Source: Thermodesulfobacterium commune DSM 2178 | GTDB taxonomy: Bacteria; Desulfobacterota; Thermodesulfobacteria; Thermodesulfobacteriales; Thermodesulfobacteriaceae | NCBI RefSeq assembly: GCF_000734015.1 | Contig: NZ_CP008796.1 | Span: forward strand, 330,001-362,000 | Direction: 5' to 3' | DNA length: 32,000 nt | Part shown: piece by piece, positions 1 through 32,000 of the stretch | Position numbering within the stretch: the first letter of the stretch is position 1 | Layout: each line of letters opens with the position of its first letter | Translations under genes and position numbers: made by a program | The notes under the pieces: generated by a model | Seen by the model: the letters and a program-made list of their open reading frames with translations, nothing else | Told to the model about the DNA's origin: nothing | Databases searched by the model: none

Positions 1-312
1 ACCAAACAGACACCTAAAACAGTAATTTTTGACGAGGTAGACGTAGGTATAGGTGGGATTACCGCGAAAAAAGTAGGTGAAAAACTTAAAAAACTTTCGG
101 AAAATACGCAGGTAGTTTGTATTACCCATCTTCCTCAAATAGCAGCCATGGCAGATCATCATTTTTTAGTAGAAAAGTACTCAGATCTTGGAGAAACCAA
201 AGCGGTGGTTAGACCTCTTGAGAAAGAAGAAAGGCTTAAAGAGATCGCAAGAATGTTAGGTCATCCTGAAAACCTTGAGTTAGCTCAGCAGTTTTTAAGG
301 GAAAGTTCTTAG
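1..312 (+). CDS. recN: DNA repair protein RecN, C-terminal fragment (5' end lies outside the window)
   Basis: Frame 1 is open from base 1 to TAG at 310-312. My translation is TKQTPKTVIFDEVDVGIGGITAKKVGEKLKKLSENTQVVCITHLPQIAAMADHHFLVEKY...LAQQFLRESS. It contains an SMC/RecN-type Walker B (IFDEVD) and the ITHLPQIAA C-terminal signature. Confidence 0.85.
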   Translation, partial: TKQTPKTVIFDEVDVGIGGITAKKVGEKLKKLSENTQVVCITHLPQIAAMADHHFLVEKYSDLGETKAVVRPLEKEERLKEIARMLGHPENLELAQQFLRESS

Positions 313-1242
313 ATGGGAAAGGCTCTTTTGTTATTTTCAGACGGGCTTGACAGCCTTCTTGCTGGCCTTGTCTTGAAGACTCAAGGGATAAAGGTTATAC
401 CTGTTAAATTTATTACCCCTTTTTTTGGTTGGAAATACAAAAAAAATCCTGAGATTTTTTATCAAAAGAGTTTAGAGCTGGGGTTTGAAAAAGGATTGGT
501 TTTAGACATTACGGAAGAATATCTTCAGATTTTAAAAAAACCAAGATATGGGTATGGAGATTTTGCTAACCCTTGTTTAGACTGTAAAATTTTGATGGTT
601 AGACTTGCTAAAACCTTACTTTCTGAACTTGGGGCTGATTTTATAGCCACTGGAGAGGTAGTAGGACAAAGGCCTATGAGCCAGAATCGACAGGCCTTAG
701 AGACTATAGAAAGAGATGCAGAGGTAAAGGGAATACTGCTTAGACCTTTATCTGCTAAACTTTTGGAACCTACTATCCCTGAAAGGGAAGGTTTAGTAGA
801 CAGGGAAAAACTTTTAGACCTTCAAGGTAGACAAAGAAAACCACAGCTTGAGCTGGCTAAAAAATGGGGGATAAAGGAGATACCAACACCTGCTGGAGGG
901 TGTTTATTGACAGACCCTCAGATAGGCTCAAGGGTGTTGAAAGTTTTGAAAGAAAAAAGACTTCTCACCTATAAAACCGCTCAACTTCTTTGCTTGGGAA
1001 GACATTTTTTAGAGGAAAACCTTTGGGTTATCCTTGGTAGAAACCAAGAGGAAAATCAGACAATCCAGGAGATAGTCGAAAAAGAGTTTCCTCTTTATAT
1101 GCTTAGTCAAAGTTCTCCTGTTGCCTGTGTGGTTGAAGGAAATCCTCCTGTAGAGTTTATTAGAGAACTTCTATTAAAATATGCACCTAAAGCAAGAAAA
1201 AGGTTGGCTGAGGGAGAAGCCGTAGAATGTATAAAACTGTAG
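313..1242 (+). CDS. PP-loop (adenine nucleotide alpha-hydrolase) family protein, ThiI/MnmA-related sulfurtransferase-like, with no THUMP or rhodanese domain
   Basis: N-terminal PP-loop variant LLFSDGLDS. NPCLDCK and IATGEVVGQRPMSQ resemble the ThiI/MnmA core. Three Cys are present: C88 and C91 (a CxxC) and C197 (AGGCLLTD). The ATG directly abuts the recN stop. Confidence 0.65.
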   Translation: MGKALLLFSDGLDSLLAGLVLKTQGIKVIPVKFITPFFGWKYKKNPEIFYQKSLELGFEKGLVLDITEEYLQILKKPRYGYGDFANPCLDCKILMVRLAKTLLSELGADFIATGEVVGQRPMSQNRQALETIERDAEVKGILLRPLSAKLLEPTIPEREGLVDREKLLDLQGRQRKPQLELAKKWGIKEIPTPAGGCLLTDPQIGSRVLKVLKEKRLLTYKTAQLLCLGRHFLEENLWVILGRNQEENQTIQEIVEKEFPLYMLSQSSPVACVVEGNPPVEFIRELLLKYAPKARKRLAEGEAVECIKL

Positions 1243-2033
1243 TGCTACTTACGGATTTTGGTATCAAAGACCATTATGTAGGGGTAGTTAAGGGAAAAAT
1301 ATTACAAGAACTTAATAGAAAAGGAGTGAACATAACAAGTCTTCAGTTTATAGACCTTTGTCATGAAATACCACCTCAAGATGTAAAACAAGCATCCCTT
1401 ATGTTGTTTTTTTCTTATCGTTATTTTCCTGAAGGCACTGTTTTCCTCTGTGTGGTTGACCCAGGGGTAGGTACAGAAAGAAAGGCTTTAGTGGTTAAAA
1501 CCGATAAATATTTTTTTGTAGGGCCTGATAACGGGATTTTTTCATTAATCTATCAGACAGAAAAGTGTATTCCCTATGAGATAGAGGTTTCTAAAGTTTT
1601 ACGTCCTCCTTATAGCAAGACTTTTCATGGAAGAGATCTCTTTGCTCCGGTTGTATCTTTTTTGTTAGCAGAGGAACCGTTAGAGAGTTTTAGCCAAAAA
1701 ATCTCTATGGATACTTTAGTTAAGCTTGAGTTTAAACCTCCTCAAAAAACCGAAAAGGGATTAAAATTAGCTATTTGGTATGTGGATCGGTTTGGCAACT
1801 TGATTACTAACCTTAGTCAAGAGCTACTTAAGGCAAAGAACAAGCCTTTTAAAATTTTGGTTAACCATCGGGAAGTTCCTTTGGTCGAGACCTATGGTGG
1901 GGCCAAGAAAGGGGAGTTGGTAGCTTTGTTTGGGAGTGAAGGATTGTTGGAAATAGCTATAAATCAAGGGTCAGCAAAAGAGGTTTTAGGGGAACCTGAA
2001 ATAGAAATTATTTTTGAAAACGAGGGAGTTTAA
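1227..2033 (+). CDS. S-adenosyl-L-methionine hydroxide adenosyltransferase (SAM hydrolase, DUF62 / fluorinase-chlorinase family)
   Basis: The N-terminus VVLLTDFGIKDHYVGVVKGKI, plus VVDPGVGTER, GPDNG, FHGRDLFAPV and VDRFGNLITN, are hallmark DUF62 motifs. GGAGAAG SD. Overlaps the upstream gene by 16 nt. Confidence 0.85.
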   Translation: MYKTVVLLTDFGIKDHYVGVVKGKILQELNRKGVNITSLQFIDLCHEIPPQDVKQASLMLFFSYRYFPEGTVFLCVVDPGVGTERKALVVKTDKYFFVGPDNGIFSLIYQTEKCIPYEIEVSKVLRPPYSKTFHGRDLFAPVVSFLLAEEPLESFSQKISMDTLVKLEFKPPQKTEKGLKLAIWYVDRFGNLITNLSQELLKAKNKPFKILVNHREVPLVETYGGAKKGELVALFGSEGLLEIAINQGSAKEVLGEPEIEIIFENEGV

Positions 2034-2035
2034 TT

Positions 2036-3445
2036 ATGAAGGTGTATTTTATAGGAATTGGTGGTATAGGGATGTGTGGAGTAGCTGGACTTTTAAAACA
2101 GTCTGGGTATGAAGTTTTTGGTTCAGAAAAAGGAGAAATTTATCCTCCTGCTTCAGACATTTTAAAAAATTTAGGAATAAAGGTTCTACCTTTTGATCCA
2201 GAAAACATAGTTAAAATAAAACCTGACTGTGTGATCGTAGGAAATTCGGTAAAGGCTAACCATCCAGAGCTTTTGAAAGCCCAGAAGTTAAACCTTCCGT
2301 TGTACTCTTTCCCTCAATTTCTCGAAAAGAATTGGTTTAATGGGAAAAAAGTATTGGTGTGTGCAGGAACCCATGGGAAATCAACCACCACCGCGCTTCT
2401 AAGTTATTTAATGAAAAGAGGTGGCTATTCTCCTTCTTTTTTGGTAGGAGGGGTGTTGAGGGATGAAGAGAAAAATTTCGGTTATGGTGAAGGGGAATGG
2501 ATGGTGATAGAAGGAGATGAATATCCCTCTGCCTCTTTTGATAGAGTGCCTAAGTTTTTTCATTATAAGCCCTATGCAGTTATTTTGACAAGCTTAGAAT
2601 ATGACCATGCAGACGTATATTCTAATCTGGAGGCTTTAAAAAAGGTTTTTATAGATATGATAGAGCTTTTACCTGAAGATGGTTTGTTGGTGTATAACGG
2701 GGATGATATAAACCTTAATGAGGTTGTTAGCAAAGCAAACCTTAAAGCTAAAGCCGTCAGTTATGGGAAAGGAGAGGCAAATGATTTTAGGTTGCTTAAA
2801 GTTGATAGTTTTTTAGATAATCAAGGGTTTATGTCTATTTTTGAGTTTAGTCAGGCTTATAAAAAAGAGGCTTTTCAAGTAAGCTTGGTAGGAGAATATA
2901 ACGTGTTAAACACCTTAGGGGTGATAGCCTTGCTAAAAGGGTTAGACCTTTTTAACGAGGACATAGAAGAGGGATTAAAAACCTTCCCAGGGATAAAAAG
3001 AAGACAAGAGATAATCTATAGGGATAAAGACCTTGTGGTAGTAGATGATTTTGCTCATCATCCTACAGCTGTAAGATTAACTGTAGGTGAGCTTAAAAAA
3101 GCGATAAAGCCTGAGCTTACTGTAATATTTTTTGAACCCAGGACCAACTCAAGTAAGCGCAAAATTTTTCAACAGGACTATGTAGAAAGTTTAAGTATAG
3201 CAGATGTAGTTTACCTTAAAACACCTGCAGGTATAGAAACCGTTCCTCCAGAGGATAGAATAGACCTTGATAGGATGGTAGAAGAGATTAAACTTAAAAA
3301 TAAAAGGGCTTTTAAGCTTACTGAGGAGTTTTTCTCCCACCCACGGTTTGAATGGCTAAACCATCCTGGAAAAAAGTTGGTAATATTCATGTCAAGTGCT
3401 TACATGGGAAGGGAAATAAAAAGTTTGTTAACCCAACTCTCTTGA
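2036..3445 (+). CDS. mpl: UDP-N-acetylmuramate:L-alanyl-gamma-D-glutamyl-meso-diaminopimelate ligase (Mur ligase family, Mpl-type)
   Basis: MKVYFIGIGGIGMCGVAGLLKQSGYEVFGSE...IYPPASDIL resembles the Mpl N-terminus. GTHGKSTTT P-loop, and DDFAHHPTA in the C-terminal Mur ligase domain. GAGGGAG SD. MurC cannot be fully excluded without a search. Confidence 0.75.
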   Translation: MKVYFIGIGGIGMCGVAGLLKQSGYEVFGSEKGEIYPPASDILKNLGIKVLPFDPENIVKIKPDCVIVGNSVKANHPELLKAQKLNLPLYSFPQFLEKNWFNGKKVLVCAGTHGKSTTTALLSYLMKRGGYSPSFLVGGVLRDEEKNFGYGEGEWMVIEGDEYPSASFDRVPKFFHYKPYAVILTSLEYDHADVYSNLEALKKVFIDMIELLPEDGLLVYNGDDINLNEVVSKANLKAKAVSYGKGEANDFRLLKVDSFLDNQGFMSIFEFSQAYKKEAFQVSLVGEYNVLNTLGVIALLKGLDLFNEDIEEGLKTFPGIKRRQEIIYRDKDLVVVDDFAHHPTAVRLTVGELKKAIKPELTVIFFEPRTNSSKRKIFQQDYVESLSIADVVYLKTPAGIETVPPEDRIDLDRMVEEIKLKNKRAFKLTEEFFSHPRFEWLNHPGKKLVIFMSSAYMGREIKSLLTQLS

Positions 3446-4482
3446 TGGAATTAACAGAGGCTACCATACTTTTTACCAAAGATAGTATCGAAAAAATTAG
3501 ACATCCTACCGTTGTGTCTGAATGTGAGAGAGTAGATTTTGAGTTTAAGCACAAAGTAGTTTATTACAATTCAAGATTTCTAAAAGAATTTATCTATCTT
3601 CTTAAAGATGACGAAATAGTCTTTTTAGAAGAACTTTTTGGTCCGGTTTTTGACACGTTTGGGTTGACTTTTTTTACTTTTGAAAATAACTTTTATTACC
3701 TGTTCAACCTACCTATCAATCCTAACTATACGATACACGTGTTTATTCAGGAAAAAGACTGGTTTAGGTTTCCATACTGGATTAATACTGAGAGGCTTGC
3801 CAGTTTAGGAAAGATGGCAGGAGAGATTTCTCATGAGCTTAAGAATCCTTTAAGTGGTATTCTTTTGTATGCCAGTATGTTAAAAGAGGAAATAGGAGAG
3901 GTTCCTACTTATCAAACATGGATCGATAGGATTATTAATCTGACCGAACGATGTAGAAACATTATCAACGGACTTTTAGCTTTTGGTAGGCCAGAGGAAG
4001 AAAAGAGAGAATGGGTAGACTTAAACCTTAGTGTTAAAAAAGTGTATGAACTACTTTCTGAGTATCCTATGTTTAAAAACGTAACTTTTACGTTTAAACT
4101 ACAAAAAAACCTACCTAAGGTATATGTTAGTCAAAAGCAGATAGAACAGGTGTTTTTTAATCTTTTTATCAACGCAGCCCAGGCGATGAAAGGAAAGGGA
4201 GAAATTATTGTAGAAACCTCTGTCAAATATGATACGGTTATCATAAAGGTAAAAGACACCGGTCCAGGTATACCTCCAGAAATTATGCCTTTTATTTTTG
4301 ATCCCTTTTTTACTACTAAAGAAAAAGGTGAGGCTACAGGTCTAGGCCTTTCTATTTGTTATGGTATCATTAAAAATCATGGAGGTAGGATCAATGTTTA
4401 TAACCTGAAAGAAGGAGGGGCTTGTTTTGAGATCCTTTTTCCCTTACCAACCAGGGAGACCTTGAGAGAAGATGCGATATAA
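3445..4482 (+). CDS. Cytoplasmic sensor histidine kinase (HisKA + HATPase_c) with an unrecognised N-terminal sensor region of about 130 aa
   Basis: H-box [15 protein letters not shown] boxes [19 protein letters not shown] and [17 protein letters not shown] place the start at the ATG in TGATG, overlapping the mpl stop, rather than at the 3352 ATG, which would overlap mpl by 94 nt. No TM segment is evident. Confidence 0.8.
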
Positions 4483-5869
4483 AGGAAGGATTTTAGTGGT
4501 AGACGATGAAATAGATATAAGAGAAGGATTGTCTATCTTTTTTCAAAAAGAAGGTTATCAGGTAGATAACGCTGAAAATAAGAAAGAAGCTCTGGAACAT
4601 TTTTCTAAGAAAGAATACGATGTAGTTTTTTTGGACCTAAAACTTCCCGATGGAAATGGTTTGGACCTTTTAAAAGAGTTTTTAGAGATAAACTATGAAA
4701 GCCAGATTATCGTTATTTCTGCCTATGGTAACATAGAGACAGCTGTTTCTGCTATCAAGATGGGGGCTTTTGATTTTTTAGAAAAGCCCTTTTCAGTCTA
4801 TCAGGCTAAGGTAGCGGTTGAAAAAGCTATAGAGAAAAAAAAGCTTCTCTTAGAAAACCTTTATCTTAAACTAAGCCTGAAAGAAAAAGAAGAAAAGATA
4901 AACTTTGTAGGAGAAGACCCAAAGATAAAACAAATTCTTGAAAAGGCTAAAATCATCGCTTCTACCGACTGCACCGTTCTTATTACTGGTGAGTCAGGTA
5001 CAGGTAAAGGGCTTTTAGCCAAAAAAATTCACGAAATGGATTTAGTTTATAAGGGCCCTTTTGTATGCGTAGACTGCGGGGCGGTAGTGCCAACTCTTTT
5101 TGAAAGTGAGCTTTTTGGACATGCTAAAGGCGCTTTTACCGGAGCTCAGCAAGCTAAGATAGGAAAAATAGAGTTTGCTCAAGGTGGAGTGCTTTTTCTT
5201 GACGAAATAGCCAATATTCCTTTAGACCTTCAAGCCAAACTTCTAAAAGTGGTAGAGGAAAAGGAATTTTCTCCTGTAGGTAGTTTAAAGGTGATAAAAG
5301 CCAACGTAAGAATCATAGCCGCAACCAACAAAGACCTAAAAGAAGAGGTTAAAAAGGGAACTTTTAGAGAAGACCTTTACTATCGTTTAAACGTGGTAAA
5401 CCTTCACTTGCCTCCTTTAAGGGAACGAAAAGGAGATATATTACTTTTGGCTAACTATTTCTTAAAATACTTTTGTGAAAAATATAAAAAGCCTATGAAA
5501 ATTTTCTCTCCTAAAGTTTTATCGCTTTTTATGGATTATCACTGGCCAGGAAACATAAGGGAACTTAAAAACTTAATAGAAAGATTGGTTATTTTTTCTA
5601 CCAAAGAGGAAATCACAGAAAAAGATTTGCTTTTAGCAGAATTTGAGCCTCTGGTTAAAGAAAAAAGGACAGAAGAATTAACAAAAGAATTGGTTACTTC
5701 AAATGGGGAAGAGATCGTTCCTGTAGAAGAGATAGAAAAGCAGTATATAATTAAAGTTCTTAAGCAGCTTAACTGGAACAAAAGTTTAGCCGCTAAAAAA
5801 TTAGGGATAGACAGAAAAACCCTAACCCTTAAGCTTAAAAAATGGGGATATGATAAACAACTGTTTTAG
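4472..5869 (+). CDS. Sigma-54-dependent response regulator (REC - AAA+ - Fis-type HTH; NtrC/AtoC family)
   Basis: REC domain ILVVDDE...FLDLKLPDGNG. Walker A GESGTGKG. GAFTGA sigma-54 contact loop. LFLDEI Walker B. C-terminal HTH NWNKSLAAKKLGIDRKTL. Overlaps the kinase gene by 11 nt. Confidence 0.9.
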   Translation: MRYKGRILVVDDEIDIREGLSIFFQKEGYQVDNAENKKEALEHFSKKEYDVVFLDLKLPDGNGLDLLKEFLEINYESQIIVISAYGNIETAVSAIKMGAFDFLEKPFSVYQAKVAVEKAIEKKKLLLENLYLKLSLKEKEEKINFVGEDPKIKQILEKAKIIASTDCTVLITGESGTGKGLLAKKIHEMDLVYKGPFVCVDCGAVVPTLFESELFGHAKGAFTGAQQAKIGKIEFAQGGVLFLDEIANIPLDLQAKLLKVVEEKEFSPVGSLKVIKANVRIIAATNKDLKEEVKKGTFREDLYYRLNVVNLHLPPLRERKGDILLLANYFLKYFCEKYKKPMKIFSPKVLSLFMDYHWPGNIRELKNLIERLVIFSTKEEITEKDLLLAEFEPLVKEKRTEELTKELVTSNGEEIVPVEEIEKQYIIKVLKQLNWNKSLAAKKLGIDRKTLTLKLKKWGYDKQLF

Positions 5870-5966
5870 GTCATTGGTTATGTGAAATATTTCTCTTAAC
5901 CTTAAAAATATTTATTTTTAAACTATTTTAGTTATTATTTAAATTTTTAAAATAGGGAGGAGATTT

Positions 5967-6737
5967 ATGGAGCTTGAGATTCAGAGAGCTATTGTAAAGT
6001 ATGGAATGGAGGACCTTTACGAGTACAGTGAGGTAGACACACTAATAGTAGGAGCAGGGCCTTCAGGTCTTACTTGTGCTAAATATTTAGCTGAAAAGGG
6101 CTACAAGGTAGCGGTTTATGAAAAAAGGTTGTCTTTTGGTGGTGGGATTGGTGGTGGAGGTAACATGATACCTAAGATTGTGGTTCAGGAAGAAGTATTA
6201 CCTATAGTAGAAGATTTTAAAATAAAGTATCAAAAGGCAGATAAAGGATTATATGTAGTTGATCCTCCAGAACTTATAGCTAAACTGGCTACAGGAGCTT
6301 TAGATGCAGGCGCCAAATTTTTTCTTGGGGTTTATGTAGAAGATGTAATCGTTAGAGATAATCCACCTAAGGTTTGTGGGGTTTTATGGAAATGGACTGC
6401 TATAGAGATGGCAGGATTGCATGTAGACCCACTTTTTACTTCTTCAAAAGCTTTGGTTGACGCCTCTGGTCATGGGGCAGAAATAGTCCAGATCGCTGCT
6501 GAGAAAAATCCAGATTTAAACATTTTTATCAAAGGAGAAAGGTCAAACTGGAGCGAAGTCTCTGAAAGATTGGTGGTAGAACATACAGGTAAGGTGGCAG
6601 AGGGTCTATATGTTACAGGGATTGCTGTTTGTGAAATTTTTGGTTTACCAAGGATGGGACCGATTTTTGGCGGTATGCTTATGAGTGGTAAAAAAATTGC
6701 AGAGGTTATAGCAGCTGACCTCTCTAAAAAAACATAA
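5967..6737 (+). CDS. thi4: Thiazole synthase Thi4 family (archaeal/eukaryotic-type thiamine thiazole synthase)
   Basis: FAD/NAD-type dinucleotide fold VDTLIVGAGPSGLTCAKYLAEKGYKVAVYEK. Gly-rich FGGGIGGGGNM. VDASGHGAEIV loop. PRMGPIFGGMLMSGKK C-terminus. Strong GGGAGGAG SD. Confidence 0.8.
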   Translation: MELEIQRAIVKYGMEDLYEYSEVDTLIVGAGPSGLTCAKYLAEKGYKVAVYEKRLSFGGGIGGGGNMIPKIVVQEEVLPIVEDFKIKYQKADKGLYVVDPPELIAKLATGALDAGAKFFLGVYVEDVIVRDNPPKVCGVLWKWTAIEMAGLHVDPLFTSSKALVDASGHGAEIVQIAAEKNPDLNIFIKGERSNWSEVSERLVVEHTGKVAEGLYVTGIAVCEIFGLPRMGPIFGGMLMSGKKIAEVIAADLSKKT

Positions 6738-6780
6738 AATTTCAAGGAGATACAAATACAAAATATACGATAAATATACA

Positions 6781-6809
6781 TAGGGGGTTCGATGCCCCCT
6801 AAGTTTTTA
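6781..6809. terminator. Bidirectional intrinsic terminator hairpin between convergent thi4 and uvrC
   Basis: TAGGGGG (6781-6787) pairs with CCCCCTA (6795-6801) around a 7-nt loop (ttcgatg). It is followed by a T-run (agttttta) on the + strand and by A/T-rich sequence on the - strand. Confidence 0.7.
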
Positions 6810-8612
6810 TCAATCTGATTGTTGTGTTAAGCTTTCTTTTAAGGTTTTAGCTATTTTTAGGTTAAACCCAGGAAGTTTGGCGATTTTTTCTAAATGAGCT
6901 TGTCTTAAGTCTTCTAAACTTTTAAAATTCGAAAGGAGAATTTCTTTACGTTTAGGTCCTATCCCTTTGATTTTATCTAAATAGCCTGATAAATCTTGTT
7001 CTCGTTTTTTCTTTTCAGCAAAGGTTTGGGCAAACCTGTGGGCTTCTTCCATTACCCTTCCGATAAAATGAAAAACCTCTTTATACTTAGGTAAAAACAC
7101 AGGATTTTTCCTCCCCGGGATATAAACTTTTTCTGGTTGTCTCTTTTTGTTTTTAGCTACAGCTCTTACTTCTAAGTCTGTTATGTTAAGGTCTTCGAGC
7201 ACCCTTAAAGCAGTTTCTAAGTGGCCTTTTCCTCCATCTATCAAAAATAGGTCTGGTAGAGTCCCTTCTTCTAACCCTCGTTTTAATCTTCTGTATAAAA
7301 CTTCATAAAGCATTGAATAGTCATCTCTACCGGCTTCTTTGATATTATACCTTCGATAAAAACTTTTATCTGGCTCTCCTTCAAAAAAACATACGGTTGC
7401 CCCAACTTTAGCTTCTCCGTAAAATTGGGAAAGGTCGATGGCTTCTATTCGTTGAGGTTCCTTAAAAAGCTTTAGAACTTTTTTAACTTCTTCTGAAAGG
7501 CCTGCATACCATGGTTTCTCTCTTCTTTTTTCTGAAAGGATATATTCCTGCAAATTTTTAAAGGCAATTTGCTTTAAGACAACAAATTCTTCTGAATCAG
7601 GATGTATTAACAGTTTTATCTTATATCCTGCATTTTCTGTTAAGATTTCTTCTAAGCTTTCTATTTCCTCTATTTCTTGTGGGAGATAAATTTCTGGAGG
7701 GATAATCTTTCCGTCAAGATAAAACTGGAGTAAAACTTCTTTTAAGGCTGAACCTTCAAGAGGGGTTTTAACATCAAAGGTCTGAAACCCATATAGATAA
7801 CCATGTCTGATAAAAAGGACGATAAAGTATTCTTTGTTTTCTGTTTTTTGGTTTAACCAAAAGTCTAAGTCTACAGGTTCTTGCAAGACAACAGCTTGCT
7901 TTTCCAAAATGTTTTCAAGGTCTTTTAATCTATCTCTTAAAAAGGCTGCTCTTTCAAATTCTAAGTTTTCGGCAAGTCTTTCTATTTCTTCCCGTATCTT
8001 TATAGCTAGCTTTTTCCCTCCCCCTTGAAAGAATTCTATCACTCCGTTTACTAATTTTTGATATTCTTCCCTAGAAATAGGTTTAACACAAGGAGCCAAA
8101 CATTTTTTGATTTGATAGTACACACAGGGAGTTTTTCTCCTTTTCATTTCTGAGAGACTGCATTTTCTTAGGGGAAAGATATTAGAAAGAAGCTTTAATA
8201 CCTCTCTTAGCCCACGAGTAGAGGTAAAGGGTCCAAAATACAGGGCTTTATCTCCCTTTTTTCTCCTCCGAACAATCTGTAAAGAGGGATATTCTTCTTG
8301 TAAACCCAACCTTAAAAGAGGATAATTTTTATCATCCTTTAAAAGGACGTTATATTTAGGGCGGTATTTTTTGATAAAATTAGCTTCAAGTAAAAGAGCT
8401 TCTTTTTCTGTTTGAGTAAGGAAATATTCTAAATTTTCGGCAGTTTCTACTAACCGTTGAATTTTAGGAGAAAGAAGAGGCCCTTTTACGTAGTAAAATA
8501 ACCTGTTTTTTAGGTTTTTAGCTTTTCCTACGTAAAGGACCTCTCCTTTTTCACCTTTAAAAAGATAGACCCCTGGAGATTCCGGGATTTCTTTCAGGTT
8601 TATCTTTAGCAT
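6810..8612 (-). CDS. uvrC: Excinuclease ABC subunit C
   Basis: GIY-YIG N-terminus PGVYLFKGEKGEVLYVGKAKNLKNRL. UvrB-interaction and RNase H-like endonuclease regions. C-terminal (HhH)2 IKGIGPKRKEILL. At 600 aa it is typical UvrC length. Confidence 0.95.
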   Translation of the reverse strand: MLKINLKEIPESPGVYLFKGEKGEVLYVGKAKNLKNRLFYYVKGPLLSPKIQRLVETAENLEYFLTQTEKEALLLEANFIKKYRPKYNVLLKDDKNYPLLRLGLQEEYPSLQIVRRRKKGDKALYFGPFTSTRGLREVLKLLSNIFPLRKCSLSEMKRRKTPCVYYQIKKCLAPCVKPISREEYQKLVNGVIEFFQGGGKKLAIKIREEIERLAENLEFERAAFLRDRLKDLENILEKQAVVLQEPVDLDFWLNQKTENKEYFIVLFIRHGYLYGFQTFDVKTPLEGSALKEVLLQFYLDGKIIPPEIYLPQEIEEIESLEEILTENAGYKIKLLIHPDSEEFVVLKQIAFKNLQEYILSEKRREKPWYAGLSEEVKKVLKLFKEPQRIEAIDLSQFYGEAKVGATVCFFEGEPDKSFYRRYNIKEAGRDDYSMLYEVLYRRLKRGLEEGTLPDLFLIDGGKGHLETALRVLEDLNITDLEVRAVAKNKKRQPEKVYIPGRKNPVFLPKYKEVFHFIGRVMEEAHRFAQTFAEKKKREQDLSGYLDKIKGIGPKRKEILLSNFKSLEDLRQAHLEKIAKLPGFNLKIAKTLKESLTQQSD

Positions 8613-8620
8613 TTTTCATG

Positions 8621-9766
8621 TTAAAGTTCTACTCCTTCTTCGGTATACTTAGCCACTAAATCTCCAACCTCAGTAGTAGAATAACCCATCTGTCCAGCAG
8701 CCATACTTTTTAAATGGTCCCTACACACCTTAATAACTGCATTTTCTATGGCTTTGGCCGCTTCTTCTTCTCCAAGGTGTTCTAACATCATCATACCTGC
8801 ACAAATGGCAGCCAAGGGGTTAATTACGTTTTTTCCTGTATATTTAGGGGCAGAACCACCGATGGGCTCGAACATAGAAACTCCGTTTGGGTTGATGTTT
8901 CCTCCAGCAGCAATACCCATACCACCTTGTATCATAGCTCCAAGGTCGGTAATGATATCACCAAACATGTTATCTGTAACGATTACGTCAAACCATTCAG
9001 GATTTTTTACAAACCACATACAGGTGGCATCTACATGGGCATAGTCTTTTTCTATGTCAGGATATTCCTGTCCTACCTCTTGGAATACTCTATACCACAG
9101 GTCAAAGGCATAGGTTAAAACATTGGTTTTTCCCACCAAAGTAACCTTTTTCTTTTTGTTCCTTTTTCTACAATATTCAAAGGCAAACCTGATGCACCTT
9201 TCTACCCCATATCTGGTGTTTATAGATTCCTGTATAGCCACTTCATAGGGAGTACCTTTTCTTAAAAAGCCACCTCCTCCTGCATAAAGTCCCTCTGTAT
9301 TTTCTCTAATTACTACAAAATCTATGTCCTCTGGACCTTTGTCTTTTATAGGAGTCCAAACTCCTGGATAAAGTTTTACCGGTCTAAGGTTGATATACTG
9401 GTCAAGCTCAAACCTGATCCTTAATAAAATCTCTTTCTCAAGAATTCCAGGTTTCACCTCAGGATGACCTATTGCTCCTAAGTAAATAGCATCATGTTTT
9501 TTAAGCTCTTCAATCCCACCTTCCGGTATAGTTTCTCCGGTTTTAAGATATCTTTCCCCTCCCCAGTCAAAGAAGGTCCAATTAAATTTTATGTTAAACC
9601 TCCTGCCTGCAGCTTCTAAAACTTTTATACCCTCTCTTATGACCTCAGGGCCTGTTCCATCTCCAGGAATGACGGCTATTTTGTAAACCTTTTTTACTTC
9701 TTGTACTTCTTGTACTTCTTGAGAAGCTTGTTTTTTCCTTTTACAAGTTCCGCTTTTTTTAGACAT
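8621..9766 (-). CDS. Isocitrate/isopropylmalate dehydrogenase family decarboxylating dehydrogenase (tartrate/D-malate dehydrogenase-like subfamily; may serve as LeuB), with a basic N-terminal extension of about 27 aa
   Basis: IAVIPGDGTGPEV, YINLRPVK, VVIRENTEGLYAG, NMFGDIITDLGA and FEPIGGSAPKYTGKNVINP are family motifs. ATG 9766 has a strong upstream SD (AAGGAGGGAG). No alternative in-frame start lies before the conserved core. Confidence 0.75.
   Translation of the reverse strand: MSKKSGTCKRKKQASQEVQEVQEVKKVYKIAVIPGDGTGPEVIREGIKVLEAAGRRFNIKFNWTFFDWGGERYLKTGETIPEGGIEELKKHDAIYLGAIGHPEVKPGILEKEILLRIRFELDQYINLRPVKLYPGVWTPIKDKGPEDIDFVVIRENTEGLYAGGGGFLRKGTPYEVAIQESINTRYGVERCIRFAFEYCRKRNKKKKVTLVGKTNVLTYAFDLWYRVFQEVGQEYPDIEKDYAHVDATCMWFVKNPEWFDVIVTDNMFGDIITDLGAMIQGGMGIAAGGNINPNGVSMFEPIGGSAPKYTGKNVINPLAAICAGMMMLEHLGEEEAAKAIENAVIKVCRDHLKSMAAGQMGYSTTEVGDLVAKYTEEGVEL
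9695..9721 (-). repeat. Perfect 9-bp tandem repeat x3 (tacttcttg on +), in-frame, encoding QEVQEVQEV
   Basis: Direct reading shows tacttcttg at 9695-9703, 9704-9712 and 9713-9721. It lies inside the N-terminal extension of the dehydrogenase gene. Confidence 0.95.
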
Positions 9767-9802
9767 TTTAACTCCCTCCTTACTATGCGCTTTTGAATAA
9801 TT

Positions 9803-11581
9803 TTACTTTAGTATAAACCAATCTTCTACTTTACCAAGTCCACGGACTGAATTGCCCACATAAATTTCTGAAAAGTTTTTTAGGGTTTCAAGAGAGATTT
9901 CTTGTTCTAAGGCTATTTTCTTTTTAACCAAAAATTTTCTCAGAACTCCATCAAGAAGTTTTAATTTTAAAGGTGGAGTATAGAGTTTCCCCTCTTTTTT
10001 GACGAAAAAGTTAGAAAAAGATCCTTCGAGAATTTTACCGTTTTCATCAAAAAACACTACTTCATCGAATCCTAACTGTTTTACTTTTTGCAGGGCTTTT
10101 TCTAAGGGAGATCTTACGGTAGTTTTGTGATAGAAAAGATTAGATAAATCAAAATCTCGCTTCATAAAGGCTATTTTTAGTCCTTTTTTCCAACCCTCAT
10201 AAGGAAGAAGAGATATCTCTACCTTCCCTTCAGGATAAAGAAGGAGCCTTACTTTATATTTTTTTTGGTCAGGTATTTGAGTTTCGATGAAGCTTTGGAA
10301 ACTGGAAAAATTCTGTAAAACCTTGGGCAGGTTAAACCTGAAATATTTGGCAGAAAACATCAACCTTTGATAGTGGAGTTTTAGGAGAGGATTAAGGGTA
10401 TTAGGCTTAAACCAGAAGGTTTCTATCAGTTGAAAATAAGGCAAGGGATTTAAAAAGAATTTAGCTTTGAGCAAACACTCCTCATATTCTTCATCAGATT
10501 TGCTATCCCAAACCACTCCACTTCCAATACCTGCTTCTCCAAGATAACTTTCTAAATCTTTTTTAGTGAATACCAAGGTTCTTATCCCCACGTTAAATAG
10601 AAAATTATGGTTTGGGTCTATATACCCTATCGCTCCTGTGTAAACTCCTCTGGGTTCTTTTTCAACCTCAGCGATAATTTCCATCGCCCTTATCTTAGGT
10701 GCTCCGGTAACTGAACCGCAGGGGAAAAGCGCTTTGAAAATTTCAAACAAATTTTCGGTGAAAAGTTTTCCCTTTACAGAAGAGGTCATCTGATGAAGGG
10801 TAGGGTAGGTTTCTATGTTAAAAAGCTGGGTTACCCAAACCTCCCCTGGTACACAAACCCTTCCTAAATCATTTCTTAAAAGGTCTACTATCATTACGTT
10901 TTCTGCCCGATTTTTTTCATCCAAAAAAAGTTCTCTTTTTCTCTTTTGGTCTAAAACGAAAACCGGAGCTCTTTTAATCGTTCCTTTCATCGGAGAGGTT
11001 GATAAAAAATATCCCTCTTTTTTGAGAAAAAGTTCTGGAGATAAAGAGGCTATCGAGAAATTTTCTTCTTCTAAATAAAAACTGTACTTACAGCGCTGAG
11101 AAAAGAGGAGCTGAAAAAATAAGTCTGATGGATGTCCTTTTAAACAAAACTTGACCTTAAAAGTATAGTTAACCTGATAAACATCCCCAGAAGCTATATA
11201 GTCTTTTATTTTTTTTATGTCCTCCTGGTAGGTTTCTTTAGATATAGAAAAACTAAGATTTTCGATCGACAGAAAATTTTCTGTTTTAGCTAATTCAAGG
11301 GGATTAATAAAAAATTTTTGTGGAGGAGGGTAGATTCCAAAATAACCAAGTGGCAAGTTAGGTTTTTTGAAAAACTTGTTAAGTCTTTTTTCTAATAAGT
11401 ATCCTGTTTCATAACATAAGAAACCACAGGCATAAAAACCTTTTTTTATAAAATTTTGGAGGTTTTCGAAAAAAAGAGATAGAGCAGAGGGATCATCTAA
11501 TTTAATGACTTCTATAGGGTTTTCAAAAGATAAAACCTGATAGGGAATTTTATCTGCTTTAACCCAAATAAATCTCATCAT
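9803..11581 (-). CDS. pabBC: Bifunctional aminodeoxychorismate synthase component I (PabB) / aminodeoxychorismate lyase (PabC, class IV aminotransferase fold) fusion
   Basis: Chorismate-binding domain motifs SPELFL, PMKGTIKR, ENVMIVDLLRNDLGRV, GSVTGAPKIRAMEII, RGVYTGAIGY and AGIGSGVVWDS. The C-terminal ~200 aa start at FQLIETFWF and contain YHKTTVRSP, a class IV PLP-Lys context. The ATGA overlaps the upstream gene. Confidence 0.85.
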   Translation of the reverse strand: MMRFIWVKADKIPYQVLSFENPIEVIKLDDPSALSLFFENLQNFIKKGFYACGFLCYETGYLLEKRLNKFFKKPNLPLGYFGIYPPPQKFFINPLELAKTENFLSIENLSFSISKETYQEDIKKIKDYIASGDVYQVNYTFKVKFCLKGHPSDLFFQLLFSQRCKYSFYLEEENFSIASLSPELFLKKEGYFLSTSPMKGTIKRAPVFVLDQKRKRELFLDEKNRAENVMIVDLLRNDLGRVCVPGEVWVTQLFNIETYPTLHQMTSSVKGKLFTENLFEIFKALFPCGSVTGAPKIRAMEIIAEVEKEPRGVYTGAIGYIDPNHNFLFNVGIRTLVFTKKDLESYLGEAGIGSGVVWDSKSDEEYEECLLKAKFFLNPLPYFQLIETFWFKPNTLNPLLKLHYQRLMFSAKYFRFNLPKVLQNFSSFQSFIETQIPDQKKYKVRLLLYPEGKVEISLLPYEGWKKGLKIAFMKRDFDLSNLFYHKTTVRSPLEKALQKVKQLGFDEVVFFDENGKILEGSFSNFFVKKEGKLYTPPLKLKLLDGVLRKFLVKKKIALEQEISLETLKNFSEIYVGNSVRGLGKVEDWFILK

Positions 11582-13461
11582 TCAGGATTTTTGGTATAGG
11601 CAAGGATCAAACAGAGCAATAATAGAACTACAGAGATTATTAAAAACATGGGAATAGAAAGAAGGCTTTCTAAAAGAGAACTTTCAAGAAGATAACCGAT
11701 CACATAGAAGGTTACCAAAAGGGTTTCTAACAATAAAAAATTTCTTAAAAAGTCTGTCAGCCTTCTTCTAAACACCCATTTTTTCTTAAGGTCAACTTTA
11801 AGGTCTTTTAATAGTTGAACCTTTTCTTCTGCTAAGTTTAGTTCTGAAAACATCAATGGTAAAATTTGTGAGATATCCCTTTTTTTGGTTTTTTCTAAGT
11901 TTTTTTCGATTAAATCCTTTAGGGATTTTAATTCTTTTCCAAAAATCATATCCTCTTCTTTATAAGGATACTTTACCCAAAAGTTCGCAAGAACTTCGTA
12001 TTGTTTTTTTAACTCAGTTATTTTATGGTCTATTTCTTTTACTTTGTTATAAACCAAAGCCTGTAATTCAAGGGTAAGGTCAAGTGCTCGGTCTGAGGCT
12101 TTATCTATTGCTCCCATACCTCTGTGATAAATGTCATAAGCTAAGGTTTTAAGTAATTCTTCGTATTCTATGATTTCATCCTTGCTCATAACGTGTTTTA
12201 ACCGATGAAACAGGTCTTCAGCTTCTTTAAGCCTCTGTAAGGCATTTTCTCTTTTCTCAAGGATTCGTTTTTCTATAAAATTTTCTAACTCTTCCTGATC
12301 TCTAATAAACAGAGGTTCGGTAAAAGCCCAGAAAATAAGAAGGGGATGCCCAAAATAACCCATAAACTTTTCAATAGGTTCATCATTTAAATAATCTAAA
12401 ACCCTTAATCTGAAGAAAACAGGTAAAAAGGTTTTATCTAACTCAAAAGCCCTTTGATATAGGTCTTTGGCTGTTAGGTCATTTCCTTGATATTCGTAGA
12501 TATATCCTTTTAAAAAAATTAGATAACTTTTGATAAAATTAGAGGTATTTTGACTTAGAGCGGTTTCAAGAAAGTATAGAGCCCTATCCCATCTATTTTT
12601 TAACAGGTTTACAAAAGTCAACCCTATACAGGCCTTTAAATCACTTTCTTCTTCAAGAAATCGACTTTCAGCAACGTTTAAATCCCCTTTTATGAGAGCA
12701 TCCAAACCTATCCCGATGTTTCCACCTCTTACAGGGGTTTCTATCGAAATTTTTAACTGAGACCAGGAAGTTAACCCTTCTCCTCGGTAAAAAACTATCT
12801 TTAAGAATTCAGGTAAAAGATAAAAGTGCCTTATATGAAAATAATTTGGTTTTTCCTCTATCAAGCCCTGCCAGATGATTTGAGCAATCTCTGAAAAAGG
12901 AAGGTCTAAGGCTTGTTCTAACACCGATCTTGGTTGAGGTTCTAAAAGACCAGGACATTTGTGGTAAGGATGATGGGTGCTTTCACAGAAAAAACATGTT
13001 GGATTTGGTCCGGTAAAAAAGAAGTCTTTATAAAAAAAACTAATTTTAGGGTCAACAGTAGCAGGCAGCATTAGCTCCTTCCAGTTGTCTAACCAGTCCT
13101 GGACCTTATAAAAAAGGTTTACTCCTTCAAACTCCTGTAAAACCTCTCTTTTTAGGTTTTCTTGAAAATAGACTTTTCCTGCCCTTACATATCGAGGCTT
13201 TTCTGAAAAGTCCCTTTCTTTTGAGAGGATTACATAAAACGGTAAAGGGGAAGAACCTAAAAATTTTTTAAATCGCTCTTTCAGGTTGTAAAGGATCTCG
13301 TTGAGATAAACCAGGTTTTTAGGGGGAACTTGGTAAAGGTTAGAAGATATCTCTTTGTATGTCTTTTTTAAAAACTCTTCTACGTGATAATCTACCTCTT
13401 GAGAAGAGGTTTTAAACAAAAAATGTTTTAATTTGGGGATTTCAACGACCTTAAGAAACAT
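11578..13461 (-). CDS. Hypothetical membrane-anchored protein with a CCHC zinc knuckle, TPR-like helical region, coiled coil and C-terminal TM helices
   Basis: The 627-aa ORF is translationally coupled on both sides (11-nt overlap with lspA, 4-nt with pabBC). CFFCESTHHPYHKC matches CX2CX4HX4C (residues 156-169). Helical repeat region at roughly 270-350. Heptad-rich region at roughly 400-560. Hydrophobic C-terminus FLLLETLLVTFYVIGYLL ... IPMFLIISVVLLLLCLILAY. Confidence 0.6.
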   Translation of the reverse strand: MFLKVVEIPKLKHFLFKTSSQEVDYHVEEFLKKTYKEISSNLYQVPPKNLVYLNEILYNLKERFKKFLGSSPLPFYVILSKERDFSEKPRYVRAGKVYFQENLKREVLQEFEGVNLFYKVQDWLDNWKELMLPATVDPKISFFYKDFFFTGPNPTCFFCESTHHPYHKCPGLLEPQPRSVLEQALDLPFSEIAQIIWQGLIEEKPNYFHIRHFYLLPEFLKIVFYRGEGLTSWSQLKISIETPVRGGNIGIGLDALIKGDLNVAESRFLEEESDLKACIGLTFVNLLKNRWDRALYFLETALSQNTSNFIKSYLIFLKGYIYEYQGNDLTAKDLYQRAFELDKTFLPVFFRLRVLDYLNDEPIEKFMGYFGHPLLIFWAFTEPLFIRDQEELENFIEKRILEKRENALQRLKEAEDLFHRLKHVMSKDEIIEYEELLKTLAYDIYHRGMGAIDKASDRALDLTLELQALVYNKVKEIDHKITELKKQYEVLANFWVKYPYKEEDMIFGKELKSLKDLIEKNLEKTKKRDISQILPLMFSELNLAEEKVQLLKDLKVDLKKKWVFRRRLTDFLRNFLLLETLLVTFYVIGYLLESSLLESLLSIPMFLIISVVLLLLCLILAYTKNPE

Positions 13462-13921
13462 GTTTTAATTGTTTGTAAATTAAGATAAAAAGTCCTAAGG
13501 TTATGGCTATATCGGCTATGTTAAAAGCAGGCCAATGAAAATTTTTTACATAAAGGTCTATAAAATCGAAAACTGCCCCAAACACCAATCGGTCTAAAAG
13601 GTTGCTAACCCCTCCCCCAAAGATCAACCCTAATCCGATGATCTCCGTCTTGGTTTCAGGTTTATAAGCTTTATGTTTAGCCCAAAAAAATATCAGTGCA
13701 AGGAGGATTAGGTTTAGAAAAATCAACCCTAAGGTTCCTAAAAAGCTGTCTTTAGCAAATAGGCCAAAAGCTACTCCTTTATTCCAAACCTTAACCAGGT
13801 TAATCCCAGGTAAAACTTGCCAAACATCTTGATTTCCTGGATAGGTTAAGTTTATAAACCAAAATTTGGTTAACCTGTCTAATAAAAAAACTATATTAGC
13901 CCATATCCAAAAGGTTTTCAT
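13451..13921 (-). CDS. lspA: Lipoprotein signal peptidase (signal peptidase II)
   Basis: NKGVAFG and FNIADIAITLG catalytic Asp motifs. Four hydrophobic segments. The start abuts the ileS stop with 0-nt gap, matching the classical ileS-lspA synteny. Confidence 0.9.
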   Translation of the reverse strand: MKTFWIWANIVFLLDRLTKFWFINLTYPGNQDVWQVLPGINLVKVWNKGVAFGLFAKDSFLGTLGLIFLNLILLALIFFWAKHKAYKPETKTEIIGLGLIFGGGVSNLLDRLVFGAVFDFIDLYVKNFHWPAFNIADIAITLGLFILIYKQLKHVS

Positions 13922-16723
13922 TTAACCGCTCACCACTTGATAACATCTTTCACAAAGCTCAGGGTTAGGGAGAGTGCCAACTTCAGGTTTTCTTTGCCAG
14001 CACCTTTCACATTTTTTATATTCGGTAGGCTTCACTAAAATCTTAAGCCCTGATATCTCTTCAGAAACAAAAGTTTGAGGTTCAGATACTGGGTCTAATG
14101 TTTTTATCAATTCAAATTTAGCTACCATCAAAAAATATTCCCAAAAAGAGCTATCTTTTAAAAGATCCTTTATATCTTCCGGAGCCTCTACATAGACTTC
14201 AGCTTCTAAAAAGGTGTTGATAACTTTGTGGTCCTTTCTGGCTATCTCTAAGGCTTTTAGAAATTCTTGTCTAAGGCTAAGTATGGTTTCCCATCTCTTA
14301 ACCTCATCTTGCGAAAGATCAAACCTGTAATCAGGAAATTCGGTAAGAAAAACCGAGATTTCTTCTTTAGGATAAGGAAGGTTTTGCCAGATGTCTTCTG
14401 CGGTAAAAGAAAAGATGGGAGCTATAAGTTTAACTATAGAATCTAACGCATAGTAAAAAACCGTTTGAGTAGCCCTACGTTTAAAACTTTCTCGGGGTTC
14501 ACAATAAAGATAATCCCGGTTGATATCTATGATTAAGGAGGAAAGTTCAACTACACAAAAACGATAAATTTCATGATAGACTACATGAAATTCAAAGTCC
14601 TCATAGCCTTTTTTTACCTTTTCTATCAGCCTGCTTAGTCTATAGAGAATGTATTTTTCGAAGGGTGGAAGTTTTTCAAAAGGTACCAAGTCTTTTTTAG
14701 GGTCAAAGTCATAAAGATTACCTATCAAAAACCTGCAGGTATTTCTAACCTTACGATAAGCTTCAACCAACCTTGAAAGGATTTCTTTAGAGATTTTTAT
14801 GTCATCCCGGTAGTCTTCAGCCGATACCCAAAGCCTTAAAATTTCTGCTCCATGTTGTTTGATTAAATCTTGGGGATGAATGACGTTCCCCAAGCTTTTA
14901 GACATTTTCCTTCCCTGTCCGTCTACCACAAACCCGTGAGTAAGTAATGCTTTGTAAGGAGGAACCCCCCTTGTTCCTACCGAGCAGAGAAGGGAACTAT
15001 GAAACCAACCTCTATGTTGGTCTGATCCTTCTAAATATAAGTCTGCAGGGAAAGAAAGTTCTTCTCTCTTTTCAAGCACTGCTGCAAAAGAAACCCCTGA
15101 ATCAAACCAGACGTCTAAAATATCCTTTTCCTTAGAAAACCGGTTATGACCACAATTAGGACATACTGTCCCTTCTGGTAAAAGCTCTTCTGCTGGTTTT
15201 ACAAACCAGGGGTCACAACCCTCTTTTTCAAAGATTTCTATAACTTTTTCATAATACTTAAAATCTTTTAAAATCTCTCCACAGTTTTCACACTTAAAAA
15301 CGGTAATCGGGACACCCCATACCCTTTGTCTGGATATACACCAATCGGGTCTATTTTCTAACATGCTGTAAAGACGGTTTTTTCCCCAGGAAGGAATAAA
15401 TTTGACTTTTTCTACCGCTTGTAAAGCTTTCTCCCTTAAATCCTTTAATTCCATAGAGATAAACCACTGGTCTTCAGCCCTAAAAATAACCGGTTTTTTA
15501 CACCTCCAGCAAAAAGGATAACTGTGTTCTATCTTATCTGAGGAAAGTAGATGCCCTTTTTGTTTTAAAATTTCTAAGATTTTTTCGTTAGCCTGATAGA
15601 TAGAAAGTCCACCAACTAAGTCTACATCCTTGTAAAATTTACCTTCCTGGTCAACAGGCACATAAACTTCTAATCCATATTTAAGCCCTACCTGATAGTC
15701 CTCTTCTCCATGTCCAGGGGCGATATGCACTATCCCTGTTCCGGCTTCTAAACTCACAAAATCAGCCAAGATGACAAGGCTTTCTCTGCTATAAAAGGGA
15801 TGAAGAGCTTTTTTGCCTTCTAAAGTTTTGGGGTCTATCTTAGCAACGATTTTGGGTAAATCCTTGTTAAGTTCAGCACAAAGACCTGAAACACGGCCTT
15901 CAGCTACTAAATAATATTCTCCTTCCCACTCTACCAGTAAATACTCAAATTCAGGGTTTAAGGCTAAAGCTAAGTTTGCAGGCAATGTCCACGGAGTAGT
16001 GGTCCAGATTAATACATAAGCCGGTTTGTCTAAGGTCACCTGATATTCTTTAGAGATAAATTCTTTAAGGTCTTCGGTAAAGGGAAATTTTACAAAAATA
16101 GAATAAGACTTATGTGGTCCATACTCTACCTCAGCCTCTGCCAAGGCAGTTACACAGGTTGGACACCAAAAAACAGGCTTTTTTTTCCTATAAACCTGGC
16201 CTGATTCTAAAAACCTTAAAAATTCTCTGGCAATTGTAGCTTCATACCTGTAATCCATCGTAAGATAAGGCTTATCCCAAAAAGCAAAGACCCCAAGCCT
16301 TTTAAACTCCTCTCGCTGTATGTTTATGTACCTTTCTGCATATTTTCTACAGGCCTCTCTTATTGTGAGAGGGGGGAGTTCTCCTCTTTTTACCCCTAAT
16401 TCTTGTTCTGTTTTCAATTCAATAGGTAACCCATGGCAATCCCATCCTGGTACAAAGGGTACTTTGTATCCAGCCATCATTTTACTTTTTACGATAATAT
16501 CTTTTAAGATTTTGTTTAAGGCTGTACCTAAATGTATGTGCCCGTTAGCATAAGGAGGCCCATCATGAAGGATGTATAAAGGAGCATTTTTTCTTTTTTC
16601 AAGCATTTTTTCGTAGATTTTTTCTTTTTCCCAAAACTCTAAAAATTTAGGTTCTCTTTCTACAAGATTAGCCTTCATCGGAAAGTCAGTTTGAGGAAGA
16701 TTAAGGGTGTCTTTCCAATCCAT
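13922..16723 (-). CDS. ileS: Isoleucine--tRNA ligase
   Basis: HIGH motif PYANGHIHLGTALNK, KMSKS motif, CP1 editing domain, and C-terminal Zn-binding CxxC pairs (CERCWQ...CERCYQ). 933 aa. Confidence 0.97.
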   Translation of the reverse strand: MDWKDTLNLPQTDFPMKANLVEREPKFLEFWEKEKIYEKMLEKRKNAPLYILHDGPPYANGHIHLGTALNKILKDIIVKSKMMAGYKVPFVPGWDCHGLPIELKTEQELGVKRGELPPLTIREACRKYAERYINIQREEFKRLGVFAFWDKPYLTMDYRYEATIAREFLRFLESGQVYRKKKPVFWCPTCVTALAEAEVEYGPHKSYSIFVKFPFTEDLKEFISKEYQVTLDKPAYVLIWTTTPWTLPANLALALNPEFEYLLVEWEGEYYLVAEGRVSGLCAELNKDLPKIVAKIDPKTLEGKKALHPFYSRESLVILADFVSLEAGTGIVHIAPGHGEEDYQVGLKYGLEVYVPVDQEGKFYKDVDLVGGLSIYQANEKILEILKQKGHLLSSDKIEHSYPFCWRCKKPVIFRAEDQWFISMELKDLREKALQAVEKVKFIPSWGKNRLYSMLENRPDWCISRQRVWGVPITVFKCENCGEILKDFKYYEKVIEIFEKEGCDPWFVKPAEELLPEGTVCPNCGHNRFSKEKDILDVWFDSGVSFAAVLEKREELSFPADLYLEGSDQHRGWFHSSLLCSVGTRGVPPYKALLTHGFVVDGQGRKMSKSLGNVIHPQDLIKQHGAEILRLWVSAEDYRDDIKISKEILSRLVEAYRKVRNTCRFLIGNLYDFDPKKDLVPFEKLPPFEKYILYRLSRLIEKVKKGYEDFEFHVVYHEIYRFCVVELSSLIIDINRDYLYCEPRESFKRRATQTVFYYALDSIVKLIAPIFSFTAEDIWQNLPYPKEEISVFLTEFPDYRFDLSQDEVKRWETILSLRQEFLKALEIARKDHKVINTFLEAEVYVEAPEDIKDLLKDSSFWEYFLMVAKFELIKTLDPVSEPQTFVSEEISGLKILVKPTEYKKCERCWQRKPEVGTLPNPELCERCYQVVSG

Positions 16724-16870
16724 AATGAAAGCCTCCTTTTAAGTAAACTGTCTGTTTAATTTTAACATAACTTACAAAAAGCACTATTGTTTTTGATTAT
16801 TATTAAAAAAGTAAGCTTATTGAAAAAAGTAACCATTATTAGGAGTAGGGATTTAAGGGAAAAGTTAATG

Positions 16871-16879
16871 TGGTATAAT
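16871..16879 (+). promoter_or_regulatory. Candidate extended -10 promoter element (TGgTATAAT) for mnmG
   Basis: TGGTATAAT lies at 16871-16879, about 58 nt upstream of the mnmG ATG. The -35 is weak (atttaa). AAGGAAGG SD sits before ATG 16938. Confidence 0.45.
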
Positions 16880-16937
16880 TATAAACTTGAAAGTTTAAAT
16901 TTTGGGTAGGCGTTAAAGAATATTAAGGAAGGTTAGG

Positions 16938-18806
16938 ATGATTTTTCTTGATAGCTTTGATGTGGTAGTCATAGGAGCAGGACATGCAGGAATAGAGGCT
17001 TGTTTAGCCTCTGCAAGAATGGGGTGTAAAACTCTTCTTCTTACCATCAATCTTGAAAGAATAGGGGCTATGAGTTGTAATCCTTCTATAGGGGGCATAG
17101 GTAAAGGTCACTTGGTAAAAGAGATAGACGCTCTTGGTGGGGAGATGGCTTTAGCTATAGACGAGACAGGTATTCAGTTTAGAAAACTTAACACCAAGAA
17201 AGGACCTGCGGTAAGGGCTACCAGAGCTCAGGCCGATAGGTTTAGATATCAAGAGAGGATGAAAAAAAGGTTAGAAAGGGTACCTAACCTTTTTATCAAA
17301 CAGGGATTGGTTACTCAAATTTTGGTAAAAGATAAAAGGGTAATAGGGGTTAGGACTAAAGCAGGAGAAGAGTTTGGGGCTAAAGCTGTGGTAATAGCCC
17401 CAGGAACTTTTTTTCATGGACTTATACATATAGGGCTTGAAAGTTTTCCAGCAGGAAGGCTTGGAGACCCCCCTTCTAACAAACTGGCAGAAAATCTCAA
17501 AGAACTGGGTTTTGAGCTTGGCAGGTTTAAAACCGGAACTTGTCCCAGGCTTGATGCTCGTACTATAGATTATACTAAAATGGAAATCCAATGGGGAGAT
17601 TTCCCCCCACCTCTTTTCTCTTTTAAAAACGTAGGAAAACGACCTCCTCTTCCTCAAGTACCATGTTTTATAACCTATACCACAGAGGAGACCCATAAGA
17701 TTATCAAAGGTGCTTTAGATAGGTCTCCCCTTTTTACAGGAAAAATTAAAGGGAGAGGGGTTAGGTATTGTCCTTCGATAGAAGATAAAGTCTTCCGTTT
17801 CCCAGACAAAGAGAGACATCAAGTTTTTATCGAACCTGAAGGTCTTGATACCGTTGAGGTTTATCCTAACGGGATAAGCACCAGCCTTCCTATAGACGTT
17901 CAATGGAAGATGGTAAGAAGTATTCCTGGTTTGGAAAAGGCTGAGATATTAAGGCCAGGCTATGGTATAGAACACGATTTTGTGTTTCCAACTCAACTTA
18001 AACCCTCTTTAGAAACCAAACTCATCTCAGGATTGTTTTTAGCTGGCCAAATTAACGGAACCACAGGTTATGAAGAAGCTGCAGCTCAAGGACTTATAGC
18101 AGGTATAAATGCAGCTCTTTACGTAAAGGAAGAAGAACCTTTTATTCTGGACCGCTCAGAAGCTTATATCGGAGTCTTGATAGATGATTTAGTAACCAAA
18201 GGGGTAGATGAACCTTATCGAATGTTTACTTCAAGGGCAGAATATAGGTTATTACTAAGGGAAGATAACGCTGACCTTAGGCTTACGGAAAAGGCAAAAA
18301 AGTTAGGTTTAATCGATGAAGAAAGGTGGTTGAGATACCTCGATAAAAAGGAAAAAATAAAAACTTTACAAACACTTCTTCAAGAGATTAGGATCTCTCC
18401 TGATTTAATAAACGGTTACCTTCAAAGTAAAGGAATAACTCCTATCAAACAAACTACCAAGGCTTACGACCTTTTAAGAAGACCAGAAATAGAGGTAGAG
18501 GACCTTGTAGAATTCCTCCCAGAATTAAAAAGGTTTGACCAAGAAGTTCTCTTAGAGGTGGAAACAGAGATAAAATATAGTGGATATATAGAAAGACAAC
18601 TCAAAGAGGTAGAAAAATTTAAACGCCTTGAAAACATAAAACTACCAGAAGACTTAAACTATTACGAAATCCCAGGCCTTACCAACGAGGTTCGTGAAAA
18701 GTTTAGTAAGATAAGGCCTACTTCTTTGGGTCAGGCCCTAAGAATTCCAGGAGCTACCCCTGCAGCTATTTCAGCGATACAAGTATATCTAAAGAAAAAG
18801 TGTTAG
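16938..18806 (+). CDS. mnmG: tRNA uridine 5-carboxymethylaminomethyl modification enzyme MnmG (GidA)
   Basis: [18 protein letters not shown] fold, [60 protein letters not shown], and C-terminal GATPAAISA. 622 aa. Confidence 0.97.
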
Positions 18807-19879
18807 ACCTTTCTATCCCAAGACCAATCTTAAAGATCATCAAGCGTTTAAAACAAAAGGGATATACTACCTATCTGGTAGGGGGGTGTGTAAGGGATCT
18901 ACTTTTGGGATTAGAGCCTAAGGATTATGATATCGGAACTACCGCCACTCCTCGAGAGGTGGTCTCTCTTTTTCCTAAGAGGGCTTTTATCATAGGAAGA
19001 AGGTTTCCGATAGTTCATGTCTATATAACCAAAGATCAGTACGTCGAAGTTAGTACTTTCAGAGGTAAAGAAGAATATGACGGTAAAGTGAAGGAAAACT
19101 ACGGAACCCCAGAAGAAGATGTGTTAAGAAGAGACTTAACCATAAATGCCCTTTTCTATGATGTTTTTTCAAAAGAGATCATAGATTATGTTGGAGGATT
19201 AGAGGACCTCAAAAAAGGTATAATAAGAGTGATAGGAGACCCTGATCAAAGATTTTTAAACGATCCTGTTCGTATGCTGAGAGCTATAAGACATGCATCA
19301 AGGTTAAAATTTTATATAGAACCATCAACTTGGGAAGCAATTATCAGAAACGCTCATCTTATTAAAAAGGTAGTTTGGGAAAGGTTAAGGGATGAAATTT
19401 TAAAAGACCTTATGGGTTTTTGGGTGCTGGACTGGTTTAGACTTCTACAAAAGTCTGGGTTACTTTATCAGATATATCCTTTTTATCTGAAAATGATCGA
19501 AGAAAAATCTTTAGATGAAAAATTTCTTAGGCTGGTTTTGAACAAACTTTCTCAAGACCAGGGCTTGACTGTGGAAGAACGTATTTGCCTTTTTGCTTAT
19601 GTTTTTTTACCGTTAATAGGTAAGCCGTACGTTCCTTTATCTTTTCAACCGGTGCCTGTGTTCGAAAGAAAGGAATTATTACGTTTGTTTTTTTCTTTGT
19701 TTTTTACGTTTAGGTTTAATCGAAGGTTGTTTGAACGGTCTATGGATTTATTAAGAGATGTTTATAAAGGCCTTTATTTTGCTCAAAAAAAGCAACCTAT
19801 CCCTAAAAAAATACGAAAAAAAACTTATTTTCATCAAATTCTAAAATTAGTAAGTATTTTACAAGATATTTTGAATTAA
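18800..19879 (+). CDS. Class II nucleotidyltransferase, PcnB-like (poly(A) polymerase / tRNA CC- or A-adding enzyme family)
   Basis: GTG start overlaps the mnmG end by 7 nt. Head domain [22 protein letters not shown] (GGxVRD...DxD). [10 protein letters not shown]...VEVSTFRG is PcnB-like. [12 protein letters not shown] motif. The motif D position reads [12 protein letters not shown]. The C-terminal body is short and divergent (359 aa in total). Confidence 0.75.
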
Positions 19880-19881
19880 CC

Positions 19882-20637
19882 CTATTCTAATTCTTCTCTT
19901 AACCTTGCCTTTTTTTTCTGATATTTTTTCCAGGGTTTTTCTTTCTTCTTTCCACGAGTAAGCTTTCTAAAAGGCAAGTCTTGGTCAGATTGGTAAATGT
20001 GTTCTGTAAAACCAGATTGATTAAAAGGGAGGATAGGGGCAGGTCTTTCAGCAGGTTTTTCTTGAGGTAAGTATTTACGTATGAACTTTTGATCAATAGG
20101 AGGTCCTTTTAAGAAGGTATAGTGAAGGTAAGAGAGTAACAAAACCTTTTCTCCAAACTGGTAAATTTCAAGGTCTTCAAAAAATTTATAAGGTAAAACC
20201 TCTATCAACAGTGCACCCTTAGCTTTAGCCCAATTTTCTGCCAATTCTTTTTCAGTAAACACAGGAAAAAGCCCTTCCCTGGGGCTCCATTTTTCATCTA
20301 AACACAACTTATACCACAACCTTGGCTTGACAAATGTCCAAAGTTTTTTAAAATTATAAACTTGGGTTAAACTTATCTTAAAAGGGGGGGTGAATTTTTT
20401 CTCTTTAGGCTTTACTAAGTTTAAAGGTTCTGAAAATTCAAAAAAATCTCTATAATAATAAGAAAATAGTTGCTTTAATATGTTTAAGTTTAGTTTTTTA
20501 AATTTTTTAGTAAAATTTAGAGCTTGAAAAATTTCTTTTATTTTGAAAAATTCATTATTATCAGGAATAAGACCAAACTCATCGGGATGATAGCTGAGCA
20601 TGTAGATTAAAGTTTTTAATAAAAGTGGATCATGCAT
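19882..20637 (-). CDS. Hypothetical protein, distant Tpt1/KptA (RNA 2'-phosphotransferase)-like fold with a Pro-rich then Lys-rich C-terminal tail
   Basis: The N-terminus LKTLIYMLSYHPDEFGLIPDNNEFFKIKEIFQAL resembles the Tpt1/KptA winged-helix N-domain. ALLIEVLPYKFFEDLEIYQFGEKVLLLSYLHYTFL resembles the KptA C-terminal strand pattern. The tail is RGKKKEKPWKKYQKKKARLREELE. This assignment relies on recalled homologue sequences, not a search. Confidence 0.4.
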   Translation of the reverse strand: MHDPLLLKTLIYMLSYHPDEFGLIPDNNEFFKIKEIFQALNFTKKFKKLNLNILKQLFSYYYRDFFEFSEPLNLVKPKEKKFTPPFKISLTQVYNFKKLWTFVKPRLWYKLCLDEKWSPREGLFPVFTEKELAENWAKAKGALLIEVLPYKFFEDLEIYQFGEKVLLLSYLHYTFLKGPPIDQKFIRKYLPQEKPAERPAPILPFNQSGFTEHIYQSDQDLPFRKLTRGKKKEKPWKKYQKKKARLREELE

Positions 20638-20732
20638 GGTTGAAGATAAAAGTTTAATAATTATTTTTTGTTTATACTTTAAAAATTAAATTTAACAAAA
20701 CAATTTAAAAAGAAAAGGGGTGGTTGAAGTAA

Positions 20733-22076
20733 ATGGCACAAAAGGACCTTAACGAAAAGATTTTAGAGTTAGGGAAAGCAGGGCAGCTTACTTATGAAAT
20801 GTTAAACAAGATTTTACCTGAAGAGTATAACGACCCTGATAAGATTGAAGAGATTTTTGACCTTCTTGAGAGTTATGGGATAGAGTTAAAAGACATGGAT
20901 CCTTACGAAAGAGAAGAGTATATAGAAAAGAAAGTCCATGATAAGATTAGAGAGCTTTCTACTTTTGCCGAAGGAGAATTGACTGAAGAAGAAACTATCT
21001 CAGAGCCAGGTTCAGAGGAGCTATTATCTCTTTATCTTAAAGAGATGGGTAAGTATGACCTTTTAACCCCAGAAAGAGAGGAGGAGTTGTCAAGAGAGAT
21101 AAGAGAGGGGTTTGATAATATATTAAAGATTATAAGAGAAACTCAGATAGACTGTAAAGAGATTTTAGAGGTAAAAGCGGTGGTTCAGGAATGGGAGCGA
21201 AGAGACCCTAATCTTAAACCTAAAAAGACTTACGTTAACTATCTGGAAAAGGTTGTTAAGGAATTAGAAGAACGATATATAAAAAATAAGAAACACAAGG
21301 TAGAGCCTAAAGGTATAAAAGAGTTTTGTACTGAAATAAAGAAGAACATCGCTCGTATAGAAAAGGCTAAAGATGAGATGGTAAAAGCTAATCTTAGGTT
21401 GGTAGTATCTATAGCTAAAAAGTATGTAAGACAGGGGTTGTCTTTGGCTGACCTTATTCAGGAAGGAAACCTTGGTTTGATGAGGGCAGTCTATCGTTTT
21501 GATTATAGAAAAGGTAATAAGTTTAGCACTTATGCTTCTTGGTGGATAAGGCAGTCTATCACTAGAGCTATTCTTGATAAGACAAGAACTATAAGGCTTC
21601 CAGTACATTTTTTAGAGCTGAGAAACTATGTTTTTAAGGTTTTTTATGAGCTTTCTAAAGAGTTAGGAAGGGAGCCCACTCCTGAAGAGCTTTCTCAAAG
21701 AACTGGAGTACCTTATGAAAAAATTTTGGTAATTTTTGAAACCTCAAAAGAACCTGTCTCGTTAGAAACTCCGATTGGAGATGAAGACAGCACCTTAGGG
21801 AATTTTATAGAAAATAAAAAAAGCCCATCTCCTTATGATACAGCCAGAAAAAAGGATATTTCAGAGAAAATAAAAAGGTTTTTAGCCACCCTTTCTCCTA
21901 GAGAAGAAAAAATTATTCGCATGAGGTTTGGTCTTGGAGAATATGAGGGATATACTTTAGAAGAGATAGGGTATATGTTTAAGGTCTCAAGGGAAAGGAT
22001 TAGACAGATAGAGAAAAAAGCCCTTTATAAAATGAGGCAGCTTGCTCAAAAAGAAAAATTTGACATCAGAGATTAA
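20733..22076 (+). CDS. rpoD: RNA polymerase primary sigma factor (sigma-70)
   Basis: Region 2 is DLIQEGNLGLMRAVYRFDYRKGNKFSTYASWWIRQSITRAI. Regions 3 and 4 include TLEEIGYMFKVSRERIRQIEKKAL. Acidic region 1.1. 447 aa. Confidence 0.95.
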   Translation: MAQKDLNEKILELGKAGQLTYEMLNKILPEEYNDPDKIEEIFDLLESYGIELKDMDPYEREEYIEKKVHDKIRELSTFAEGELTEEETISEPGSEELLSLYLKEMGKYDLLTPEREEELSREIREGFDNILKIIRETQIDCKEILEVKAVVQEWERRDPNLKPKKTYVNYLEKVVKELEERYIKNKKHKVEPKGIKEFCTEIKKNIARIEKAKDEMVKANLRLVVSIAKKYVRQGLSLADLIQEGNLGLMRAVYRFDYRKGNKFSTYASWWIRQSITRAILDKTRTIRLPVHFLELRNYVFKVFYELSKELGREPTPEELSQRTGVPYEKILVIFETSKEPVSLETPIGDEDSTLGNFIENKKSPSPYDTARKKDISEKIKRFLATLSPREEKIIRMRFGLGEYEGYTLEEIGYMFKVSRERIRQIEKKALYKMRQLAQKEKFDIRD

Positions 22077-23568
22077 AAAGACTTGGTTGCTTAGGTTTAG
22101 GCGGTTTTGGCTTAAAGGTTTTGAGAGGGATCCCTTTAAAGAACGGTGATAACCCTTGGGTTAGACAAAAATTATAGACTTTTCTTTCTTTTACCCCAGA
22201 AAAATAAAATTCTCGCTTAGCCCTAGTTAGGGCAACGTAAACCAATCTTTTTTCTTCATCTTCGTCTGTGTCCTTAAAAATTGTAAGGGGAATAAGCCCT
22301 TGCTCTGCGCCCACTAAAATAACTACTTCAGCTTCAAGCCCTTTTGAGGCATGTATAGAGAGAAAGTTAATCCCTTCACGGTCTGTATCTATAAAGTCAG
22401 AAGGTTGAGCGCTGATAAGATAGCCTAAAAATTTTTCTTTATCTTGGTTCGAAAGTTCCCAAAGATTTTCTAAATAAGTTTTCACCTTAGAAGGTGCCTT
22501 TTTTATCAGATCGGTTATAGAAAATGCCGAAGATTGAGCCTCGTAAATAAACTCCTGTAGAGTCTCATAAGTAGCTTTAGCTTCATCTTCTACTAAATGA
22601 ATCGGTATCCCAGCCTTGAGAAAGGCTTCTTTTAAGGGTTGAAAGACCTCTTTTAATCTTGCAAGGACAAAGATTTCTTTAGGAGAGATTCCTTCATGTG
22701 TTTGTTGTTCTAACTGTAATCCTCCTAAAAGATCTTTTACTAAATCAGTTAAAATCTCCCTTTCTTGAAAAGGATTTTCAAAAAAAAGCCCCTGAACCTT
22801 TCCTTCTTTTTTTAAACTGGTGTAAGGTATTTGTTCCCAGGGTGAACATTTAAAATGTTCAGCTATTTTGAGGATTTCTTCTGGACATCTAAAACTTTGA
22901 GAAAGGGTCAGGACTTTAAAGTTAGGTCTAAAGTTATGCCAAAAGTCTTTAATTTTTTTTAGATTTACCCCACGAAAACCGTAAATAGATTGATTAGGAT
23001 CACCAAACAACGTAAAGGTTGCATGTTTAAAAAGGGTTAAAAATTCTAAAATATCTTCTGAAAGGTCTTGAAATTCGTCTATAATTATATGATAACCTGA
23101 AAAGTTTAGGTTATGAATAGATGAGACTTCATAAAGTAAAAGTTCAAAGTCTAGAAGTTGGTTTTTTTTAAGATATTCGAAAAAAGTTAGTTTGTTTGCT
23201 GGCTTAGTTAGAGGTTTTGGGGTTTTACCAAAAAGTTTTTTTAAAATTTCTTTTTTTTCTTTTTCTGTAATAAGTTTAGGAGGTTTTTGATGATGTTGAC
23301 ACCATACATCATAGGCATAACCGTGGAAGGTATCAACCTTTATTTTTTCCAAACCTACCTGAATCAATCTTTGCCTTAATTCCTTTAAGGTTTTTACAGA
23401 ATAAGTGAGAACTAAAATTTTTTTAGGTGAAACTTCGTTTTTTTCGATAAGTTGTTTTAGCTTAGCCACAAGGGTATAGGTTTTCCCTGTTCCAGGACCT
23501 GCTATTACGATTGCATCTTGAAGGGTAGCTAAAACTTCCTGTTGTTCTTTGGTGAGCTTAAACTCCAT
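22066..23568 (-). CDS. UvrD/Rep/PcrA-family (SF1A) ATP-dependent DNA helicase, minimal 500-aa form
   Basis: Walker A AGPGTGKTYTL. Motif II IIIDEFQDLS. Motif III GDPNQSIYGFRG. LSQSFRC. C-terminal motifs IHASKGLEAEVV and YVALTRAKRE. The tail is KPKPPKPKQPSLFNL. The last 11 nt overlap the convergent rpoD 3' end. Confidence 0.85.
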   Translation of the reverse strand: MEFKLTKEQQEVLATLQDAIVIAGPGTGKTYTLVAKLKQLIEKNEVSPKKILVLTYSVKTLKELRQRLIQVGLEKIKVDTFHGYAYDVWCQHHQKPPKLITEKEKKEILKKLFGKTPKPLTKPANKLTFFEYLKKNQLLDFELLLYEVSSIHNLNFSGYHIIIDEFQDLSEDILEFLTLFKHATFTLFGDPNQSIYGFRGVNLKKIKDFWHNFRPNFKVLTLSQSFRCPEEILKIAEHFKCSPWEQIPYTSLKKEGKVQGLFFENPFQEREILTDLVKDLLGGLQLEQQTHEGISPKEIFVLARLKEVFQPLKEAFLKAGIPIHLVEDEAKATYETLQEFIYEAQSSAFSITDLIKKAPSKVKTYLENLWELSNQDKEKFLGYLISAQPSDFIDTDREGINFLSIHASKGLEAEVVILVGAEQGLIPLTIFKDTDEDEEKRLVYVALTRAKREFYFSGVKERKVYNFCLTQGLSPFFKGIPLKTFKPKPPKPKQPSLFNL

Positions 23569-23590
23569 AGAGGTTGATTATAAACTGAAA

Positions 23591-24607
23591 TTATAACTTG
23601 TCTACAATAATCCCACCTCCTAATAAGAACTCCTTTTCATAGAAGGCACAAACCTGACCAGGGGTTACCCCAAAAACAACCTCTTCAAAAAGAACTTTTG
23701 TTTTCTTGCCTTCAGTGATTATATCTTTAACCTTCACCCTAGGGGCACGGTATCTTATCTGAGCTTCAGGAGAGGTCCATTTCTCTATCGGAAGGTGTAA
23801 GTTTAGACTCTCAAGTACAAGACCTTTGACTGCAAGGTCTTTTTTTTCTCCTAAAAAAATGGTATTAGTTTGTGGGTCTAAACAGGTTATATAAAGAGGT
23901 TTGCCTAACGGAAGCCTTAAGCCCTTTCTCTGCCCTATGGTATAGAAAAATATCCCTTCATGGGTTCCAACTACTTTCTCTTTATAAACCACAGGCCCCT
24001 TTTTAGGTTGTAAAAACATAGATAAAAACTCTTTAACTGAAGTTCTCTTTAAGAAACATACGTCCTGAGATTCTTGCGAGGTTTCTATCCCAAAAATTTC
24101 TTTAGCCATAATTTTAACTTCTTCTTTTAAATAACCACTTAGAGGAAAGTTTAGAAAAGGTAAGACTTGTTTGTTAATCAAGGACAGGAAGTAAGATTGA
24201 TCCTTTTTAGTATCCTTTGGTTTTTTTAACAAGAGCTCACCTTGGTATTCCCCTAAATCTACGTAATGTCCGGTAGCTAACTTTTCAGCTCCTAAATTTT
24301 TTAACGTCCAGTCAAGGACTTCCCCAAATTTTATTTTTGCGTTACATAGAGCGCATGGATTAGGAGTTTTCCCTTGGGCATAAGTGTTTATAAAATAAGA
24401 GATGATTTGTTCTTGAAATTTTTGGGTAAGGTCTATGATGTGATGGGGTATGTCAAGTGTTTGGGCTATAAACTTAGCTTTTTCTATTTCCTTTTGTTTT
24501 TCAAAAAGCTTAAACGTAATTCCAACTAAAGAAACTCCTTGTTTTTTTAAAAGATAGGCAGAAACAGCACTATCAATTCCTCCGCTTAGACAAATGGCGA
24601 TTTTCAT
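23591..24607 (-). CDS. mnmA: tRNA-specific 2-thiouridylase MnmA
   Basis: PP-loop IAICLSGGIDSAVSA. TPNPCALCNAKIKF, LATGHY, DQSYFL and QDVCFL (second catalytic Cys). 338 aa. Confidence 0.93.
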   Translation of the reverse strand: MKIAICLSGGIDSAVSAYLLKKQGVSLVGITFKLFEKQKEIEKAKFIAQTLDIPHHIIDLTQKFQEQIISYFINTYAQGKTPNPCALCNAKIKFGEVLDWTLKNLGAEKLATGHYVDLGEYQGELLLKKPKDTKKDQSYFLSLINKQVLPFLNFPLSGYLKEEVKIMAKEIFGIETSQESQDVCFLKRTSVKEFLSMFLQPKKGPVVYKEKVVGTHEGIFFYTIGQRKGLRLPLGKPLYITCLDPQTNTIFLGEKKDLAVKGLVLESLNLHLPIEKWTSPEAQIRYRAPRVKVKDIITEGKKTKVLFEEVVFGVTPGQVCAFYEKEFLLGGGIIVDKL

Positions 24608-24675
24608 GTTTTATGGTAAAATAAAGTTTACCAAAGTAATTAAATTTTTTAAATTATAAACAAAAGGAGTGGAAT

Positions 24676-26418
24676 ATGGAAGGCCTTTTAAAAAAATTTT
24701 TTCAACCTTCTAAAAAAGTAATAGCGGACAAAGCGGCTTTTCCTGAAGAGACGGTATCGAGGGTAGAAAACAGGCTTAAAAGCCTGGGGGTTAAGGTTTA
24801 TAAAGGGGTTCAGAGGATAGATAAGGGAAGACTTGGAATTCCTGTTTATATAAGTCTTTATGATATAGATGGACAAAGGATTACCGGAAATTTTAAACAG
24901 ATGGGTAAAGGTTCTACTGAGGTTTTAGCTAAAGCGAGTGCACTTATGGAGTTGGTAGAAAGGTTTTCCCTGTTTTCTTTTTATAGATCGGTAGAAACGG
25001 TAGGAAGATTAACAACTTTCGAAGAGTTAGGAGAAGATGCCCTCTCTTGGGAAATATTTTTGAGGTCTATAGAAGATGACGAACAAGATAAGGTTAAAGA
25101 AATAGCCTATCGTTATATAAAAAAGACTCCTATGTGGTTTGTTCCTGGATTAGAGGTTACTACTAAAAAAGTTAAATATCTACCTTTTCATTGGTTTTGG
25201 ATACTTTATGAATATAATGGATCTGCTGGAGGAAATACCTATCCTGAGGCAGCCATTCAGGCTATCTGTGAGTTGATAGAAAGACATGTGAACGCTCTTT
25301 CGGTGAGAAAGGGTATACCAATGGCTGAAATAAAAAGAAGTTCAATTTCAGGGGAAGGAGAAAGGCTTCTTTCTTGTTATGAGAGATTGGGGATTAAAGT
25401 GTGGATAAGAGATATGACCTTTGGAATGCCTGCTCCAACAATAGCGGTGATGGCGATGGATCCCTCTACCTATCCTCACAGAAGTGAAATCGTTTATGCT
25501 GCTGGTACAGGCACCTCACCAGAAAGGGCTTTAATAAGGGCCTTGACAGAAGTAGCTCAGCTGGCAGGAGATTTTGATACCGAGGGTAAATATTTAGAAA
25601 GTGGACTTCCCAAATTTCGTACCTTAGAAGAAGCTTCTCAGGTATTAGCTACCAACGGAGAGGTTAGTTTGGAGGATCTTCCTAATCTTTATTCCGAAGA
25701 TCATACGCAAGAACTTGAGGTGTTAACCGATAAACTAAAAGAGATAGGTTATCAAACCTATTTGATAGATATCACTCGCCCAGATTTAGAAATTCCTGCG
25801 GTTTATGCGGTGATTCCAGGAATACTTTTTAGAGAAAGAACTAAGATTTCTTATCTTTATCAGTTTGTAAGAACTTTAAGTCTTTATTTTCCTCTTGAGT
25901 CTCAGAAATCAATCTTAGAAGATTTGATAAAGGAGGTACCAGACAGATATTTTCTTTGGGCTTTTCTGGGTAATGTGTATAAAGAACTAAAAGAGTTTAG
26001 CAAAGCGATTTCAGCCTATCAAAAGGCACTTGGAATGATCGATTTTGACGACGACAAAATAGCCCTTTATACACATTTAGCCGATGCTTATTTAAAGGAT
26101 GAACAGTATAAAGAAGCGGTGGAAACTGCTTTACGAGGTCTTTCTTTAGAAGAGGTACCTGAGCTTTACAACATCTTAGGAAGGGCTTATTATAAATTAG
26201 AAGAATATTTTTTAGCGATGGAGGCCTTCTGTAAAGCTATAGATTTAAATCCTGCTTCAGCCATAGACTATGCTAATGTAGGTTATTGTTTAAAGGCGTT
26301 AAACCAGCTACCTACTGCAGAGGTTTTTTTCTTAAAAGCCTTAGAGCTTAATCCTGATTTGACGGTTGCTAAAATGGGATTAGAATATTGTGGAAAGTTT
26401 TTAAACAACCAAAACTAA
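24676..26418 (+). CDS. ycaO: YcaO-domain ATP-dependent amide-activating enzyme with a C-terminal TPR domain (E. coli-type, non-azoline architecture)
   Basis: YcaO motifs GKGSTEVLAKASALMELVERF, NGSAGGNTYPEAAIQAICELIERH and GTGTSPERALIRALTEVAQ. About four TPR-like 34-aa repeats run from residue ~425 (YKELKEFSKAISAYQKAL ... FFLKALELNPD). AAGGAG SD. Confidence 0.88.
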   Translation: MEGLLKKFFQPSKKVIADKAAFPEETVSRVENRLKSLGVKVYKGVQRIDKGRLGIPVYISLYDIDGQRITGNFKQMGKGSTEVLAKASALMELVERFSLFSFYRSVETVGRLTTFEELGEDALSWEIFLRSIEDDEQDKVKEIAYRYIKKTPMWFVPGLEVTTKKVKYLPFHWFWILYEYNGSAGGNTYPEAAIQAICELIERHVNALSVRKGIPMAEIKRSSISGEGERLLSCYERLGIKVWIRDMTFGMPAPTIAVMAMDPSTYPHRSEIVYAAGTGTSPERALIRALTEVAQLAGDFDTEGKYLESGLPKFRTLEEASQVLATNGEVSLEDLPNLYSEDHTQELEVLTDKLKEIGYQTYLIDITRPDLEIPAVYAVIPGILFRERTKISYLYQFVRTLSLYFPLESQKSILEDLIKEVPDRYFLWAFLGNVYKELKEFSKAISAYQKALGMIDFDDDKIALYTHLADAYLKDEQYKEAVETALRGLSLEEVPELYNILGRAYYKLEEYFLAMEAFCKAIDLNPASAIDYANVGYCLKALNQLPTAEVFFLKALELNPDLTVAKMGLEYCGKFLNNQN

Positions 26419-26434
26419 TCCTTGGAGGGTAAAG

Positions 26435-26869
26435 GTGGTCTACAAAAAGGGTTTATATCTTAAGTTTAACCCAGAGATAGTAGACCAGCCTATAGTATAT
26501 AGGCTGGTAAAGGATTATGATTTAGTTTTTAACATTCTTAGGGCGGTAATCACTCCTGGTAAAGAAGGTATCATGATCTTAGAGTTAGAAGGCACCCCTG
26601 AAAAACTAAGAGAAGGATTAAACTATCTTAGAGAGGTAGGGGTTGAAGTCAAGTCTTTAGAACAACAGATCATCAAAAATGAGGAAAAATGTATTCATTG
26701 TGGAAACTGTACTGCTGCATGTCCAACAGGGGCTCTTTATGTAGAAAAAGATACCTTTTATATAAGGTTTAACCCTGAAAAATGCACTGCTTGTGAGTTT
26801 TGTGTGGCAGTTTGTATCACCAAAGCTATGGAGGTTCACGTAGAAAGTGAGGTAGAAAGTTTTACCTAA
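26435..26869 (+). CDS. NIL-domain protein fused to a 2x[4Fe-4S] ferredoxin domain
   Basis: GTG start with a GGAGGG SD, 16 nt after the ycaO stop. The N-domain is DQPIVYRLVKDYDLVFNILRAVITPGKEGIMILELEG, a MetN C-terminal-type NIL domain that includes the literal NIL tripeptide. It is followed by CIHCGNCTAACP and CTACEFCVAVC cluster motifs. Confidence 0.85.
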   Translation: MVYKKGLYLKFNPEIVDQPIVYRLVKDYDLVFNILRAVITPGKEGIMILELEGTPEKLREGLNYLREVGVEVKSLEQQIIKNEEKCIHCGNCTAACPTGALYVEKDTFYIRFNPEKCTACEFCVAVCITKAMEVHVESEVESFT

Positions 26870-26878
26870 AGAGGTCTA

Positions 26879-26907
26879 TTGACTTTTAAATAAAATTTTA
26901 ACATAAT
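26879..26907 (+). promoter_or_regulatory. Near-consensus sigma-70 promoter for pilT (TTGACT - 17 nt - CATAAT)
   Basis: TTGACT at 26879-26884, a 17-nt AT-rich spacer, and CATAAT at 26902-26907. Only 9 nt separate the -10 from the pilT ATG (26917), and there is no SD in between. Confidence 0.6.
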
Positions 26908-26916
26908 TATTAGACA

Positions 26917-28008
26917 ATGGCGAAGTTAGACGCTTTTTTTAAATTGATGGTTGACACCCAAGCTTCTGACCTGCATCTTTCTGCAGGTAATCCTCCCCTT
27001 CTTAGGATCCACGGCGACCTTCAAAGGGTTAAATATAAAGTTTTAGAAGATGAAGAACTTAGAGAAATGCTCTATGAAATAGCTCCTGAAGAAATCATCA
27101 AAAAGTTTGAAGAACAAGGGGAAGTAGACTGGGGTTATGAAATTCCTGGTTTAGCTCGTTTTAGGGTGAACTATTATCGTCAAAGAAGAGGGGTTGCTGC
27201 AGCCTTTAGGCTTATTCCTAACAAGATAAAAACTGTAGAAGAATTAGGTCTTCCTCCTATCCTTAATCGGTTAGCTCTTTTACCAAGAGGTTTAGTTTTG
27301 GTTACTGGTCCTACAGGGTCAGGTAAATCTACAACCTTAGCTGCTATTATAGACTATGCCAACAGAATGCGTTATGACCATATTATTACCATAGAAGACC
27401 CTATCGAGTTTGTGCATGAACCTAAGAATTGCTTAATAAACCAAAGAGAGGTGGGTACCCATACTAAAAGTTTTGCTAATGCCCTTAGGGCTGCTCTGAG
27501 AGAAGACCCTGATATTATCATGATAGGTGAAATGAGAGATTTAGAAACCATTTCTTTAGCTCTTGAAGCAGCTTTAACCGGACATTTAGTATTTGCTACC
27601 CTTCATACCATCAGCGCAGCTCAAACTGTGAGTAGAATTGTGGATGCTTTTCCTCCGGAGGAAAGAGACCAGATAAGGGTTTCTTTATCAGAGGCTTTAA
27701 GAGCAGTTATTTCTCAAACGATGTTTAAAAGGATAGACAGACCTGGTAGAATTGTGGCTATGGAAATCATGATAGCTACTCCTGCTATCAGAAATCTGAT
27801 AAGAGAAAATAAGATCCATCAAATACCTTCGATGATTCAGATGGGTAGAAAATATGGGATGATGTCTCTTGATGATTGTATTATGGAATATCTTAACAAC
27901 AAGTGGATAAGCCCTGAAGAAGCCTTTATTAAGGCAGTTGATAAAAGTAGGTTTATTCCTTTTGTCCAAAATAAAGAAATTTTAGACTTCACCGAAATGC
28001 CGGGTTAG
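26917..28008 (+). CDS. pilT: Type IV pilus retraction ATPase PilT
   Basis: ASDLHLSAGNPPLLRIHGDL N-terminus. Walker A GPTGSGKSTT. Asp/His boxes. PilT-specific AIRNLIRENK motif. 363 aa. Confidence 0.92.
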   Translation: MAKLDAFFKLMVDTQASDLHLSAGNPPLLRIHGDLQRVKYKVLEDEELREMLYEIAPEEIIKKFEEQGEVDWGYEIPGLARFRVNYYRQRRGVAAAFRLIPNKIKTVEELGLPPILNRLALLPRGLVLVTGPTGSGKSTTLAAIIDYANRMRYDHIITIEDPIEFVHEPKNCLINQREVGTHTKSFANALRAALREDPDIIMIGEMRDLETISLALEAALTGHLVFATLHTISAAQTVSRIVDAFPPEERDQIRVSLSEALRAVISQTMFKRIDRPGRIVAMEIMIATPAIRNLIRENKIHQIPSMIQMGRKYGMMSLDDCIMEYLNNKWISPEEAFIKAVDKSRFIPFVQNKEILDFTEMPG

Positions 28009-28015
28009 TAAATCC

Positions 28016-29179
28016 ATGCTAACAGATTTTGATATAAAAGCGCTATTTTCTAAGTTGGCTAATATAGAACCAGGTATTTCTGATATTTTCATCCTTTCAG
28101 GTTATCCTTTTCAGGTTATGGTTTATGGAAAGATGAAAAATGTATATTTAGAAGATTTTTATGTAGAAAAATTAACCCCTCACCAAACCGAGACCATTGC
28201 TTTTAACCTTTTAAAAGAAAATCCTAGACTTTTTTTTAAACTTTTTAAAGATGGATATGCAGACCTTTCTTATTTTTTAGATGACGAAACTCGTTTTAGG
28301 GTAAACATCTTTTCTCGTCAAAAAACCTATAATATTATTATGAGAAAACTTGAGAGTAGGGTTAAAGGTATAGATGAGCTAGGTCTCCCTGAGGTTTTTT
28401 ATAAAATAGCTAAAGAAAAATTTGGGATTGTGCTAGTTACTGGAGCTACAGGTCAGGGGAAAACCACTACCTTAGCTGCTATCCTTCATGAAATAAATAA
28501 GACTCAACCGGTTCATATTTTAACCTTAGAAGACCCTGTAGAATATATCCATCAACCAATTAAAGCTACCATTAATCAGAGAGAATTAGGTACAGATTTT
28601 AGCTCCTATGCAGAGGGACTTAGGGCTGCCCTAAGAGAAGCTCCTCAGGTGATTTTAGTAGGAGAAATAAGAGATAGAGAAACAATGGATATTGCCCTTA
28701 TGGCAGCTGAAACAGGACATTTAGTTTTTTCTACTTTGCATACGATAGGAGCTTCTCAAACGATAAACAGGGTGATTGGTTTTTACCCTCCCGATGAAGA
28801 AAACTTTATAAGACAAAGATTAGCAGCCTCGTTAAAATGGGTTATAGGACAAAAACTCCTTCCCAAGATAGGAGGAGGAAGGATTCCCGTGTTTGATATT
28901 CTTTACAATAACTTAAGGGCAAAGGAAATTATTCTCACAGGAGAATCGGAAGGTAAAACTCTTTATGATGTTATGACCCAAGGTAAGCCTTTTGGAATGC
29001 AAACTTTTGATCAACACCTTATAGAACTTTATGAAAAAAATCTTATAGAAGAAGATTTAGCCATTTATCATGCATTAAGAAAAGATATTGTAGGAAGACA
29101 GATAGACCTTATTAAGAAAAAAAGAAGGGTTGAGGAGGAAACATTTCACTTAGAACTTGGAGGTAAAGGAGTAAAATAA
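28016..29179 (+). CDS. pilU: PilT-family hexameric ATPase paralogue (PilU-like; lacks the AIRNLIRE motif)
   Basis: Walker A GATGQGKTTT, LTLEDPVEYIH, GEIRDRETMDIAL and GHLVFSTLHT. The position equivalent to AIRNLIRE reads NLRAKEIILTGE. Confidence 0.8.
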   Translation: MLTDFDIKALFSKLANIEPGISDIFILSGYPFQVMVYGKMKNVYLEDFYVEKLTPHQTETIAFNLLKENPRLFFKLFKDGYADLSYFLDDETRFRVNIFSRQKTYNIIMRKLESRVKGIDELGLPEVFYKIAKEKFGIVLVTGATGQGKTTTLAAILHEINKTQPVHILTLEDPVEYIHQPIKATINQRELGTDFSSYAEGLRAALREAPQVILVGEIRDRETMDIALMAAETGHLVFSTLHTIGASQTINRVIGFYPPDEENFIRQRLAASLKWVIGQKLLPKIGGGRIPVFDILYNNLRAKEIILTGESEGKTLYDVMTQGKPFGMQTFDQHLIELYEKNLIEEDLAIYHALRKDIVGRQIDLIKKKRRVEEETFHLELGGKGVK

Positions 29180-29188
29180 GGGGTATTT

Positions 29189-29665
29189 ATGAGGGTTGAT
29201 GTTTCAGATTTATTTTTACAAAAATTAGTCGTCGGTTTTTTTTGGAAACTTTCCGATTCTTTCAGTCCTATAGCAGAGTGGTTTGAAGTTAATAAAGATT
29301 ATGTTGTAAGAGAAATTAAAGATAAGGAAGACTTAATATTTTTGATTAAAAACAGACTTTTAAAGGTATTAGTGATAGGGGTTAATTCTTTAGAAGAAGC
29401 TTATGAGATCAAACAATTTTTAGATTTTAAAATCTCTGTTGAACTAAGAAGAGAGCTTGAGGTGATATATGTAAGTCCTCAGGTACAAACTTTAGACCCA
29501 AAAACTACTTTTTTATGGAGTGCTAATTTAGTTTTAAACCCTCAGCATTTATCAGAATTTTCAACCATTTATACCAAGGGTCTTTCCTATTGGGAAGATC
29601 TTTATAAACATTTTAAGAAAACTCAAAAATATTTTTTTGAAAAAAGTCTTGAGGGAGGGGTATGA
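29189..29665 (+). CDS. Hypothetical 158-aa protein with no recognisable motif
   Basis: The ORF has an AAGGGG SD 9 nt after the pilU-like stop, and its stop overlaps the galU start (ATGATG). Codon usage is consistent with its neighbours. No TM segment or signal peptide is evident. Confidence 0.55.
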   Translation: MRVDVSDLFLQKLVVGFFWKLSDSFSPIAEWFEVNKDYVVREIKDKEDLIFLIKNRLLKVLVIGVNSLEEAYEIKQFLDFKISVELRRELEVIYVSPQVQTLDPKTTFLWSANLVLNPQHLSEFSTIYTKGLSYWEDLYKHFKKTQKYFFEKSLEGGV

Positions 29666-30546
29666 TGATAAAAAAAGCGGTGCTACCTGTGGCAGGACTT
29701 GGAACAAGGATGCTTCCGATTACTAAAGTAGTCCCTAAGGAACTTTTACCTGTTATAGAAAGGCCTACGATAGAGTATGTGATAGACGAAGCAATTCAGT
29801 CTGGAGTTAATACCTTGGTTTTTATCATTTCTCAAGGTAAAGGTAAGATTATAGATTACTTTGATATTGATTTAAACTTAAGGAGTTTTCTTAAAGAAAG
29901 AGGGAAAACAGAACTTTTAGCAAAGGTACAAGAGGTAGAGGAAAAGATCAAACATCTTATAGAGGTTAGACAAAAGGTGCCTGAGGGATTAGGACATGCT
30001 ATCTTGATGGCAGAAAAGGCGGTAGGAAACGAACCTTTTGCTGTGTTATTAGGAGATGACCTGGTAGATGCAGATCCCCCCTGTCTCAAACAGATGTTAG
30101 AAGTTTATCAAAATTTGTTTTCAAAAAGTTCTGAAATAAGCCTTATAGGAGTTGAAGAGGTAACCTGGGAAAATGTTTCTAAGTATGGGATTATCGATGG
30201 CGAAAGGGTAGGGACCGACCTTATAAAGGTAAAAAAAGTGGTAGAAAAACCTAAACCAGAAGAAGCTCCTTCTAATTTTGCTATCATAGGACGTTATATT
30301 TTAAATCCTATAGTGTTTGATTATCTTAAAAGAATTCCTAAGGTCAACGGGGAATATCAGCTTACAGATGCTATTCAGCTTATGATAGATGCAGGACACG
30401 AGGTATATGCCTATTTATTTAAAGGAAAAAGGTTTGATACAGGAAACAAAGAAGGTTTTTTCCAGACTATTCTTCATTACGCATGTAAAGACCCTAGGCT
30501 TGAGGCAGTTTTAAGAAGTTTTTGCCAAGAACGCTTCGGTTTTTGA
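29662..30546 (+). CDS. galU: UTP--glucose-1-phosphate uridylyltransferase
   Basis: KAVLPVAGLGTRMLPITKVVPKELLPV N-terminus, LLGDDL, VEKPKPEEAPSNFAIIGRYIL and EYQLTDAI motifs. 294 aa. Confidence 0.93.
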   Translation: MMIKKAVLPVAGLGTRMLPITKVVPKELLPVIERPTIEYVIDEAIQSGVNTLVFIISQGKGKIIDYFDIDLNLRSFLKERGKTELLAKVQEVEEKIKHLIEVRQKVPEGLGHAILMAEKAVGNEPFAVLLGDDLVDADPPCLKQMLEVYQNLFSKSSEISLIGVEEVTWENVSKYGIIDGERVGTDLIKVKKVVEKPKPEEAPSNFAIIGRYILNPIVFDYLKRIPKVNGEYQLTDAIQLMIDAGHEVYAYLFKGKRFDTGNKEGFFQTILHYACKDPRLEAVLRSFCQERFGF

Positions 30547-30568
30547 GATAAAAAATTTTAAACCTTAA

Positions 30569-32000
30569 ATGTATCTTGTTGAGGTAGTCCTTCCTTTACC
30601 TTTACATCAAACTTTTTCTTACTTAAGTGACAGGTTCATCCTTCCTGGGGTAAGGTGTATTGTTCCTTTTAGAAACTCAAGGTTAATAGGGATTGTACTA
30701 AACTGTGAGTTAGTTGAGGGGAACCTCATCGATAATTCTCCTTTTACTTACAAAGAAATAGAAGAAGTAATAGACAAAGAACCTATCGTGCCTCCCAAGA
30801 TGTTTCCTTTTTTTGAATGGGTTGCAAATTATTATCTATGTGCTTTAGGTTTGGTTTACAAAATTGCCCTTCCCTCTGGGATCTTTAGTCTTCCTAAAAA
30901 ACGAATTTTTCTTACCTCACAAGGAAAAGAGGCTTTGAAAAAAGGAGATCTTCCTGAGGTTTTTTCTTTGATAAAAACAAAAGGATATGAGTTTAAGAGT
31001 TTTCTTAGAAAGACCAAACTTTCTTCTAAAGAATTGCAGAAATGGAAAAAACAAGGATTGATAGAAATTCAGTACTATTTTCCAGAAGTAAAAATTCCCA
31101 CTGAAGTTTTTATTAAATTAAAGCCTAGTCTGTCAGAAGAAGTTATAGAAAAAAACGAAATATTACGTTATATCAATAGATTAAAAGAAGTTCCTGAGAA
31201 AATTTTAAAAAATCTTTTTTCTTCTAAAGAGGTAAACAAGTTAATCAAGAAAGGGTTTTTGGAGCGGGTAGAGTATTTGAAAATGAGAAAGATTCCTATG
31301 TTTATGTCTGTTCCAGAAAAGTATGTTTTGACTCCTTTACAGAGAAGAGTTTTTTTAAACATTAAGGAAAGACTTGATAAAGGGGGTTTTTATCCTATTT
31401 TGCTTTTTGGGGTTACAGGGAGTGGTAAGTCTTTAATATATTTAGAGGCTATAAAGGAGGTCTTAAATCAGGGTAAAAAAGTCTTAGTTCTGGTTCCTGA
31501 GATCGCGTTAACCACTTATATGGAAATGTTGTTGCTTAAGCATTTCAAAACAGAGATAGCGGTTCTTCATAGTGGTCTTTCAGCAGGAGAAAGATTTAGA
31601 GAGTGGCAAAGAATTGTTAAGGGTGAGGTTAAAATCGTGGTAGGAGCAAGGTCTGCTATTTTTGCTCCTATAGAAGGATTGGGATTGATAGTAGTGGATG
31701 AAGAGCATGATCCTTCTTATAAAGAGGAGACTCTTCCCTGTAAATATAATGCGAGAGACCTTGCTTTGGTAAGAGGGAGCTTAGAAAACATACCGGTAAT
31801 TTTAGGTTCAGCTACCCCAAGCATAAAAACTTTTTACAAGGCTGTTGAAGGAAAATATGACCTTTTGGTTCTAAAAGAACGTCCTTATACACAACTTCCA
31901 GAGGTTCGTCTTATAAAAAATCCAGGTTTTAAGCTGATTACTTCATCTTTAAAAAAGGCTATAGATGAGGAAATTGCCAAAGGAAAATCGGTATTTTTAT
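30569..32000 (+). CDS. priA: Primosomal protein N' (replication restart helicase PriA), N-terminal ~477 aa; 3' end lies outside the window
   Basis: My own translation starts from ATG 30569, the first ATG after an in-frame TAA. It is absent from the ORF track because it has no stop in the window. The sequence reads MYLVEVVLPLPLHQTFSYL...LLFGVTGSGKSLIYLEAI...VLVLVPEIALT...VVDEEHDPSYKEE (DEEH box)...ILGSATPS. Confidence 0.9.
   Translation, partial: MYLVEVVLPLPLHQTFSYLSDRFILPGVRCIVPFRNSRLIGIVLNCELVEGNLIDNSPFTYKEIEEVIDKEPIVPPKMFPFFEWVANYYLCALGLVYKIALPSGIFSLPKKRIFLTSQGKEALKKGDLPEVFSLIKTKGYEFKSFLRKTKLSSKELQKWKKQGLIEIQYYFPEVKIPTEVFIKLKPSLSEEVIEKNEILRYINRLKEVPEKILKNLFSSKEVNKLIKKGFLERVEYLKMRKIPMFMSVPEKYVLTPLQRRVFLNIKERLDKGGFYPILLFGVTGSGKSLIYLEAIKEVLNQGKKVLVLVPEIALTTYMEMLLLKHFKTEIAVLHSGLSAGERFREWQRIVKGEVKIVVGARSAIFAPIEGLGLIVVDEEHDPSYKEETLPCKYNARDLALVRGSLENIPVILGSATPSIKTFYKAVEGKYDLLVLKERPYTQLPEVRLIKNPGFKLITSSLKKAIDEEIAKGKSVFL

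Follow-up and report, generated by a model that had tools for sequence, protein, structure and literature searches.

A YcaO-TPR gene paired with a NIL-ferredoxin gene in the Thermodesulfobacteriales: a candidate TfuA-less sulfur-insertion cluster linked to mnmA

How might a YcaO enzyme encoded without TfuA obtain sulfur for thioamidation? To our knowledge, protein backbone thioamides are known in only two cases, McrA and uL16. The question is raised by a locus of Thermodesulfobacterium commune DSM 2178 in which a gene for a YcaO-TPR protein is followed directly by a gene for a NIL-domain ferredoxin (nilFd, encoding NIL-Fd). The locus was analyzed within a stretch of 32,000 nucleotides, hereafter the window, and through related loci in other genomes. 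Its features, in window coordinates, are the following:

23591-24607, minus strand: mnmA, tRNA 2-thiouridine(34) synthase, C-type, [4Fe-4S]-dependent (NCBIfam NF001138, cysteine positions)
24608-24675, no strand: 68-bp gap separating the divergent mnmA and ycaO-TPR genes, presumed shared promoter (sequence)
24676-26418, plus strand: ycaO-TPR, 580 aa, N-terminal YcaO amide-activating domain and C-terminal TPR domain (ORF, Pfam, AF2)
24901-25824, plus strand: YcaO catalytic domain, aa 76-383, with the ATP/Mg motif (Pfam envelope)
25852-26400, plus strand: TPR domain, aa ~393-575 (Pfam, DSSP on the AF2 model, PDB matches)
26424-26429, plus strand: Shine-Dalgarno GGAGGG within the 16-nt gap, 5 nt 5' of the nilFd GTG (sequence)
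26435-26869, plus strand: nilFd, 144 aa, NIL domain and di-[4Fe-4S] ferredoxin (Pfam, cysteine positions)
26879-26907, plus strand: promoter-like TTGACT-17-CATAAT in the 47-bp gap ahead of pilT (consensus scan, 10/12 matches)
26917-28008, plus strand: pilT, 47 bp past nilFd

A preliminary description of this DNA had given the coordinates of the two genes, the 16-nt gap with its GGAGGG Shine-Dalgarno sequence and the flanking gaps of 68 and 47 bp, all of which were recovered in the sequence, and had read the 580-aa ORF as a YcaO protein with ATP-binding motifs and TPRs, a reading that domain analysis bears out. The Pfam YcaO family PF02624 matches with an E-value of 6.7e-62 (210 bits against a cutoff of 25.7) over profile positions 1-324 of 325, and the published YcaO ATP-binding motif, Sx6-7Ex3Qx3ExxER (PMC7774982), is present as S183-x7-E191-x3-Q195-x3-E199-xx-E202-R203. 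Residues E92, E95, R96, E199, E202, R203, H204, R284, R288 and E292 are invariant among 53 family members, as are S183, E191 and Q195 of the ATP motif. Matches to TPR_1, TPR_2, TPR_8 and TPR_12 at aa 414-570 define four canonical TPRs; DSSP assigns 13 helices to the C-terminal part (aa 393-575) of the AF2 model (pLDDT 92.7, pTM 0.89), and consensus-TPR PDB entries match this domain in both sequence and fold searches. Every top Foldseek match of the model is a YcaO structure (best E 7e-18). The protein is acidic, with pI values of 5.2 (whole chain) and 4.6 (TPR domain), and has 2844 database homologues at E<=1e-10, the full-length members forming about 20 clusters at the 50% identity level.

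The second protein proved, as described, to join a NIL domain (PF09383, aa 9-73, E 4e-17) to a ferredoxin domain (aa 80-135, Pfam Fer4 families) with two CxxCxxCxxxC motifs, at C86/89/92/96 and C117/120/123/127. NIL-Fd has 1339 database homologues; a tblastn search against plasmids returned glycyl-radical activases only. Its eight cysteines are all cluster ligands, and because none is left over, NIL-Fd is best regarded as an electron carrier and is unlikely to carry sulfur or persulfide, as far as cysteine content can tell. The preliminary proposal that it is the sulfur- and electron-delivery partner of the YcaO enzyme thus remains plausible for the electrons; its sulfur half does not fit the cysteines, and specificity for YcaO is contradicted by the linkage to mnmA considered below.

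The spacing is operon-like. The ycaO-TPR stop codon (TAA, 26416-26418) and the nilFd GTG start at 26435 flank the 16-nt gap, and the promoter-like site ahead of pilT, a consensus match, points to a bicistronic ycaO-TPR/nilFd unit apart from pilT. That site is the only noteworthy one; the promoter and terminator scan of the window gave counts no better than in shuffled sequence. In the 68-bp gap separating the divergent mnmA and ycaO-TPR genes, whose arrangement agrees with the preliminary description, an SD-like AAGGAG is the sole evident signal, the consensus scan giving no strong match to a sigma-70 promoter. An Rfam scan of the window identified no RNA families.

Partners typical of other YcaO systems were sought in the window and in related loci. 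The ORFs of the window that were scanned with Pfam encode no TfuA, E1-like/Ocin-ThiF protein, dehydrogenase or COG1900/DUF39 protein, and the window holds no precursor peptide ORF. The two neighbors on either side of the gene in 31 Desulfobacterota loci are likewise free of TfuA, E1-like partners, dehydrogenases and precursors, and the conserved neighbors in about 80 related loci include no TfuA, ThiS-like carrier, E1-like partner, cyclodehydratase partner or precursor, extending well beyond the window the absence of TfuA, E1-like/Ocin-ThiF, dehydrogenase and precursor genes reported earlier. No DUF39 gene was found in 165 related loci examined. A RiPP-type interpretation was rejected because precursor ORF, partner and tailoring genes are all lacking and the intergenic gaps are tiny.

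Comparison across the Thermodesulfobacteriales reveals that the pair is conserved. The nilFd gene lies directly downstream of ycaO-TPR in 42 of 47 informative loci, across which YcaO identity ranges from 49 to 95%, and the unchanged pair is found within 22 distinct flank combinations. Spacing between the two genes varies from -38 to +22 nt (36 ORF-called pairs), and mnmA is divergent from the pair in 13 loci, downstream of it in 10 and missing from the neighborhood in 13. The five exceptions to adjacency indicate that the region does rearrange and that the pair is usually kept. Restriction of the adjacency to one genome or genus, which had been named beforehand as the finding that would speak against a functional pairing, is therefore not what we observe; all pairs found do belong to a single order. 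Our literature search retrieved no paper describing YcaO together with a NIL domain, in agreement with the earlier statement that the pairing is undescribed.

The third gene of the cluster, mnmA, scores 335 bits against NF001138 (NCBIfam cutoff 284) and carries CxxC...C (C85-x2-C88 and C184) in place of DxxC...C, which places its product in the C-type class as defined in PMC7025502. Divergent from ycaO-TPR in the window, mnmA lies directly downstream of nilFd in sister genera. In Thermosulfurimonas the two genes overlap by 4 nt, and in T. dismutans an IS element separates ycaO from both. The same overlap recurs in metagenomic loci that have no YcaO gene (L151, L158, L160 and L162), where mnmA is the equivalog (375 bits against the cutoff of 284) and, in L158 and L160, is followed by the methylthiotransferase gene mtaB. 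A phylogenetic tree of NIL-Fd resolves one orthologous lineage whose neighbors change by clade, with an mnmA-only context in the outgroup clade, suggesting that nilFd-mnmA is the older linkage. NIL-Fd is thus not specific to YcaO, and its linkage to mnmA is no less tight; no paper pairing NIL with MnmA was found in the literature search.

Outside the Thermodesulfobacteriales, ycaO-TPR has other neighbors. In Desulfobacterota relatives the downstream place is taken by a canonical dsrC gene, which lies within 3 kb in 22 of 27 loci, a group with pairwise YcaO identities of 40-96%. In one such locus (P0241) the order is DUF2934, YcaO, DsrC, a 527-aa ORF and a methylthiotransferase; in another clade DsrE is nearby, as in P0244, where DsrE and DsrE2 are encoded upstream of YcaO-TPR. 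These DsrC and DsrE neighbors fit a sulfur-insertion role with an interchangeable sulfur supply. Several YcaO-TPR subclades, a Desulfovibrio-like one included, have no sulfur-related neighbors: one Desulfovibrio-like representative is flanked by CbiG and GGDEF genes, with no NIL-Fd, DsrC or mnmA. The literature search found no paper pairing YcaO with DsrC, TusE or MnmA. For the 106-aa genes located directly downstream on the same strand, assignment to a TusE-type paralogue was rejected because their products share ~75% identity with D. vulgaris DsrC and retain the canonical C-terminal arm. Separately, a 105-aa DsrC-like gene in four loci (L049, L051, L055 and L068) encodes a divergent arm.

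Taken as a whole, the most favored reading, to which we assign a probability of roughly 0.4, is that ycaO-TPR and nilFd are a co-transcribed pair within a Thermodesulfobacteriales sulfur-insertion cluster, ycaO-TPR/nilFd/mnmA, performing TfuA-less thioamidation with NIL-Fd as electron donor. YcaO-TPR would be a stand-alone, protein-directed YcaO: with ATP/Mg bound, it would O-phosphorylate a backbone amide in a full-length protein held by, or near, its C-terminal TPR domain; a sulfide equivalent would then displace the phosphate to give a thioamide without TfuA or ThiS. NIL-Fd, a predicted low-potential two-cluster electron carrier rather than a persulfide carrier, may serve ATP-dependent sulfur-inserting enzymes: YcaO-TPR at this locus, as well as C-type MnmA and the homocysteine enzyme of COG1900. 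Its most plausible task would be to give the two electrons by which persulfidic or zero-valent sulfur is released as sulfide at the enzyme. DsrC might provide an equivalent supply in the Desulfobacterota relatives. The need for a ferredoxin is not obvious, since thioamidation consumes no electrons when the sulfur comes as free sulfide, which the organism makes in bulk. An extended version of this scheme, which we regard as improbable, is that a core protein of sulfate reducers receives a hitherto undetected backbone thioamide from the YcaO-TPR family, with NIL-Fd, DsrC and DsrE as interchangeable sulfur or electron suppliers and NIL-Fd as a general reductive ferredoxin for sulfide delivery. 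The target would then belong to the translation apparatus, like uL16, or to the dissimilatory sulfite-reduction machinery, such as DsrC or a partner, and NIL-Fd would serve three enzymes (the L-ASST of COG1900, C-type MnmA and YcaO) that carry out ATP-linked O-to-S exchange by different mechanisms.

A possible, if doubtful, alternative to thioamidation with NIL-Fd as donor is that NIL-Fd works with MnmA and/or the COG1900 L-aspartate-semialdehyde sulfurtransferase and not with YcaO, YcaO-TPR taking free sulfide like the M. jannaschii enzyme. On this account nilFd and mnmA would already have formed an operon when ycaO-TPR entered upstream of them in the ancestor of the Thermodesulfobacteriales, and co-transcription would reflect shared sulfur and translation housekeeping with no direct interplay between the two proteins. 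The overlap with mnmA preserved in T. dismutans after the IS element split off ycaO, its recurrence in the four YcaO-less loci, the single NIL-Fd lineage with an mnmA-only outgroup and the Fe-S-dependent C-type MnmA of the window all point this way, as does the requirement in Desulfovibrio for the NIL-Fd orthologue DvMF_0262, together with an unlinked DUF39 gene, for homocysteine synthesis (PMC5764234). It accounts poorly, however, for Thermodesulfobacterium and Caldimicrobium, in which mnmA is on the opposite strand or outside the neighborhood and nilFd still lies within ~20 nt of ycaO-TPR in every flank context, and DsrC or DsrE in the place of NIL-Fd elsewhere suggests that it is YcaO that requires a partner for sulfur or electrons.

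Two further explanations appear very unlikely to us. YcaO-TPR might make no thioamides at all and instead activate oxyanions (molybdate, sulfate analogues) or catalyze another backbone change (amidine, azoline, peptide cleavage), its sulfur-related neighbors reflecting regulation or shared physiology. In the D. vulgaris homologue DVU2210, gene loss or an S195R substitution in the ATP motif confers molybdate resistance in a sat-deletion background, and futile molybdate activation was proposed by the authors (PMC7774982). Chemistry cannot be read from similarity alone, since the azoline-forming cyanobactin heterocyclases LynD and TruD score close to thioamidating YcaOs in Foldseek, as does the YcaO peptidase MusD. 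Scores against the NCBIfam models of YcaOs, whether thioamidating, TOMM or S12/uL16, all stay far under the cutoffs. Yet heterologous DVU2210 did not sensitize E. coli to molybdate (PMC7774982), the best match in both sequence and structure is a thioamide-forming enzyme, the recurrent neighbors are sulfur carriers, and about 80 loci yielded neither a cyclodehydratase partner nor a dehydrogenase nor a precursor peptide. Just as improbable, the adjacency of ycaO-TPR and nilFd might be an inherited gene order devoid of functional meaning, kept by compact small genomes. Every pair does come from one order, and several other YcaO-TPR subclades have unrelated neighbors, but persistence of the pair through 22 flank contexts, spacing that varies between overlap and 22 nt, YcaO sequences as little as 45% identical within the order and the five rearranged exceptions all run counter to simple inheritance.

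Should the extended scheme be true, it would answer how TfuA-less YcaOs get their sulfur. The locus in any case provides conserved, testable candidate sulfur-supply partners (NIL-Fd, DsrC and DsrE) for a TfuA-less YcaO family that includes DVU2210, a gene of the genetically tractable D. vulgaris with an unexplained molybdate phenotype. It also points to an undescribed coupling of a NIL-ferredoxin with an Fe-S-type MnmA, suggesting that NIL-ferredoxins may act in anaerobic sulfur insertion beyond homocysteine synthesis.

Among known systems, the closest solved structures to YcaO-TPR, by sequence and by predicted fold, are those of Methanocaldococcus jannaschii YcaO (MJ1094; 6peu/6pe3), which thioamidates an McrA glycine in a methanogen lacking TfuA. 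The match extends over aa 17-392 in phmmer (E 1.3e-25) and reaches a target-normalized TM of 0.77 in Foldseek (E 7e-18). MJ1094 is likewise ATP-dependent, acts on a full-length protein and has no TfuA nearby, and its host shares with T. commune an anaerobic, thermophilic, sulfide-rich setting. Identity is only about 24%, however, and the window protein differs further in its additional TPR domain of 190 aa and its NIL-ferredoxin operon partner. Since T. commune, a bacterium, has no methyl-coenzyme M reductase, the substrate there must be other than McrA; the model for McrA-glycine thioamidation (TIGR03266, methanogenesis marker 1) scores 120 bits against a cutoff of 365.

The substrate of E. 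coli YcaO (4q84-4q86), which the preliminary description held to be unsettled, has since been identified: the enzyme thioamidates ribosomal protein uL16 at Met82, its physiological sulfur donor being left open, and the uL16-type group is predicted only in Pseudomonadota (PMC13063428). The two proteins are alike in size (586 and 580 aa), in combining a YcaO domain with a C-terminal TPR-like domain (~150 residues in E. coli), in being acidic and in having no TfuA or precursor peptide nearby. Identity is nevertheless 15-17%, pI is 5.2 for the window protein and 4.4 for E. coli YcaO, and phmmer aligns only a partial region with 4q84 (E 1e-6). In the AF2 model the domain arrangement differs from that of E. 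coli YcaO, because the full-length fold alignment (605 columns) gives a TM of only ~0.49 and an rmsd of ~13 A. The uL16/S12-associated model NF040716 reaches 57 bits against a cutoff of 700, over aa 160-295 only. The TOMM/cyanobactin cyclodehydratase model TIGR03604 scores 104 bits against 219, and partner, precursor and dehydrogenase are absent.

TfuA-YcaO systems (methanogen McrA, thioviridamide-type RiPPs) share the proposed ATP-dependent O-to-S exchange and a dedicated sulfur-supply helper, for which the YcaO-TPR family has a ferredoxin, DsrC or DsrE as candidates in place of TfuA. Within the family, DVU2210 is a YcaO-like TPR protein with genetics linked to sulfur metabolism (PMC7774982; PMC8319347), and was mutated during the erosion of sulfate respiration (PMC8319347). 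Like the window protein it is a full-length member of ~580 aa from a sulfate reducer, and the window protein is 35-39% identical to the representatives whose ATP motif is most similar to that of DVU2210. The NIL/ferredoxin subunit of L-ASST (MA1822 of M. acetivorans, DvMF_0262 of D. vulgaris Miyazaki) has an architecture identical to that of NIL-Fd at ~140 aa, and is genetically needed for ATP-independent reductive sulfur insertion in homocysteine synthesis; its COG1900/DUF39 partner gene is adjacent in methanogens and unlinked in Desulfovibrio. Unlike MA1822, NIL-Fd of the window is not encoded beside a COG1900/DUF39 gene and is instead operonic with YcaO-TPR and linked to mnmA. The cluster is real and conserved, and we infer from these comparisons that it functions as a variant of the YcaO thioamidation systems.

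The pair comprises a gene for a YcaO protein with C-terminal TPRs (ycaO-TPR, 580 aa) and one for a NIL-domain di-[4Fe-4S] ferredoxin (nilFd, product NIL-Fd), arranged in the window as follows:

24676..26418, + strand: ycaO-TPR; YcaO domain (PF02624) at aa 76-383 (E 6.7e-62), TPRs at aa ~414-570
26435..26869, + strand: nilFd, 144 aa; NIL domain at aa 9-73 (E 4e-17), two CxxCxxCxxxC motifs

The window is from Thermodesulfobacterium commune, an NCBI protein entry of which is 100% identical to YcaO-TPR. The ATP-binding motif published for YcaO enzymes is complete in YcaO-TPR, whose catalytic glutamates and arginines do not vary among 53 homologues. The TAA stop of ycaO-TPR (26416-26418) is separated from the GTG start of nilFd (26435) by 16 nt containing GGAGGG, and the pair is flanked by the divergent tRNA 2-thiouridine(34) synthase gene mnmA (68-bp gap) and, on the other side, by pilT (47-bp gap). 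No TfuA, E1-like partner, dehydrogenase, precursor peptide or COG1900 protein was found within the 32-kb window. Since ORFs, domains, motifs, junction, flanks and absences all check out, every detail of the locus in the preliminary description is borne out. YcaO-TPR is acidic (pI 5.2 for the whole protein, 4.6 for the TPR domain), and each of the eight cysteines of NIL-Fd is a cluster ligand.

Two PilT/PilU-family ATPase genes lie in tandem 3' of the pair (26917-29179), and a promoter-like TTGACT-17-CATAAT element at 26879-26907 suggests that they may be transcribed apart from it. Many Thermodesulfobacteriales loci share a 158-aa ORF (29189-29665, + strand, in the window; cluster 7) that separates galU from the second pilT-family gene; like the ORFs at 11578-13461 (- strand, 627 aa) and 19882-20637 (- strand, 251 aa), it has no Pfam match. 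Sulfur and tRNA-modification genes are abundant in the window, including those for a ThiI-like PP-loop protein with an NFACT-R_2 RNA-binding domain (313-1242) and a Thi4-family thiazole synthase (5967-6737), as well as mnmG (16938-18806) and mnmA (23591-24607).

A neighbourhood scan with one genome per species identified 206 loci with relatives, the best 80 of which were fetched. Among Thermodesulfobacteriales loci with enough downstream sequence (YcaO 49-95% identical to the query), tblastn placed nilFd directly 3' of ycaO-TPR in 42 of 47, with the distance from ycaO stop to nilFd start ranging from -38 to +22 nt (36 ORF-called pairs) and 22 different combinations of flanking genes. Five loci depart from this arrangement. 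Two Caldimicrobium MAGs (L010, 7869-10752; L019, 1969-4846) carry an insertion after ycaO-TPR, consisting of genes for a 532-aa MTHFR-like protein (PF02219 and DUF5981) and a TRAM/U5-methyltransferase (RNA methyltransferase), beyond which nilFd reappears 4 kb on in L019. No nilFd was found near ycaO-TPR in L021 and L027, and in Thermosulfurimonas dismutans S95 (L026) it lies on another contig, adjoining an IS transposase. Given the 42 loci, their varied flanks and the few exceptions, the adjacency is order-wide, withstands frequent local rearrangement and is not a genus-level accident; confinement to this genome or genus, which the preliminary description had named among the findings that would undo its proposal, does not hold. 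That description had considered the pairing unreported as a functional system, and the literature searched likewise contained no paper joining YcaO with NIL or YcaO with DsrC. The ycaO-TPR/nilFd pairing is thus real and conserved, and had not been described before.

The position of mnmA varies within the order: it is divergent from ycaO in Thermodesulfobacterium (window included) and Caldimicrobium, and in Thermodesulfatator, Thermosulfurimonas and MAGs close to them it ends a same-strand series, ycaO-nilFd-mnmA. When divergent NIL-Fd sequences were used to scan metagenomes, five loci (L144, L151, L158, L160, L162) emerged with mnmA directly 3' of nilFd and no YcaO nearby. The two genes overlap by 4 nt in L162 (3669-5182), whose mnmA passes the equivalog cutoff of 284 with 375 bits, and the methylthiotransferase gene MtaB comes next in L158 and L160. 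In T. dismutans S95, nilFd and mnmA also overlap by 4 nt (L165, 1163-2601), with a PF00872 transposase directly 5' of them at the contig end and ycaO-TPR on the separate contig, a natural IS-mediated split of the three-gene cluster in which nilFd stayed with mnmA. The window MnmA has the CxxC...C signature (C85, C88, C184) of the [4Fe-4S]-dependent C-type, which uses cluster-bound sulfide (PMC7025502). Judged from gene overlap, nilFd is predicted to be translationally coupled to C-type mnmA in lineages without a nearby YcaO; no paper in the literature searched mentions NIL together with MnmA, and no ferredoxin partner for Fe-S MnmA seems to have been described. In a neighbour-joining tree of NIL-Fd, genomic contexts cluster by clade (YcaO and MnmA, YcaO only, MnmA only, and PurL/MFS in a Desulfobacca-like clade), so that NIL-Fd follows the pattern of one orthologous lineage. 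The nilFd-mnmA linkage is probably the older one, joined by ycaO-TPR in the Thermodesulfobacteriales.

A further 31 loci from more distant Desulfobacterota MAGs (YcaO 39-43% identical) lack NIL-Fd. Their alternative block, likewise conserved, comprises genes for EF-G (TIGR00484, 910 bits), a DUF5335/DUF2934 protein, YcaO-TPR and a 106-aa DsrC. In L056 (2974-8216) and about 20 similar loci (L057-L080, L167), the EF-G gene lies outside the str operon, the DUF5335/DUF2934 protein has 163 aa and the canonical dsrC is followed by a gene for a ~550-aa FG-GAP repeat protein, often with ATP-grasp (RimK-like) and Zn-ribbon genes on the opposite strand. The 106-aa DsrC shares ~75% identity with the DsrC of D. 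vulgaris (2v4j chain C, E 1e-52), has the same canonical C-terminal arm (...GACKMAGLPKPTGCV) in 17 loci, and is encoded 31-369 nt 3' of ycaO-TPR on the same strand in 18 (17 ORF-called, plus L072 by tblastn). L049, L051, L055 and L068 carry, ~2.6 kb off on the opposite strand, a related gene for a 105-aa DsrC-family protein whose C-terminal arm is divergent, which brings the loci with a DsrC-family gene near ycaO-TPR to 22 of 27 informative ones. Between ycaO-TPR and this convergent gene, the same four loci encode a 787-aa B12-binding radical SAM/FKBP-type prolyl isomerase fusion with a helical C-terminus (L049, 7966-10329), and L068 has a second, convergent YcaO copy. With a pairwise YcaO identity of 40-96% (median 56%), the Desulfobacterota group equals the Thermodesulfobacteriales one in diversity.

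Full-length YcaO-TPR proteins form ~20 clusters at the 50% level. The context of representative P0241 is DUF2934, YcaO, DsrC, a 527-aa ORF and then a methylthiotransferase, and in the P0244 subclade (L172, 3896-7746) ycaO-TPR is closely preceded by sulfur-relay genes of the DsrE and DsrE2 families and by a 276-aa ORF without annotation. The genes around P0243, P0245, P0246 and the Desulfovibrio-like P0254 include no sulfur-related neighbour, and none of the YcaO-TPR neighbourhoods examined contained a TfuA or E1-like gene.

The recurrent neighbours of YcaO-TPR are thus DsrC and DsrE, carriers or mobilisers of reduced sulfur, NIL-Fd, a ferredoxin tied to sulfur insertion, and MnmA and methylthiotransferases, sulfur-inserting RNA enzymes. 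NIL/ferredoxin proteins, together with DUF39/COG1900 and COG2122, are needed for homocysteine synthesis in Desulfovibrio and Methanosarcina, where the ferredoxin is thought to give electrons and the NIL domain is possibly a methionine sensor (PMC5764234, PMC12068725). Because the coupling to mnmA is tighter and probably older, and an orthologue works in homocysteine synthesis, NIL-Fd is clearly not dedicated to YcaO, and the locus is therefore best read as a conserved cluster for sulfur insertion that shares a general NIL-ferredoxin. The preliminary description had proposed NIL-Fd as a possible sulfur- or electron-delivery partner of this YcaO. With no cysteine beyond the eight cluster ligands, it is unlikely to carry sulfur itself; if NIL-Fd aids YcaO-TPR it would act as an electron carrier, for example by releasing sulfide at YcaO-TPR through reduction of a donor such as a persulfide, a trisulfide or zero-valent sulfur. 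Such a direct partnership is plausible, and we hold it tentatively. The main rival, that NIL-Fd serves only MnmA and/or COG1900 and YcaO-TPR takes free sulfide, draws on the same mnmA coupling and homocysteine role and has to be set beside the order-wide adjacency of the two genes; we consider it somewhat less likely.

Among solved structures, the closest to the window YcaO domain by sequence is M. jannaschii MJ1094 (E 1.3e-25 over aa 17-392), a McrA-thioamidating YcaO from an organism without TfuA, followed by TruD/LynD (about 1e-17 and 1e-15), M. kandleri YcaO (1e-9) and, partially, E. coli YcaO (EcYcaO, 1e-6). Foldseek with an AF2 model of YcaO-TPR (pLDDT 92.7, pTM 0.89) reproduced this ranking (MJ1094 structure 6peu, E 7e-18, target-normalised TM 0.77). 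The protein falls far under every cutoff of the curated NCBIfam models for YcaO subfamilies (McrA, TOMM and S12/uL16 types) and represents a distinct subfamily. Its sulfur-related neighbours, the thioamidating activity of its closest relative, its EcYcaO-like architecture and the lack of RiPP features together point to ATP-dependent thioamidation, with a full-length protein as substrate, as the most likely chemistry (probability roughly 0.55). As leads only to the substrate, we note that the YcaO-TPR neighbours include EF-G and DsrC in Desulfobacterota and tRNA/ribosome-modification genes in the window.

The YcaO-like TPR protein of D. vulgaris, DVU2210, is of unknown function; its loss or ATP-motif mutation confers molybdate resistance in a sat-deletion strain (PMC7774982), and it is among the genes mutated as sulfate respiration erodes in syntrophic evolution (PMC8319347). 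The locus described here is linked to this genetically tractable orthologue, and offers concrete candidates for the sulfur supply of TfuA-less YcaOs. E. coli also lacks TfuA, and the physiological sulfur route of EcYcaO is stated as unknown (PMC13063428). Its substrate, still described as unsettled in the preliminary description, has since been shown to be ribosomal protein uL16, which it thioamidates, and the enzyme dimerises through its C-terminal TPR domain, which may also bind the substrate (PMC13063428). In the Foldseek comparison EcYcaO is the sole structure that can be aligned with YcaO-TPR from end to end, TPR part included (605 columns, TM 0.49).
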